Below, piece by piece: positions 1 to 64,000 of a stretch of 64,000 bases of DNA (within the stretch, counting starts at the first letter, position 1; every line of letters begins with the position of its first letter). The notes under the pieces are model-generated. The model saw only the letters and a list, made by a program, of their open reading frames with translations. It did not search any database and was not told the DNA's origin. The stretch lies in the sequence record SRR9188677_178; one strand, written 5' to 3'. A program made the translations under genes and the position numbers.

Positions 1-1002
1 CTGGAAGCGGCGCTCCAGCGCAGCGTCTTTTTCAATATATTTACGGTATTCATCCAGCGTGGTCGCGCCGACGCAGTGCAATTCGCCACGTGCCAGGGCA
101 GGTTTCAGCATATTGCCGGCATCCATGGCGCCTTCTGATTTACCGGCGCCAACCATGGTATGAATTTCATCGATAAACACAATGGTCTGGCCTTCATCCT
201 GAGCCAGCTCTTTCAGCACTGCTTTCAGGCGCTCTTCAAACTCACCGCGGTATTTAGCACCTGCCAGCAATGCAGCCATATCCAGGCTGAGGACTTTTTT
301 GTTCTTGAGTGAATCGGGCACTTCGCCATTAACGATACGCTGCGCCAGCCCTTCGACAATGGCAGTTTTACCCACCCCTGGCTCACCGATCAATACCGGG
401 TTATTTTTGGTGCGGCGTTGCAATACCTGAATGGCACGGCGTATCTCATCGTCACGGCCAATGACAGGGTCCAGCTTACCGGCACGGGCGCGCTCGGTCA
501 GGTCCAGCGTAAATTTCTTCAACGCTTCGCGCTGCCCTTCAGCCTCCTGGCTATTCACGGTGTCATTGCCGCGGACCGCTTTAATGGCTTGTTCCAGCGT
601 GGCCTTATTCAAGCCATGCTGTTTCAGCAATCTACCGGTTTCGCCCTTATCATCAGTCAAGGCCAGCAGGAACATTTCGCTGGCTATGTAGCTGTCGCCA
701 CTTTTCTGGGCGAGTTTGTCGGTGATATTGAGCAGGTTATTCAGGTCTCGTGAAATAGTGACTTCACCACTGTTTTCACTGACCTTAGGCAAGGCATCTA
801 CAGCCTGTTGGAGGCTGGTTTTCAAGGCATGCACTTGCGCGCCTGCCCGTGAGAGCAAAGCGGCCACGCCGCTATCGTCCTGGTTCAGCATCGCCAGTAA
901 TAAATGTGGTGCTTCTATCGTTGGTTGGTCGGCGCCGACTGCCATGCTTTGCGCATCGGCAAGTGCCTGCTGGAATTTGGTAGTGAGCTTATCAAAACGC
1001 AC
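1..1002 (-). CDS. clpB: ATP-dependent chaperone ClpB, N-terminal part (runs off the left edge)
   Basis: Not in the ORF track; translated by hand. GTG start at 1002 gives [14 protein letters not shown]...; the frame contains [18 protein letters not shown] (Walker A), FIDEIH (Walker B) and [23 protein letters not shown]. Confidence 0.95.
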
Positions 1003-1055
1003 GTTAAACCCTTTCACACAAAAGTCATGTCGTATGCTGCGACGGGATAACCCTA

Positions 1056-1083
1056 TAATGAGGCGGGTTTTTGTGTTTTCAAT
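1056..1083 (-). promoter_or_regulatory. Putative sigma32 (RpoH) heat-shock promoter of clpB
   Basis: Minus strand reads ATTGAAA-N13-CCTCATTA, close to the sigma32 consensus CTTGAAA-N13/14-CCCCAT, about 55 bp upstream of clpB. Confidence 0.65.
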
Positions 1084-1132
1084 AGAGCCAGATCAAATTC
1101 GGGTCAGTTTTACAGGCTTGGGTATTACATTT

Positions 1133-2323
1133 CTATTGCGGATATGGCATTAAAATCAGCCCTTTTTCAGCACTGTTCACCGCCAGCATTGACTGGCCGC
1201 GAACATTCAGCCATTGCGGATAATCAAGTTTGCCCGCACTGTGAATAGCTAAGGTCGGCAAACCCCAAGTTTTACCGCCATCCAGTGAAGTCATTGTCAT
1301 CATATCCATGCCTTCATTGTTGCGTTCCTGCCATGCCAGCCAGACTTTGTCTCCCACGCTCAGCAGTGCCGGATGCCCGGCGTTCTTTTTTGGGTCTCCA
1401 ATGGGTCTCGGCGGTGTCATCACCCACGCTTGCCCATCCATACGCACCAGGCGCAATCCCGGCTTGTTACCGGCACCATCAAAATACGCCAGGTGGTAAC
1501 CAAAACCTTCACCCACTGCAAGGGCGGCACCGTGATGCGGGCATCCATCAATCTTCCAGCGGCCATAGCTGGCACGCACGATAGCCGGCTTGCCAGCGCC
1601 TGCTTTGTTTATTTCCGCCATGGCATGGTCGCGCTCGCTACCTTCGAACACATGCCGCCACAGTACAGCTACTGTGCTATCAGGTTTACTGGTCATGGCA
1701 ATCCGGCAACATTCGCAACTGCTATCCGCGAGCTTTTGCTCCGGCATAAAGCTTTTGCCCTGGTCGGTGGATATAGCGTAATAAATCCCGGCGCCGTGAT
1801 AGGTTTTTCCGGCAGCCTTTGCCGCCACCAGGTCTCGCTTATCAACCCATGCAACGGTAATGGTGCCGTCAGCAGCTACCTGCAAGGCCTCAAACGCATG
1901 CGTGATCTCTGCCCTGTCCTGATGCACAATATATGGGTCATCAAAGTGCTTACCACCATCGGTGGAGCGAGCAAACCAAACATAGCCTGCATAGGCTTTT
2001 CTAAGTGACTCAGTCCAACTGAGGTAGATATTGCCATTACTGGCAATCGCAATCTTAGGCCTGGCCTCGGCACCGGCGGACACTTTCATTGGCTTAGTGT
2101 TCACTGCCACTTCCGGACTGAAATGTTGCCCGGCGTCCTCACTGGAAGAAACCCACACTTGACCCTTGCTTGTACGTGCCTGCCACACTCTGCCATCACT
2201 GTCTGTTGTCAGGCTGATCGCCAGTCCGGATGCAGAATGATCAGCATGGCTGTCATGCGCATTCACCTGGCTAAAAAAACCAAAACCCAGGACCACCATC
2301 AATCCGTTCACCAGCCATCTCAC
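1133..2323 (-). CDS. Secreted BNR/Asp-box (sialidase-fold) beta-propeller protein
   Basis: Signal peptide; Asp-boxes SEDAGQHF, STDGGKHF, STDQGKSF and SLDGGKTW; CECC and CPHHG motifs; His-rich mature N-terminus. Confidence 0.75.
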   Translation of the reverse strand: MRWLVNGLMVVLGFGFFSQVNAHDSHADHSASGLAISLTTDSDGRVWQARTSKGQVWVSSSEDAGQHFSPEVAVNTKPMKVSAGAEARPKIAIASNGNIYLSWTESLRKAYAGYVWFARSTDGGKHFDDPYIVHQDRAEITHAFEALQVAADGTITVAWVDKRDLVAAKAAGKTYHGAGIYYAISTDQGKSFMPEQKLADSSCECCRIAMTSKPDSTVAVLWRHVFEGSERDHAMAEINKAGAGKPAIVRASYGRWKIDGCPHHGAALAVGEGFGYHLAYFDGAGNKPGLRLVRMDGQAWVMTPPRPIGDPKKNAGHPALLSVGDKVWLAWQERNNEGMDMMTMTSLDGGKTWGLPTLAIHSAGKLDYPQWLNVRGQSMLAVNSAEKGLILMPYPQ

Positions 2324-2461
2324 CGCTAGATTTCCTTACTAAAATATATTAAAAAAAATAATTCTTTACAAATAACAAAGCTGCTAAAGTTAGGGGGGTC
2401 AAAAGCCGTTAACCCAAATAACTGGATGAATAACGACGACATGTCGAACAGCAATTAATTT

Positions 2462-5407
2462 ATGACTATGCAAGCAACCTTTGATCATCATAGCACAGCG
2501 TGGCTACAGCCTTTGGCGGCCGCCATGCCGGATATGCCCATGCTGGCAATCAACCGCCGGGCACAGTGCTCGGCAGCCAACGAGATGGCAAAAACGTTGC
2601 TGGGAGAAAGCATAGGCAGCTTGCCCAAAGAGATGCAACAGGCATTGATAAGAGCCATACGCGAGAATAAAACCGAACTTACAGTGCAAACCCGCTTGAA
2701 TGGTTTAAACCGCGAGTTTAAATGCCGCCTGTTTTATGCCCAGAATGGCCGGCGTGCAATTGGCTTGATGCTGGAAGAACAAGAAAATACATTAGCCCAG
2801 CAATTAGTGCATATGCAGTCCATTGTGCATTCATTGATTGAAATGAGCCCTGACCTGATCTGCATCAAAGACCATGACAATCGCTGGATGATGGCCAATC
2901 AGCGTATGTTGAACACCTTTCAGATCGACAATAACGATTACGAATTCCGTAATAATCTGCAAATTGCGGATAACTTGCATCCGGTATTCCGGAACAGTTT
3001 TGAACACCACGAGAAGTCTGACCAGACTGTATGGCAAACGCGCCAGCCTTACCACAATGAAGAACTGGTGCATTTGCCGCAAGGTGGTTACAAAACGCTG
3101 GAAGTGAATAAAACCGCTTATTACGACCAGGATGAACAGCCCAGCCACCTGATTAGCGTGGCGCGTGATGTCAGCGAACAAAAGTTTATTGAAGGCCAAT
3201 TAGTCAATCGCAGCGCGGTGCTGGATACGTTAATTTCTTGCGACTGGATGCTGCATTCAGCAGAACGCTGGCAAACCGTTGCCGAAAATGTACTGCAGCA
3301 ATGCTGCTTGTCTTTCCGCTTTAGCCGTGCGATTTTGCTGCAACATCACACAACAACGACTGCACGCAAAAAAACCGAAACACGTTCCAAAGCTTTATTC
3401 CACTGGGCGACCAACGGCTTCCACTCGACTTACGAGCATTGGGAGAAAATTTCATTCCACTCCCCTGAACTGAAGCGCTGGCATGAGTTGCTCTCCAAAG
3501 GGCAGCCGGTCATGTGCGATGCGCATACCTTGCCGGAAGATGAGCGTTTCCTGCTCAAATCGCATGATACCGTCAACCTGGTGATTGTGCCGCTGATGAT
3601 AGATCATGAGTGGTGGGGATCAATGGTGATTGAGCGTTGTTTCGATGCCGAGAGCACCAGCTCGCAAGAATTAGGCTCTTTGATGGCGATTGGTCGTACC
3701 TTGAGCGTGGCTATAGACCGCGAGCAAACCGGCAAAAGTCTGAAACTGGCCAAGATTGCCTTCGACAGTACCACCGAGGGCATCATGATTGTGAATCCCG
3801 CCGGGGAACTGGTAGGGATTAATGAAGGCTACACCCTGATCACTGGCTTTGATGAAGCTGAAGTACTGGGGACCAAACCGCAAATCTTCCGCCAACGCCC
3901 GCGTGGCCTGTTTGGTGCACTCAAGCGTCATGGCAAATGGTCAGGCGAGATTGAGACCGTACGTAAGAGTGGTGAAAGCTATACCGAATGGATGACGATT
4001 ACCGCAGTGCGCAACCATGCCAACGTGATTACCAATTATGTGGGTGTGTTTGCGGACATCACCGAAATGAAGCGCTCACAAGTGCAACTCAATTCGCTGG
4101 TCAACCACGACCCGTTAACAGGCCTGCCTAACCGCAGATTGATTAATCATCTGTTTACACATGCCATTCAGCGGGCTAACCGCAATGAGCAGCAGGCAGC
4201 GGTATTGTTTATTGACCTGGACAGGTTCAAGAATATTAATGACAGCCTGGGTCATTACACAGGCGACCAGCTGCTGCTGGGCGTGACCGAGCGTATACAG
4301 GCCTCTTTGCGAGAATCTGACATTGTCGGCCGACTGGGTGGTGATGAATTTATCGTGTTGCTGGAAAACCTGCACAACAAGGCAGATGCTGCGCAAAAAG
4401 CACAGGATATCCTGGATACGCTGAAACGCCAGTTCATGATTGATCATCATGAAATATTTATCGGCGCCAGTATTGGTATTTCCATGTATCCTCATGATGC
4501 CAAGGATGTTGAAGGACTGATCAAGGCCGCTGACCTCGCGATGTACCAGGTCAAAAACAATGGTAAAAACCACGTGGCATTCTACGACGCTGCGTTGAGC
4601 CGTAATGCGGTGGAGCATTTCCAGCTGGAAACAGAGTTACGCCAGGCGCTATCCAGAAAACAGCTCAAAATGTTCTACCAGGCGCAAATTGACCTGACTA
4701 CCGGCATGATTATCGGGGCAGAAGCGTTGATACGCTGGCAGCACCCGACCCAGGGCCTGATTCCACCCATGAAGTTTATTCCGCTGGCGGAAGAAACCGG
4801 CTTGATCTTAAGCATAGGTGAATGGGCATTGCGTGAATCTGTGCGCCAGGCGCATGCGTGGCACAAACTGCATCCCGAATTCAAAAAAATTGCGATCAAT
4901 GTGTCCGCCGTGCAAATCATGAAGAGCAAGTTTGCCGATACTGTATACGGCATCCTGATGGAAAGTGATTGTGACCCGGCCATCATAGAGCTTGAAATCA
5001 CCGAAAGCACGCTGATGCAACATACGCAGCATGTGGTGGATACCTTCAACCAGTTAAAGAAACTGGGTATCAGCATTGCAATTGATGATTTTGGCACCGG
5101 CTACTCATCGCTGTCGCACTTAAAACGTTTGCCATTAGACCAGATTAAAATCGACCGCAGCTTTGTCAAAGATTTGCCAGATGACAAAGATGATGCGGCT
5201 ATTACCAGTGCCATTTATGCGATGGCGACCCAGTTGGGATTCACTGTCGTTGCTGAAGGAGTAGAAACAGAAGAACAGGAAAAATTCTTACAGCGTTTGG
5301 GTTGCCAGACGGCGCAAGGCTATTTGTATGCCTACCCGGTCAATTCGGACGACTTTTTGCAGTTATTAGTGTTAAATAATCAAAGAAAAATAAAACGCCA
5401 TGCCTAA
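2462..5407 (+). CDS. PAS/GAF/PAS-GGDEF-EAL c-di-GMP signalling protein
   Basis: HDPLTGLPNR, RLGGDEF, EALIRW and DDFGTGYSS motifs; PAS- and GAF-like N-terminus. Confidence 0.9.
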   Translation: MTMQATFDHHSTAWLQPLAAAMPDMPMLAINRRAQCSAANEMAKTLLGESIGSLPKEMQQALIRAIRENKTELTVQTRLNGLNREFKCRLFYAQNGRRAIGLMLEEQENTLAQQLVHMQSIVHSLIEMSPDLICIKDHDNRWMMANQRMLNTFQIDNNDYEFRNNLQIADNLHPVFRNSFEHHEKSDQTVWQTRQPYHNEELVHLPQGGYKTLEVNKTAYYDQDEQPSHLISVARDVSEQKFIEGQLVNRSAVLDTLISCDWMLHSAERWQTVAENVLQQCCLSFRFSRAILLQHHTTTTARKKTETRSKALFHWATNGFHSTYEHWEKISFHSPELKRWHELLSKGQPVMCDAHTLPEDERFLLKSHDTVNLVIVPLMIDHEWWGSMVIERCFDAESTSSQELGSLMAIGRTLSVAIDREQTGKSLKLAKIAFDSTTEGIMIVNPAGELVGINEGYTLITGFDEAEVLGTKPQIFRQRPRGLFGALKRHGKWSGEIETVRKSGESYTEWMTITAVRNHANVITNYVGVFADITEMKRSQVQLNSLVNHDPLTGLPNRRLINHLFTHAIQRANRNEQQAAVLFIDLDRFKNINDSLGHYTGDQLLLGVTERIQASLRESDIVGRLGGDEFIVLLENLHNKADAAQKAQDILDTLKRQFMIDHHEIFIGASIGISMYPHDAKDVEGLIKAADLAMYQVKNNGKNHVAFYDAALSRNAVEHFQLETELRQALSRKQLKMFYQAQIDLTTGMIIGAEALIRWQHPTQGLIPPMKFIPLAEETGLILSIGEWALRESVRQAHAWHKLHPEFKKIAINVSAVQIMKSKFADTVYGILMESDCDPAIIELEITESTLMQHTQHVVDTFNQLKKLGISIAIDDFGTGYSSLSHLKRLPLDQIKIDRSFVKDLPDDKDDAAITSAIYAMATQLGFTVVAEGVETEEQEKFLQRLGCQTAQGYLYAYPVNSDDFLQLLVLNNQRKIKRHA

Positions 5408-6680
5408 TCACGCCTCCGATACTTTTTACATCGACATAGAACAACTCCAGATCGGACTCTACATCCATCTGGATTTGGGATGGATGGATCACCCATTCTC
5501 CATCAGCAACTTCAAAGTCACTGAAGAATCCCAGATTGAAACCATTAAATCTTTGGGGCTTACGCAATTGCGTTACGACCCGAGACGCAGTTCCAGCACA
5601 CCTTTAAGGTCTGGCAGCCACAACAATGTGGTTGAATTTCCTTTGAAGAAGGCGTTTTTACCAAGACTGGAAGTGATAGACGACAGCCCTGAATTAAGCA
5701 CTGCACAAAAAAAACAATTGGCACTCAAGCACGCGATTACAGAAAGCGAGCAAAAATTCCTTAAGGCCAGCTCCGATGTATGGAACATACAGAAAATGTC
5801 TGTTGAGCATCCAGACAAAGCTTTTGGCCTGGCATCCAGCGTGGTGCAAGACCTGGTAACCAGCACACTGACTGAGGGTGACGTGGCCATCCATGCCATG
5901 AATGGCCATCGTATTGGTGACCAGCATTACCAGCATGAGCTGAATATCCTGGTGCTTTCAATGCTGTTGGCAAAAAACCTGGATATTTCGGATGATGACG
6001 CCGTTATTCTAGGCATGGCCGCCATTTTGCACGACATTGGCAAAAGGCAGATCAGCGACAAGATTTTATTGAAAAAAGACCCGTTAAGTGTGCGCGAAAC
6101 CGCCATTTACCAAACCCACGTAATGCTGGGCCTGAATATGCTGAAAGAGGTTTCAGTCCCCAGGAAAATACTCTCCATCATAGGCCAGCATCATGAGTTT
6201 GCCGATGGCAGTGGTTACCCGAAAGGCCTGCATTGCGATGATATTGATCCGTTATCGCATATCCTGATTATTACAAATATGTACGATAATCTGTGCAACC
6301 CTTCAAACCCGGCGTTGGCCAAAACCCCATATGAAGCCTTAAGCGTGATGTTTGCCCAGCAGCGCCACCAGTTTGACCAGACTATTCTGCGCCGCTTTAT
6401 CAAGTGCCTTGGCATTTATCCTCCAGGCAGCGTGATCAGACTTTCTGACCAGAAACTGGCGACCGTATTATCGACCAATCCACAACAACCTTTGCGCCCG
6501 TTTATTCAAATGATCACGGATGACAATGACGAAGATGGTGAAATTATCGACTTGCGTGAAGTGTTGGATCTAAATATTATCCAATGCCTTAAACCTGAGC
6601 AGTTACCTACTATCCTGCAAAAAATGATGCGCCAGAAACAGCGCACCAGCTACTTCCTGGACAAAGTCATCAGCGCTTAG
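5400..6680 (+). CDS. HD-GYP phosphodiesterase with DUF3391-like N-terminus
   Basis: LHDIGK and HHEFADGSGYP motifs; N-terminus IDIEQLQIGLYIHLDLGWMDHPF; overlaps the upstream gene by 8 bp. Confidence 0.85.
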   Translation: MPNHASDTFYIDIEQLQIGLYIHLDLGWMDHPFSISNFKVTEESQIETIKSLGLTQLRYDPRRSSSTPLRSGSHNNVVEFPLKKAFLPRLEVIDDSPELSTAQKKQLALKHAITESEQKFLKASSDVWNIQKMSVEHPDKAFGLASSVVQDLVTSTLTEGDVAIHAMNGHRIGDQHYQHELNILVLSMLLAKNLDISDDDAVILGMAAILHDIGKRQISDKILLKKDPLSVRETAIYQTHVMLGLNMLKEVSVPRKILSIIGQHHEFADGSGYPKGLHCDDIDPLSHILIITNMYDNLCNPSNPALAKTPYEALSVMFAQQRHQFDQTILRRFIKCLGIYPPGSVIRLSDQKLATVLSTNPQQPLRPFIQMITDDNDEDGEIIDLREVLDLNIIQCLKPEQLPTILQKMMRQKQRTSYFLDKVISA

Positions 6681-6691
6681 TTAAGGTTGAA

Positions 6692-6719
6692 AATGCCTCC
6701 TGTAAATACAAGAGGCATT
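6692..6719. terminator. Hairpin between convergent genes, probable terminator
   Basis: AATGCCTC...GAGGCATT inverted repeat. Confidence 0.5.
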
Positions 6720-6766
6720 ATTAATCAGGCTGTCCTCTGACCAAGTCAGCCTCTTGGTTACAGCAA

Positions 6767-7240
6767 TCAATGATGCATATGCATATGAGAATCTGAGTCA
6801 GATTCTGGAGGCGCAGTTGCAGTGGCTTTGATTGATACGGTTGCCTTGTTTCCGCCTTCATCCTGCGTCACTAAACTGATAGGCACTGTTTCACCTTCTT
6901 TGATTTGGTGTTTCAATTCCATCAGCATAATATGAAACCCGCCTGGCTTTAATTCCACCAGCTTTCCGGCTTTGAGCTGTAAACGGTCGACTCTTTTCAT
7001 CCTCATGATATTGCCCGTCATCGACATTGAATGCAGCTCAGTTTTACCTGCAACTGGTGAGGATAACGCTACAATCTCAACATTTTTATCAGAGGTTAAT
7101 TGCATATAGGCAGCGCCCACTGGCTGCCCCGTCACAGTCGGTTTTACCCATGCATTCGCTACCTTCAGTTCTGCATGGGCTGCGATGGTGAAACAGGCCA
7201 TGCTGATAACGACCACTATTTTTTTTACATAAGACTTCAT
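6767..7240 (-). CDS. Periplasmic copper chaperone PCu(A)C
   Basis: ELHSM...MRM...LKPGGFHIMLM copper-binding signature, signal peptide and His/Met tail. Start placed at the ATG at 7240, which overlaps the upstream stop (ATGA). Confidence 0.88.
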   Translation of the reverse strand: MKSYVKKIVVVISMACFTIAAHAELKVANAWVKPTVTGQPVGAAYMQLTSDKNVEIVALSSPVAGKTELHSMSMTGNIMRMKRVDRLQLKAGKLVELKPGGFHIMLMELKHQIKEGETVPISLVTQDEGGNKATVSIKATATAPPESDSDSHMHMHH

Positions 7241-8613
7241 TGCTGCTCCTTTGTAATCACAAACTGCCAGAGGGTGTCGAAAATGAGTGCACATAGCATG
7301 GAAACACCAAGCAACGGAAATATAACACCCAGCGCCACGGTAATGATGGCGACATTACGCGTTATTTTTCCATCTTGCCGCTTGGGTGGGGCTGCCACGC
7401 GCTTGCCGGCCGGGCGACGCTTCCACCACATCGTTACCGAGGAAATGGTTAGCAGCAACAAGGCAATACAACCCGCCAGCATGATCAACTGGCTGATCAA
7501 GCCATATTGCTTGCCTTGGTGCACAGAGGTTCCCCATTCAGTCACTTTGGCGACAGGGCCATATTCTGCATAACCGGTATCGATGAGTGTCTTTCCTGAG
7601 TACTGGTCAATATGAATCACCCTCTCCTGCATTGCATCGGCGGGAAACTGCAAGGCGGTATATACGCCGCCAGGCCCCATGGGGAGGCGAATAGAATATC
7701 CCGGTTTCAAGCTGGCGGACTCAAACACATGCAGCGCGGCATCCAATCCGATAGATACAATAGCGCCATTCGATTGGTCATCAATTGAAGTCGGCAAAGT
7801 GGTTTTCTTCAGCGTCCACGGCACATCACCTTGTGACTCGAGTGGTATATTGGATTGCGGAACCGCAGCCCAGAGATAGGTGGGGAAACCCCAGCCATAG
7901 GCAGTGCTGATTTTCCCCAGCTGTTGCCCCCAGAACGCAGACCATGGCATCCCCGTCAATGCAAGGAACAGAATAATGCCACCGCCTATCAAGCCAGTGA
8001 GCGCATGCACATCGCGCCACCACACCCGCTTGTCAGGCGTTTCACGCACACGCACAATGTTTGCACTTTTACCACGCGGCCACCAAAGATACAGGCCGGT
8101 GATGACCAGCACCATCGTCCAGCCCGCCACAACCTCCACCAGCCAGTTTGCCCAAGTACCGACTAAGGTCAGAGAGTGCAGCTTTTTGACGATCAGCTCC
8201 CATTGCTGACTCTCGGCATGTGCACCCAGGATTTGACCGGTAAAAGGATTCACCAGCACCTGCACGGTTTCACCATGTGGCTGTTTGATGAGTATGCCCA
8301 TACTGCGATCAATGGTTGCTGGCGTTTGCACCAGTTTCACTTCGCCGGGATACTCGAGTAACACCTGTTGCGTCAGTCGCTGCAGGGAGATCGCTGGTTG
8401 CGAGGAAGGCGCAACGAAGCGCTCATTGTGATAAATCCAATCATTAATCTCATTTTTAAAAAGATATAGACTTCCGGTGATCACGAGGTTAAGCAAGATT
8501 GGTAAACATAATAATCCGGCAAAAAAATGCCAGCGCCACACACGTGCATAGAGTGCAGAACCGGCTTTTGCTGGGGGGATCACCTTTGTATTGACTGATT
8601 GCATCTGTAGCAC
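7237..8613 (-). CDS. PepSY-associated TM domain membrane protein
   Basis: WRWHFFAGL, KLHSL, ITGLYLWWP, RDVHALTG and VHQG His motifs typical of TonB-linked PepSY-TM proteins. Confidence 0.85.
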   Translation of the reverse strand: MLQMQSVNTKVIPPAKAGSALYARVWRWHFFAGLLCLPILLNLVITGSLYLFKNEINDWIYHNERFVAPSSQPAISLQRLTQQVLLEYPGEVKLVQTPATIDRSMGILIKQPHGETVQVLVNPFTGQILGAHAESQQWELIVKKLHSLTLVGTWANWLVEVVAGWTMVLVITGLYLWWPRGKSANIVRVRETPDKRVWWRDVHALTGLIGGGIILFLALTGMPWSAFWGQQLGKISTAYGWGFPTYLWAAVPQSNIPLESQGDVPWTLKKTTLPTSIDDQSNGAIVSIGLDAALHVFESASLKPGYSIRLPMGPGGVYTALQFPADAMQERVIHIDQYSGKTLIDTGYAEYGPVAKVTEWGTSVHQGKQYGLISQLIMLAGCIALLLLTISSVTMWWKRRPAGKRVAAPPKRQDGKITRNVAIITVALGVIFPLLGVSMLCALIFDTLWQFVITKEQQ

Positions 8614-8657
8614 CGATTGTTATTTATTAAGCCCGGTATTATTTACCGGGCTATTTA

Positions 8658-10724
8658 TTAGTAAGTCCAGGTCACACCAAGGTAAGCCGTGCGGCCATCG
8701 CCAGGAAAAAATTGGGCAGGACTTGTGAAGGCGCGTCTTGCATCGGCGATGACACCAGTCGTCGCAGCATATTTCTGGTCAGCTAGGTTACGTCCCTCCA
8801 CAAACCATGACCAATGCTGATTGATTTTCTGTCCGGCTTTGATTCCCCACAGGAAATAGCTATCTGCATATAGCGTCTCAGCAAAGTCAACATTGTAGCG
8901 TTGTGGTGACCACTCAATGGTTGGGCCGATATAGAAGTTTTCGAGAAAGTCGCTGCCACGGTACAACAGCTCGGCCCGCAACAAAGACCGTTGAATTCCG
9001 GGCAGGCGGTTATTACCAAATGTAGGATCACCATCGAGCTTGAAATCATTGATTAACAGACTGGAACGCCATTGCAGGCTATAAGGAAGTCTCGCCGTCA
9101 GTCCAAACTCCAGGCCACGATGGATGGTTTTCCCGGCATTGATGGTCTGGCTAGCGAAAGGTGAACCTAAGGCCCCCACCTGAAGTAGCTCATCCTGCAA
9201 GCGCGCTTGATAAAGCGCGATATCCCAATCAATAAACTCACTATTACCACGTGAGCCAATTTCAAACGTAGTGCCTTTCTGTGCATTTAAGCTGCTGACG
9301 ACCAGGCTATTTAACTCACCAAAACTTGGCGGCTCAAAACTGCGCGATGCATTGGCAAAAAGTTGTACTTGCGGTTGCAATTGATATAGCACACCCAGTT
9401 TCGGGCTGGTCTGGCTATAAGTTTTATACACGCTCTGGTTACCACTGGCGGTGATCAGCTGATCCTGTGAATCGCGTTTGGATTTGGCATATTGCATACC
9501 GGCAATCACTGTCCATTGTTCGTCCAGGCTTAACCTGTCTTCCAGATAGGCTTCAAAGTTGGACGCTTTCTGGTCAAAATTATTCAGCAACGCACCACGC
9601 TTAGCATTCACATTCACGAAGTTTTTTGCATCGGTACGTCCGCGAGTCGGAGACAGTCCGGCAATGAATTCATTTTTAAGTCCGAACAACTCTCCCATGT
9701 GCGACCATCTTGCCGTCAGGCCCACATCGTTGGATAACTGGTCAATCACGCCGGTAGTATCGCCAAAATTGCCTATCGGGTGATATAAGCTTTTATGCGA
9801 ATAAAAAGCGCCTAGTTCCAGTTTGCTCTGGTCAAACAGAATGGTTGTTTTATTCGCCAGCCTGGTCACGTTAATATCCCGTTGATTAATGCCTTGCCCA
9901 GGAGTCACAGTTGCCTGCCTGGGGTCATCTTTCAATTGCGCTTTGGTCAGGCTACTGGAAAGCTGCGAATCGTTGTTGACGTAACCAAAGTAAAAGCGGG
10001 TTTCAACCTGCTCATTTATTTTGATGCCCACATTACCGGTCAGGCGATCAGCACTTTGCTGCGCATTATCACGGAAGCTATCAGTGTGATATTTACTGGC
10101 AGTGACAAAATAATCTACGTCATCTTTGACACCGCCGGTGCTGATGCCCAGGCGGGCATAGCCATAACTACCGCCTTCAGTGCGTATTTCCAGCGGAGAC
10201 GCCGTGTAGCCGGTGCGGGAAATAAAATTGATGCTGCCGCCCAGATTGCTTGAACCATATTGCAGGGCATTGGCGCCACGATAGACTTCAATATAATCCG
10301 TCGCCATCGGGTCGATGGCAGGAAAGTCAAAGCCGCCGTCAGCCAGGTTAATGGCGATGCCATCTTGCATTAATTTCAAACCACGCCCGTGAAATGTGCG
10401 CTGCAGGCCGGAGCCGCGAATCGATAACCGTGTTTCTTCAGCGCCAAAACGTGACTGTGCGAGCACGCCGGTCGCCATGCCCAGCGTATCCTGCATATTA
10501 CTGGTGCGCCCTTCACGTACGGTCACCATATCCACTAAAGTGGTACCGCCTGCTGTTTTCGCCAGCTCTTTTTTGGCCGCCTCAATGTCCGGCTGCGTCA
10601 GTGGTATTTTCTGTTTTTCTGAAACCACATGCACGGTATCCAGATGTTGTGTTCCCTCATGCTCAGCATGTGCGAGATAAGGTAAAGCTGACAAAATCGC
10701 CAGCCCGATGTTGGTATATTTCAT
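8658..10724 (-). CDS. TonB-dependent outer-membrane receptor, probably for copper or another metal
   Basis: Signal peptide, TonB-box-like DTVHV, plug motifs SIRGSG and IEVYRGANALQYG, aromatic C-terminus (GVTWTY). Start at MKYTN. Substrate inferred from neighbours. Confidence 0.88.
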   Translation of the reverse strand: MKYTNIGLAILSALPYLAHAEHEGTQHLDTVHVVSEKQKIPLTQPDIEAAKKELAKTAGGTTLVDMVTVREGRTSNMQDTLGMATGVLAQSRFGAEETRLSIRGSGLQRTFHGRGLKLMQDGIAINLADGGFDFPAIDPMATDYIEVYRGANALQYGSSNLGGSINFISRTGYTASPLEIRTEGGSYGYARLGISTGGVKDDVDYFVTASKYHTDSFRDNAQQSADRLTGNVGIKINEQVETRFYFGYVNNDSQLSSSLTKAQLKDDPRQATVTPGQGINQRDINVTRLANKTTILFDQSKLELGAFYSHKSLYHPIGNFGDTTGVIDQLSNDVGLTARWSHMGELFGLKNEFIAGLSPTRGRTDAKNFVNVNAKRGALLNNFDQKASNFEAYLEDRLSLDEQWTVIAGMQYAKSKRDSQDQLITASGNQSVYKTYSQTSPKLGVLYQLQPQVQLFANASRSFEPPSFGELNSLVVSSLNAQKGTTFEIGSRGNSEFIDWDIALYQARLQDELLQVGALGSPFASQTINAGKTIHRGLEFGLTARLPYSLQWRSSLLINDFKLDGDPTFGNNRLPGIQRSLLRAELLYRGSDFLENFYIGPTIEWSPQRYNVDFAETLYADSYFLWGIKAGQKINQHWSWFVEGRNLADQKYAATTGVIADARRAFTSPAQFFPGDGRTAYLGVTWTY

Positions 10725-10795
10725 TGCGAATTCTTTCTTTATTTTTAATAGGCATTCACTCTGCTGACTCACTCTTAATCAGCAGAGTGAGTTAT

Positions 10796-11044
10796 TCAAG
10801 CAGCAAATACTTGCCTGGCGGCCGAGTCGGGCTGCCAGCTGATTAATGCCGAAATATCGCAAGTGAAATAGGCACACAGCTTGTCTAGGTGCTCGGTACA
10901 AGCGTTGTAAGCAGGATTTTTGACCATGCGATGCAAGGTCATGCGGCTGATAGCCGTGGATTCGGCGATTTCTTTAAGGGTGATGTGGCGTTTCCACTCC
11001 ACCTGTTTGGCAAAAATCATTGCCTGTAGGTTGATAACGATCAT
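10796..11044 (-). CDS. XRE/Cro-C1-type helix-turn-helix protein
   Basis: ITLKEIAESTAISRMTLHRM HTH followed by LDKLCAYFTCDISAL; GGAG RBS before the ATG at 11044. Confidence 0.8.
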   Translation of the reverse strand: MIVINLQAMIFAKQVEWKRHITLKEIAESTAISRMTLHRMVKNPAYNACTEHLDKLCAYFTCDISALISWQPDSAARQVFAA

Positions 11045-11110
11045 TGAGATGACTCCATCCATGCCTGCGAAGCAGGCATTACTCAGAATCCGGCCACCAT
11101 GTGGACGGGC

Positions 11111-11545
11111 TTAGATTGAGTGTGGAGTCAGTGGCGGTGCGCGTGAGGGATGCGCAGTAGGGTAAAAACTGGAAACAACAGGTGGCTGATATTCGCTAAG
11201 GGCGATCTCAGCCTGAGCTTGCTGAAACAGAATGTAAGCTGGGCTATGCGCAGGCAAGGTTATTTCATCCAGCGCCATATGGCAAAACGGGCAATGATTA
11301 AGATGGTGGCTCAGTGACACTGGCTTTTGCGAAGGCTTAAAGTCTATCAGCGTGGATAATTGCTTGCCTTGCGTGGTAATCACCTGCACCAACAGTTTAC
11401 TGCCTTGGGTAGAACAGATTTGTTGCATAAACGTGCCACCGTTTTGCATGGGGAAAGCCAGGCTCAAAGTCGGGATAAGCGAAGCCAGCATGATTGCCAT
11501 CAATGCCATGCGCGCCATCCATTTTTGAAATTTGACCTTCACCAT
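11111..11545 (-). CDS. DUF2946-family (CruR/CutF-like) protein
   Basis: N-terminal hydrophobic segment, QICSTQG, HCPFC (CxxC) and C-terminal HPSRAPP, located upstream of a TonB receptor. Confidence 0.8.
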   Translation of the reverse strand: MVKVKFQKWMARMALMAIMLASLIPTLSLAFPMQNGGTFMQQICSTQGSKLLVQVITTQGKQLSTLIDFKPSQKPVSLSHHLNHCPFCHMALDEITLPAHSPAYILFQQAQAEIALSEYQPPVVSSFYPTAHPSRAPPLTPHSI

Positions 11546-11607
11546 GGCGTCATTCTAACGGCAATCCTTTAGAATAAACAACTCTTTCATTGTTTCAGGA
11601 TATTTTC

Positions 11608-12498
11608 ATGGCCACCCCAAGCCTGCTTGCCTTATTAGACGACATCACCACCATGCTGGATGACGTTTCCGTCATGAGCCAAGTAGCCGCCAAAAAAACG
11701 GCTGGCGTATTAGGCGATGACTTGGCATTGAATGCACAACAAGTGACCGGAATAGCGGCAAAACGTGAATTGCCGGTGGTGTGGGCGGTAGCGCGCGGGT
11801 CTTTCCTGAATAAACTGGTACTGGTACCTGCAGCCCTGCTGATCAGCGCTTTCATTCCGTGGCTGATTACTCCGTTACTGATGCTGGGTGGTGCATTTTT
11901 ATGTTACGAAGGCTTTGAAAAAATCTGGCATAAATTGCATGAAAAAAAAGGCGACACACACGAAAAAGTGCATGTATCTGTGCAAAACCCTGACACTGAT
12001 CTGGTTGCGCTGGAAAAAGAAAAAATTAAAGGTGCGGTGCGCACTGACTTTATTTTGTCGGCCGAGATTATCGTAATCTCTTTGGGGGTGGTGGCTGAAT
12101 CCGCATTGACCCAGCGCATTGTGGTGCTTTCGATCATTGCCGTCCTGATGACAATTGGTGTTTACGGCCTGGTGGCGTTTATCGTCAAAATGGATGATAT
12201 CGGCTTGTGGTTAATGCAGCGCCAGGGACAAAATGTTACCTCGCAATCGATACGTAAACTTGGCTGGGGCATGGTGCGAATAGTGCCTTACCTGATGCGT
12301 TTGCTGAGTGTGCTGGGAACCGCCGCCATGTTCCTGGTGGGTGGTGGCATTATTGCGCATGGTATCCCTCAATTACACGGTTTGACTGAACTTGCGCTAC
12401 CCTGGTCTTTACTCGTCAATGCAGGCGTTGGCATACTCACTGGCGCATTATGTTTTGTGCTGATTAGTAGCGTGAAGTTATTTATCAATAAAGACTAG
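11608..12498 (+). CDS. DUF808 / YedI-like inner-membrane protein
   Basis: SLLALLDDI...[30 protein letters not shown] and [12 protein letters not shown] motifs. Confidence 0.85.
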
Positions 12499-12544
12499 TT
12501 TTTTTCTAAGCCCTTGTTAGAATTGACTTAACAAGGGGGGCTGC

Positions 12545-14851
12545 ATGACACTTTCTCGTAAAGTTATTGGTGTTGCTTTATCCATAACCATTATCTGCCT
12601 GCTAGCAACCATTCATGCCACCCCAGAAATGTCACTGTGGCTGGATAATATTCACTGGTTCACTACCAATGCAGCCTGCCTGATATTGGCCATGCTGGGA
12701 TATCTGCGCGCGAATACTACCCATCGCCCCTGCAAAGGCTGGTTTGTGATTGGCACCCTGTTCTACTTTACGGGTGGCTTAATGTGGATCTTTGAAGTCC
12801 TCTCGCAGCAATCGCAATTCCCTGCCCAGTCCGATATCTTTTACCCATTGATGGGCCCCTGTATTATCGTCGGCTTTATTATCGCCTTACGCACTCAGCT
12901 CTCCCACTCAAAAGCCTGGGCATTTACTGTAGATGCAACGGCATTCAGCATCGCCATCCTGGGCTATGTGCTGATTTCCTACTTACCAAAATCTGCAGGA
13001 ATCAGCCTGTTTCAACTTGCCGTACTCACCGCCTATCCCGCCAGCATGCTCAGTGCATCCATGGTTTCGTTGCTGTTAATTCCCTACCTGAGACCGGTAT
13101 GTATGCTGCCCTGGCTATTGCTTAGCGCAGGGCTGGCACTGTTAGGAATATGCTGGATGCAATGGAATTTGAATGCGCTAAATCACATCCCGCAAACCAG
13201 CCTGTATATTAATTACGGCTTCTCAGTGGCTGATTTACTGATAGGCAGCGGCCTCTATGGCTGGCAGGTACGCATCGCCAAACAAACAAACTATCATCGT
13301 CAATGCAGGCGGCTACGCGGCTGGATTCCGGTGATCGCTTTTATCTTCAGCATTTGCACATTGATACAGATCTGGTGGCAAAGTGGCCCACACCCATATG
13401 CTTATCACATTGCCATCGGCTCAGTTGTTTCTATCCTTATTTTTTCCGCGCTCAGGCAAAGCATATTGTTAAATGAAAGTGAGCGGCTGTTACGCGCCGA
13501 GAAAAAGCTGGCTGAAAAAGAACTGGAATATCAGCAACTGTCGCGGCTGGACGCGCTGACACAGTTACCTAACCGCATCACCATGTTGAGCCTGCTTGAA
13601 CATAATATTATTAATGCCGCCAGCGAGAGCGGGATGGTGTCATTAATGATGATTGATTTAAGGCATTTTCAAAGCATTAACGACAGCTTTGGCCATCGCG
13701 CAGGCGATCTATTCTTGATTGAGATATCCCAACGTTTGCAATACATCGCGAATGAAAGTGGCGAGTTAGGCCGTGTGCATGGCGATAAATTTGCCTTGAT
13801 TATCACCCAGCATAAATCAGACGCCGAGTTGTTAAGGCTGGCCAATAATCTATGCAAAATCGTCCATAAACCTGTGATGATTGAAGATCATGAATTGATA
13901 CTTGATGCCTGCATTGGTATCAGCGTATACCCGCGCGATGCAGAGAATGCAGACCAGCTGGCACGTAGTGCGAATACAGCGTTGGCCCATGCCAAATGCT
14001 CTACTGAACAGTCATTTTTGTTTTATTGCAAAGAACAAACCAAGCAGGCACAAAACCGGTTTAAGCTGGATGTGCAATTGCGCAAAGCGATTAAAAAGCA
14101 GGAGTTCTTTCTGGTTTTCCAGCCAATATTCAAACTAAATAAACAAAAGCAACCTCAAGTCGCCAATATAGAAGCACTTATCCGCTGGAAAAACAGCAAA
14201 GGCGAGATTATCTCGCCGATCGAATTCATTCCATATGCCGAACAGTCCGGGCTGATCCTGCCGATTGGTGAATGGGTGATCGCTGAGGCCATCCGCCATT
14301 TATCTTTACTTACATATGCACATGATCAAGCGCCGGGGCTATCCATCAATATCTCCCCGCGCCAATTCCGCGACCATCACTTGCCTTCCCGAGTGGCACA
14401 GCACTTAAAACAATATGCCATTGCCCCTGGACGTATCACGCTGGAGATCACCGAAAGCGCAGTATTTGAGCATGAAGAACAGGCACTCGAAATGCTCAAT
14501 CAGCTAAAAGCGATGGGCGTGCGTGTGTCACTGGACGATTTTGGCGTGGGTAATTCTTCGCTGTTTAAACTGAAACACCTGCCAATTGACGAACTCAAGA
14601 TTGACCGTGCTTTTATGGTTGATGTACCGGATAGCAGTTCGGATAGTGAAATTGTCAGCACCATCGTTAAAACGGCAGGCATTTTAGGGATTTCAGTCGT
14701 AGTAGAAGGAATAGAAACCCAGGCGCAACTCGACTTTTTAGGGAAGATCGGCTGCGATTGTATTCAAGGTTTTTTACTTGGAAAGCCTATGCCCATTCAA
14801 GATATTCAGGCACTCCTGAAATCTGACAGGACAGATCAACAGCCGGCTTAA
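12545..14851 (+). CDS. Polytopic membrane GGDEF-EAL protein, likely a phosphodiesterase
   Basis: About 300-aa hydrophobic N-terminus; GGDEF site degenerate (HGDKF); EALIRW and DDFGVG intact. Confidence 0.85.
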   Translation: MTLSRKVIGVALSITIICLLATIHATPEMSLWLDNIHWFTTNAACLILAMLGYLRANTTHRPCKGWFVIGTLFYFTGGLMWIFEVLSQQSQFPAQSDIFYPLMGPCIIVGFIIALRTQLSHSKAWAFTVDATAFSIAILGYVLISYLPKSAGISLFQLAVLTAYPASMLSASMVSLLLIPYLRPVCMLPWLLLSAGLALLGICWMQWNLNALNHIPQTSLYINYGFSVADLLIGSGLYGWQVRIAKQTNYHRQCRRLRGWIPVIAFIFSICTLIQIWWQSGPHPYAYHIAIGSVVSILIFSALRQSILLNESERLLRAEKKLAEKELEYQQLSRLDALTQLPNRITMLSLLEHNIINAASESGMVSLMMIDLRHFQSINDSFGHRAGDLFLIEISQRLQYIANESGELGRVHGDKFALIITQHKSDAELLRLANNLCKIVHKPVMIEDHELILDACIGISVYPRDAENADQLARSANTALAHAKCSTEQSFLFYCKEQTKQAQNRFKLDVQLRKAIKKQEFFLVFQPIFKLNKQKQPQVANIEALIRWKNSKGEIISPIEFIPYAEQSGLILPIGEWVIAEAIRHLSLLTYAHDQAPGLSINISPRQFRDHHLPSRVAQHLKQYAIAPGRITLEITESAVFEHEEQALEMLNQLKAMGVRVSLDDFGVGNSSLFKLKHLPIDELKIDRAFMVDVPDSSSDSEIVSTIVKTAGILGISVVVEGIETQAQLDFLGKIGCDCIQGFLLGKPMPIQDIQALLKSDRTDQQPA

Positions 14852-14854
14852 TGC

Positions 14855-15169
14855 TTAAAACGTCAATTTCAACGTGACGGTGATTTCACTGTTAACAGTC
14901 AAACCCAGCTTTTTACGAACATCCGCTTTTAAAAACAGCGCATAACGGCCACCTTCAAATACCGGAAAAATGGAGGTTTGCCATTGTTGATCCTGCACAG
15001 TGACTTCGACTTTGACTGCGCCCCAACCTCTACGCTTGGTTTGATGATATTGGCTTAGAGTGTGTATTTCATCAGACATCTGTTCAGGCAAACTGATGTA
15101 ATGCCAAATGCTTTTGCTGCCCTGCCAGACTTTGATGACATCAGTAAAAGTGTAGTTCAACCCTTCCAT
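14855..15169 (-). CDS. DUF1905-domain protein
   Basis: WHYISLP...RRGWGAVKVEV...WQTSIFP...LFLKADVRK pattern. Confidence 0.75.
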   Translation of the reverse strand: MEGLNYTFTDVIKVWQGSKSIWHYISLPEQMSDEIHTLSQYHQTKRRGWGAVKVEVTVQDQQWQTSIFPVFEGGRYALFLKADVRKKLGLTVNSEITVTLKLTF

Positions 15170-15213
15170 ACACACGCACTTTCATCAGCTGGTGACTGCA
15201 AACTATGTGGCTA

Positions 15214-15693
15214 CTAGCCAGGATTCTTAAAACTATCCAGTACCAACATAGCTACGCCCACGCAAATGGCACTATCAGCCACATTAAACGCTGGCCATGC
15301 CCATTGTTCATAATAAAACAGCAGGAAATCAACCACATAGCCCAAGGTCAGGCGGTCATACAAATTACCAAGTGCACCGCCTAACACCAGTGCGATAGCA
15401 AAGCAGAACAATGTTTTCTGTGGATACTTGACCAGCAAATAGACCATGACTACAGATGCCAGCGTAGACACCGCGGTGAAAAATCCATGCTGCCAGCCAC
15501 CGGCATTCGCGAGAAAGCTGAAGGCGGCGCCGGTATTGTGATAGCGAACCAGATCAAAAAAACCAGTTACTGGCACATGTTCGCCATACACAAATGCCTG
15601 CTGGATCAGGTGCTTGGTATAGAGGTCGAGTACAATCACAATTGCGCTCAACACAAACCACGGCATTGCCGACCTTATATTACTATTGCGCAT
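15214..15693 (-). CDS. lspA: Lipoprotein signal peptidase II
   Basis: NTGAAFS, GALGNLYDR, VVDF and WPAFNVADSAI motifs; directly downstream of ileS. Confidence 0.95.
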   Translation of the reverse strand: MRNSNIRSAMPWFVLSAIVIVLDLYTKHLIQQAFVYGEHVPVTGFFDLVRYHNTGAAFSFLANAGGWQHGFFTAVSTLASVVMVYLLVKYPQKTLFCFAIALVLGGALGNLYDRLTLGYVVDFLLFYYEQWAWPAFNVADSAICVGVAMLVLDSFKNPG

Positions 15694-15700
15694 AGAGACA

Positions 15701-18574
15701 TTAAGCATACTTGCGTGCTTCACCACTACCAAAGAGGTTGCTGACGCAACGGCCACAAATGCTTGGGTGCGCGGCATCGCTGCCTACATCGGCACGGTAA
15801 TGCCAGCAACGGTCGCACTTGGTATGAGTGCTCGATTTGACATCTACACCCACTGGCGCGGCTACTTGTTTGTAAACATTGGCTCGAGAAGTAATCAAAG
15901 TAAACTTTAAGTCTTCCCCAAAACGACTGAGTGAATCATAGATTTTTTCATCGGCATAAATATCAAGTTCCGCCTGCAGGGAGGATCCGACGACACCTTC
16001 GCCACGCTTTTCCTCAATTTTTTTGTTGGCAATATCCCTGAATTGTCTTAAGTTGCCCCAATCTTCAAGCATAGACTGATTTAAGCCATGCGCTGGCAAA
16101 CCGTACCACTCCTCTTCAAATACCGTCGCTTCTGCATCCAGGCCGCTTGTGCTATTCACATCCAAGGTCTGCCAGATTTCATCAGCCGTAAAGCTTAAGA
16201 TCGGTGTCATTAAACGCATCAGCGCATGTGTGATGTGATATAACGCACTTTGCGCAGCACGACGTGCTGGCGAAGTTTCACCACTGGTGTACAAACGGTC
16301 TTTCAGGATATCCAGGTAGAAACCACCCAGATCCTCGGAGCAGAAACCAACGAATTTCTGTACCGCCAAGTGGAATTCGTATTTATCATAATCCGCCAGA
16401 ATACCTGTTTGCAGCTCTTGCGTTAAATGCAGAGCATAACGGTCTATTTCCAGCCATTCATCCACCGGCAATAAATCTTTTTTCGCATCAAAATCTGCCA
16501 GATTGGAAAGCAGGAAGCGTAGGGTGTTACGGATACGGCGATAACCGTCAGCGACACGTTTGAGAATTTCATCACTGATAGTCAGCTCACCGGAGTAATC
16601 GGTAGAAGCTACCCATAAGCGCAGGATATCTGCACCGTAAGTATCCATTACTTTTTGCGGTGCGACCACATTGCCTTTGGATTTGCTCATTTTATGACCG
16701 GCACCATCCACCACAAAACCGTGTGTCAGCAAGGCGTTATAAGGTGCATGGCCGTCAATCGCACAACCGGTCAACAAACTCGACTGAAACCAGCCTCTAT
16801 GCTGGTCAGAGCCTTCCAGGTATAAATCTGCCACTGGTTTGCCTGATGCTGCTCGTGCTTGTGCTTCAACAGCCAATGACGGATGTTGTGAAGAACGGAT
16901 GACTGCGTAATGCGTAGCGCCGGAGTCAAACCAGACATCCAGGGTATCGGTGACTTTTTTGTATTGCTCGGCATTTTGCGGTGCATGCTGATTGAGGAAA
17001 GCATCGCCATCCAGGCTAAACCAGGCTTCCACACCTTGTTGTTCAACTTGCTTGCAAACAGTCTCCAGCAAATTCAATGTGTCAGGGTGCGGTGCGCCGG
17101 TTTCTTTATGCACAAAGAAGGGCATAGGCACGCCCCAGTTACGCTGACGCGACACGCACCAATCCGGACGATTCTTAATCATCGCTTCCAGACGAGCACG
17201 GCCCCAGCTAGGGAAAAACTCGGTAGCGTCCACTGCAGTATTCGCTTGCTCACGCAAAGGCTTACCATCTGTACCGACAGAGTTCATGCCGATAAACCAT
17301 TGATGTGTCGCTAATTGCATCAATGGCGTTTTATGGCGCCAGCAATGCGGAAAGCTATGGTTCAGGCGTGCAGAGGCAAACAGAACACCGTTTTCTTGTA
17401 ACTTTGCCAGAATAATCTTGTTTGCTTCCTGACGGCTCAGGCCACGGATTTCGGTAAACTCGACCAGTTCACTGTTAAAAAACTTGCCATCTCCACCGAT
17501 GAGCACGCGCGGTTTCTCATTCGGGAAATTGGCACGCATCACCAGCCAGTCATCATTACCGTGTGCTGCAGCGGTATGTACCAGGCCGGTACCGGCTTCA
17601 GTCGTGACGTGGTCGCCGGTAATCACCGGCACCTCACGGTTATCGAATGGATGTTGCAATATTAATCCACGCAAGGCTTCGCCTTTTGCGCTGGCAAGCA
17701 CAGCAGTATTTTCTTCGGTATACCGTGCCAGCGTTTTTTCAGCCAGCTCGCGTGCAAGGATCAACAAGCCTTTGCTGGTTTGAATCAGGTCATAATCCAG
17801 CTCGGCATTCACGCTCACCGCCTGGTTAGCAGGCAGTGTCCATGGCGTCGTGGTCCAGATCACCGCGTAAGCATCACCTGTTACATTAGCCCCAAACGCT
17901 TTAAGCAGCGCCGCGTTATCTGCGACTTTAAAACCGACATCGATCGCTGGTGAGTTCACATCCTCGTACTCAACTTCGGCTTCAGCCAAGGCTGAACCGC
18001 AGTCAACACACCAGTGCACCGGCTTGCTACCTTGATACAGGTAACCGTTTTTATAGATATCGCCCAAAGCACGCATGATGTCAGCTTCGGTATCAAAGGC
18101 CATGGTCAGGTAGGGATGATCCCAGTCACCAAACACGCCCAGGCGTATAAAGTCTTTTTTCTGTTTCTCTACCTGTTCGGCAGCATAGGCGCGGCATAAT
18201 TCACGGAATTTGGCCGGAGCTATATTTTTGCCGTGGGCTTTTTCAACCACCAGCTCAATCGGCAGACCGTGGCAATCCCATCCCGGCACATAAGGCGCGT
18301 CAAAACCAGACATGGTTTTGGCTTTGATAATGATATCTTTGAGGATTTTATTGACTGCATGACCAATGTGAATGTCACCGTTGGCATACGGCGGACCATC
18401 ATGCAAAATGAATTTTTTAGCGCCCTGGCGTTTGGTGCGAATGCGCTCGTACACTTTGCGCTGCTGCCAGCTAGCTAGCCAGGCCGGTTCACGCTTGGCT
18501 AAATCGCCACGCATGGGGAAGCTGGTCTCAGGTAAATTCAGTTTGTATTTAGAATCTTTATTTTGGTCAGTCAT
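15701..18574 (-). CDS. ileS: Isoleucine--tRNA ligase
   Basis: [20 protein letters not shown] and C-terminal CDRCW...CGRC zinc motif. Confidence 0.98.
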
Positions 18575-18637
18575 TTAAAAAATCTCAACATTGCATGCCC
18601 TGCATTTTCATAAGGCATGACACACTATTTCTTTTAA

Positions 18638-19540
18638 CTATTTAACGGCACCGGACTGGAAGTATTGTTTAGCGTGCACAACGTCGGCTGCAATCTGTGC
18701 TGTCAGTGCGTCCAAGCCGGCAAATTTCATCTCATCACGCAATTTGTGCAAAAACTCCACATGCACATGCTGATCATATAAATCACCATTAAAATCAAAC
18801 ACATGCACTTCCAATTTGAGTTTGGGGATACCTTCAATGGTGGGTCGCACGCCCAGATTGGCAACTGCCGGTAAATTGTTCAATTTTACCGCATAAACCC
18901 CGGTGAGTGCAGGCCGTTCGTGGCGCATATGCACGTTAGCCGTGGGGAAACCAAGCTGCCTGCCTAACTTTGCCCCATGCACCACCTTGCCGCTGATGCT
19001 GTAAGTGCGCCCTAGCAAAGTATGTGCTTTTGCAAAATCGCCTGCTGCCAGTGCGTTACGCACCAGGGTGCTTGACACCCGTTCACCGTCAAATTGCACT
19101 TCCGGCAAGGGAATAACGTTGAACCCATGTTCAATCAAGGTTTGTACAGTGCCTGCCCGTTTGGCACCAAAACAGAAATCTTCACCCACCATGACCACAT
19201 TGGCATTAAGCTGGTGCTGCAATGTCTGCATGAACGTGGCCGGGGTCTGGGCAGCAAAAGCATGGCTAAAGCGTTGCACATAGACACGCTGCACACCAAA
19301 TTCAGCAAAATACTCCAGTTTTTCCCGCATGGAGGCCAGTCGTGCAGGCGCATTTTGCGGCACAAAAAATTCGCGTGGATGAGGTTCAAACGTCATCACT
19401 GCCGGAACAATCCGGTAGGTTTGAGCAAAGGCAACTAATTGGCGTAATAACGCCTGATGCCCAAGGTGCATCCCATCAAAGTTACCGATCGCAATCGTCT
19501 GAGGTAAAGAGCTATCAGGGATGTGTCTGTATATTTTCAC
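18638..19540 (-). CDS. ribF: Riboflavin kinase / FAD synthetase
   Basis: IGNFDGMHLGH, SSTLVR and GRQLGFPTAN motifs. Confidence 0.96.
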   Translation of the reverse strand: MKIYRHIPDSSLPQTIAIGNFDGMHLGHQALLRQLVAFAQTYRIVPAVMTFEPHPREFFVPQNAPARLASMREKLEYFAEFGVQRVYVQRFSHAFAAQTPATFMQTLQHQLNANVVMVGEDFCFGAKRAGTVQTLIEHGFNVIPLPEVQFDGERVSSTLVRNALAAGDFAKAHTLLGRTYSISGKVVHGAKLGRQLGFPTANVHMRHERPALTGVYAVKLNNLPAVANLGVRPTIEGIPKLKLEVHVFDFNGDLYDQHVHVEFLHKLRDEMKFAGLDALTAQIAADVVHAKQYFQSGAVK

Positions 19541-19552
19541 TGAATATTTAAA

Positions 19553-20122
19553 TTAACCCGTGATCTTGAAGCTGGTTACTGTTTGATTAAAAGTCTGTTT
19601 ATCACGTTCAAAATAATGAATTGAAGGAGCCTGATAGCTAATTCTGTAATAATTTTGGGCGCTAACCAAGCCATAAGTGACCTGCTCGAACCTCAATCCT
19701 TTTTCATTTAAATATTGAATATGCAAACGAAAGGCTTTTTGGTCAGAAACATTTTCCAAAGTGTTTTCAAGCACTTTGATACTGGCGGCATTGCTGCTCT
19801 TAGCCTTAATTTCAGCCAACTCCAATTCTGCAAGATCCGAAATAGGCATATTGGCTGCTGCTGTTTTCTTAATGCGGGAGAACGCTTTATCTGGCTTCAA
19901 TGCCTCAATCCGGATTGATTGCAAACTGTAACCATCTTTTGATATCCATAGCGCATTTTCGCTTTGATATCCGTTGATCTGCACCCACCCTACCGGCAAA
20001 CTCACTTTAAAGTTTTTATTGGTATCAACATACTCCGCTTTTGTAAGTCGTGTGAATGGTCCGCCACATGAAGTGAGTAATGTAATTAAACTGAAGATTA
20101 TAATTTTTTTATAGAAATGCAT
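19553..20122 (-). CDS. Hypothetical lipoprotein
   Basis: Lipobox LLTSC after a short signal peptide; 189-aa ORF in the same operon as the M48 peptidase. Confidence 0.7.
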   Translation of the reverse strand: MHFYKKIIIFSLITLLTSCGGPFTRLTKAEYVDTNKNFKVSLPVGWVQINGYQSENALWISKDGYSLQSIRIEALKPDKAFSRIKKTAAANMPISDLAELELAEIKAKSSNAASIKVLENTLENVSDQKAFRLHIQYLNEKGLRFEQVTYGLVSAQNYYRISYQAPSIHYFERDKQTFNQTVTSFKITG

Positions 20123-20146
20123 GATTTGCCTTTTTTAGTTTTCAAA

Positions 20147-21301
20147 TTATTGTTTAGCAAGGGTTTCAAGGTAACTATTTACATAACTCTTATCACTGGC
20201 CTCTGGTACCAGCTCTAAATAACGCTTGAATTCGCTGGCTGCCTGCTCTCTCTTACTCTGACTCATTAACAGCAAACCCCTTGAACGATATACCGGTGCA
20301 AAATCAGAATTGAGCTCTATTGTCCGGTCAAATTCACGCAACGCGATGTCAATGTCATCTTTTTCGTTACGTTTTCGGTGCGCTTCCCCCAGATAGTAAT
20401 GTACTGTGGGCGGGTATCGTTTCAGTACGTTTTCATCAGACAGCAATGCAATGACATGCTTATAACGGCCGAAACTGAATTCCTGCTCTAGTACTTCAAT
20501 ACGCAACTGATTCACTTTGGCAGCATATTCCGCTTCATTCATAACCCCCGTGTTCGACTCTTGCGCCGCCAGCTTGGTAAAGTTGTCTACCCGATCTTTA
20601 AGTTTTGGATGGGTGGAATAAAAAAAGCCTTCCTGCGCCTCTGATAACTTCACCTCCCTAGCTAGATGTTCAAAGACTTTATGCGCTTCATGGGGATCAT
20701 AGCCCGCCTGAACAAGACGCTTGAAACCCATATTATCGGCCTCAGCTTCAAGTTCACGGGAATATCCATAAATTGAGGAAGTTGCAAGGATATTACCTAT
20801 CAATCCAACGATAGGAATGCCGATGACGGCAGTAATCGTAGCAAATGCAGAAGATCCCTTTATGGACTGTTGGTTGAAGTAACCATGTCTATAAACAAAA
20901 TGCGCGCCTTCATGTGCAAGTACGGTTGCCAACTGTGCCTCATTGTCAAAACGGGCGAGCAGGCCGGTATGCATGTAAATATGTCCATTAGGGATAGCGA
21001 ATGCATTTAATACTGGAGAGTTGACTACATGCACTTTGATAAGCCCCGCGAATTCCGGATAAAGTTTATCCATAATTCCTTGTAGATAAGCCTCAAGTTC
21101 AGGTGAGGCATAAATCTGTCCGCCTTTGCGGATGGCCTTTTCAAAATCAGTACTGGCAGACCACAGACGTTGTTCATCTGATTCCAGCTTCTGCAATGAA
21201 CTCGCATCAGAATAGGGCAAACGCGATTCAGCCCATGCAACTTGCTGCATCAACAAGATGCCAGTCAGCAGCGCACTCAATGTTTTTCTGATTGTTCTCA
21301 T
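20147..21301 (-). CDS. M48-family metallopeptidase with C-terminal TPR
   Basis: NAFAIPNG, HEGAH (HEXXH), SRELEAEAD and STHP motifs; TPR-like C-terminus; signal peptide. Confidence 0.88.
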   Translation of the reverse strand: MRTIRKTLSALLTGILLMQQVAWAESRLPYSDASSLQKLESDEQRLWSASTDFEKAIRKGGQIYASPELEAYLQGIMDKLYPEFAGLIKVHVVNSPVLNAFAIPNGHIYMHTGLLARFDNEAQLATVLAHEGAHFVYRHGYFNQQSIKGSSAFATITAVIGIPIVGLIGNILATSSIYGYSRELEAEADNMGFKRLVQAGYDPHEAHKVFEHLAREVKLSEAQEGFFYSTHPKLKDRVDNFTKLAAQESNTGVMNEAEYAAKVNQLRIEVLEQEFSFGRYKHVIALLSDENVLKRYPPTVHYYLGEAHRKRNEKDDIDIALREFDRTIELNSDFAPVYRSRGLLLMSQSKREQAASEFKRYLELVPEASDKSYVNSYLETLAKQ

Positions 21302-22029
21302 AATCCGGCCTGGTTTTCAAGACTTACGCGGCCGGGGTAATTTAAGAACATTTCATTCATCATTTTATTGACGTCTTCGGCTATCCTAAGGTCCTTACTA
21401 TCCATGGCGAAGCCATAATTCATCCATAGAATATCCCCTGACCTTAAATCCACCAGAGCTGCTGATAAAAACGTTGGACTAGGAGGAAGAACCACACCAA
21501 ACATGGCAGCGAATACACGTGCCGCCTTGCGGCCACCGGTTGAAATATAATCTTCACCAACAATAAACAAGGCAGCATCTGCTCCTGATCTTTCCGCCAG
21601 CGTTTTTAATCCGGAACCTAATGTATAGTCAAACTCTGTGCGTTTATGTTTCCAGGCATCAAACTCTGCACGTGAGTAATAAAATGCGTTGAATCCGACA
21701 ACATCGTATAAAGCGACATGTTCATCCAGGCTGGCAATTTCTTCAGGAGATAAATTTTCTGGCAACTCCAACTTATCAAACAAATGTCTAGAAGCAATTT
21801 GAGCGGCAAGCGCCGAGCGCACGTTATTCTTGGCTTTGATTGACCATTCATCCACCTTTTCAGCCACACCACCAACAGATAGTTCCTTGACGAAAATTTC
21901 AGGTTCAATAAGTACTATTTTCTTAGGTAAACTACCCAAGTCCAGATGGGCTTTCTTAATACTGGTGTCTGCTGACCATGCTACTGAAGTGGTAAAAAAT
22001 AATACAAAAGCAATCAGGTTTTTGTTCAT
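21298..22029 (-). CDS. Hypothetical exported protein
   Basis: Signal peptide MNKNLIAFVLFFTTSVAWS; GADAALF and ALVDLRSGDILW motifs; stop overlaps the M48 start. Confidence 0.7.
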   Translation of the reverse strand: MNKNLIAFVLFFTTSVAWSADTSIKKAHLDLGSLPKKIVLIEPEIFVKELSVGGVAEKVDEWSIKAKNNVRSALAAQIASRHLFDKLELPENLSPEEIASLDEHVALYDVVGFNAFYYSRAEFDAWKHKRTEFDYTLGSGLKTLAERSGADAALFIVGEDYISTGGRKAARVFAAMFGVVLPPSPTFLSAALVDLRSGDILWMNYGFAMDSKDLRIAEDVNKMMNEMFLNYPGRVSLENQAGL

Positions 22030-22069
22030 ATTGTTCCTCTTTATTATTGTCTGATAAATACTTGATGAA

Positions 22070-23614
22070 TTAATTAACAACCCTACGTGAAAAATCTCTT
22101 GGCCTGAATCCAAGCATGCCAAGCATAGCAAAATACACAGCTATTCCTAATACCACTACACCAGCTAAATGCATTAATCGCGGCAAAACTGGCATACTCA
22201 GCCAGTCACCTGACCATGTTGCAACAAAATGAAGGCCCACTGCCATTACTGTGACGGCAAATAATAGTTTTGCGAGGAATGCCAGCCAACCTTTATTTGG
22301 CACGAAGGCTCCGGTTCTTTGCAATGTGACCCATAACAAAGTCGCATTTAAACAAGCGCCCAATCCTACTGCCAGTGCCAGTCCTGCATGGCGCAACGGG
22401 GTAAAGTAAAGAAATAGTACATTTAATATTTGCGTCATCACCAAGGTGAAGATGGCAATTTTGACTGGGGTTCTGACATTCTGGCGAGCATAAAAACCTG
22501 GCGCCAACACCTTCACCATAATCAGCCCTAACAGGCTAAGGCTATACGCAATCAATGCGCGCTCGGTTTGCGCAACGTCGATCTCGGTAAATTTACCGTA
22601 ATAGAATAGGCTGGCAACCAATGGTTTAGAAAGTACAGCCATGGCGACAGCGGCAGGAATAGCAAGCATAAAGGTCAGACGCAAACCCCAATCCAGCAAT
22701 TGCGAAAATTCGGCTGGAGATTTATCGACATGTGCTTTGGATAAGCTTGGCAAAAGAATTGTGCCTAGTGCAACCCCAAGTACGCCGGTCGGAAATTCCA
22801 TTAAACGGTCCGCATAATATAGCCACGAGACACTGCCAGTGGGCATAAATGAAGCAAATACATTGTTAAGTACAATTGAAATTTGCGCAACAGACACGCC
22901 AAAAATGGCTGGTCCCATTAACTTAAGAATACGCCGCACACCTTCATCCTGGATATTCAACGCATAGCGCGGCAACATGCCGATTTTTTGCAAAGAAGGT
23001 AATTGGTAAAGTAACTGAATGATGCCGCCGACAAACACTGCCCAGGCCAGCACGTAAACTGAATTATTAAAATGTGGTGCCACAAATAAAGCCGCCGTTA
23101 TAAAACTGAGGTTCAGCCACACCGGCGTAAAGGCAGGCACCTGGAATTTGCTGTGTGCATTGAGCACACCACCGGCCATAGATACCAGCGAAATAAACAG
23201 AATATAGGGAAAGGTAATGCGCAATAAATCGGTGGTCAGCGCAAACTTGGCCGGATCACCGACGAACCCTGGCGAAGTCAGTCGCACAATTAAAGGTGCC
23301 GCCAGCATACCAACGATAGTAATGCCGACCAGAAACAGTCCCAGCAAACTGGAGACATGGTTGATCAGAGCCTTGGTCGCTTCCGGCGTACGTTGTTTGC
23401 GGTACTCGGACAGAATAGGCACGAATGCCTGGCTAAAAGCGCCCTCGCCGGAAATGCGGCGTAACAGATTGGGGATTTTAAATGCCACAAAAAAAGCATC
23501 AGTCGCCATGCCTGCGCCAAAAATACGGGCAATCAGCGTATCGCGTACAAACCCCAGCAGGCGCGAGATAAACGTCATGCCACCGACAGTGGCCAAAGCT
23601 TTAAGCAAGTTCAT
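22070..23614 (-). CDS. murJ: Lipid II flippase MurJ (MviN)
   Basis: [29 protein letters not shown] and [10 protein letters not shown] motifs. Confidence 0.97.
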
Positions 23615-23777
23615 ATGGGGTATTCAGGTTTCCGGCAGTCTGGTAAAAAATGCTAGGTGCGGGCAGCTTTTGCTTTATTATTCCGCCTGCAATTTTCAAT
23701 CTTTTAGAACAATTGTTCTTGAGTCGGGCGATTTTACCACGCGACTATTTCGAATCCGCAGAAATATGATTTTCGCC

Positions 23778-23806
23778 TTGCAAAAACCGAGCAAAAACAG
23801 TATTAT
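23778..23806 (+). promoter_or_regulatory. Putative sigma70 promoter of rpsT
   Basis: TTGCAA-N17-TATTAT, 50 bp upstream of the start. Confidence 0.6.
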
Positions 23807-23855
23807 GCACGGTTTCGTATTACACCCCTTTTGAAAAGTTACAGGATAAACGAAT

Positions 23856-24257
23856 ATGGCAAACACCGCACAAGCACGCAAACGCGCGCGCCAATCCGTA
23901 AAAGTGAACGCACACAACGCTGCGTTACGTTCAACTTTACGCACTGCGATCAAAAAAGTAATTAAAGCAATTCAAACTGGTGACAAAGCTGCTGCAGTTG
24001 CGTCATACCAGGAAAACGTGAGCGTGATTGACCGTATCGCTGACAAAAAAATTATTCACAAAAACAAAGCTGCCCGTCACAAAAGCCGTTTGACAGCTGC
24101 GATCAAAGCATTGTCAGGTGACGCACCTGCGACTTTGACTTCTGTGAAAAAAGCAGTTGCTCCTAAAGCAGCTCCGAAAAAAGCTGCTGCTAAAGCCGAA
24201 GCCGCGCCAGCCAAAAAAGCTGCCGCCAAGCCTCGCGCGAAAAAAGCTGCTGAATAA
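23856..24257 (+). CDS. rpsT: 30S ribosomal protein S20 with Ala/Lys-rich C-terminal extension
   Basis: [13 protein letters not shown]...[12 protein letters not shown]; divergent from murJ as usual. Confidence 0.96.
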
Positions 24258-24278
24258 TTTCAGTAGGGGTGCTTACTT

Positions 24279-24307
24279 AAAAAGCCAGACATATGTCTGG
24301 CTTTTTT
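24279..24307 (+). terminator. Intrinsic terminator after rpsT
   Basis: AAAAGCCAGACAT/ATGTCTGGCTTTT inverted repeat followed by a T run. Confidence 0.8.
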
Positions 24308-24617
24308 ATTGCCTGCAAGGCTGGTTATCAAGCCGTTCAAATTCTAAAGCTGTGGATTTTATATATTCAAGAATATGAGTATAACGCTCATCACTGGCAC
24401 TATTAAGTTCAATAGCAATTACTGAACTTCCTTCGACATAACCCAAGCCCGCGTATTCAGTACAATATCAAGTATATCCTCTTTGGCGTGTATCGACCCG
24501 TGTCAGAACTTCAGAATTAAAGAGCTGCAACTTTAAAAGACTCCATCCCTGCTTGAAAAATACAAATAAAAAAATCTAGGCTTTCAGCCGAGATTTGTAA
24601 TACATACCTCTTAAGTA

Positions 24618-25811
24618 CTATTCACCTATATGCAATTCACTGCGCGCCACCTTGGCTGTATTTAATACTGCTTGCGCATCATTGCCAATCACGGTGAAAT
24701 GGCCCATCTTGCGGCTTTTGCGAGGCTCATGTTTGCCATATAAATGCATCTTGAGATTACCGTGTGCAAAAGCTTTATCCCAGGCCGGCTCTTTCTGTTT
24801 CCCACTATACAGCCAGCTATCGCCAAGGATATTCACCATCACGGCATTGCTGTGCAAGCCTGGATTGCCCAACGCCTGGCCAGTAATGACACGCACCTGC
24901 TGTTCAAACTGGTTGGTAATACAGGCATCCAGCGTGTAATGGCCGGAATTATGTGGTCGCGGCGCAATTTCATTAATCAGTAACTGGTTACCGACAACGA
25001 AAAACTCCACGCCTAGCACGCCGACATAATTGAGCCTGGCTGCCAGTTTTTTTGCCAGTTCCTGTGCATTGGCCTTGATCACCTCAGAACAACGGGCCGG
25101 GGCGATGCTGATATCCAGGATGCCATTCAAATGGCTGTTTTCGGCGGTTGGAAAAGCTGCAATATTGCCGTGCACATCACGCGCCAGCACTACTGACACT
25201 TCAAGGTCGAGCGCCAGCATCTTTTCCAGCACACAGACTTCCTGCTTGAAATTCTGGAATGCTGCTTTGGCTTCAGCCTGGTTAGCCACCCTTGCCTGGC
25301 CTTTGCCATCGTAGCCAAAACGCGCCACTTTAAGTACCGCTGGATACATGTCGCCATCTTCCGGCAGGTCGCTTTCACGAGTGACTGCGACAAATGGGCC
25401 AATAGGCAAACCAGCTTCCTTGAAAAAAGTTTTTTCCTTAATTCTGTGCTGGGCAATGGCTACGGCGTCGGCGCTTGGATGAACGATGGTCGATGTTGCC
25501 AGCGTAGCCAGTGTTTCAGCTGGCACGTTTTCAAATTCGGTCGAAATCGCCGCGCAGGTTTCAGCCATGGTTTTCAGCGCCGCTGCGTCATCATAAGCTG
25601 CGCATAAATGCACATCAGCAATCATGCCTGCCGGGCTATTTTTATCCGGGTCGAGCACGGTAACTTTGTAGCCCATTTCGTGCGCTGCGATCACGAAAAA
25701 ACGACCAAGCTGGCCGCCGCCTAACATGCCCAACATGGCGGCTGGCTGAATCACGCCGGATTCATTTGAAGGATGTAAACTTTGATTTTGAATATTTGCT
25801 TGCGAACTCAT
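24618..25811 (-). CDS. purK: N5-carboxyaminoimidazole ribonucleotide synthase
   Basis: GGGQLGR, GYDGKGQ, EIAPRPHNSGH and RKMGH motifs. Confidence 0.96.
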   Translation of the reverse strand: MSSQANIQNQSLHPSNESGVIQPAAMLGMLGGGQLGRFFVIAAHEMGYKVTVLDPDKNSPAGMIADVHLCAAYDDAAALKTMAETCAAISTEFENVPAETLATLATSTIVHPSADAVAIAQHRIKEKTFFKEAGLPIGPFVAVTRESDLPEDGDMYPAVLKVARFGYDGKGQARVANQAEAKAAFQNFKQEVCVLEKMLALDLEVSVVLARDVHGNIAAFPTAENSHLNGILDISIAPARCSEVIKANAQELAKKLAARLNYVGVLGVEFFVVGNQLLINEIAPRPHNSGHYTLDACITNQFEQQVRVITGQALGNPGLHSNAVMVNILGDSWLYSGKQKEPAWDKAFAHGNLKMHLYGKHEPRKSRKMGHFTVIGNDAQAVLNTAKVARSELHIGE

Positions 25812-25903
25812 CAACAATCCCCATCACGCCCTGACAGAATTACCTTGTACGGTTATTCTAATTATGTGTAACGCTAAGCCAGGGTATGTTTATTGAATAA
25901 AAA

Positions 25904-26398
25904 TTAAGGCTGCTCAGGCAAGGCCATGGCATGCACTTTTTCAGCTTGCTTCTGGCGAAACTCTGCCAGTTTTTGTGCCAAAGTTGCATCCTGGTTGGCC
26001 AATACCGAGACTGCAAACAGGCCGGCATTCGCCGCGCCTGCATCGCCAATCGCGAATGTAGCTACCGGAATACCTTTAGGCATTTGCACGATAGATAGCA
26101 GTGAATCCTGACCTTGCAAATGTTTGGATGGGACCGGCACACCAAGTACCGGCAATGTGGTTTTCGCCGCCACCATGCCAGGCAGATGCGCAGCCCCGCC
26201 AGCACCTGCGATAATCACTTGAAAACCTTTTGTCGCCGCTGACTCGGCAAACTCGAACATCAGGTCCGGCGTCCGGTGTGCGGATACCACGCGGGCTTCA
26301 TAAGCCACGCCAAAATCTGCCAGCATTTGCGCGGCATTTCTCATCACCGGCCAATCGCTGTCAGATCCCATAATGATGGCTACCAGAGGTTTACTCAT
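25904..26398 (-). CDS. purE: N5-CAIR mutase
   Basis: IMGSDSD, SAHRTP and [10 protein letters not shown] motifs. Confidence 0.97.
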
Positions 26399-26487
26399 AT
26401 CACACAACCTTTTTAGTTAACTTTATTCAGTGCAAAACATGTTTTGATAAAACTTAAATCACCATGCAAGTTCATGAGTGGCTTGTT

Positions 26488-27609
26488 TTATAACACCACA
26501 AGGTTATCCCTGTGTATCAGTTCTTTTTCTTCTACATAGCCAAGTATGTTTTTAATCTCGCTACTCGGTTCGCGCATGATGCGACGGACTTCGCTGGCAT
26601 GGTAATTCACAATGCCGCGCGCCCATTCTTTACCTTCGGCATCGACACAGGCCACTACATCGCCACGCTCAAACTGGCCGATCACCTCGACTACCCCTAT
26701 CGGCAGCAGGCTTTTGCCATCTTTGCATAATACATTTACTGCACCTGCATCAAGCACCAGTTTTCCACCCAGGCGTAAATGATCTGCCAGCCATTGCTTT
26801 TTGGCGATGATTTTCATTTTACCGGCTTGCAGGTGGGTACCGATCGCTTCGCCCTGGCTCAACCTGATTAGGACTTCAGGCTCGCGGCCTGAAGCAATCA
26901 CCGTATGCGCGCCACTATTGGCGGCACGTTTGGCAGCCAGTATTTTAGTGAGCATACCGCCGGTGCCGACTGCGCTGCCAGCGCCACCCGCCATTGCTTC
27001 CAAAGCCGGGTTACCTGCCATTTCGGAATGCACAAATACGGCATTGGGGTCTTTGCGCGGATCAGCAGAATAAAGACCTTGCTGGTCGGTCAGTATAATC
27101 AGTGCATCGGCTTCAATCAGGTTAGCGACCAGCGCACCCAGCGTGTCATTATCACCAAAACGGATTTCTTCAGTGACCACCGTATCATTTTCATTAATGA
27201 TGGGAATCACGTTCAAATCAAGCAAGGTGCGCAAGGTAGTGCGCGCATTGAGATAGCGCTTGCGGTCGGCCAGATCGTCATGGGTCAGCAGTAATTGGGC
27301 AGTGTGCAAGCCATGTTGTGCAAAGCATTGCTCGTACATTTGCACCAGCCCCATCTGCCCTACTGCCGCAGCAGCTTGCAACTCGTTGATTTCCACAGGA
27401 CGTTTTTTCCAGCCCAGGCGCTGCATGCCTTCAGCCACGGCGCCACTGGATACCAGTACCACATGCTTGCCCTGCTTAACCAGGGCACTGATTTGCTCGG
27501 CCCAAGCAGCAATCGCAGCCCTGTCCAGGCCTTGGCCATTATTGGTGACCAGGCTGGATCCGACCTTTACAATCAGGGTTTTACTATCTTGAATAAGGGA
27601 GACACCCAT
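26488..27609 (-). CDS. proB: Glutamate 5-kinase
   Basis: VKVGSS, INENDTV, FGDNDTL and GTGGM motifs; C-terminal PUA domain. Confidence 0.96.
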
Positions 27610-27632
27610 ATCGATTTTTTATTATCTGTTAT

Positions 27633-28751
<1,119 letters not shown>

Positions 28752-28882
28752 TCAATATCCTTGTGTACTTTGTACATTCTGGTTTTTGCGTGCCGTGTGC
28801 CTTGCACTGCATCTTAAAATTTCAAATTGCCTGTGCTTATTAACAGGCAATCATACAAGGCTACAATCTGATAACTATAAAG

Positions 28883-28914
28883 TAAAAAGCCCCGTCAAGC
28901 GACAGGGCTTTTTA
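28883..28914 (-). terminator. Terminator-like hairpin after rpmA
   Basis: TAAAAAGCCC...GGGCTTTTTA inverted repeat. Confidence 0.65.
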
Positions 28915-28927
28915 CATGAATCTGCGA

Positions 28928-29185
28928 TTAAACCGCTTCGATGCTTACTGTATGACGCTTTAACGCGCCTTTGATAGCAAATTTAACTTTGCCTTCAACC
29001 AGTGCATACAGCGTGTGGTCTTTACCCATGCCAACGTTTTCGCCAGCATGCATTTTTGTACCACGTTGACGCACGATAATGCTACCGGCGTTAACTACTG
29101 TTTCACCAAAAGCTTTTACGCCCAGGCGTTTGGCTTGTGAGTCGCGGCCGTTACGTGAACTACCGCCTGCTTTTTTGTGTGCCAT
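28928..29185 (-). CDS. rpmA: 50S ribosomal protein L27
   Basis: [16 protein letters not shown]. Confidence 0.98.
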
Positions 29186-29215
29186 GTTTGATTCCTTACT
29201 CTAGCAATCTGCCGA

Positions 29216-29527
29216 TTAAGCAGAAATAGTATCGATTTGAATTTCAGTATAGCTCTGACGATGACCTTGAGTCTTGCGATAGTGCTTACGACGACGCATT
29301 TTAAAGATCATCACTTTGTCACCACGGCCATGTGATACCACGGTGGCATTCACTGTAGCGCCGGCTATCAAAGGTGCACCAACCGTAGTCGTTTCGCCGT
29401 TTGCAATCAACAATACTTTGTCGATCACAACAGTAGAACCCACGTCGCCAACCAATTTTTCAACTTTTAATTTTTCACCAGCGGTAACTTTGTACTGTTT
29501 GCCACCTGTTTTAATCACTGCGTACAT
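29216..29527 (-). CDS. rplU: 50S ribosomal protein L21
   Basis: [14 protein letters not shown]...GHRQ. Confidence 0.98.
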
Positions 29528-29564
29528 AAAAATGCCTTAAACGTCGCCTTTTAAAGAACCCGCA

Positions 29565-29592
29565 ATTATACGCAATTAATTCAAGAATGCAA
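29565..29592 (-). promoter_or_regulatory. Putative sigma70 promoter of rplU-rpmA
   Basis: TTGCAT-N16-TATAAT on the minus strand. Confidence 0.55.
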
Positions 29593-29642
29593 ATACATTT
29601 GCGTATATTCGCCAGCGAATGCGGGTGGTGAATGGATGAGTG

Positions 29643-30005
29643 TCAAGCCAGCAGCGATTTAGTTGCCGGTGCCGCTCGCCAAGGCTTGATTATACCGTGT
29701 GTATAGAACGCGTACACACTTAATATGGCATTGAGCAAACCTTCAGCCAATAAAGCAAAAACCCCTGCTGGCGCGCGATAGTCATTGATGCGATACAGCG
29801 GCGGCATTTCAATATTATTCAATGAGCTTAATGGCTGAAAATGCACAGAGGCAACCTCCTGATCGCACAGCATGACTTTGACATTGAACATATCCGTAAT
29901 CGATAACTGCAAGGATTGCCCGTCGCTAAGCCAGAGCAGGTAATGTCTTTTGTTCAAGCGTTCAATATGACTGATAATTAGCTGGGGCATGAGGAAATAT
30001 TTCAA
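29643..30005 (-). CDS. Hypothetical protein (start may be the ATG at 29990)
   Basis: 120-aa ORF divergent from the MocR regulator and preceded by the same motif as ccoG. Confidence 0.6.
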   Translation of the reverse strand: MKYFLMPQLIISHIERLNKRHYLLWLSDGQSLQLSITDMFNVKVMLCDQEVASVHFQPLSSLNNIEMPPLYRINDYRAPAGVFALLAEGLLNAILSVYAFYTHGIIKPWRAAPATKSLLA

Positions 30006-30044
30006 TCTGCAAAAAGCAGCATCCTAAACATAATGACACTTGCC

Positions 30045-30082
30045 AAACAGCTTCAGTTTGGATTTAATTTACCATATCAGTT
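30045..30082 (-). promoter_or_regulatory. Putative MocR-family operator, copy 1
   Basis: AACTGATATGGT-N11-AAACTGAAGCTGTTT; 31 of 38 bases identical to 31531-31568. Confidence 0.65.
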
Positions 30083-30093
30083 GCCCGGCAACG

Positions 30094-31536
30094 ATGTCGC
30101 AAGGTCACTACGTGAAAAAATACGAAATCATTGCCGAAGAAATTGCCAGCACCATCCAGCAAGGGTTGCTCAACCGCGGCGACAAATTGCCTTCGATACG
30201 CCAGATTCAGGCCCTGAAACAGGTGAATGCCTCCACCGTGTTCCAGGCATATTATTTACTGGAAGCGCGTGGCCTGCTGGTCACGCGGCCACGTTCGGGC
30301 TATTACGTGGCAGGGCCATTGCGTAGCGAACGGTCACTCGCACCAGCAAGCCCTGCGCAAACAGGCCTGCCGACCATTTTGCAAATCAGCGATCTGGTCT
30401 TTACTGTTCTGGATCGCATTAAAGACCCTCAGCACGTGCCGTTCGGCTCGGCGTTTCCCAGTCCATTGCATTTTCCCCTTTCAAAACTGGCTGACCATAT
30501 GGTGGCCTCTGTTCGCCGCATGCAACCGTCTGATACGGTGAGTGATATCGGGCAAGGCGATTTTGAGCTGAGGCGCCAGATTGCATTGCGTTACCAGTTG
30601 GATGGCACGCAAACTGATGCAACAGATATCGTCGTGACAAACGGTGCACTTGAAGCGCTCAATCTGAGCCTGGCCGCCGTAACCCAGCCTGGTGATAGCG
30701 TGATCATAGAGTCACCGAGCTTTTATGCTGCCTTGCAGGCAATTGAAAGAATGGGGCTAAAGGCGATTGAAATACCTAGCCATCCCGAGCATGGTATTGA
30801 TCTAGCTGCGCTGGAACTGGCCATTACTCAACATCAGCCCAAAGCCTGCTGGCTGATGACCAATTTTCAAAACCCTACCGGTAGCCTGATGCCGGAAGAT
30901 AAAAAGCAGGCACTCGTTGCTTTAGTGACACGACACCGATTGCCGCTGATCGAAGATGACGTCTATCGCGAATTGTATTTTGGCAAGCAGCGTCCGCTGC
31001 CAGCCAAGGCCTGGGATACAGAGGGCTGGGTCATGCATTGCAGCTCTTTTTCCAAATCGCTGGCGCCGGGTTACCGCGTCGGCTGGGTCTCGGCGGGACG
31101 GTTTACTGACAAGATCACGCGCTTGAAAATCTCGACCACCCTTGCCACGTCCATCCCGGCCCAGCATGCACTGGCAAGTTATCTGGCGAAAGGCGGTTAT
31201 GATAAATACCTGCGCCAGCTCAGACACCAGCTTATGTTGCAGCAACTGCAGTTTTCACAGGCCATTCATCAGCACTTTCCCGAGCAGGTACGCTTTAACC
31301 AGCCACAAGGAGGTTATTTTTTCTGGATGCAACTGCCAGAACAGTGCGATAGCTTGCAGCTTTTTCAGCAGGCGATCACCCAAAATATCAGTCTTGCACC
31401 TGGGCATATGTTTTCGTCGCAACAACAATACGCCAACTTTATCCGCCTCAATTATGGGCACCCATTAAACCCAGCAGGCCTGCAAGCTATCCAGACACTG
31501 GGCAAGCTCATTTCAAAAACACCCACACCAAACTGA
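30094..31536 (+). CDS. MocR-family (GntR HTH plus PLP aminotransferase) regulator
   Basis: KLPSIRQ...STVFQAY HTH; FQNPTG, IEDDVY and SSFSKSLAPGYRVGW motifs. Start moved to the ATG at 30094. Confidence 0.92.
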   Translation: MSQGHYVKKYEIIAEEIASTIQQGLLNRGDKLPSIRQIQALKQVNASTVFQAYYLLEARGLLVTRPRSGYYVAGPLRSERSLAPASPAQTGLPTILQISDLVFTVLDRIKDPQHVPFGSAFPSPLHFPLSKLADHMVASVRRMQPSDTVSDIGQGDFELRRQIALRYQLDGTQTDATDIVVTNGALEALNLSLAAVTQPGDSVIIESPSFYAALQAIERMGLKAIEIPSHPEHGIDLAALELAITQHQPKACWLMTNFQNPTGSLMPEDKKQALVALVTRHRLPLIEDDVYRELYFGKQRPLPAKAWDTEGWVMHCSSFSKSLAPGYRVGWVSAGRFTDKITRLKISTTLATSIPAQHALASYLAKGGYDKYLRQLRHQLMLQQLQFSQAIHQHFPEQVRFNQPQGGYFFWMQLPEQCDSLQLFQQAITQNISLAPGHMFSSQQQYANFIRLNYGHPLNPAGLQAIQTLGKLISKTPTPN

Positions 31537-31568
31537 TATGGTTTTTTAATTAAAAACTGAATCTGTTT
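31531..31568 (+). promoter_or_regulatory. Putative MocR-family operator, copy 2 (upstream of ccoG)
   Basis: AACTGATATGGT-N11-AAACTGAATCTGTTT, followed 18 nt later by TATAGT. Confidence 0.65.
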
Positions 31569-31624
31569 TAGTTTTTGCAAACAGCCTATAGTGCGCTCGT
31601 CTCCAGTCGTTTTCGAGTGTCATC

Positions 31625-33037
31625 ATGCAAGCCTCTCGTAGCAAAACCGTGATTCCCATTGTGGCCGCCCCGGTCACGGAAAAAACCATTTCCTTGTATC
31701 AGAAAACCGCGAAGATTTATCCGCGTACAGTAAATGGCTATTTCAAAAACTGGCGCTGGCTGATGATCTGGCTCACGCAAATCGTTTTTTATGGTTTGCC
31801 CTGGCTGCAATATGGCGAACGCCAGGCGTTTTTAATGGATATCAACGCTCAGCGGTTTTACCTGTTTGGGATGGTGATTTTTCCACAGGATCTGTTTTAC
31901 CTGGCACTGCTATTAATCGTGTGCGCGCTAGGTTTGTTTTTGTTTACGGCTGTCGCAGGTCGTTTGTGGTGTGGCTTCTCCTGCCCGCAATCGGTATATA
32001 CAGAAATATTCTTATGGATGGAACGCCGCATTGAAGGTGACCGCATGGCGCGGCAGAAGCTGGATGCGCAGCCCTGGGGATTAAGAAAAACAGGTATTAA
32101 ATTTAGCAAGCATGGTGTCTGGCTCGGTTTTGCGATGGTGACAGGGATATCGTTTGTCGGTTACTTCACGCCTATTCGCGAACTGACCCCGGCATTGCTG
32201 AATTTTCAGCTGAGTGGCTGGGAATGGTTCTGGTTTGGTTTTTACAGTGTTGCCACTTATGGCAATGCCGGCTTTCTGCGCGAGCAGGTGTGCAAACATA
32301 TGTGCCCCTATGCGCGCTTCCAGAGTGCCATGTTTGATAATCACACGCTGATTGTGGCTTACGACAGCGAACGTGGCGAACCACGTGGCGGCCGCAGCAA
32401 AGGGCAGGATTTCAAGGCCGAGGGCCTGGGCTCTTGCATAGATTGCAACATCTGCGTGCAGGTATGTCCGGTGGGGATTGATATCCGCCAGGGCTTGCAA
32501 TATGAATGCATCAGCTGCGGCCTGTGCATTGATGCCTGCGATGAGGTGATGGATAAAATGCAATACCCGCGCGGCTTGATCCGATTTTCTGCAGGCGGCA
32601 ATACCAGCGAACATGGTTTATTAAGCCATATGTTGCGCCCGCGTGTGCTGATTTATAGCGCACTGTTTGCGCTGATATTTGGCTGGATGGCGTACAGCAT
32701 GTTGCATAAACCAAACTTCAAAGTCGACATCATGCGGGACCGTAACATCATGTACCGGGAAACCAGCCAGGGTGTAGAAAACCTTTATCAGTTACATCTG
32801 ATTAATGCCACCGAGCAAGCACAGCACTACCGTATTCGTGCCAAAGGGCTGCCTGAAATCAAGGTAGAAAGTGAACAGTCACTCACTGTTAACGCTACCA
32901 AGGAAACATTAATACCGCTAAGCCTGGCTATTCCCCATTCAGAAAGAGGGGGAAGCCAGCGCATTACGATTGAAGTAACTGCGCAGCCTTCTGGCGAGAC
33001 GGTATCGACCGACAGCACCTTTTATATACCACATTAA
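31625..33037 (+). CDS. ccoG: Cytochrome c oxidase accessory protein CcoG/FixG
   Basis: GRLWCGFSCPQ, CKHMCPY, two 4Fe-4S motifs (CIDCNICVQVCP and CISCGLCIDAC) and an Ig-like C-terminus. Confidence 0.93.
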   Translation: MQASRSKTVIPIVAAPVTEKTISLYQKTAKIYPRTVNGYFKNWRWLMIWLTQIVFYGLPWLQYGERQAFLMDINAQRFYLFGMVIFPQDLFYLALLLIVCALGLFLFTAVAGRLWCGFSCPQSVYTEIFLWMERRIEGDRMARQKLDAQPWGLRKTGIKFSKHGVWLGFAMVTGISFVGYFTPIRELTPALLNFQLSGWEWFWFGFYSVATYGNAGFLREQVCKHMCPYARFQSAMFDNHTLIVAYDSERGEPRGGRSKGQDFKAEGLGSCIDCNICVQVCPVGIDIRQGLQYECISCGLCIDACDEVMDKMQYPRGLIRFSAGGNTSEHGLLSHMLRPRVLIYSALFALIFGWMAYSMLHKPNFKVDIMRDRNIMYRETSQGVENLYQLHLINATEQAQHYRIRAKGLPEIKVESEQSLTVNATKETLIPLSLAIPHSERGGSQRITIEVTAQPSGETVSTDSTFYIPH

Positions 33038-33075
33038 TTGACTACCCCTTCACCCGCGCAAGCCGGACTGCCGTG

Positions 33076-34467
33076 TTAAAGCGGCAGGTTTAGCACGCGG
33101 GTCTTTTTTTGCGCAAATACTTTATTCAGCAGTTTATAAGTATCCAGGTCGAATTTAAGCTTAGTGATTTGTGTGCTTAATCCTTGCAGGCTTTCATCGC
33201 TATCAGCCACTCCCAGGTAAACCCAATGCTCGAACACATGAATCTGCCTGATATCGTTTTCCAGACTGTACTCCTCAATACCAATTTTGCCTGCGAAAGG
33301 CCAGGCCTTGAGTTTGTGGGCGATTAACGCCTGTTGCAGCCGCAAGCCGTGCATCTCGGTTGATTCATGACCGCAACAGGCGCCTTTGCAGTGTTTCAAC
33401 CGATACGCTAGACAAGCACCGCTGCTGTCGCTTTCCAGCCCTAATGTTTTCAGGCATAAGCGATTTTGCTGGGCAATTTTACGCAAGGCTTCAGTTGCCT
33501 GGTGACGGCTTTTAAACGTGCCGAACATGCGATTCAACTGGCTGGAGTCCATATCCTCTTCATCAACAAGCCTGATCATGGGTTGCGCAGACGAATCCAG
33601 TAACCAGCTGCAAAGTTGGCGCTCTTGCCGCATCTGACGGTTGTAGGCCGGTGCTCGCTCCCTGATCAGGCGCGACTCCAGTATTACCGCACTCAACTCT
33701 CCGGCGGTGGGTATCCACTCCAAGCGCTTAATTTCCTGCACCAGGCGCTTATCCTTACCGTTAGCTCGCTCATTGCTAAAATGAGAGAGTACGCGGGCAC
33801 GCATATTCGTCCCTTTACCTATATATAACAGCGAGTCGTTTTCACCATAAAACTGGTACACGCCTGGTGTTTCCGGTAATTCACCAATCAGGTTTGCATC
33901 AATATGCGGCGGCAATACAGGCGATGCCATCAGTTTTTGCGCAGCGCTCTGGATGACAGTTTCACCCAACTGCTGCCTCGCATCAGACAGCATTCTCAGG
34001 ATGGCTTCGACGTCGCCCATGGCGCGGTGGCGGGCCAGGCCTTCGATTTTATGGCGGGCCACAATCGCATCTATGCCGTGGCTGAAATGTTCCGGGTATA
34101 ACAGACGTGATAGCTTGACCGTGCATAACACTTTTTGCTGAAAGTTGATGCCTATACGCTTGAATTCGGTTTTGAGGAAACCATAATCAAACCTGACATT
34201 GTGAGCCGCCAGCACACTACCTTCCAGAAAAGCCAGCAGCTGGCCTGCCACTTCAGAAAACTCGGGAGCATTTTCAACCATGGCATTGTTGATGCCGGTC
34301 AATGACTGGATAAATGGGGGAATCGCCATTTGCGGATTGACCAATGTCTGCCAGCGGGCAGTTTCGACCCCATCATCAAAACGCACCAGCGCAATTTCGG
34401 TAATGCGGTCTTTTAGCGGGGTGGCGCCCGTGGTTTCGAGATCAAGAAAAGTGATGGACGGCAGCAT
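33076..34467 (-). CDS. DEDDh 3'-5' exonuclease (DnaQ-like) fused to a GIY-YIG (UvrC/Cho-like) domain
   Basis: FLDLETTG, AHNVRFD and HRAMGD exonuclease motifs; PGVYQF...LYIGK GIY-YIG motif; Cys cluster. Confidence 0.85.
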   Translation of the reverse strand: MLPSITFLDLETTGATPLKDRITEIALVRFDDGVETARWQTLVNPQMAIPPFIQSLTGINNAMVENAPEFSEVAGQLLAFLEGSVLAAHNVRFDYGFLKTEFKRIGINFQQKVLCTVKLSRLLYPEHFSHGIDAIVARHKIEGLARHRAMGDVEAILRMLSDARQQLGETVIQSAAQKLMASPVLPPHIDANLIGELPETPGVYQFYGENDSLLYIGKGTNMRARVLSHFSNERANGKDKRLVQEIKRLEWIPTAGELSAVILESRLIRERAPAYNRQMRQERQLCSWLLDSSAQPMIRLVDEEDMDSSQLNRMFGTFKSRHQATEALRKIAQQNRLCLKTLGLESDSSGACLAYRLKHCKGACCGHESTEMHGLRLQQALIAHKLKAWPFAGKIGIEEYSLENDIRQIHVFEHWVYLGVADSDESLQGLSTQITKLKFDLDTYKLLNKVFAQKKTRVLNLPL

Positions 34468-34511
34468 AATTCCGAGGAGTCAATTCGTGGCACTAAAAGT
34501 AATGTGCGCCC

Positions 34512-34539
34512 ATATATTTTATCTTATATATTTTATCTT
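34512..34539. repeat. Perfect 14-bp tandem duplication
   Basis: ATATATTTTATCTT repeated twice upstream of the exonuclease gene. Confidence 0.7.
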
Positions 34540-34740
34540 AATTGATACACTTATAAGGGGCTTTAAATCTATGACTCATGCAACGCAGAGCGGTTCTTTG
34601 CCGAGATTGACAATAATTTAAGCATGCAACAGCCAATTATACTGAATTACCTTCATAACTACGTAAAACAACTCTAGACAGTGTCAGTAATTGATGCTGT
34701 AATATTCGGATTCCATTGATGACAATTTAAAGCTCCATTC

Positions 34741-35178
34741 ATGCCGAATTTATACCTAGAAAATCAGCTATGTTTTTCACTTTACTCCGCAACGCATGCC
34801 CTACTTCGATCCTATAAGCCCGACCTTGATAAGCTGAATCTAACATACCCTCAATATCTGGTACTGGTCGCACTTTGGCAATACAAGCAGCTTTCAATTA
34901 AAGAAATCGCCGAAAAATTGCTGTTGGAACCGGCTACGATTACGCCTGTGGTAAAACGGCTGGAAGTGAAGAAACTGACTAAACGTACACGCCAGAAAGA
35001 TGATGAGCGGGTAGTGATTGTCAGCCTGACTGAAGAGGGTTTGAACCTGCGCAGCAAGTTGTCTGAAGTGCAAAAACGCGTTGCCTGCGATACCGGCTTG
35101 TCTGATGCAGCCTTCCATACACTCAATAAAACCTTGAGTGAATTAACAAGAAACGTCAGCTCGAAATCTGTAGATTAA
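34741..35178 (+). CDS. ohrR: MarR-family regulator, OhrR-like
   Basis: LENQLCFSLY peroxidatic-Cys motif, LTYPQYLVL and DERVV, plus a second C-terminal Cys. Confidence 0.75.
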   Translation: MPNLYLENQLCFSLYSATHALLRSYKPDLDKLNLTYPQYLVLVALWQYKQLSIKEIAEKLLLEPATITPVVKRLEVKKLTKRTRQKDDERVVIVSLTEEGLNLRSKLSEVQKRVACDTGLSDAAFHTLNKTLSELTRNVSSKSVD

Positions 35179-35195
35179 ACTTTAATCTGAAAAAC

Positions 35196-35229
35196 AAAAG
35201 GCAGTGACGGTTAAGTCACTGCCTTTTTT
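35196..35229. terminator. Bidirectional intrinsic terminator
   Basis: AAAAGGCAGTGAC...GTCACTGCCTTTTTT between convergent genes. Confidence 0.8.
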
Positions 35230-35249
35230 AATACCATTTTCTTCCGTTA

Positions 35250-35489
35250 TCAGGCGTTTTTCAACTGACGCATAAACGCCTCAAATGAGCCTTTGGTGGC
35301 TTGCAATGCATGCAACTTGCTCACCGATTCAGTTAAAGATTCACTCATCATTTCCAGCGCATCTTCATCCAACCTCAAACTCATGGCTCCTATTTCCAGC
35401 TCAACCGTGCGGTGTGTTTCACAGTAATGTACGCGGAAACCCGCCTGGCCTGATAACAAAATTTTCTTACACATTGAATGTTCGCTCAT
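35250..35489 (-). CDS. Small hypothetical protein, gene 3 of the Fur-boxed operon
   Basis: 79 aa (MSEHSMCKK...); resembles the protein at 35814-36026. Confidence 0.7.
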   Translation of the reverse strand: MSEHSMCKKILLSGQAGFRVHYCETHRTVELEIGAMSLRLDEDALEMMSESLTESVSKLHALQATKGSFEAFMRQLKNA

Positions 35490-35524
35490 GATTAGTTTCG
35501 TTGAATTAATGGATGGAATTAGCG

Positions 35525-35803
35525 TCACTCGCGCATGGGGCTAGTGTGTAGCGCTGATTGCTCGTACTCATTCACCAGTAACGTCCACTGCACACACATG
35601 CGACGCGACACTCTGCAGATCAGATCTGAATCTGCATATTCAGGCGCGGTCAGCGTTTCTGCCAAACGCAAGGCTTGCTTGGCCAGCTCGTAAGTGGGCT
35701 TTTTAATATATAGCGTTGCGATGTAAAGCAATGACGCCATGACGGACTCTGCGTCCGGCAGTGACGGATCAAAGCGCATTGTCTCTTTTCCGATTGCCTG
35801 CAT
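35525..35803 (-). CDS. Small hypothetical helical protein, gene 2 of the Fur-boxed operon
   Basis: 92-aa ORF with an AAGGA RBS, 10 bp after the upstream stop. Confidence 0.7.
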   Translation of the reverse strand: MQAIGKETMRFDPSLPDAESVMASLLYIATLYIKKPTYELAKQALRLAETLTAPEYADSDLICRVSRRMCVQWTLLVNEYEQSALHTSPMRE

Positions 35804-35813
35804 GATGATCCTT

Positions 35814-36026
35814 TCAAATACTCATTTCTATCTCGGTTTGCATCACGATTCTGGCGGCAGCTTTGCGCAGCATTTCGTTAATCACAATAAAACTATCCGC
35901 TTCGAACTTGAGCGTTGTGCCGCCAACTTCAACTTCTACCGTATCGGAAGATTTGTGATAAAGCACTTTACAAGCCGTTTTACCTGCCAGCATGGTCTTG
36001 CCCACTACAGTTTGACGCTTCATCAT
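35814..36026 (-). CDS. Small hypothetical protein, gene 1 of the Fur-boxed operon
   Basis: Strong AGAGGAG RBS before the ATG; 70 aa. Confidence 0.7.
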   Translation of the reverse strand: MMKRQTVVGKTMLAGKTACKVLYHKSSDTVEVEVGGTTLKFEADSFIVINEMLRKAAARIVMQTEIEMSI

Positions 36027-36051
36027 CACTCTCCTCTTGATTAACTTAAAG

Positions 36052-36074
36052 TAAATGATAATTATTATCATTTA
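36052..36074. promoter_or_regulatory. Fur box
   Basis: Perfect palindrome TAAATGATAAT-T-ATTATCATTTA overlapping a minus-strand TTGACT-N17-TATCAT promoter. Confidence 0.85.
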
Positions 36075-36190
36075 GGAAGTCAACTATTTTATTTTGTGGT
36101 ACTTGTTGAAGCAGGAGGGAAATCTAAGAAAAATGCACACATCAGCATGTGCTTTAAGGATGGCATCAACAGAAATGCCGAAATGTTTAA

Positions 36191-38443
36191 CTATTGATTT
36201 TCCAATAAAAAAGATGTTGCATCTTCGCTACGCATAGGCCGGCTTAAATAATAGCCTTGCATCTCATCGCAGCCATGCGCCAGCAGGAATGCTTTCTGCT
36301 CGGCCGTTTCCACGCCTTCGGCGATAGTTTTTAATCCCAGGCTCCGCGCCAGCTGGATAATAGCGATCACAATCGCCTTGTCCTCATCATCGGTAGAAAT
36401 ATCGCGAACGAACGACTGGTCGATCTTTAACTTGTAGACTTTAAACTTTTTAAGGTAACTCAGCGATGAGTACCCGGTACCGAAATCATCAATCGACAAC
36501 CGGATACCCAACAGATCTAGCGCATCCATCATATTGACGGCCCCTTCAGGGTTTTCCAGCGCCACGCCTTCTGTCAACTCAAGTTCAAGCGCCTGCGGCA
36601 TCACCTGGTAGCGATGCAATATTCTCTGCACCAATGCCGGCAATTCGGGATCACGGAACTGGATGCTGGATAAATTTACCGATACACAAATATTATGAAT
36701 ACCCGCTTGTTGCCATTGCTGTATTTGTTGCACAGCCTGTTCAAGCACCCAGCTGCCTATCGAAATAATCAAACCACTGGTTTCTGCCAGAGGAATAAAT
36801 TCGGCCGGCGACACTGCACCCAATTGCGGATGCTGCCAGCGTAATAAGGCCTCTACCCCAACCAGTTTTTTGGTAGTGAGATCCATTTGCGGTTGGTAAT
36901 ACACTTCCAATTGTCTCAAGGAGATTGCCTGGCGCAGGGCATTAGCCATTTGCAAATGACGGGTGGTCTGGATTTGCATCTGGTTACTGAAAAAACGGTA
37001 GCCGTTACGGCTTTCCTTTTTGGTACGGTACATGGCGACATCGGCATTGCGTTGCAGAGTTTCAATATCCAGCCCATCGTCAGGATAAATGGCAATGCCA
37101 ACCGAAGCGGTCACGGTTAGCTGGTATTGGTCTATCACCAAAGGTTGCTCGACCGCCGCGAGCAAACGCTCCACCACCTCTTTAGCGACAGCATGCCCTG
37201 AACCCGCCAATAAAAACACAAACTCATCCCCGCCCAAACGGCAAATCGTATCTTCCGGGCGAACCAGGTTTTGAAAACGCTTGGTCAGTTCAATCAGCAA
37301 GCTGTCGCCGTAGCGGTGTCCAAGGCTGTCATTTACATCCTTGAAATGATCCAGGTCGAGGAACATCAAGGCAAACTGGCTATCATTCGCCCAGGCATTC
37401 TCGATTTCCTTGGTCACACGCTCATTCAACAGGTTACGATTGGGCAAGCTGGTCAGCGCATCATAATTGGCTAAAAATTTTATGCGCGCTTCATAGTCTT
37501 TGCGGCGGGTAATATCGCGCAGGAAAGCGCTGTAATAGCGCTCTCCACTGCTGACTATTTCTATAATGGTCAATTCCACCGGGAATTCAGCGCCATTGCT
37601 ACGCATCGCTGTAATTTCGATAGAACGGCCCAGCAGTTTGGATTCTCCAGAATGTTGCAGCCGTTGCAGACCTTTGTTGTGCGCCTCCCTGTAGCTTTCA
37701 GGGACAATCACTTCTGCCAGACTTCTACCCACGGCATCGCTACGTTTATAGCCAAAAATACGCTCGGCCGCTTTATTCCACTCGATGATAAAACCGCCGG
37801 TATCCATATTGATAATCGCATCCAGCGCATTTTCCATCACCTGACGCGCACGCTGCTCGCTGGCCAGCAGGCTTTTTTGATATTGCGTGCGCTCCTGCTG
37901 CACTGCAAAACGGTCCAGTGCGAAGTCAATATTCGCCACCATGTCCATCAACAGGCGCTGGGTGTCAGGATCAAAAGCGTGTTCTTCAGAGGCATATAAT
38001 GAAAGGCAAGCGACCACTTTACCTTCGGTATGTAGCGGCAAGAAGGCCGCGGCTTTCCAGGAAAACTCTGCTGCCGAAGCATGCCATAAAGAGGCAACCG
38101 GGTTTGTTTGAAAATCCTGTAGCCAGTAAGGCTGGTCGGTGGAAATGGCTAGCCCACAAGGACCTCTTCCATTAGGTTGTTCCGGATCTGCAGAAATAGA
38201 CACTTTGTTGAGGTATTCAAGCCCGGTACCAAAAGCTGCCGCCACATTCACTTGCCTTGTTTCAGGATTGACTTCGCCAACCCAGGCCATTTTCGCGTGA
38301 CCGAAATCGACGATGATGCGGCAAATTTTCTCAAATAGCGCCTGCCGATCGTGGCTTTGCACAATCGCCTGGCTGCATTGACTCAGTGCCAGATAAAGCT
38401 GCGTCAATTGCTGATGATGCTTTACAGTTTGCGACGTGCTCAT
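36191..38443 (-). CDS. GAF-PAS-GGDEF-EAL protein
   Basis: GAF and PAS N-terminus; RLGGDEF, EALLRW and DDFGTGYSS motifs. Confidence 0.9.
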   Translation of the reverse strand: MSTSQTVKHHQQLTQLYLALSQCSQAIVQSHDRQALFEKICRIIVDFGHAKMAWVGEVNPETRQVNVAAAFGTGLEYLNKVSISADPEQPNGRGPCGLAISTDQPYWLQDFQTNPVASLWHASAAEFSWKAAAFLPLHTEGKVVACLSLYASEEHAFDPDTQRLLMDMVANIDFALDRFAVQQERTQYQKSLLASEQRARQVMENALDAIINMDTGGFIIEWNKAAERIFGYKRSDAVGRSLAEVIVPESYREAHNKGLQRLQHSGESKLLGRSIEITAMRSNGAEFPVELTIIEIVSSGERYYSAFLRDITRRKDYEARIKFLANYDALTSLPNRNLLNERVTKEIENAWANDSQFALMFLDLDHFKDVNDSLGHRYGDSLLIELTKRFQNLVRPEDTICRLGGDEFVFLLAGSGHAVAKEVVERLLAAVEQPLVIDQYQLTVTASVGIAIYPDDGLDIETLQRNADVAMYRTKKESRNGYRFFSNQMQIQTTRHLQMANALRQAISLRQLEVYYQPQMDLTTKKLVGVEALLRWQHPQLGAVSPAEFIPLAETSGLIISIGSWVLEQAVQQIQQWQQAGIHNICVSVNLSSIQFRDPELPALVQRILHRYQVMPQALELELTEGVALENPEGAVNMMDALDLLGIRLSIDDFGTGYSSLSYLKKFKVYKLKIDQSFVRDISTDDEDKAIVIAIIQLARSLGLKTIAEGVETAEQKAFLLAHGCDEMQGYYLSRPMRSEDATSFLLENQ

Positions 38444-38754
38444 CAACCACTCCGCTACAGATACATATAAACACATTCACGCGCTTGTAAAATCAAGCAC
38501 ATGCCTGAACCCGCTACTCACAAGTACTGGCCCTGCTATTTTATTTCTTGCTGTACATGATGATATACATTCACAGGAATAAATAAAAACTATTCCTGAA
38601 ACTGTCATCTACTTGCGAAACTGCCTTTATTTCTCAAACTGTAAGTGAAAGGATAAAAATCAAAGCATAGAATATGCAGAGGAAAGACCTGCAGTTTAAC
38701 TATCAACTGAAGAATTTGGATATGGGCTTAGAAGAGCGCTAAAGCAGGCACCTG

Positions 38755-39900
38755 TTAAGATGCCCAGTGTACTTTTCCACAACCTAATAATTTGGCCTGA
38801 TACATGGCTTTATCGGCCAGCGAAAGTAGCTGCTCTATCGTGTCGCCTTCTTTGCAAAGTGCTAGTCCTATGGATGCCCCTAGCTGCCGTTCAGACGTCT
38901 GAATAACGAACTCCTGCTCAAACACCATCAGGCATTTGCTGGCAACCATCTCTACCGAAGACTTGGCGTGTCCTTGCAGATCAGAAAGCACAATCACAAA
39001 TTCATCGCCCCCTACCCTTGCCAGCGTGTCGCTACCACGAATGACCTTACCCAACCGGCGTGACACTTCTATCAGCGCCAGATCGCCGGCCTCGTGTCCA
39101 AGCTGGTCATTAACCGCCTTGAATCCATTCAGGTCCAGGTACAAAATCGCGGTGCTGGTTTTTTTAACTTCTGCAATTTCGATCGCTTGCTGTATGCGCA
39201 CAGCCAGCAATTTACGGTTGGGCAAGCCGGTTAATATATCGTGGTGGGCAACGTGGTTCAGCTCCAGGTTTTGCGCGGATATTTTTTGATAAGCCTCTTT
39301 GAGTGACCCGATTAAATCCTCATTCTCGAAGCTGATGCGCTGCGCCTGCCGTAACGAATGATTAAAACGATAAGTGACGCCTACCATCAGCAAATAGAAA
39401 ATCACACTGAACACCGCCATCACAGCATTCGGCGTGCTGTTACCGGTCGCAAAAATCACTACCGTAGGCAACATCGCAGGCAGGCTGAATGCAAAAAACG
39501 CAGGGATACAGGAAGCCATGGTCACCACGCCACCCATGACCATCGCCTGGATAGCCGTAATCACGATAATCACCGTCATCGGCGGTGCATCAGTGATCAG
39601 GAAACCTAGCGCCCCCCACACTATCCCAGATAACGCCAGGGTCAGGCAATACTGATAAGCTAACTTGCGATCAAACCCCTGCCTGGCTAATTTGTTTTTG
39701 CAGCGCTGCGTTAACCACCAGCGTATCGCAATCACCACATATACAAGGAAAGCCCAGGCAAAAAACAAGTGGCGGTTATCAGAATCAAGCTGTGAAATAG
39801 AGATCAGCAAACCACCGAGGGCACTACCGATTAACGGAATATGGGCGCTCGACATCAGCCGATGAAACAGCGCTTCGTCAACACGGCCCTCTAAACTCAT
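38755..39900 (-). CDS. Membrane diguanylate cyclase
   Basis: Several TM segments; HDILTGLPNR; RGSD inhibitory site; RVGGDEF. Confidence 0.9.
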   Translation of the reverse strand: MSLEGRVDEALFHRLMSSAHIPLIGSALGGLLISISQLDSDNRHLFFAWAFLVYVVIAIRWWLTQRCKNKLARQGFDRKLAYQYCLTLALSGIVWGALGFLITDAPPMTVIIVITAIQAMVMGGVVTMASCIPAFFAFSLPAMLPTVVIFATGNSTPNAVMAVFSVIFYLLMVGVTYRFNHSLRQAQRISFENEDLIGSLKEAYQKISAQNLELNHVAHHDILTGLPNRKLLAVRIQQAIEIAEVKKTSTAILYLDLNGFKAVNDQLGHEAGDLALIEVSRRLGKVIRGSDTLARVGGDEFVIVLSDLQGHAKSSVEMVASKCLMVFEQEFVIQTSERQLGASIGLALCKEGDTIEQLLSLADKAMYQAKLLGCGKVHWAS

Positions 39901-40099
39901 CAAACTTTCTCACTCTTAATGCTTGTTAAAGCTAAATAAATAGCCATCTTATTTAAACTCATGCTAATACAAGCCTGCAAAAATAACCAGTTTACGATCA
40001 GGGTTTTTCATTTCATTACAATCACGCATGATTGAATTAATGTGTCAAAAACTCACTGATTTGGTGAACGAATCACCATTAAGTAATCAAACCTATCAC

Positions 40100-41122
40100 A
40101 TGCTAAACATCGAACACACCACCAGACCCAAGTTATCAGTCCTTGATCTTTCCCCTATTGCTGAAGGCAGTCATGCAGGACAATCGTTCAAGCATACGCT
40201 GGATCTTGCCCAGCATGCAGAAAAGTGGGGTTACCATCGTTATTGGTTGGCTGAGCATCATGGCATGCCTGGTATCGCCAGTGCCGCCACATCGATTCTG
40301 ATAGGTCATGTCGCAGCGGGCACGAGCAGTATCCGTGTCGGCGCTGGCGGCATCATGCTGCCCAACCATTCACCATTAGTGATTGCTGAACAATTTGGCA
40401 CTTTAGAATCTCTATTCCCCAAACGGATTGATCTCGGCGTTGGGCGTGCGCCAGGTTCTGATCAATTGACTGCGCGCGCCCTGCGAAGAAATCTTGATTC
40501 GGATGCTGATGCTTTTCCTCAAGATGTAATGGAGTTACTGGATTACTTTTCTGCTGAACCCAAGCGTCCGGTAAAAGCGATTCCGGGAACGGGATTAGAA
40601 ATACCGGTATGGATTCTTGGCTCGAGCTTATTTGGTGCACAACTTGCCGCGGCTTTGGGCTTGCCTTTCGCATTCGCCTCGCACTTTGCTCCGGCCTATA
40701 TGCTGCAAGCAATTGAAATTTACCGGGAAACTTTCAAGCCCTCACAATACCTGGATAAACCTTATCTGATGCTTGGATTTAATGTTTTTGCCGCAGATAC
40801 TGAGGAAGAAGCCATTTTCCTGGCTTCCTCAATGCAGCAGGCATTTGTCAATTTGCGCAGTGGAAATCCAACCAGATTACCGCCGCCAGTGTTTGATCTA
40901 TGGAACCAACTGGGCGGTGCTGAGCGTGCGATTCTGAACCAGGTGTTATCTTGCTCGGCAATCGGTGACGGTAAAAAAGTTATCAGTGACATACTGGCTT
41001 TTATTGCCAAAACCGGCGCTGATGAGTTGATGATTACATCGCAGATCTTTGATCATACAGCGCGGCTCAGATCATATGAAATTACGGCGAATGTTTACAA
41101 AACCACTCTATTCGAAGCGTAG
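40100..41122 (+). CDS. LLM-class flavin-dependent oxidoreductase (YhbW-like)
   Basis: [29 protein letters not shown] and ASHFAP motifs. Confidence 0.9.
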
Positions 41123-41501
41123 GCCTGATTAGACACGCTCATTTATATCCAACTTGGCATCTGTTTTAAAAATTACTTTTAAATTAAAACCAACCTGCAA
41201 GCATTATGATAATATTTATCACGGCAACCATAATATTTGGTGCTTATCTACATCTAGATTTATTTCCCTATCTACCCACTCTCCGGAGTGGTTTTTTTTG
41301 CCTGTTGATAGCAGATACAACCAATCCATGGAACTTAGCCCTTTTCAAGAGGACTTATTAAATATCTGACAGACAAAATACGGCTATAACGGTAATATCA
41401 CGCGTTGATAAATATATTGCATAAATGTACGCAAGCATTTGGTTTTATTGAGTAAATATATTTATGCCCATTAATAACAAATACAAGCATTACAAAAATT
41501 T

Positions 41502-43151
41502 ATGAGCAAACATCCCGAAAAGCCTTCCCATTCGCAAGGCTCCACAATTGAAGTCACCGAATACCACGATAACGCGATTGCAGAGCATAAAGACGATATC
41601 TTTTTTGCCGCGATTGAAAGTACACGCATGCCGATGCTGGTGACAGACCCGAGGCAACCGGATAATCCTATCGTGTTTGCCAACAGGGCATTTATTTCCA
41701 TGAGTGGCTACAAAGCTGAAGAAATCATCGGTCATAACTGTCGTTTTTTACAGGGGCCAGATACGGATTCTCATACCGTGAATTCGATACGTGAAGCAAT
41801 TGCTTCGCGCACCGAAATCACTACTGAAATTCTCAATTACCGCAAGGATGGCTCTTCGTTCTGGAATGCCCTCTACATCTCGCCGGTGTACAACAAGAAA
41901 AAAGAACTGGTATATTATTTTGCTTCGCAACTGGATGTCAGCCGACGCCGCGATGCCGAAGATGCTTTAACGCAGGCGCAGAAAATGGAAGCGTTAGGCC
42001 AGCTTACCGGCGGTATTTCGCATGACTTTAATAATTTCCTGCAAGTGATGTCTGGCCATGTCGATATCCTCAAATTGAAGATAGACCGCCAACAAGCGGA
42101 TGATGCCTCCATCTTGCGCGGGTTGGAAAGCATACGCAGTGCAGTGACCAGAGCGTCAGCACTGACACAGCAATTGCTGGCATTTGCCCGCAAGCAACGC
42201 CTGGATGGCCGTATCGTCAATCTTAACAACGTGGCGCAAGGCATTAGTGATCTTGTTCTAAAAACGCTGGGGCCTGAAATATCACTGCAACGCGAGCTTG
42301 ACCCTGACCTGCACAATTGCCAGCTCGACCCGACCCAGCTTGAAGCCTGCCTGATTAACGTGCTGGTGAATGCCCGTGATGCGATGCCTAAAGGCGGCAA
42401 AGTTACCCTGGTTACCGAAAATGTAACCGTGTCCCCGGAAGACATCAGCGCCTATGCTGGATTGCCACCTGGCCGCTATGTGTCGATTGCGATCACCGAT
42501 ACCGGCACCGGGATCCCACCGGAAATCTTGAATCGCGTGATGGATCCTTTCTTCACCACCAAGGAAGAAGGCAAAGGCACTGGCCTTGGCCTTTCAATGG
42601 TGTATGGTTTTGCCAAACAATCTGGCGGTACTGCGACCATTTATTCAGAGTTGAATGTGGGTACCACCGTGCGTATCTACTTTAAAGCAACTGACCAGAC
42701 CCGCCATGTTGACCTGGCTGGCGCTAAAACGCAGGCAGATCGTGGCGGCAAAGAAACAGTCCTGGTGGTGGATGACCGGCCTGAAGTGTCTGAATTAGCA
42801 ATGGAAATGTTGCTGACGCTTGGCTACGAAGTGATTGTGTCCAATAGCGCGATTGAAGCGATCAATACCACCAAGAAGCTGGTTGAAAAAAAACAGCCTC
42901 CTCAATTACTGTTTTCGGACATTATTATGCCTGGCGGTATCAATGGCATTATGCTGGCGCGGGAATTGCGTAAACTTATCCCTAACTTGCCGGTTCTCCT
43001 CACCACTGGCTATGCCGGGTCACCGGATAAAGAACAGGATCAGGGTGTAGAGTTTGAAGTCCTGACCAAGCCATACAAAATGGCAGATCTGGCTAAAAAA
43101 GTGAGGTCCGTATTGGAAGGCCCTACGGTATTACAGAATCGCAGAAAATAA
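41502..43151 (+). CDS. LOV-domain hybrid histidine kinase (blue-light sensor)
   Basis: DNPIVFAN...GHNCRFLQG with the photoactive Cys, NYRKDG and FWN; HisKA GGISHDFNN; HATPase; C-terminal REC. Confidence 0.93.
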   Translation: MSKHPEKPSHSQGSTIEVTEYHDNAIAEHKDDIFFAAIESTRMPMLVTDPRQPDNPIVFANRAFISMSGYKAEEIIGHNCRFLQGPDTDSHTVNSIREAIASRTEITTEILNYRKDGSSFWNALYISPVYNKKKELVYYFASQLDVSRRRDAEDALTQAQKMEALGQLTGGISHDFNNFLQVMSGHVDILKLKIDRQQADDASILRGLESIRSAVTRASALTQQLLAFARKQRLDGRIVNLNNVAQGISDLVLKTLGPEISLQRELDPDLHNCQLDPTQLEACLINVLVNARDAMPKGGKVTLVTENVTVSPEDISAYAGLPPGRYVSIAITDTGTGIPPEILNRVMDPFFTTKEEGKGTGLGLSMVYGFAKQSGGTATIYSELNVGTTVRIYFKATDQTRHVDLAGAKTQADRGGKETVLVVDDRPEVSELAMEMLLTLGYEVIVSNSAIEAINTTKKLVEKKQPPQLLFSDIIMPGGINGIMLARELRKLIPNLPVLLTTGYAGSPDKEQDQGVEFEVLTKPYKMADLAKKVRSVLEGPTVLQNRRK

Positions 43152-43177
43152 TCCCTGCCAGCGTTTGAATCTTAGCG

Positions 43178-43219
43178 AATCACTGGTGAAAATTGACGGA
43201 AGATCTTTCACCAGTGATT
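43178..43219 (+). terminator. Long hairpin after the LOV kinase
   Basis: AATCACTGGTGAAA...TTTCACCAGTGATT, 14-bp stem. Confidence 0.55.
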
Positions 43220-43498
43220 TGCTGTCTGTTTTCATGATTGGCTATTCCTTATCGCGTTTGATATGCGTGATCATGGCTTCACGCTTTATCACAACGCCAT
43301 CATGCTGCCGACTTCACAATCCAAAAACCCGCTAGACTTCATTGCATTAGCTGGCAGACTCCGATATAAATTAGGATAAATATATTGTATGATTTATGCG
43401 GCTATTTCTTGCGCCGTGACTCCGGAGCAAGTTGAATCAGTCATCATGTAATTCGTTAACGGATGAAATAATCCTGATAAAAATAAAGGGAACATGCC

Positions 43499-44017
43499 AT
43501 GCAAATATTCACTAAAAAAGCGAGCAAAATACTGTGCCAGATAGCACTTTTTCCTTTGCTCTTGAACCCATTGTTTGGTCATACTTCAAGCGACGGTGCC
43601 AAAGTAATATGCACTTCACCACAAGCATCTTTAAATAAAGCAGGTGTTAAACAGGATGTAATTGCGCTGATGAGCATGGATGAGGTACTGCCGGACTGCA
43701 CGCAGCATGTCACCCAGGCAAAGATTAAAAATGTTGCTTACAGCGAAAGCGGTATTTCATTACAAAGTATGAACTTCAAATGGCATGAAACTGATACTAC
43801 CGTGCTCACCAATATCGGTGAAAATGCAGCATTAACCATTGATGAGATCCGAAGTGCAAGCCAATTTATCCAGGTTGGCAAAAGTTATCTTATGCACTTC
43901 CAATTGTGTCAAGGCGCATCGCCAAGCCTTATCAGCATGTATACACTGGGCAATGTCGGACTGAATACCAAAAAAAGTAAAGTTAAAGTAACCACCAAAT
44001 CATTAAAATCGGTTTAG
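43499..44017 (+). CDS. Hypothetical protein, possibly exported
   Basis: 172-aa ORF with a hydrophobic N-terminal segment; no family recognised. Confidence 0.55.
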   Translation: MQIFTKKASKILCQIALFPLLLNPLFGHTSSDGAKVICTSPQASLNKAGVKQDVIALMSMDEVLPDCTQHVTQAKIKNVAYSESGISLQSMNFKWHETDTTVLTNIGENAALTIDEIRSASQFIQVGKSYLMHFQLCQGASPSLISMYTLGNVGLNTKKSKVKVTTKSLKSV

Positions 44018-44156
44018 TAGATGGCTGATTAATGATTTGAAAATGATCGACTTCAGCGCATCAATAGCCTGATTTCGTATGGCATCTAGCCAATTGCATC
44101 AGTTCACATCCCGCAGCTGCATTTTTCAGAATTGCGGTCATCCAAACCATAATCAA

Positions 44157-44456
44157 TTAGTCAGGAATCCCCTCATCCGGACTAGGCAAATCAAAATCAG
44201 GTTCAATAGGATTACCAGCATCCTCATCAAGATCAGGATCCACTTCCTCCTCTGTTAAATCATCATCTTCAGCGTCCAGCGAAGGTGCATTAATCAGTTC
44301 GGGGTCTATTGTGTCGGGATCCGCAGGATCAGCTTCATAATCTGCAGAATTTTCTGCAGGCTCTTCCTCTGGAGTTTCTACAACATTGGTAGTAGATGGG
44401 TCCAGACTGCTTTTCAAGGAATTATTGGCGCTGCCTACTTCTGACTTCAGGTCCAT
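44157..44456 (-). CDS. Small very acidic hypothetical protein
   Basis: GGAG RBS; 99 aa rich in D, E and P. Confidence 0.65.
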   Translation of the reverse strand: MDLKSEVGSANNSLKSSLDPSTTNVVETPEEEPAENSADYEADPADPDTIDPELINAPSLDAEDDDLTEEEVDPDLDEDAGNPIEPDFDLPSPDEGIPD

Positions 44457-44646
44457 ACTAAATCTCCAGTTTAAATGCTAAGCGGAAAGATTTGAGTTTA
44501 GTTTGGGATTCTAAGTGTGGTAAGTCAGATAGCACTGATTGTTCTGTAGGCAAGCTGTTACCGAATTTGCCAACCGTCATCTTCTAAAACAAAAAACCCA
44601 AGGTATTGACCTTGAGTCTAGCCAGCTTATTAAAATTTAGCCCAGA

Positions 44647-44988
44647 TTATCTTGCCATCACCGATTGGATTAAGGTTTTATTTTCTGGCGTTACTTCAAG
44701 AAACTCCAGGTTTGTTCTAAAACCTTTCATGCCACTGAGGGATGAGAAAACAACCCGGCAATTAAATTTGAAATGTCGAAGGGATGACCCGACAAATACA
44801 GGCACATTCACTTTGCACAATTGTCCAGCCTTATATTGCCTGTCAGCAAAAAGACTCATGCCCGTATGAGAAATATCGTGGGTGAATACTGTATATTCAC
44901 CGCCCAACCCATCTACAAGTTGAGACTTCTTTTGCCAAGAACGACGGTTTGATTCTACGGAGATGCTGCGCAAACTACTGGGGGACAT
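44647..44988 (-). CDS. PilZ-domain protein
   Basis: HDISHTG (DxSxxG) motif and a C-terminal LEF strand; the RxxxR motif looks imperfect. Confidence 0.7.
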   Translation of the reverse strand: MSPSSLRSISVESNRRSWQKKSQLVDGLGGEYTVFTHDISHTGMSLFADRQYKAGQLCKVNVPVFVGSSLRHFKFNCRVVFSSLSGMKGFRTNLEFLEVTPENKTLIQSVMAR

Positions 44989-45207
44989 GGATTTCTGTTA
45001 CTTTCTCTACTACCTTACATTATATGCCGGATAAGCTCTGATCTGAATAAATAAGTGCCCTGTTTGCAGGGGTTTACAGTTGCAGCCTTTCATTCAGGAT
45101 TATTCTGTACTGCTCCATTACTTTGAAGAATCTAAGTCACTCATAGACATCATAGTGGTGTGTCATTTTACAAATGCCTGATAGAGGAAAGAAGCGCCAA
45201 AGAATAC

Positions 45208-45828
45208 TCAGGCATTTTCAAGTTGGTTTGCGAACCCGTGATTAACATCCCTGTGTTTGGCTTCGTCTTCTCTTACCACGACCACCACATCGCGCAAGCG
45301 GGCTTCTTTTGGCAGATCCCAATATTCAATAGCAATACCCGGCGCGGGTACGTTTTCACATTTTCCAGCGTCTATTTCTGCAAGGTACTCACCATAGCTG
45401 TAGATAGCCTCCTCTTCCAAATAACCCACAATCCGATGAGCTACTTTTGAAGAGAATATATACAAGATGAAATATAAATTATAAAAAACGCCTTGAGCGA
45501 TGATAACCAGCAACCGTTCGAATAAACTGGGCTTTGCAATTTGCACAAAGGTGAGCAGATGCATACGTTCATTCTCGGCTTCATCCAACAGGATATTGAT
45601 CCAGCCATCATCATTTTCCATCCGCCTTAACGAACGCAAATGTTGTAAAGCACCACCCACCATGCCTGGTACAGCAGCAATCGTTTCAAGTACAACGGCA
45701 CGATGCCCGTAGCGGCCTGAAAAAAATGCATCCGCAAAAACCCGCATGAATTTGACTATAGCCAAGGCAATGCGGTCGGAAACACTATTTGGTTCGTGAT
45801 ATGGCGCGGCAGTTTTATTTTTAATCAT
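45208..45828 (-). CDS. aox: Alternative oxidase (start could be 45885)
   Basis: [28 protein letters not shown] and REDEAKH di-iron motifs. Confidence 0.93.
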
Positions 45829-46094
45829 GTTGTACGTATATTTTTTAAGAAAGTCGGCATCGGCTTTTTGACAATAATCTGACATTCAGGTGCCATGGCA
45901 AGATTCTCAAAAAAATCGAATAAGAAATTTTGCCAGCTTTGACCATGCACAATTCGCACAGGAAAAGCATTGAGGTCATTTCTGGCCTTAAGTGCCTTAT
46001 AGGCTCTTTATACGGTCTTGCAAAAATACTGAAAGACCGTTACAACAGCTCTAATCAACCGCAGCCCCCGTTGATGCTATCAAATGCGGTTTTC

Positions 46095-47192
46095 TCATAC
46101 CTCTTCCAAAGCGTTTATTTCTGCCATTGGGCAACCGTTAAATTGCTTGCGGAAATTGCTGGAGCTTTGATAAACGTGGCGGCGTGCACGCATGACGGAC
46201 CCCAACGGACGATGATCCTGAACTCCATTCCATGGACTGAAAGTCAGCCTGTCCTCAATTTGTGGAAAGGTGGCATCATCCCAGGACACCTGCGGGGTTG
46301 CCTCTAAGGTGGCGACAGCAATGTACGGACTTTCCACTTCAGGCCACACCACTGAAGCATCTTCAATCGGCATAGTTTCGATGTTTGTACATAATTGCGC
46401 ACGCAGCTCCCATTTCGCTGTATGCGTTTTGAAGAACGCTGAAACCGCTTCCCTGATCCCATTTTCCTTATCAGCTTCCAATGGTGCATCTTTCAAGGCG
46501 GTCAATTCAGGTGCAATGGGCACTAAAGAAAACTTCGCCATGTATTTCCCATATAGCAAAGGCACTTGCGTGAAGAAAGTCTCACCTAGAATGTTGGTTT
46601 GCGGATGGCCTCCCAGACTTTTAATGGTCGGGCTTTCGCCACCTAATCTTTCTATCAATCTTTCCGTGCCACGCAAGACTGCGGAAAACACTCTTTTTAA
46701 ACCCTCTGCCTTATCTGTAGTTTTCGCAAGCAATTTCAGGCCAGGCACAAAACTTTTGGCATCGGCTTTTAAAAAGGCCGGGCCATTTACCATCAGGAAA
46801 TCCTGTGTTCTGCTTGTGGGCTCTCCGGTTAAGCGTTCACCTTCAACACCCATGAGTTTGATCGCAATACCTCGCGGAGTGGAAACACTGTCGTGCATGA
46901 TATCGCCAGGGCTGGTGGAGAAACGCATAATCGCCGGATATATGCCTTCAGAAGCAAAAATGCCCTGTTTTAAAAAGTCCGGCAGATCGTTTTTAATGGT
47001 TAACTTACCGCGAATCAAACCATGTGGCTTCGCATGAACGCTACGTACCGCGCGGCCATAATCCTTAGACGTAATGTCGGAAATTTCCTGGAGGGTTTCT
47101 ACCAACTCCTGGATAGTGTCGCCTTCATCATCCTGAATCTTTTCATAATCAGGTCTATAAATGAGGGGGTTTAAGCTGATAGTGGCGTTCAT
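46095..47192 (-). CDS. Catalase-related heme protein
   Basis: RSVHAKPHG (distal His), RFS, DFLMVN, FSPW and RARRHVY (proximal Tyr). Confidence 0.85.
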   Translation of the reverse strand: MNATISLNPLIYRPDYEKIQDDEGDTIQELVETLQEISDITSKDYGRAVRSVHAKPHGLIRGKLTIKNDLPDFLKQGIFASEGIYPAIMRFSTSPGDIMHDSVSTPRGIAIKLMGVEGERLTGEPTSRTQDFLMVNGPAFLKADAKSFVPGLKLLAKTTDKAEGLKRVFSAVLRGTERLIERLGGESPTIKSLGGHPQTNILGETFFTQVPLLYGKYMAKFSLVPIAPELTALKDAPLEADKENGIREAVSAFFKTHTAKWELRAQLCTNIETMPIEDASVVWPEVESPYIAVATLEATPQVSWDDATFPQIEDRLTFSPWNGVQDHRPLGSVMRARRHVYQSSSNFRKQFNGCPMAEINALEEV

Positions 47193-47262
47193 AAAGTTCC
47201 ATGATCATAATTGGGGGCTGCAAGTAATAAAAAAGAGATTGCTGCATGCAATCTCTTTTTTA

Positions 47263-47547
47263 TTACTTGGTAGACGCTCCTGGTGCTGGTTCTGAATCGG
47301 TAGGCTGTAGTGGATTCTCTTCAGCGCCATTGGCTTTGGGATGATTGTGATTGGCTTTTTTCTGCGTATGGTTACGCTTTTTGTTATGTTTGGTAGTCGT
47401 CGATTTATTACTATTTTTGCTTTGATCCTGTGCTTGTGGGGTTTCCTGGGTACCCAGTTCGGCCCCATCTGTCTGGTTATCAGTATCAGCAGCATTAGTT
47501 GTCATTGCAAATGCCGAGAATAATAATGCGATCAAAAGTTTGTTCAT
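47263..47547 (-). CDS. Small exported low-complexity protein
   Basis: Signal peptide MNKLLIALLFSAFAMTTNA; polar tail rich in K and H. Confidence 0.65.
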   Translation of the reverse strand: MNKLLIALLFSAFAMTTNAADTDNQTDGAELGTQETPQAQDQSKNSNKSTTTKHNKKRNHTQKKANHNHPKANGAEENPLQPTDSEPAPGASTK

Positions 47548-47710
47548 ATCTCTGTCCCTATAAAATTGAAATCATTACTGGATTTAACTCTTTTCTAGAC
47601 TGCTAGCCATTAAATGACGTATCTGGTCTCAGGCCTATCCGTAGTGCTCTCATTTACATGTAGGACGTGACTGACTATGAATGAATTCCAGAGTCGCTTT
47701 TGGGATTGAA

Positions 47711-47947
47711 TTATTGTTGTGAGTCAGGCTTAACCGTCGGTTGAGCAAAATTTTGCGGCTCCCTGTCATTAATTGGGAGCGGATTGGCGGCTTCAGAGTT
47801 TGTGATGGATTTTACTGTTTCACTCAGAGGTTCAGCAGCAGGAGGTGTATCGGATTCATTCCAACTGATAAACACTAAACCAACAGCTATCGCGCCGGCC
47901 AAATAAAAAATTACCGTTGCAATAAGATTAAAGGTTTTATTCGTCAT
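47711..47947 (-). CDS. Small single-TM hypothetical protein
   Basis: GGAG RBS; one TM segment followed by a disordered tail. Confidence 0.55.
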   Translation of the reverse strand: MTNKTFNLIATVIFYLAGAIAVGLVFISWNESDTPPAAEPLSETVKSITNSEAANPLPINDREPQNFAQPTVKPDSQQ

Positions 47948-47991
47948 CTATGTACTCCACATTGAGGAAGTGCGGAAGCTATATCAACAGC

Positions 47992-48231
47992 TTAAATCCC
48001 GGCATCCGGATTGCTGATATCGTTAGGAAACTTCTTGTTTCGGTCATCAATATTCTGCTTATTCAAACTTCTATCCTGATTACCTGCGTTTGCCTCATCT
48101 TTCTCATATCCACGTGAGTCATCAGCCGGATCTGTATTGGCTGGATCAATCGAATTCGGGTTTGAAGGGTCGAGACGGCTTTCATCAATATGATTGACGC
48201 TGTGCGGGTTAGTGTCTTTGTTCAAGGCCAT
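47992..48231 (-). CDS. Small hydrophilic hypothetical protein
   Basis: GGAG RBS; rich in N, D and P. Confidence 0.6.
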   Translation of the reverse strand: MALNKDTNPHSVNHIDESRLDPSNPNSIDPANTDPADDSRGYEKDEANAGNQDRSLNKQNIDDRNKKFPNDISNPDAGI

Positions 48232-48369
48232 AGCAATCTCCAATTAGGTTTAGTTTTAACTCACTCAATAATGAACTCAAAGAAAACTTTGCTACATACC
48301 TTTAAAGCTGAAATTTCTGTAGGAAAACGCGTACTTAAATAAAGAATCTTGGAACTAAAGCATAAAGTA

Positions 48370-48388
48370 ATTGATAATTATTCTCATT
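48370..48388 (+). promoter_or_regulatory. Fur box
   Basis: ATTGATAATTATTCTCATT upstream of the siderophore receptor. Confidence 0.8.
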
Positions 48389-48436
48389 AAATACATTATA
48401 ATCTTGACCCCGTAGTATTAATATCAAGGTTAAGTA

Positions 48437-50638
48437 ATGCCGAATCAAAAAGTTTTCTCTATTCCACTGTATACATTCAAACGGACAACGTTAAGTTCTT
48501 TAATTGCAGCAATGTGCGCCGCTACAACTGTGTATGCAGCCGAAACAGCTGGAACAAGCAATGAATCAAAATCTGGAAAAACATCTTCTGAAGATCAAAC
48601 CCTAGAGACGGTAAAAGTAAAAGCATCGGCAGAAGTACGTGGCAAGCCTATGCCAGTGTATGCCGGTGGGCAAGTTGCATCGGGCGGCAGAGTTGGCTTA
48701 CTGGGTGACAAATCTATAATGGATACTCCCTATAGCGTCACAAATTACACCCGGGAACTGATTCAAAATCAACAAGCTACCACGGTAGCCGATGTGGTTG
48801 CTAACGATCCCTCGGTCAGGAATATCAATCCTCGCTTTGGTCGTTTTGATCAATTCACTATTCGTGGCTTTAACCTGGTAAATAGCGAAATTGCTTTCAA
48901 CGGTTTATATGGCCTGGTGCCGACTTATACAGTGCCAGTCGAATCTGCTGAACGGGTAGAAATTTTTAAAGGGCCGAATACATTGTTGAATGGGATGTCG
49001 CCAAGTGGCGCAGTTGGGGGCAGTATCAACATTGTGCCTAAGCGCGCTCTGGATAAAGACATCACTCAATTCACCGCAAGTTATCTCTCTCAATCAGTGT
49101 TAGGTGGGCATCTGGATGTGGGGAGACGCTTTGGCACTGATGCTCAATTCGGTGTAAGAGTGAATGCAGTGCACCAAGATGGGAAAACAGCTTTTTCAAA
49201 TGATCAGACCATTGAGAGAAGTTTAATCTCTGTAGGTCTTGATTTCCGGGGTGAAAATTTGCGGCTTTCAAGCGATATCAACCATTATGAGAGTCATGGA
49301 ACTGCCCCCTTAGAACGTGTAGCGTTAAGTACGAATGCCGTTGTGCCAAATGCTGATCGCATTGACCGCAATTTTGCTCAAAAATGGTCATATGTTGACA
49401 CCATTGATAGCTCTTTAATGTTTAGAGGCGAGTACGATATTGCGCCGCTCACAACGGTTTACGGCGCCTGGGGCGCGAGAAGAGGCCGTTATGATTTCCT
49501 TCGGGTATCTCCCATAAATGTTGATTCAGCTGGTAATTTTACTGCGCAAACCAATAGATTTCTGCGTGATGAAGACACCATTTCCAATGAGGCAGGATTA
49601 AGAACTGCTTTTTCAACCCGTTTTGTGGATCATTCAGTAAATTTCAATGCCAGCTTGTACAGGATTGACTTCGGCAACTCTGAAACCGGTTTAGGCAACA
49701 TAACCTCCAATATCTATGACCCGGTTAATCGACCGCAATCAAATACACCAGGGAGTTCAGAGCGCCCCACCGGGAAAACACAGCTTGAAAGTTTTGCTGT
49801 TACCGATACTTTATCCATACTGAATGAGCGTGTTCAGCTCACGCTCGGCGCCAGAAAGCAGCGTGTGATCGGTATAAGCACACCGGCTAACGGCGTGAGA
49901 ACTGAATATGATGAAGATGCTTTAACACCAACTGCCGCAATTGTAATTAAACCTCTTGAAGGGGTTTCAGTGTTCGGCAACTATATTGAAGCTCTTACTC
50001 AAACGCCAATTGGCCCGAATGTTGGGGTATCTAACCCTGGAGCGATGTTGCCTCCTGGCAAGTCCAAACAAATAGAAGCTGGCGTCAAAGTGGATATTGG
50101 CAAATTCACTACCACCCTGAGTGTTTTTAGGATTGAGCGGCCAAATACCTTCGTTGATCTAACTACGAATATATTTGGCTTGAATGGCGAGCAACAGAAT
50201 ACGGGATTGGAACTCAACGTTTTCGGTGAACCAGCGACCGGGGTTAGGCTATTAGGTGGCTTTATGCTTTTGGATGCCGAGCTCGCCAAAACCAGAGGTG
50301 GCATCAATGAAGGTAATACAGCAATTGGCGTTGCAAAAGTAAATGTGAATGTTGGTACCGAGTGGGATATCAGCTATGTGCCAGGTTTAACGTTAACTGC
50401 CCGAGCTATTCACACAGGTGAGCAATATGTGAATGAAGCCAATACATTAGAGATACCTGACTGGACTCGTTTAGACATTGGTAGTCGTTACGTATTCAAA
50501 ACCCATGGCAAAACAGTAACCTTAAGAGCAAGTGTCGAAAATGTCACCGATAAAAGATACTGGAGCACAGCGTCTCAATTTGGCTTAACTTTCGGTACGC
50601 CGAGAACAGCATTGTTATCAGCCACTTTAGATTTTTAG
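48437..50638 (+). CDS. TonB-dependent siderophore receptor
   Basis: Signal peptide, ETVKV TonB box, DTPYSV, IRGF and RVEIFKGP motifs, C-terminal Phe, upstream Fur box. Confidence 0.92.
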   Translation: MPNQKVFSIPLYTFKRTTLSSLIAAMCAATTVYAAETAGTSNESKSGKTSSEDQTLETVKVKASAEVRGKPMPVYAGGQVASGGRVGLLGDKSIMDTPYSVTNYTRELIQNQQATTVADVVANDPSVRNINPRFGRFDQFTIRGFNLVNSEIAFNGLYGLVPTYTVPVESAERVEIFKGPNTLLNGMSPSGAVGGSINIVPKRALDKDITQFTASYLSQSVLGGHLDVGRRFGTDAQFGVRVNAVHQDGKTAFSNDQTIERSLISVGLDFRGENLRLSSDINHYESHGTAPLERVALSTNAVVPNADRIDRNFAQKWSYVDTIDSSLMFRGEYDIAPLTTVYGAWGARRGRYDFLRVSPINVDSAGNFTAQTNRFLRDEDTISNEAGLRTAFSTRFVDHSVNFNASLYRIDFGNSETGLGNITSNIYDPVNRPQSNTPGSSERPTGKTQLESFAVTDTLSILNERVQLTLGARKQRVIGISTPANGVRTEYDEDALTPTAAIVIKPLEGVSVFGNYIEALTQTPIGPNVGVSNPGAMLPPGKSKQIEAGVKVDIGKFTTTLSVFRIERPNTFVDLTTNIFGLNGEQQNTGLELNVFGEPATGVRLLGGFMLLDAELAKTRGGINEGNTAIGVAKVNVNVGTEWDISYVPGLTLTARAIHTGEQYVNEANTLEIPDWTRLDIGSRYVFKTHGKTVTLRASVENVTDKRYWSTASQFGLTFGTPRTALLSATLDF

Positions 50639-50679
50639 TACGCATGGTTTAAGAGAGTGTAATAAAAACTATCGCTTCA

Positions 50680-50719
50680 AAAGTTAAAGTCCATTTAGAA
50701 TAAATGGACTTTTTAACTT
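50680..50719. terminator. Hairpin after the TonB receptor
   Basis: AAGTTAAAGTCCATTTA...TAAATGGACTTTTTAACTT. Confidence 0.55.
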
Positions 50720-50883
50720 CGTACTCTTGATAAGAAGACTTGCTTTTGTAGAGTCTTAAAATCGGACGCGCCGAAAGAAAGCGGCTTACATACTGCAAGC
50801 CGCTTCTTTATTTGATAGGTATGAGCAAATCAAACCTATGACAAACGCATCATAGGTTTAGTGTTCTCCGCATAAAACACAAC

Positions 50884-52044
50884 TCAATGACCTTGGCCAC
50901 TCTTAAGAATATCGGTGTTAAAACCAAACACCTTACCCGCCAAAATAAACACCACCCATACCAGCACACCAAAGGGTAAATAACCTGCAAAACCCAGTAG
51001 TGGCATTTCAGCATGAATATGAATCACATTGACATAGGGGATATCGTAAAGCCAGTAATTCGGGTTGGTGACAGGTAATGCTGGATGCGCACTGCCGTAG
51101 TTCCAAACCTCCCAAAAAAACCCATTAAACAAGGAGCTGAGTGCCATCAGAAGCACCGGGCTCCAATTTCCTTTAGCCATGTCCGTGAACGGGGTCCAGA
51201 TACCGCAGATCATCAATATGCCAGCAATACCTATCAAAGGCGCGATCCACATTGCCCAGAATAATGGGTAAGGCCAGAATGGCACGGCAGCAAATAATAA
51301 AAAACTCAGATACAACATCGGCTTTGCTGGCAGTGCAAGCGCGGGGCCCTGGGCATAGCGCCCGGCAATTTTAGGAAAAGCATTCAACAAGGTATACCAC
51401 TCAAAAACGGCAGGCCAAACGGTGCTGTAGGCAAAAATAAATATCCACACAATTGTGGCATGGCTTAACCCGGGGATCTCGGTATTTGGGTAATACCAGT
51501 TACCTAAGGCAAAGTAATCGAAATATTCAAAGAAATACCAGCCACCAATCGATACAACCGCACTAATCAGAAATGTTTTGGGGCGACTAGCGAACAGAGA
51601 ATAACCACCAGAATAACGGAATGTCAGGCCATCAAGTACAAAGATAAAGCCCCACCACATTGGCGTAAACGCGTAATACACCAAATCACCAAATGGTGTC
51701 GTTCGCGTCCACATCAACCACCAGAAAAACAGTGTGACAACCGCACCCACCCAAAACCACCAGGGCAAGGCACGCAGTGCAGGCCGCGGGGATGGGGCGA
51801 CCGGCTTAAAACCAAACCATTGCGGAAAAATCAAAAAAAAAGCAAATGCTGCTTCAAGCAGGGCAACCCCAATAAAAACAATCAGATTAAACCCCGGAGG
51901 TTCTTCAACAAACTGTGGCGGAAAAACACCAAAACCGGGTGGTAGATGCGTGGATGGATAAGCAAACCAGGATGCCGCTAACGGGATCAATAACATCGCT
52001 AAAACGGTCATCACCAGCACAGAACGTGTTGAAGTTGCAAACAT
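50884..52044 (-). CDS. Integral membrane protein of unknown function
   Basis: Many aromatic-rich TM segments; FEYFDY..NWYYP and WEVWNY..YWLY motifs; EMPLLGFAGYLPF. Confidence 0.75.
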   Translation of the reverse strand: MFATSTRSVLVMTVLAMLLIPLAASWFAYPSTHLPPGFGVFPPQFVEEPPGFNLIVFIGVALLEAAFAFFLIFPQWFGFKPVAPSPRPALRALPWWFWVGAVVTLFFWWLMWTRTTPFGDLVYYAFTPMWWGFIFVLDGLTFRYSGGYSLFASRPKTFLISAVVSIGGWYFFEYFDYFALGNWYYPNTEIPGLSHATIVWIFIFAYSTVWPAVFEWYTLLNAFPKIAGRYAQGPALALPAKPMLYLSFLLFAAVPFWPYPLFWAMWIAPLIGIAGILMICGIWTPFTDMAKGNWSPVLLMALSSLFNGFFWEVWNYGSAHPALPVTNPNYWLYDIPYVNVIHIHAEMPLLGFAGYLPFGVLVWVVFILAGKVFGFNTDILKSGQGH

Positions 52045-52150
52045 AAACAATCCTCCCCTTGATTTACAAACGATTTATTACTCAACGATGAGCTTTTATT
52101 AATATTGGAATAATTAATTTGCAGCAATCATTAATATACCCTGAAAAATA

Positions 52151-52185
52151 AAAGAGACCCAAGGTGTTCCACCTTGGGTCTCTTT
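52151..52185 (-). terminator. Intrinsic terminator
   Basis: 16-bp perfect stem AAAGAGACCCAAGGTG/CACCTTGGGTCTCTTT with a T-rich tail on the minus strand. Confidence 0.8.
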
Positions 52186-52190
52186 ATAAA

Positions 52191-52230
52191 TGTAGCCGCT
52201 CTGTGAGTCGAACACAGCACCTGATAGCTT
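52191..52230 (-). repeat. tRNA 3'-end-like fragment (att-like relic), copy A
   Basis: Minus strand GGTG-CTGTG-TTCGACT-CACAG-AGCGGCTACA forms a T-arm; 19 bp identical to 62196-62214. Confidence 0.6.
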
Positions 52231-52251
52231 GAACCCTCTGCCTCTGTTTAT

Positions 52252-54378
52252 TCAAACCAGCTCGACCTCAACCAGGTTATCGCTAAACGTATTTGAATGA
52301 CCCATATCGCCATACTCAGCGGAGCTGATACAGTTCACAGTACCATTGTTGAGTTGGCGCCAATAGCCTAATGTTGCTACGACTATTCCAGGATTTACAT
52401 CTGTAGTGACGCGTGCCAGACCCTCAAAAGCACCTCTGTCATTAAATACCTTTACCACCATTCCATCCTGAACGTCTCTTGCTAATGCATCGACCGGGTT
52501 GATCATCAGGTATTGCTCTCCCTGCAAGCGGATTTTGGATTCCATATTCGCATATGAGGAATTGATGAAGCCATGGCTTTTAGGAGAAATGATGTTCAAA
52601 GGGAACCTGGCTGCCAGCACAGCATTGGTATCAGCTGATTCTCGACTTGCAACATATGCAGGTAATGGATCCAGATCTTCCCCGGGTTGAAAACCCTCGT
52701 ACATCTGCCTGAAAGGCCCGGCAACGAAATTCTTCGCGCCTTCGACCATGAACATGCATTTACCAGTTGGGGTAGGGAAATTGCCCTGACGATGAGGTGC
52801 ACGGTCGTCTTTGGTACCCACATTCAATCTGGCAAACCCATGCTCACGCATATAGTTGAGATCAATCCCCTTGCAAGCGGGTGAACTCCAGTCGACATAA
52901 TTCTGCAGGCACTCGCCATCAGTCCATTTGAAATTGTCTTCTTCGAATCCCAACCGTTTGGCTAAGCGGCGGAATATCTCATTATTTGGTAATGCCTCTC
53001 CGGGAGGCTCGATACATTTGGTGTTATAGGTGAGATACAAATGGCCCCAGGATAAAATCATGTCTTCCTGCTCCGCCCCCATGGCTGCCGGCAAGATGAT
53101 ATCTGCATAAGAAGCCGTATCGGAAATGAAGTGATCGGCCACGATGGTGAACAGGTCTTCCCGCTTCAAGCCTTCGATTACCTTGTCGGTTTCAGGAGAC
53201 TGTGTGACAGGATTGGTATTCCACACCATGATGGATTTAATGGGCGTTTCCAGAGGCGTTTCGCCAAGCAGGGCTCTGCCTAATTGCAAGATATTCACGA
53301 CAGGCGTACCTTCGGGAATGAGATCCGGCCTGCAAATCACATCAAATTTGTAGGGATGCTCCCAGACCGGGAATTGTAGCGCCCCTCCTCCCACATGACG
53401 CCAGGCACCGATAAGTGCAGGCAGACAGGTGACTGCCCGTATCGCCTGGCTTCCACCATAATTCCGTTCCAAAGCCACGCCTATGCGGATGGCTGCCGGG
53501 GGAGTTGAAGCATATTCACGCGCGAACAACCGAATCTCGTCTGCTGGTATACCGGTTATTTCGGCAGCCCATTCCGGAGTACAGGTTTTCGCCCTTTCCG
53601 CCAGCTCCGCATACCCGACCGTATATCTTTCGACATAATCATGATCGACCAGATTTTCTTCAATGATTACGTTCATCATCGCCATCGCCAAAGCGCCATC
53701 GGTGCCCGGCTTGGGTGCAATATGCCAATCCGCTTCTTTCGCCGTTTTGGAAGCGAAAGAATCCACCACCACGATCTTCGCGCCTCTTTTTTGCGCCTCT
53801 TTAATGATGTGCCAGTGATGTAGATTGGTGGAGACAGAGTTACATGCCCAGATCACAATGAAATTTGCATGTATGAAACTTTCGGGGTCTACCCCGGCGG
53901 TAGGCCCAACAGTCAGTAACCAGGCAGTACAGGAGCCTTCACCACAAAAGGTCCTTTCGCATACGGTAGCGCCCAATCGGTTAAAAAAGGCATCCCCGCC
54001 GTTTAGTCCATGTACTAGTCCCTGATTTCCCAAATAACTGACTGGCAGTATAGAGCGGGGACCATCTTCTTGAATAAGCGTTTGCCATCGATCAACAATA
54101 GTATCCAGCGCTTCATCCCAAGTGATTTGCTGAAATTGTTTGCTTCCTTTTGGCCCTACCCGCTTCATCGGGTATAGAAGACGGTTTGGATGATAATGCC
54201 GCTTTTCGTAATCCTTTAATTTTACGCACAAGCCGCCCCGCGTCATTGGATGATTAGGATTACCTGAAACCGACACCAGCTCCCCGTTCTTGACATGGAA
54301 TTGCATGGAACAGGTATCGGGACAATCATGAGGACACCCACCATGAAAGGTTTCAATTACATCTGCAACATCATTCAT
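52252..54378 (-). CDS. Molybdopterin-dependent oxidoreductase
   Basis: CPHDCPDTC...LCVK Fe-S motif, ITWDEAL, PGTDGALA and ADIILPAA; C-terminal dinucleotide-binding domain; no Tat signal seen. Confidence 0.9.
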   Translation of the reverse strand: MNDVADVIETFHGGCPHDCPDTCSMQFHVKNGELVSVSGNPNHPMTRGGLCVKLKDYEKRHYHPNRLLYPMKRVGPKGSKQFQQITWDEALDTIVDRWQTLIQEDGPRSILPVSYLGNQGLVHGLNGGDAFFNRLGATVCERTFCGEGSCTAWLLTVGPTAGVDPESFIHANFIVIWACNSVSTNLHHWHIIKEAQKRGAKIVVVDSFASKTAKEADWHIAPKPGTDGALAMAMMNVIIEENLVDHDYVERYTVGYAELAERAKTCTPEWAAEITGIPADEIRLFAREYASTPPAAIRIGVALERNYGGSQAIRAVTCLPALIGAWRHVGGGALQFPVWEHPYKFDVICRPDLIPEGTPVVNILQLGRALLGETPLETPIKSIMVWNTNPVTQSPETDKVIEGLKREDLFTIVADHFISDTASYADIILPAAMGAEQEDMILSWGHLYLTYNTKCIEPPGEALPNNEIFRRLAKRLGFEEDNFKWTDGECLQNYVDWSSPACKGIDLNYMREHGFARLNVGTKDDRAPHRQGNFPTPTGKCMFMVEGAKNFVAGPFRQMYEGFQPGEDLDPLPAYVASRESADTNAVLAARFPLNIISPKSHGFINSSYANMESKIRLQGEQYLMINPVDALARDVQDGMVVKVFNDRGAFEGLARVTTDVNPGIVVATLGYWRQLNNGTVNCISSAEYGDMGHSNTFSDNLVEVELV

Positions 54379-54596
54379 CTTCCACTCCTTGAAAAGCAAT
54401 CAATTGATAACAGCTAAAACAAGCAGACTAAAAACAATAAGCCAGGCAATCTATTAAACATACTAACTTGTACGGGCTTAAAAACAAAGACTCAAGGCAT
54501 TAAGCTTGAATCCTTATATTAGTATTGCTTTTCTGTAAAATGCGAGCATGCGCTCTCCTGAACTAGAGGTATGCAAAATTGATCTTCATGAATAAT

Positions 54597-54691
54597 CCAA
54601 GCCAACATAATGGCCAACGATTGTCACCGAGATTACCGTCGTATCATCCAATTCCTGATTTTCTGGCTATGTTTAAAGACGTGAGACTATG
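54597..54691 (+). repeat. Degenerate direct repeat / decayed ORF fragment, copy 1
   Basis: Blocks of 24/26 and 16/18 identity with 55262-55352. Confidence 0.6.
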
Positions 54692-54771
54692 GGTAAGGTT
54701 TGAGGCTGCGGGCCTGAAGCTGAGTGATGTATTGGATAGTTGTGATCTTTAAATATTAGTCTCCTAATGTT

Positions 54772-55212
54772 ATGGTGAATATGAATTTATTTAAGCCCTT
54801 ATTTGTTACAGTATTTATCTTTCTATCAGCGATTGCGCACGCCGGCATTGACATCAAACCTATTCAACATCCAATTGATGCATGGTATGAAAACAAAATG
54901 GCTGAAGAGACAGTTTCAACAACTGCTGACATGCGTAACATTACTAATGAAGCCAGGGTTAAGTGGGATTCAGAAATGAATATAGTCTACAAGCGGCTCA
55001 TGAAAAGATTGAATTCGACCCAGCAAGTGGCGCTTAGGAAAGCTCAACAACAATGGCTGAAGTACAGAGATACCGAAGGTAAAGCTATTAGTGAAATTAT
55101 CTCATCACAGCAAGGCACTATTCACCAATTAACCGGCACAAACTTAGGCATGCAGCTAGTACGTTCCCGAGCATTGAATCTGCTCGCATATGAACAAGAG
55201 TTTTCGAAATAA
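54772..55212 (+). CDS. LprI / DUF1311-family exported protein
   Basis: STTADM...WDSEMNIVYKRL...LRKAQQQWLKYRD pattern; signal peptide. Confidence 0.8.
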   Translation: MVNMNLFKPLFVTVFIFLSAIAHAGIDIKPIQHPIDAWYENKMAEETVSTTADMRNITNEARVKWDSEMNIVYKRLMKRLNSTQQVALRKAQQQWLKYRDTEGKAISEIISSQQGTIHQLTGTNLGMQLVRSRALNLLAYEQEFSK

Positions 55213-55261
55213 TATAATCAAGCTATTCCATCTCCCGCCTGGATAAGTCCTGACTTCCACA

Positions 55262-55352
55262 CCAAGCCAACATAACGGCCATCGATTTGTCATGGGAAGC
55301 TGAATCGATCAGCCCCTGATTGTTTGGCTATGACTCAAAACGAGTGACTATG
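55262..55352 (+). repeat. Degenerate direct repeat / decayed ORF fragment, copy 2
   Basis: Matches 54597-54691; a shorter similarity also lies at about 57815-57846. Confidence 0.6.
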
Positions 55353-55396
55353 AGCAGGCTTTACAGTTTGTGAATGATTTTTGAGTATTAAATGGT

Positions 55397-56446
55397 TTAA
55401 GCTGGTTTTATTAGCACCTGCAAATCATTGCCGCCGGACAGGCTTCTATAAGAAGAGTTTATTTGTTCATGCGGTACACCCAACGCTACTGCACTCGCTG
55501 CATCCAATCGCGCAACCATTTCAGGGGGCAAACTGATATCCAAAGCACCTAAGGTGGCATCTAATTGTTCTACTGTACGAGGTCCTAATATTGGTATGAT
55601 TGAAGTTGTCGATCTAGCGGCCTTGTCTAGCAACCAGGCAATAGCAATGTGGGTTGGACTAGCCCCCAACTCATCTGCAATGGACAAAATCGTATTGAGC
55701 AATTCAGTTTCTTTTTCTGACTTTTCAGTATGGACCAGCATCCCAAGCTTAGTTAAGCGAGTGTCCACATGTTGATCCCGATACTTGCCTGTCAGAAAGC
55801 CTCCACCAAGCGGTGACCAGGTGGTAACTCCCAACCCTAAAGACTCTGACATTGGGATCAGCTCTCGATCTGGCGAACGTTCTGCCAAGCTGTATTCAAT
55901 CTGAATGCCGATGATGGGAGACCACCCTTTCAAATCTGCCATCAAGTCCGCCCGTGCAATCCGCCATGCAGGAAAGTTGGAAAGGCCCGCATAAATTACT
56001 TTCCCGCTGCGCACCAAATCATCTAATCCACGCAGGATTTCTTCCATAGGCGTGACACCATCACTGATATGCACCCAGTAAAGGTCAATGCGATCCGTTT
56101 TCAGCCGCTTTAAGCTTTCCTCAACAGCGCGCACCATGTTCTTACGGCTGTTACCGGTTCTGGAAATCCCGGCATCGGGTGCAGTTGCATTGCTATATTT
56201 GGTTGCAACGACAAATTGATCCCTATCCGAGGCAATGAAATCACCTAATAATGACTCTGACTCACCGCGTTGATATGCGTTTGCAGTATCAAAGAAATTC
56301 CCACCCGCATTTACATACTGATCAAAAATCTTTTTAGCCTCTTCAGGCGCAGCGCCATGCCCCCACCCTGTACCGAAGTTACCCGTGCCCAACGCTAACT
56401 CAGACACTCTCAATCCAGAGTTCCTGCCAAATACTTTAAATTTCAT
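55397..56446 (-). CDS. Aldo/keto reductase
   Basis: LRVSELALGT, FDTANAY, VATKY, SLKRLKTDRIDLY and WSPLGGG motifs. Confidence 0.93.
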   Translation of the reverse strand: MKFKVFGRNSGLRVSELALGTGNFGTGWGHGAAPEEAKKIFDQYVNAGGNFFDTANAYQRGESESLLGDFIASDRDQFVVATKYSNATAPDAGISRTGNSRKNMVRAVEESLKRLKTDRIDLYWVHISDGVTPMEEILRGLDDLVRSGKVIYAGLSNFPAWRIARADLMADLKGWSPIIGIQIEYSLAERSPDRELIPMSESLGLGVTTWSPLGGGFLTGKYRDQHVDTRLTKLGMLVHTEKSEKETELLNTILSIADELGASPTHIAIAWLLDKAARSTTSIIPILGPRTVEQLDATLGALDISLPPEMVARLDAASAVALGVPHEQINSSYRSLSGGNDLQVLIKPA

Positions 56447-56467
56447 ATGCGTTCTTTATTCTTGATA

Positions 56468-57040
56468 CTACTCATTCAAAGTCTTCTTTTTCGAGGTATC
56501 CAGAATTTCTTCTGATAGCTCACTCGTGCCTGCGGCTCTAGCCAATATCAATGCACCCACCCATTGAGAAAACATGGCGATAGAGTTCTCGCGCTTTTCT
56601 TGCTCAGATTCGCCAGGAACAATCTTTGATAGAAGCTCAACGACTGACTCAATACTACCTTCGAAAACTTTTTGAACTGCGACATCATGGCGTGACACTT
56701 CAGGCGCCAATGTTGAAAACACACATGTTGTAGCTAACTCGTCTCTATTTTTGGTTGAGAGATAAGAGTTGCCGATGCGAGCAAGAGGATTCTCAATTTC
56801 AGGATTGGCTATATGCTCTTCCCATCTTTTTAGAGTTTTATCGCAAGCTCGTTGGCAAGCTTGAGCGATCAAATCCTCTTTTGACTGGAAGTTCTTATAA
56901 AACCCGCCGACAGTCAATCCAGCATTTTTCATCAAATCAGCGACACCAATACCATCAAACCCATGCTCTTTAAACAAGATTGATGCAGTGTCGAGTACCA
57001 GTTCACGATTCTCTAGCGATTTAGCTCTACTTACTCTCAT
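56468..57040 (-). CDS. TetR/AcrR-family regulator
   Basis: LFKEHGFDGIGVADLMKNAGLTVGGFYKNFQSKEDL. Confidence 0.93.
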   Translation of the reverse strand: MRVSRAKSLENRELVLDTASILFKEHGFDGIGVADLMKNAGLTVGGFYKNFQSKEDLIAQACQRACDKTLKRWEEHIANPEIENPLARIGNSYLSTKNRDELATTCVFSTLAPEVSRHDVAVQKVFEGSIESVVELLSKIVPGESEQEKRENSIAMFSQWVGALILARAAGTSELSEEILDTSKKKTLNE

Positions 57041-57088
57041 CAGCTTTTTTCCACATTGGATGCAACTATTTTACTGTGACTTTCGGTA

Positions 57089-57598
57089 TTACTTATTTAA
57101 AAGGGATTTAACCGCATCGATACCCGCTTGCGCACAAGCAACATCTTGATCAGGCATCCCTCCACTGACGCCCACAGCGCCTAAAAACTCTTTGCCAGAA
57201 CTAAAAGGAATACCCCCACCTAAAGTAACGAAACCAGGTAAGTTAGCCAGACCTGGCGCTGGCCCACCTTTTTTATCCTTACCAAAAGAAAATTCCTCAA
57301 GCGCGCTTGTTGGTAGCTGCATGCCAGCAGAATTTAACGCTTTGAGTTTTGATAGCTCAGCGGAAGCAATATAAGCGCCATTCATACGCTGAAAATAGAT
57401 TGGATTAGCGCCTGCATCAACGATAGTAATGCTCATTTTCCAACCTTCCTTTGTAGCTTTGGCTTGGCAACCTGCGGCAATCTTTTGCGCTGTTTCAAGA
57501 TTAAGTACAGGCTGGGCTTCAAATGCATGCGCTTGAAAACTGACACTCGCTGCGGCAAATGCCAGATTGATGAATAAATGTTTGGGATTCATATCCAT
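57089..57598 (-). CDS. GlcG/HbpS-family heme-binding protein, exported
   Basis: IVDAGA...RMNGA...KA, GGGIP and GAVGVSGG..DQD motifs; signal peptide. Confidence 0.85.
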   Translation of the reverse strand: MDMNPKHLFINLAFAAASVSFQAHAFEAQPVLNLETAQKIAAGCQAKATKEGWKMSITIVDAGANPIYFQRMNGAYIASAELSKLKALNSAGMQLPTSALEEFSFGKDKKGGPAPGLANLPGFVTLGGGIPFSSGKEFLGAVGVSGGMPDQDVACAQAGIDAVKSLLNK

Positions 57599-57625
57599 GT
57601 CCTTTAGTAAATGGAAACAGCCATA

Positions 57626-57695
57626 AGATTACGACCGTAATCTAATAATAAAGGGGCTTCTTGCATAAGTCAAATTTAGATTATGAATATAATCT
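57626..57695. promoter_or_regulatory. Two palindromic putative TetR operators
   Basis: AGATTACGACCGTAATCT (57626-57643) and AGATTATGAATATAATCT (57678-57695). Confidence 0.7.
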
Positions 57696-57977
57696 ATTTT
57701 GCAAAATCCTATGAAATATTTGCGCAGCTGTAACCAAGACCCTAGACGTGAACCTAGAGTCTCTCATCTATAACTGCCTATCTCACAATCGAATTTAGCC
57801 CAAAATTCCTCACATCTGGGTAATCCTAGCTCCCCTCCAAGCCAACGACGTGTGGGATTATCCTGATAAGGTTGTAGGATAATCTCATGTAATAAGTTAT
57901 CTAGTTATCTCTGTGTTGACGAGGTGTTACAAGACATGTAGGTTGTGAACTATAAATTTAATTTTTACTAATATTTA

Positions 57978-59492
57978 ATGAACACTATTTCAGAAAATAT
58001 CAAAATTGCAAGAACAGGCATAGAAGGGTTAGATGTTGTGCTTAAAGGCGGATTGCCTGCCGGCCGTTTTTATCTATTAGAAGGTGCCCCTGGCTCTGGA
58101 AAAACGACAGTTGCTATACAGTTTTTGATGGAAGGTTTGTCCAATGGTGAAAAGGTACTTTATGTAACTTTGTCAGAAACTGCTGAAGAATTATATGCAG
58201 TCGGGCAATCACATGACTGGAATTTAGAAACAATGCCACTGTTCGAGTTAGCACAGGCAGATGTTGCACTAAGTTTTGATCGTGAACAAAGTATTTTGCA
58301 TCCTTGGGAGGTTGAGCTTTCCGAGACTATTAAATTAATCACTGATAAAGTTGAAGAAATAAAACCGAGTAGAGTTGTTTTTGATAGCTTGTCAGAAATG
58401 CGATTGCTAGCACAGGACTCGCTGCGCTATAGACGACAGCTATTGATGCTTAAACAACACTTTGCCTCAAAAAAAATTACGGTTTTACTCGTTGATGATA
58501 TGACGGGAAATGCTGGCGAACGTGATGTGCATCTACACAGCCTCTGTCATGGAGTGATTACGCTAGAACGAAAAACACTTGAGTTCGGTGGAGCAACTAG
58601 GAAATTACAAGTTCAAAAGCTAAGAGGTGTTGATTTCATAGCTGGCTTCCACGACTTCGCGATAAAAAAAGGTGGAGTAAATGTTTATGCAAGATTAATT
58701 GCCTCTAAATTTCATACTGAATTTTTAGAGGAGCCTGTTCAATCTGGAATAGATGAATTAGACAAATTGCTAGATGGAGGCATGCTAAAAGGCACTACTA
58801 CACTGATTACTGGCCCTGCTGGCAGCGGTAAAACGAATATTGCCCTTCAGTATGTTGCCGAAACTTGCAAGCGTGGTGAGCGGGCCGTTATCTATGAGTT
58901 TGATGAGCGTATCGGCACATTACTTACCAGATCAAAACTTTTAGGATTTGATCTACAACAATATATAGCTTCAGGTCAATTAAACATCAGGCAGATGGAT
59001 CCAGCCGAGATTACACCAGGTGAATTTGCGTGTTTAGTCAAAAAGGAGGTCGAGGAATTTGATGTGAAAATGATAGTAGTGGATAGCTTGGCAGGTTACA
59101 TGTCCTCTATGCCACAAGAAAAGCAACTACTTCTTCAAATGCATGAAATGCTGTCTTATCTCAACCAACAAGGTATCGTTACCTTATTAATCAATCCGCA
59201 ACAAAGCCTTGTAGGAACGATGTCGGTGACAGGTTTGAATGTTAGCTATATAGCCGATACGGTAATTTTATTACGCTTCTTTGAATTTGAAGGCAGGATC
59301 AGGAAAGCCATATCCATCATCAAAAACCGTGGTGGTTCTCATGAAGATACCATTCGTGAACTGAGAATCGACTCTAAAGGATTACGCATTGGTGAAGTGT
59401 TAGATGGCTTCAAGGGCGTGTTAACCGGTGTACCAGATTACAAAGGCAGTTCAGATCAACTATTAGAACCACGCACAGATGATACCCAATAG
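57978..59492 (+). CDS. KaiC-like double-domain ATPase
   Basis: Two RecA-like domains with GAPGSGKT and GPAGSGKT; QKLRG and IKNRG; phosphosite region VSYIAD. Confidence 0.88.
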   Translation: MNTISENIKIARTGIEGLDVVLKGGLPAGRFYLLEGAPGSGKTTVAIQFLMEGLSNGEKVLYVTLSETAEELYAVGQSHDWNLETMPLFELAQADVALSFDREQSILHPWEVELSETIKLITDKVEEIKPSRVVFDSLSEMRLLAQDSLRYRRQLLMLKQHFASKKITVLLVDDMTGNAGERDVHLHSLCHGVITLERKTLEFGGATRKLQVQKLRGVDFIAGFHDFAIKKGGVNVYARLIASKFHTEFLEEPVQSGIDELDKLLDGGMLKGTTTLITGPAGSGKTNIALQYVAETCKRGERAVIYEFDERIGTLLTRSKLLGFDLQQYIASGQLNIRQMDPAEITPGEFACLVKKEVEEFDVKMIVVDSLAGYMSSMPQEKQLLLQMHEMLSYLNQQGIVTLLINPQQSLVGTMSVTGLNVSYIADTVILLRFFEFEGRIRKAISIIKNRGGSHEDTIRELRIDSKGLRIGEVLDGFKGVLTGVPDYKGSSDQLLEPRTDDTQ

Positions 59493-61950
59493 TTTAATGG
59501 GTAAATGCACTGTATTAATTCTCGCTTCATTTGGTAAAGATGCCGAATATTGTCTGGCATTGTTAGAAACTGCGGGTATTGAAGCTGATGTAATTCACTC
59601 AGTCCATGAATTAGCGCTTGCCATAAACGATAATACAGGCTCAATTTTGTTAACCAGCGAGTCAATTGCTCGAATCAATCTCAATGAATTAGTTGAAGCG
59701 TTGAATGCGCAACCAACCTGGTCAGATATTCCCTTTATATATTTAGCGCCGGCTAGGCAAGTATCTTCTTCTACAAACAGTGTTGCAGTACGTAATCTAT
59801 TGCCCGAAAGAATCTCGAATGTCATGGTTCTTGAAAGACCGTTAAGTAGAGAGTCCTTAATTAGTGCCGTTAAGTGGGCATTATCTGCAAGACTCAGACA
59901 ATACGTGATTCGTGATCAACTGGAACAGCTGAGGCAAACATCTGAACAATTACGCGTTTCAAATGAACGTATCGATTTAGCACTCAATTCTGGCACGGTG
60001 TTAGGGACATGGATTTGGGATGTCCAACATGATGTTTTGACAGGTGATGAACGCTTAGCTAAAAGCTTTGGATCCAGCCCGGACGTATTCATAGAGGGAG
60101 TCGCTGTTGATACGTTTGTGCAATTAGTACATCCTCAAGATCAAGCCTATCTAAATCAGATGATTGCCAAAACAGTCCAAAATGGTGGAGTCTACCGAGC
60201 TGAATATCGTGTTAAAAATGGAGACGGTAACTGGCGCTGGGTTGAAGCCAATGGATATTGCGAATTAGACGCGCAGGGTGTGGCTATACGGTTTCCTGGT
60301 GTCCTGATCGACATAGATGAGCGTAAAAATGCAGAGGAGTCTTTAAAACAGAGCGAAAGTGAGCTTCGATTAGTCACAGACTCTTTACCTGTATTAATTG
60401 CATTTATTGATATGGAACGCCGGATCAAGTTTGTGAACAATGCTTGCGAAACTTGGTTTTACAGACATGAGAGTGATCTCATTGGCAATCAGATCGATAA
60501 TTTTTTAGTGGAAAGAACTAATCATGGTTCTTTAGAGCACATCGCTAACGCTCTAGCTGGCAAAATTGTTCACTGCGAACTTGTTTGGCCACATATAGAC
60601 GGCAAAAGAAGAGAAGCCGAAGTAAGGTTTTTACCTCGATTGTCTGAAAGTGCTGTAGTTGATGGTTTCCACTTATTTGTAATGGAAATTACAGATCGGA
60701 AAATTGCAGAAGAGATTTACCACCAATCCCAGATCGTTTTAGAACAGCGCGTTGCTGAACGTACTTTAGCCTTACAAAAAGCTATGGATGAGCGATTGGC
60801 TGCAGAAGATGCATTGCGGCAGTCTCAAAAGATGGAATCTGTCGGCCAACTAACTGGTGGAATCGCACATGACTTTAATAACTTACTTCAAGGTATCACC
60901 GGTTCATTGAACGTCATTAAAAAAAGTCTGCAACTCGGAAAAACTGTAGATGTTGAACGTTATATTGATAATGCCTTGAGTGCATCTTTCAGAGCGGCTG
61001 GATTGACGCATCGGTTACTAGCTTTTTCACGTAGGCAGCCCTTAGACCCTAAGCCTGTTCAAGTCAATCCTCTCATTAGAACTATGGATGATCTATTAAT
61101 TCGAACGCTGGATGAAAAGATATCGTTTGTACTAGATCTGGAAGATAAGCTATGGGAAACGCTTTGTGATATCAACCAATTAGAAAGTGCAATTCTCAAT
61201 CTCGCCATTAATGCTCGTGATGCCATGCCTGATGGTGGTCAGTTAAAAATTTCTACACGCAATGTAGTTGAGAAGAAGTTTGCTAGCCAAGATGATGCCG
61301 AGTTTGTCAGAATCTCTGTCAGTGATACCGGTACTGGCATGTCACCTGATGTTATTGAACGTGCATTCGATCCGTTTTTCACTACCAAACCTCAAGGTCA
61401 AGGTACTGGGCTTGGTCTATCAATGATTTATGGTTTTACCAGACAGTCCGATGGATTCAGTAAAATAGAAAGTACGCTGGGTGCCGGAACTACATTGCAT
61501 CTTTATCTACCTAGACACCAAAGCCAACACGAGGCCTTGCCAGCCACTGAAGTCTCAAACTTTCCCAATTCAATTACAGCTGATGGGCAAGTCATATTGG
61601 TAGTCGAAGACGATGAAATAATCAGAGCCCTTGTTGTAGACGCCCTTGAAGATGTAGGCTTTAAAACTCTTCAAGCCAGTGATGGCCCTTCTGGTTTGGA
61701 CATCTTAAAAAGCAAAGCGTCAATTAATTTACTACTCACAGATATAGGTTTGCCCGGTTTAAATGGCAAACAAATTGCAGATGCTGCGCTAGTTGATAGG
61801 GCTGAACTAAAAGTTTTATTCATGACAGGTTATGCAGAGGCTGCAGTTGCATCCTCTGGATTTTTACGTGAGGGAATGGCATTAATCACTAAACCATTTG
61901 AAATGGAATCATTGATTACGAAAGTAACTGAGCTAGTTAAAATTATATAA
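59479..61950 (+). CDS. Hybrid histidine kinase (pseudo-REC, PAS, PAS, HisKA, HATPase, REC)
   Basis: QPTWSDIP N-terminus, two PAS domains, GGIAHDFNN, FFTTK..GQGTGLGL and LLTDIGLPG; overlaps the kaiC-like gene by 14 bp. Confidence 0.9.
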   Translation: MIPNSLMGKCTVLILASFGKDAEYCLALLETAGIEADVIHSVHELALAINDNTGSILLTSESIARINLNELVEALNAQPTWSDIPFIYLAPARQVSSSTNSVAVRNLLPERISNVMVLERPLSRESLISAVKWALSARLRQYVIRDQLEQLRQTSEQLRVSNERIDLALNSGTVLGTWIWDVQHDVLTGDERLAKSFGSSPDVFIEGVAVDTFVQLVHPQDQAYLNQMIAKTVQNGGVYRAEYRVKNGDGNWRWVEANGYCELDAQGVAIRFPGVLIDIDERKNAEESLKQSESELRLVTDSLPVLIAFIDMERRIKFVNNACETWFYRHESDLIGNQIDNFLVERTNHGSLEHIANALAGKIVHCELVWPHIDGKRREAEVRFLPRLSESAVVDGFHLFVMEITDRKIAEEIYHQSQIVLEQRVAERTLALQKAMDERLAAEDALRQSQKMESVGQLTGGIAHDFNNLLQGITGSLNVIKKSLQLGKTVDVERYIDNALSASFRAAGLTHRLLAFSRRQPLDPKPVQVNPLIRTMDDLLIRTLDEKISFVLDLEDKLWETLCDINQLESAILNLAINARDAMPDGGQLKISTRNVVEKKFASQDDAEFVRISVSDTGTGMSPDVIERAFDPFFTTKPQGQGTGLGLSMIYGFTRQSDGFSKIESTLGAGTTLHLYLPRHQSQHEALPATEVSNFPNSITADGQVILVVEDDEIIRALVVDALEDVGFKTLQASDGPSGLDILKSKASINLLLTDIGLPGLNGKQIADAALVDRAELKVLFMTGYAEAAVASSGFLREGMALITKPFEMESLITKVTELVKII

Positions 61951-62187
61951 GGATTGCGATTGACTCCTAACTCAGCTACTGATTCTGCTCCTAAATTAAG
62001 CGATCAACAATTTCCAGAACCTTAACCTTTAATTGTTCTTGGCCAGGACGAGGTGCTTCAGCAACAGCAAGCCGAATTAAATCCTCTCAAGACACTAAGG
62101 TCTCTTGAAATTTGATTTCGAATAATATCCAGTTTATCTCACTTCAAACAAATAAGACCCAAGCCGTTAACTTTGAGTCTTTATCAT

Positions 62188-62230
62188 TGGTCACCCTCTG
62201 TGAGTCGAACACAGGACCAACTGATAACTT
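62188..62230 (-). repeat. tRNA 3'-end fragment (att-like relic), copy B
   Basis: Minus strand ATCAGTTGGTC-CTGTG-TTCGACT-CACAG-AGGGTGA-CCA; no matching 5' half upstream. Confidence 0.7.
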
Positions 62231-62312
62231 ATTGAGCCGACCATTTGATTTTTCTGTATATAAACTCATCAAATGATCGCTCAGCCGAAAGCCACTACAA
62301 CATAATATCCAT

Positions 62313-63104
62313 ATGAAGATTGCCACTTACAACATTAATGGGATCAATAATCGGATTGAGCGATTATTGGAGTGGTTAGCCGAAACAGAGCCTGATGCAG
62401 TGTGTCTCCAGGAGCTTAAGTCAGAAACGAATAAGTTTCCAGTCAAGGCTATTGAGAAAGCGGGTTATGGTGCTTTATGGCAAGGTCAAAAAGCCTGGAA
62501 CGGTGTCGCTATACTTAGTAGAGATAGTGAGCCACTTTTAATACGCCGCAGCTTACCCGGAGACCCCGCTGACAAACAAGCAAGGTATATTGAAGCGGCT
62601 GTAAATGGATTGATTCTGGCCAGTTTATATTTGCCTAACGGCAATCCCCAACCGGGCCCAAAATTTGACTATAAATTAGCCTGGTTTCAGCGGTTGAACG
62701 TTCATGCTAAAGAGCTTTTAGATACCGGTTTGCCTGTGGTTCTCGCTGGCGACTATAACGTTGTTCCAACCAATCTAGATATATACAAAACCACTTCATG
62801 GGACGACGATGCCCTTTTACAGCCTGAAAGTCGTACAGCATTCGCAGATCTGGTTAAGCAAGGCTGGACAGATGCATTGAGGTCATGTCATCCCAATGAA
62901 AGCATTTACACATACTGGGACTACAAACGAAATCGCTGGTCTCGAAATGCCGGATTGAGAATCGACCACTTGTTACTGAGCCCGGTATTGGCCGCAGGTC
63001 TCCGAAATGCAAATGTGGATAAGGATTATAGAGGCATAGAAGGTGCCAGTGACCACGCGCCAACATGGGTGGAGTTTCATTGGGAGCCTGTGATTACAAA
63101 CTAA
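62313..63104 (+). CDS. xth: Exodeoxyribonuclease III
   Basis: KIATYNING, CLQELK, YLPNG, GDYN, GLRIDH and SDHAP motifs. Confidence 0.93.
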   Translation: MKIATYNINGINNRIERLLEWLAETEPDAVCLQELKSETNKFPVKAIEKAGYGALWQGQKAWNGVAILSRDSEPLLIRRSLPGDPADKQARYIEAAVNGLILASLYLPNGNPQPGPKFDYKLAWFQRLNVHAKELLDTGLPVVLAGDYNVVPTNLDIYKTTSWDDDALLQPESRTAFADLVKQGWTDALRSCHPNESIYTYWDYKRNRWSRNAGLRIDHLLLSPVLAAGLRNANVDKDYRGIEGASDHAPTWVEFHWEPVITN

Positions 63105-63150
63105 TTTTTTTCATGAACTCCATTTGAGTTGAGATTCATGCAAATCAAGC

Positions 63151-63543
63151 TTAGCCTTTATCAATTTTCTCAAAAATTTTAGTTAATTTGTCTTCCAAAG
63201 TTGCTGAGGTGAATGGCTTCACTACATAACCACTGGCTTTGGCTTGGGCGGCGGCAATAATATTTTCTTTTTTTGCTTCCGCCGTCACCATAAGAACAGG
63301 CAAATTACACAATTTAGGGTCAGCACGAATGTTTTGAAGCATAGTAAGACCATCCATATTAGGCATATTCCAATCAGACACTACAAACTCGAAATTACCG
63401 TCGCGAAGCTTTTCTAGCGCTTCAACACCATCTTCAGCTTCCTCTACATTGTTATAGCCGAGTTCCTTCAGTAAATTACGTACAATTCTTCGCATTGTAG
63501 AGAAATCGTCTACCACCAGAAATTTAGTATTTGGGTTACCCAC
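63151..63543 (-). CDS. cheY: Chemotaxis response regulator CheY
   Basis: [38 protein letters not shown] and VVKPF; GTG start with a GGAG RBS. Confidence 0.92.
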
Positions 63544-64000
63544 TGTTACTCCACTGTTCTAAAAAGGTTTGATACTGGTTGATTCAAAATTGAGCTATTT
63601 GCAGCTTACTTGGGTGGAACTGTTGAAAAATAAATAGTGGGATTGTGCAGACTTTGAAAAAAAGTCATGAAAAGTAGATATGTATGCTAAATCAGTTTAA
63701 CAGCACAGGCATTGTTAAAACATCCAATTTCATAATATGAGTGGTAATACAACTAAAGAGTTTTACGACGGTGGGCACAAGAATGAATCGATGTAATCAT
63801 TCATCGGTGCTACAAGGTAAGGAACTCCGGAAGAGTGTTCAGGTTTGATAGGTTGTTATTAGATAACATCGTAATATATGCACTAATGAAATGAGGACTA
63901 CATCGGTGCGATTTTTGCTAATTTAGATGTTTCAATAGTGATATTATTTCCTACATTCTTCATGAAAGTATAGTTGTGACTGCATAATCGTGGGCCATCT

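Follow-up and report, generated by a model that had tools for sequence, protein, structure and literature searches.

An XRE regulator gene interposed behind a CruR-type leader gene, with post-RAPP codons predicted to mask its Shine-Dalgarno sequence

Introduction

Arrest peptides are known to gate the gene that they precede, which in most cases codes for an enzyme, an export factor, or a transporter. The locus described here raises the question of what is gated when the gene directly behind such a leader encodes a DNA-binding regulator. The leader resembles CruR (Bp2923) of Bordetella pertussis, which heads the operon cruR-crtA(bfrG)-crpH (PMC9426467; PMC12914433; PMC12992588), and the initial annotation of this DNA had proposed that the amount of the neighbouring regulator may be set by the stalling of ribosomes on the CruR-like leader. 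A conserved, covarying pairing predicted between the Shine-Dalgarno (SD) sequence of the regulator gene and the bases that follow the RAPP codons of the leader now lends support to that proposal.

Results

The operon and its gene calls

The window, a stretch of 64,000 nucleotides from sequence record SRR9188677_178, carries five co-oriented genes on its minus strand at 6767..11545, namely cruR, XRE, TonB receptor, PepSY_TM, and PCuAC. The order first read from the DNA (DUF2946, XRE HTH, TonB receptor, PepSY-TM, PCuAC) is borne out by coordinates and Pfam matches, and the locus is a copper-related operon (TBDT, PepSY_TM, PCuAC) headed by cruR, with XRE interposed. The genes and the hairpins that follow them are:

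11545..11111, minus strand: cruR, DUF2946 (Pfam E 1.5e-11, 45.5 bits, cut-off 23.7)
11062..10796, minus strand: XRE gene, open reading frame as first listed (Pfam HTH_26 E 1e-10, 42.2 bits against 22)
11044..10796, minus strand: XRE HTH_26 gene with revised start, 82 aa
10790..10756, minus strand: 14-bp hairpin just past the XRE stop, with no U-run after it (fold)
10772..8658, minus strand: TonB receptor, open reading frame as first listed (Pfam Plug E 1.7e-13 and TonB barrel E 1.5e-43)
10724..8658, minus strand: TonB-dependent receptor with revised start, YncD/PqqU-like
8613..7237, minus strand: PepSY_TM membrane protein (Pfam E 1.5e-61)
7294..6767, minus strand: PCuAC copper chaperone, open reading frame as first listed (Pfam E 9.9e-34)
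7240..6767, minus strand: PCuAC with revised start, its ATG overlapping the PepSY_TM stop (ATGA)
6719..6688, minus strand: terminator-like hairpin followed by UUUU (fold), at the operon end and facing a convergent HD-domain gene

The XRE start initially placed at 11062 was replaced by ATG 11044, because homologue matches begin near residue 7 of the query and an ATG is present at that position in 20/20 loci. For the 17 Methylophilus-type loci, which are the close ones, the matches start at query residue 6 or 7, and for the 3 diverged loci they start at residue 3 or 4. ATG 11044, with GGAG 8 nt upstream, is the most likely start on this comparison and gives a protein of 82 aa, and the receptor and PCuAC probably start at 10724 and 7240, respectively. 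Most Methylophilus-type loci have a comparable GC-rich hairpin, differing in sequence, just behind the XRE stop.

The best NCBIfam match of the receptor is PqqU at 182 bits, far under the cut-off of 1200, and its best PDB matches are YncD and PqqU, each at E 1.9e-38. TIGR01778 (OprC) was not matched at E ≤1e-3, and no CrtA chain appeared among the PDB matches at E ≤1e-10, in a PDB copy in which the presence of CrtA is not assured. By these profiles the receptor appears to lie outside the known copper-transporter families, with neither an OprC nor a CrtA type detectable, which counts against a copper-responsive SD switch at this locus. The region 6500..12000 returned no credible Rfam family, the one match scoring 14.8 bits where the gathering score is 284.7. 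Four RNA runs compared with the locus yielded short fragments, among them one true RNA contig of 258 nt inside cruR, and one run of doubtful kind spans the XRE-receptor junction; both are uninformative on co-transcription, starts, and levels.

cruR encodes a CruR-like leader protein

The cruR product is a DUF2946 (PF11162) protein of 144 aa that covers profile positions 1-117, and the HCPFC motif and C-terminal RAPP that had been noted in it were located as follows:

11296..11282, minus strand: HCPFC, cruR residues 84-88
11143..11132, minus strand: RAPP, cruR residues 135-138

The gap from C85-C88 to R135-P138 is 46 residues, identical in 15/15 RAPP-bearing loci among the relatives' loci compared, and six residues (LTPHSI) follow RAPP. 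The spacing between CxxC and RAPP reported for the CruR family is 45, within one or two (PMC9426467). With a score above the Pfam gathering threshold and this motif spacing, cruR fits the CruR/DUF2946 family of copper-responsive leaders, as judged from its sequence. The N-terminus looks signal-peptide-like by eye only, with a basic n-region, a hydrophobic core, and SLA-FP; an N-terminal export signal is given for >95% of the CruR family in PMC9426467. The dN/dS of cruR is 0.10.

The cruR-XRE pair is a conserved module

A collection-wide scan yielded 68 XRE-bearing loci, in 42 of which a DUF2946 leader lies directly upstream, all but one of them titled Methylophilaceae or kin. Retention of XRE in relatives, whose absence the initial annotation had named as refuting, is confirmed: the gene is present in 20/25 same-genus genomes as well as in the 42 cruR-linked loci, and DUF2946 stands directly upstream of it in 19/20 relatives' loci. 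These counts indicate that the cruR-XRE pair is a conserved module and not a chance neighbourhood. In B. pertussis, CruR arrest occurs with one of the two Pro codons at the P site and the other at the A site, and it needs the Arg (R139A; PMC12992588); the P- and A-site placement of the Pro codons is seen by cryo-EM in ApdA and ApdP (PMC10951233). Among the 42 leaders, 30 strictly keep RAPP or RGPP together with the CxxC spacing. The other motif is QAPP, found in 12/42, and since Arg is needed for CruR arrest this counts against an SD-switch model.

In a sample of 30 loci from one order, 13 of the leaders directly precede a TBDT gene. At XRE-less loci of the same genus, it is the TonB receptor gene whose SD is predicted to pair with this anti-SD behind RAPP, in 4/4 loci folded. 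Because these genomes use the same device on the receptor, the comparison indicates that XRE is a gene interposed in evolution between cruR and the receptor, which fits a device that acted in cis on the transporter and was shifted to a regulator. The same genomes also carry stand-alone XRE paralogues at other sites. The paralogous XRE locus is equipped with a palindromic promoter of its own, a further palindrome lies ahead of a giant gene, and no clear motif common to this locus and the cruR-XRE locus was found.

The RNA over the cruR-XRE junction is predicted to hide the XRE SD

The minimum free energy fold of the window sequence pairs 11130..11123 with 11057..11050. By this prediction, which is new to the present analysis, the post-RAPP codons pair with the XRE SD and close a three-way RNA junction with the following parts:

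11130..11123, minus strand: anti-SD UGACUCCA, in cruR codons 139-141 (MFE fold, RNAalifold)
11057..11050, minus strand: XRE Shine-Dalgarno region UGGAGUCA, pairing with the anti-SD as outer stem P1
11121..11081, minus strand: helix P2, in which the intergenic region pairs with the last cruR codons and stop; hairpin 1 lies within it
11110..11093, minus strand: hairpin 1, with both sides changed in 5/5 pairs
11079..11061, minus strand: hairpin 2, of 8 bp in the stem and 3 nt in the loop, directly 5′ of the XRE SD, with both sides changed in 5/6 pairs

Counted from the first base of the Pro codon that an arrested ribosome would have in its P site, the anti-SD occupies +8 to +15, so that, as in SD-unmasking switches, the SD is predicted to be sequestered in a stem whose other arm falls within that ribosome's reach. 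The fold of the window alone has a modest edge over shuffled sequence (z -1.87; 7/200 shuffles equally good), and RNAalifold returns the same three helices from 17 sequences. In a covariance-model alignment of 30 distinct sequences, 95.4% of cells are paired, compared with 29-43% when the partners are slid; 14/18 pairs show compensatory change on both sides, and 0/500 shuffles reach any of the five measures; the alignment had itself been fitted to the model. Close orthologues hardly vary in P1, and each of its pairs owes its compensatory changes to 1-3 sequences.

The more distant groups were folded one by one, outside the covariation alignment. When all 42 loci are folded singly, at least 3/4 SD bases pair with the 30 nt after the xAPP codons in 35/42 loci, and in three further loci the SD pairs with the Pro codons; in 4/42 loci the MFE structure leaves the SD unpaired or half-paired with the arrest region (L040, L055, and L084, with L092 at 2/4 bases). 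The same design recurs across groups with quite different sequences and with tails of 2 to 7 codons, and 16-18 nt separate the first base of the R/Q codon from the 5′-most SD partner. Cognate arms form duplexes of -14.3 kcal/mol on average, versus -9.0 for 1170 cross-group pairs. Tested alone, the arms beat all but ≤5 of 200 shuffles in 20/42 loci, and L043 was worse than most shuffles; because this arm-only test was mixed, we replaced it with whole-fold pairing probabilities, by which the mean SD pairing probability over the 42 loci is 0.83, versus 0.22 with that 5′ stretch shuffled.

The synonymous sites of the cruR tail are frozen: third-position entropy in 22 orthologues is 0-0.7 bits across the six tail codons, with 0.27 to 0.70 bits in the anti-SD codons 139-141, and is 1.5-1.9 bits in the A, P, and P codons of RAPP. 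The cruR-XRE intergenic distance is 66 nt here and 63-67 nt in 17 close orthologous loci.

The cruR promoter region

Upstream of cruR, the sequence suggests a promoter and an overlapping repeat:

11581..11552, minus strand: putative cruR promoter, with -35 TTGTTT at 11581..11576, an 18-nt spacer, and -10 TAGAAT at 11557..11552
11575..11552, minus strand: inverted repeat ATTCTAA-N10-TTAGAAT, overlapping the putative cruR promoter

The cruR ATG follows the end of the -10 element at a distance of exactly 6 nt, a spacing suggestive of a leaderless mRNA. A TAnnnT hexamer ends 6 nt ahead of the ATG in 39/42 loci, and an SD-like motif before the leader gene was found in 0/42. The inverted repeat occurs once within the window and at 1 to 3 sites per genome in four genomes, versus 0 to 1 for a control pattern. 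We considered it as an operator for the XRE protein and do not claim it as such because it is present in XRE-less orthologous loci too; it is missing from L105, the sole XRE-less paralogue looked at. A consensus scan of the operon strand from cruR to the receptor found no promoter-like or terminator-like sites, which agrees with an XRE gene that has no promoter of its own but is a weak negative because this crude scan also missed the putative cruR promoter.

The XRE protein

The XRE protein matches HTH_26 (PF13443) at the 42.2 bits given above, and its dN/dS of 0.12 over 231 pairs indicates that it is under purifying selection. In a PDB profile search the family profile matches CylR2 of Enterococcus faecalis (PDB 2xiu, 1utx), the best solved relative, at E 1.3e-5 over residues 13-73, and also SinR and other XRE proteins. 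Both the XRE protein and CylR2 are small single-domain HTH proteins, although the match is remote and the context unrelated, the PDB title of CylR2 being that of a cytolysin repressor. The XRE protein is predicted to form a homodimer: modelling gave an ipSAE of 0.60 versus 0.00 for the best of 3 controls, a value that likeness to solved XRE dimers may explain, with runs agreeing in at least 93% of contacts and a pLDDT of 86. The 0.60 mark was reached by 21/30 proteins solved as one-chain pairs and by 0/23 solved single chains.

The initial annotation had singled out three cysteines in this protein as unusual, and this did not hold up. C57 and C62 are invariant in 66/66 family members, copper-linked or not, and hence are no special feature, and the third is confined to one clade. 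We rejected the three as a metal site, two of them being family-typical. In the Methylophilus type Cys49 sits on the predicted dimer axis, a difference from CylR2.

Discussion

The conserved fold would hide the XRE ribosome-binding site under the stall site, and for this reason ribosome stalling on cruR probably sets the amount of XRE regulator made. The account that we favor, and consider fairly probable, is that cruR encodes an arrest peptide of CruR type that senses copper, that the eight bases following its RAPP codons directly on the 3′ side mask the SD of the next gene, XRE, by pairing with it, and that arrest frees XRE translation. During arrest, Pro137 would occupy the P site and Pro138 the A site, and the mRNA channel of the ribosome would hold the anti-SD, leaving the XRE ribosome-binding site open for translation. 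Once arrest is relieved, the ribosome would terminate, the three-way junction would re-form, and XRE translation would drop. Bordetella CruR as a model, together with what would make sense for an uptake operon, makes it probable that copper relieves the arrest; XRE would then be made under copper limitation, and co-translational copper sensing would be passed on to the level of a transcription factor. Arrest in Methylophilus, the direction of the copper effect, and the DNA binding and targets of the XRE protein are all steps that we infer.

The likeness to CruR is close in the leader and looser downstream. Both are DUF2946 proteins with CxxC and a C-proximal RAPP at the family spacing, and the gene of each heads an operon that also encodes a TonB receptor and PepSY_TM, to which PCuAC is added here. 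In contrast to Bordetella, where the receptor gene comes next, the following gene is the XRE regulator, six rather than three residues follow RAPP, the receptor is YncD/PqqU-like and not detectably CrtA-like, and a leaderless mRNA is suggested, whereas the Bordetella transcription start site is 45 bp upstream. The RNA device is closer to that of CutF from Rhodobacter capsulatus, a DUF2946-like exported leader of the operon cutFOG (PMC9973294; bioRxiv 10.1101/2025.02.05.636593) whose stalling melts a stem that covers the next gene's ribosome-binding site, and we infer the same here. CutF differs in having CxxxC and a proline-rich motif in place of RAPP, in that copper induces its stalling, and in its target, a detoxifying multicopper oxidase rather than a DNA-binding protein in a context of uptake-type genes. 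Copper thus acts in opposite ways on CruR and CutF, which counts against assigning a direction.

As cited in PMC9973294 and PMC10951233, a stalled ribosome exposes a downstream SD also in SecM-secA, MifM-yidC2, VemP-secDF2, and ApdA/ApdP, of which ApdA and ApdP carry a RAPP arrest module as here. Those leaders monitor export and control export machinery, unlike cruR with its metal-binding CxxC and regulator target. A precedent for an arrest peptide ahead of a transcription regulator gene is found in Streptomyces lividans, where the RAPP/RGPP arrest peptides SLIV_33595 and SLIV_33605 lie upstream of ECF sigma factor genes (PMC12992588), although these are four-TM proteins, not DUF2946, from another phylum, and the available passages of that paper do not describe an RNA switch or a regulatory link for them. 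An HTH or XRE neighbour is not mentioned in the supplements of PMC9426467, which are distinct from its figures and from the Table S3 that lists neighbour families. The supplements of PMC9973294 mention neither HTH nor XRE and its main text does not mention HTH, and there is likewise no mention of HTH or helix-turn-helix in PMC12992588, or of helix-turn-helix in the 2025 preprint (bioRxiv 10.1101/2025.02.05.636593).

Since the family, motifs, and spacing are those of CruR, the mechanism published for Bordetella in PMC9426467 has to be weighed against SD unmasking. A stalled ribosome would then block Rho, copper would act through Rho-dependent termination between cruR and XRE, and the RNA junction would serve stability or pausing; such termination could also work alongside an SD switch. 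The intergenic region is, however, folded and only 66 nt long here (63-67 nt in 17 close loci), compared with 162 bp in B. pertussis according to the same source, it is occupied by two covarying hairpins, and the conserved pairing partner is the SD itself, and we regard control by Rho as quite unlikely. Plain translational coupling, in which any passing or terminating ribosome opens the fold and RAPP arrest and copper are irrelevant to XRE, would be helped by geometry: judging from its footprint size, a terminating ribosome would still have the anti-SD under its trailing edge, and in groups with 2-codon tails the stop codon lies inside the 5′ arm. Yet it is the distance from the anti-SD to xAPP that is fixed, while that to the stop ranges between 2 and 7 codons, and the motif and CxxC spacing are strictly kept in 30/42 leaders, which makes coupling of this kind unlikely in our judgment.

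It is far less probable that XRE is an independent regulator that merely sits beside cruR with its own promoter, the fold being a by-product of sequence conservation. The crude promoter scan missed even the cruR promoter, and the stand-alone paralogues in the same genomes would suit such an account, but 42 loci from sequence-divergent groups share one fixed gene order, compensatory changes preserve the structure, the synonymous sites of the cruR tail are frozen, and XRE-less relatives carry the same fold on the receptor gene. SD unmasking by the arrested ribosome also admits an extension. CylR2 binds a palindrome as a dimer. We speculate, with more doubt than conviction, that the arrest time on a leaderless cruR mRNA is read out as the level of a dimeric repressor acting in trans, to which the Cys49 pair could add a copper or redox input.

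To our knowledge, only Rho-dependent control is in print for CruR-type RAPP leaders, and the present comparison suggests that SD unmasking, published for CutF, operates in leaders of this type. The comparative data point to an arrest peptide that gates a DNA-binding regulator; if this is true, a co-translational metal sensor could command distant genes. Moreover, the two architectures, cruR-to-receptor and cruR-to-XRE, occur at the same locus in the same genus and form a natural pair that is useful for studying circuit evolution.

Organization of the operon

The initial annotation had placed a CruR-like leader gene ahead of an XRE regulator, a TonB receptor, PepSY_TM and PCuAC, and Pfam matches, coordinates and strand bear out this order for five co-oriented genes on the minus strand.

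Genes of the operon in the window
11545..11111, minus strand: cruR, the CruR-like DUF2946 leader gene (Pfam 45.5 bits, cut-off 23.7)
11062..10796, minus strand: XRE, the adjacent small HTH_26 regulator gene (Pfam 42.2 bits, cut-off 22)
10772..8658, minus strand: TonB-dependent receptor, Plug and barrel (Pfam E 1.7e-13 and 1.5e-43)
8613..7237, minus strand: PepSY_TM (Pfam E 1.5e-61)
7294..6767, minus strand: PCuAC (Pfam E 9.9e-34)

The most likely XRE start is the ATG at 11044, which has GGAG upstream and gives a protein of 82 aa; in tblastn the first matched query residue of XRE was 6 or 7 for 17 close loci and 3 or 4 for three diverged ones, and an ATG occupied the residue-7 position in 20 of 20 relative loci. 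The intergenic gaps down the operon measure 66, 71 and 44 nt, followed by an ATGA overlap, and the operon ends in a terminator-like hairpin with UUUU. Directly past the XRE stop lies a 14-bp hairpin (10756-10790) without a U-run, which might be a 3′-end stabilizer or processing site; GC-rich hairpins of differing sequence follow the XRE stop in most Methylophilus-type loci, and the distant groups have no such hairpin, their next gene lying within ~30 nt. A 9-bp GC-rich hairpin (8630-8652) also separates the receptor stop from the PepSY_TM start, with A/T-rich sequence and no clear U-run after it.

In the CruR-like protein, HCPFC occupies residues 84-88 and the ribosome arrest motif RAPP residues 135-138, with 46 residues between them and a tail of six after RAPP. 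In Bordetella CruR, 45 residues separate the two motifs, a spacing constant within one or two residues across the family (PMC9426467), and the usual partners in cruR operons are PCuAC and PepSY_TM (PMC9426467; PMC12914433). The window's receptor is not detectably OprC/CrtA-like, its nearest relative being YncD/PqqU. The copper response of CruR is opposite in sense to that of CutF (PMC9973294; bioRxiv 10.1101/2025.02.05.636593). That copper acts here in the sense it does on CruR is inferred from the spacing of CxxC and from the uptake type of the genes, and is the weakest step of the argument.

Conservation of the cruR-XRE module

Of the words sampled, 61% are common to the window and the nearest relative genome, and an XRE locus identical to the window's was found in the genome collection in Methylophilus sp. 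Leaf416. XRE was present in 21 of the 41 genomes searched, comprising 20 of 25 from the same genus and 1 of 16 from other families of the order, where the sole match (38% identity) had an unrelated context. A DUF2946 gene lay directly upstream of XRE in 19 of 20 loci from relatives, across an intergenic region of 63-67 nt in 17 and 89-93 nt in two. Scanning one genome per species gave 68 XRE loci with titles of Methylophilaceae, Methylophilus or Methylotenera, except for four records: two contigs of one 'Acidovorax caeni' MAG (84% and 57% identity), a 'Pseudomonadota bacterium' and a 'beta proteobacterium'. A Gimesia MAG was set aside, its match covering 20 residues at E 4e-4. The HTH gene intervening after DUF2946, which had been singled out as unusual in the window, proved to be a recurrent neighbor, with a DUF2946 leader bearing HC[PA]xC and [RQ][AG]PP directly upstream at 42 of the 68 loci.

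Leader endings among the 42 cruR-XRE loci (motif plus number of tail residues)
RAPP+6: 24 loci, two of them second-copy loci
RGPP+6: 2 loci
RAPP+7: 1 locus
RAPP+5: 2 loci
RAPP+3: 2 loci
RAPP+2: 4 loci
QAPP+2: 7 among unique rows, plus further QAPP+2 rows; QAPP total 12

The gene 3′ to XRE is not constant: in 15 of 42 loci it is a receptor sharing at least 50% identity with that of the window, and in some loci an insertion after XRE brings in two PEP-CTERM proteins and a second receptor. The constant unit is thus cruR plus XRE. A second cruR-XRE pair (L022, the same as L055, and L054), whose XRE is 68% identical and 75 aa long, heads two PEP-CTERM genes and a receptor and adjoins serine-recombinase-like and ParB-like genes, suggesting that the module may move. 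At L068, cruR-XRE is followed ~2.5 kb downstream by a second DUF2946 gene directly before a receptor. On the other side of cruR, a DUF808 membrane-protein gene (11608-12498) is transcribed divergently, the two start codons being ~62 nt apart. This neighbor is retained in 36 of the 42 loci, the most distant groups included, an adjacency that suggests a functional or regulatory tie.

Across the order, DUF2946 matched in 71 of 301 genomes. A sample, the best-scoring 30 loci, was examined through 77 downstream ORFs (same strand, 55 aa or longer, start no more than 600 nt away); none of the 30 had an HTH_26 gene within that distance. The receptor was next in 13, and the others had PCuAC, SCO1, CopC, PepSY_TM, TonB or MbnP. 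In two genomes from another family of the order (L119 and L137), leaders ending SRAPPQLS and SRAPPIRS precede, by 284 and 179 nt, a cNMP-binding-domain gene of ~235 aa that is possibly a Crp/Fnr-type regulator, and these may represent another leader-before-regulator arrangement.

A predicted RNA junction masking the XRE Shine-Dalgarno sequence

The window's RNA, taken from the Arg codon of RAPP as far as codon 4 of XRE, folded into a three-way junction of -36.1 kcal/mol (z -1.87; 7 of 200 shuffles fold as well). Stem P1 pairs UGACUCCA (11130..11123, codons 139-141), just 3′ of the RAPP codons and hereafter the anti-SD, with UGGAGUCA (11057..11050), which holds the XRE Shine-Dalgarno sequence (SD). 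Helix P2 joins the last cruR codons and stop to the intergenic region, with hairpin 1 inside, and hairpin 2 abuts the SD. RNAalifold recovered the same helices from 17 sequences, with both-side changes in 8 of 18 pairs. A covariance model built from that alignment matched 31 places from 43 sources at E up to 1; over 30 distinct rows, 95.4% of cells were paired, versus 29-43% with slid partners, compensatory changes occurred in 14 of 18 pairs, and 0 of 500 shuffles attained any of five measures, in a test that favors the structure because the alignment had been fitted to the model.

Because the covariance model missed most of the distant groups, all 42 loci were folded singly. In 35 of 42, the 30 nt that follow the xAPP codons paired with at least three of the four SD bases, and in three further loci the Pro codons did so; the SD was unpaired or half paired in four (L040, L055, L084 and L092, with two of four bases paired in L092), the second-copy locus L055 having no SD pairing in its MFE fold. 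Mean SD pairing probability was 0.83, versus 0.22 with the 5′ stretch shuffled. The arms are wholly different between groups (UGACUCCA/UGGAGUCA, UCACUCU/GGAGUGA, GUACUUUAAUUAAAUUU/AAAUUUAAUUGGAGUAC and CUCUGAUUUAAACC/GGUUUGAAUUGGAG), and despite this the 5′-most SD partner always keeps a distance of 16-18 nt to the R/Q codon's first base. Cognate arm duplexes averaged -14.3 kcal/mol, versus -9.0 for 1170 cross-group pairs; taken alone, the arms were equalled or surpassed by at most 5 of 200 shuffles in only 20 of 42 loci. Leu, Thr, Pro and Ser codons are four- or six-fold degenerate. Among 22 orthologues, the third positions of the A, P and P codons of RAPP vary freely (1.48, 1.67 and 1.85 bits), and those of the six tail codons are nearly fixed despite this degeneracy (0.27, 0.44, 0.70, 0.0, 0.27 and 0.27 bits), which points to selection on the RNA.

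The five same-genus genomes without XRE all retain a cruR homologue, which adjoins DUF808 in four of them (L139 to L142), as it does at a second G015 locus (L144). In those four, the leader ends RAPP+2, with a TonB receptor 54-65 nt further on, and the post-RAPP bases pair with the receptor SD in 4 of 4 folds, for example GUUACUCUAAA/UUUGGAGUAAC. As judged from these folds, one and the same device precedes the receptor in loci lacking XRE and precedes XRE in loci that carry it. XRE has been interposed or lost as a unit, and in the loci that carry it the receptor would no longer be the directly gated gene. Elsewhere, a shorter CxxC/RAPP leader of 106-122 aa lies ~100 nt before another TonB receptor in the nearest relative genome (L104) and in a second relative (L103), with tails ARAPPSFSQL and ARAPPFSISA, and at L104 the post-RAPP codons look by eye complementary to the receptor ribosome-binding region.

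A probable stall-opened switch and its alternatives

The footprint of a bacterial ribosome extends some 15 nt 3′ from the first base of the P site. A toeprint of B. pertussis CruR assigns the P and A sites to the two Pro codons (PMC12992588), and the anti-SD here lies at +8 to +15 from the first P-site base. This is within the footprint, so a ribosome arrested at RAPP would hold the anti-SD, leaving the XRE SD free and allowing XRE to be translated. The same logic of stall unmasking has been shown for cutF-cutO, where a stalled ribosome frees the SD of the next gene as predicted here, and its authors cite SecM, MifM and VemP as alike (PMC9973294). We consider it rather probable that a stall-opened SD switch sets XRE translation. 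The proposal in the initial annotation that leader stalling sets the level of the regulator thus gains comparative support from the conserved, covarying SD-masking fold.

Two other processes are to be weighed. Rho-dependent termination, the only mechanism found in print for CruR (PMC9426467), may act here as well as the switch. Plain translational coupling of XRE to cruR would ask for no arrest, and a terminating ribosome too would cover the anti-SD, at its trailing edge; we regard this explanation as improbable beside the stall-opened switch.

The XRE protein and the putative cruR promoter

XRE has a dN/dS of 0.12 over 231 pairs, which marks it as a functional protein rather than a spacer. 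Among PDB entries, a profile built from 15 family members matched CylR2 (E 1.3e-5), SinR and further XRE proteins. The predicted homodimer scored an ipSAE of 0.60, versus 0.00 for the best of three controls, passing a mark attained by 21 of 30 proteins solved as one-chain pairs and by none of the 23 solved as single chains. At least 93% of contacts were shared between runs, pLDDT was 86, and resemblance to XRE dimers already solved may account for the pass. Neither C57 nor C62 varies among the 66 family members, 24 of which are not linked to cruR. Cys49 (about 10898-10900) occurs in 27 of 42 cruR-linked XRE proteins and 0 of 24 others, and in the predicted model contacts its mate across the dimer two-fold axis near His52. 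As a lead only, Cys49 may form a site for metal or redox sensing, or may be a clade marker by plain phylogeny. XRE paralogues of ~50% identity (L021, L023, L025, L026 and 18 loci among L057-L081) have the same recognition-helix residues, SRMTLHR; they follow a BrkB-family gene and precede a ~1900-aa protein with TPR and glycosyltransferase-41 (GT41) domains, and their locus has a conserved palindromic promoter, ATTATA-N8-TATAAT, as well as a palindrome ahead of the giant gene.

Upstream of cruR, a -10-like TAnnnT ends exactly 6 nt before the ATG in 39 of 42 loci (window 11546-11557, minus strand; L031-L096), the three misses being loci with misjudged starts, and an SD-like motif precedes cruR in 0 of 42. 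A TAnnnT-ATG spacing of 6 or 7 nt was also seen in 13 of 30 DUF2946 genes sampled across the order (L109-L138). These positions suggest that many cruR mRNAs are leaderless, a word that the one paper found to use it alongside CruR employs only in a general sense; the reported TSS of B. pertussis cruR is 45 bp upstream. An inverted repeat, ATTCTAA-N10-TTAGAAT (11552-11575), lies between the -35 and -10 of the putative cruR promoter in the region common to divergent DUF808, with variants such as ATTTTA...TAAAAT altered on both sides. The window has this repeat only once, and four genomes have 1-3 sites each, versus 0-1 for a control pattern. Since it is also found in XRE-less loci, it is probably not an XRE-specific operator, and with this candidate examined no XRE operator was found.

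Novelty and significance

A text search of the literature gave no account of an HTH gene next after a DUF2946 leader, although published figures and tables of gene neighbors may list such cases. The nearest precedent is in S. lividans, where a pair of RAPP/RGPP arrest peptides stands ahead of ECF sigma factor genes (PMC12992588); arrest peptides thus precede genes for transcription regulators in both, an ECF sigma factor there and XRE here. The arrest-peptide switch is known already; one whose predicted target is a DNA-binding regulator, kept across a bacterial family, appears to be undescribed.
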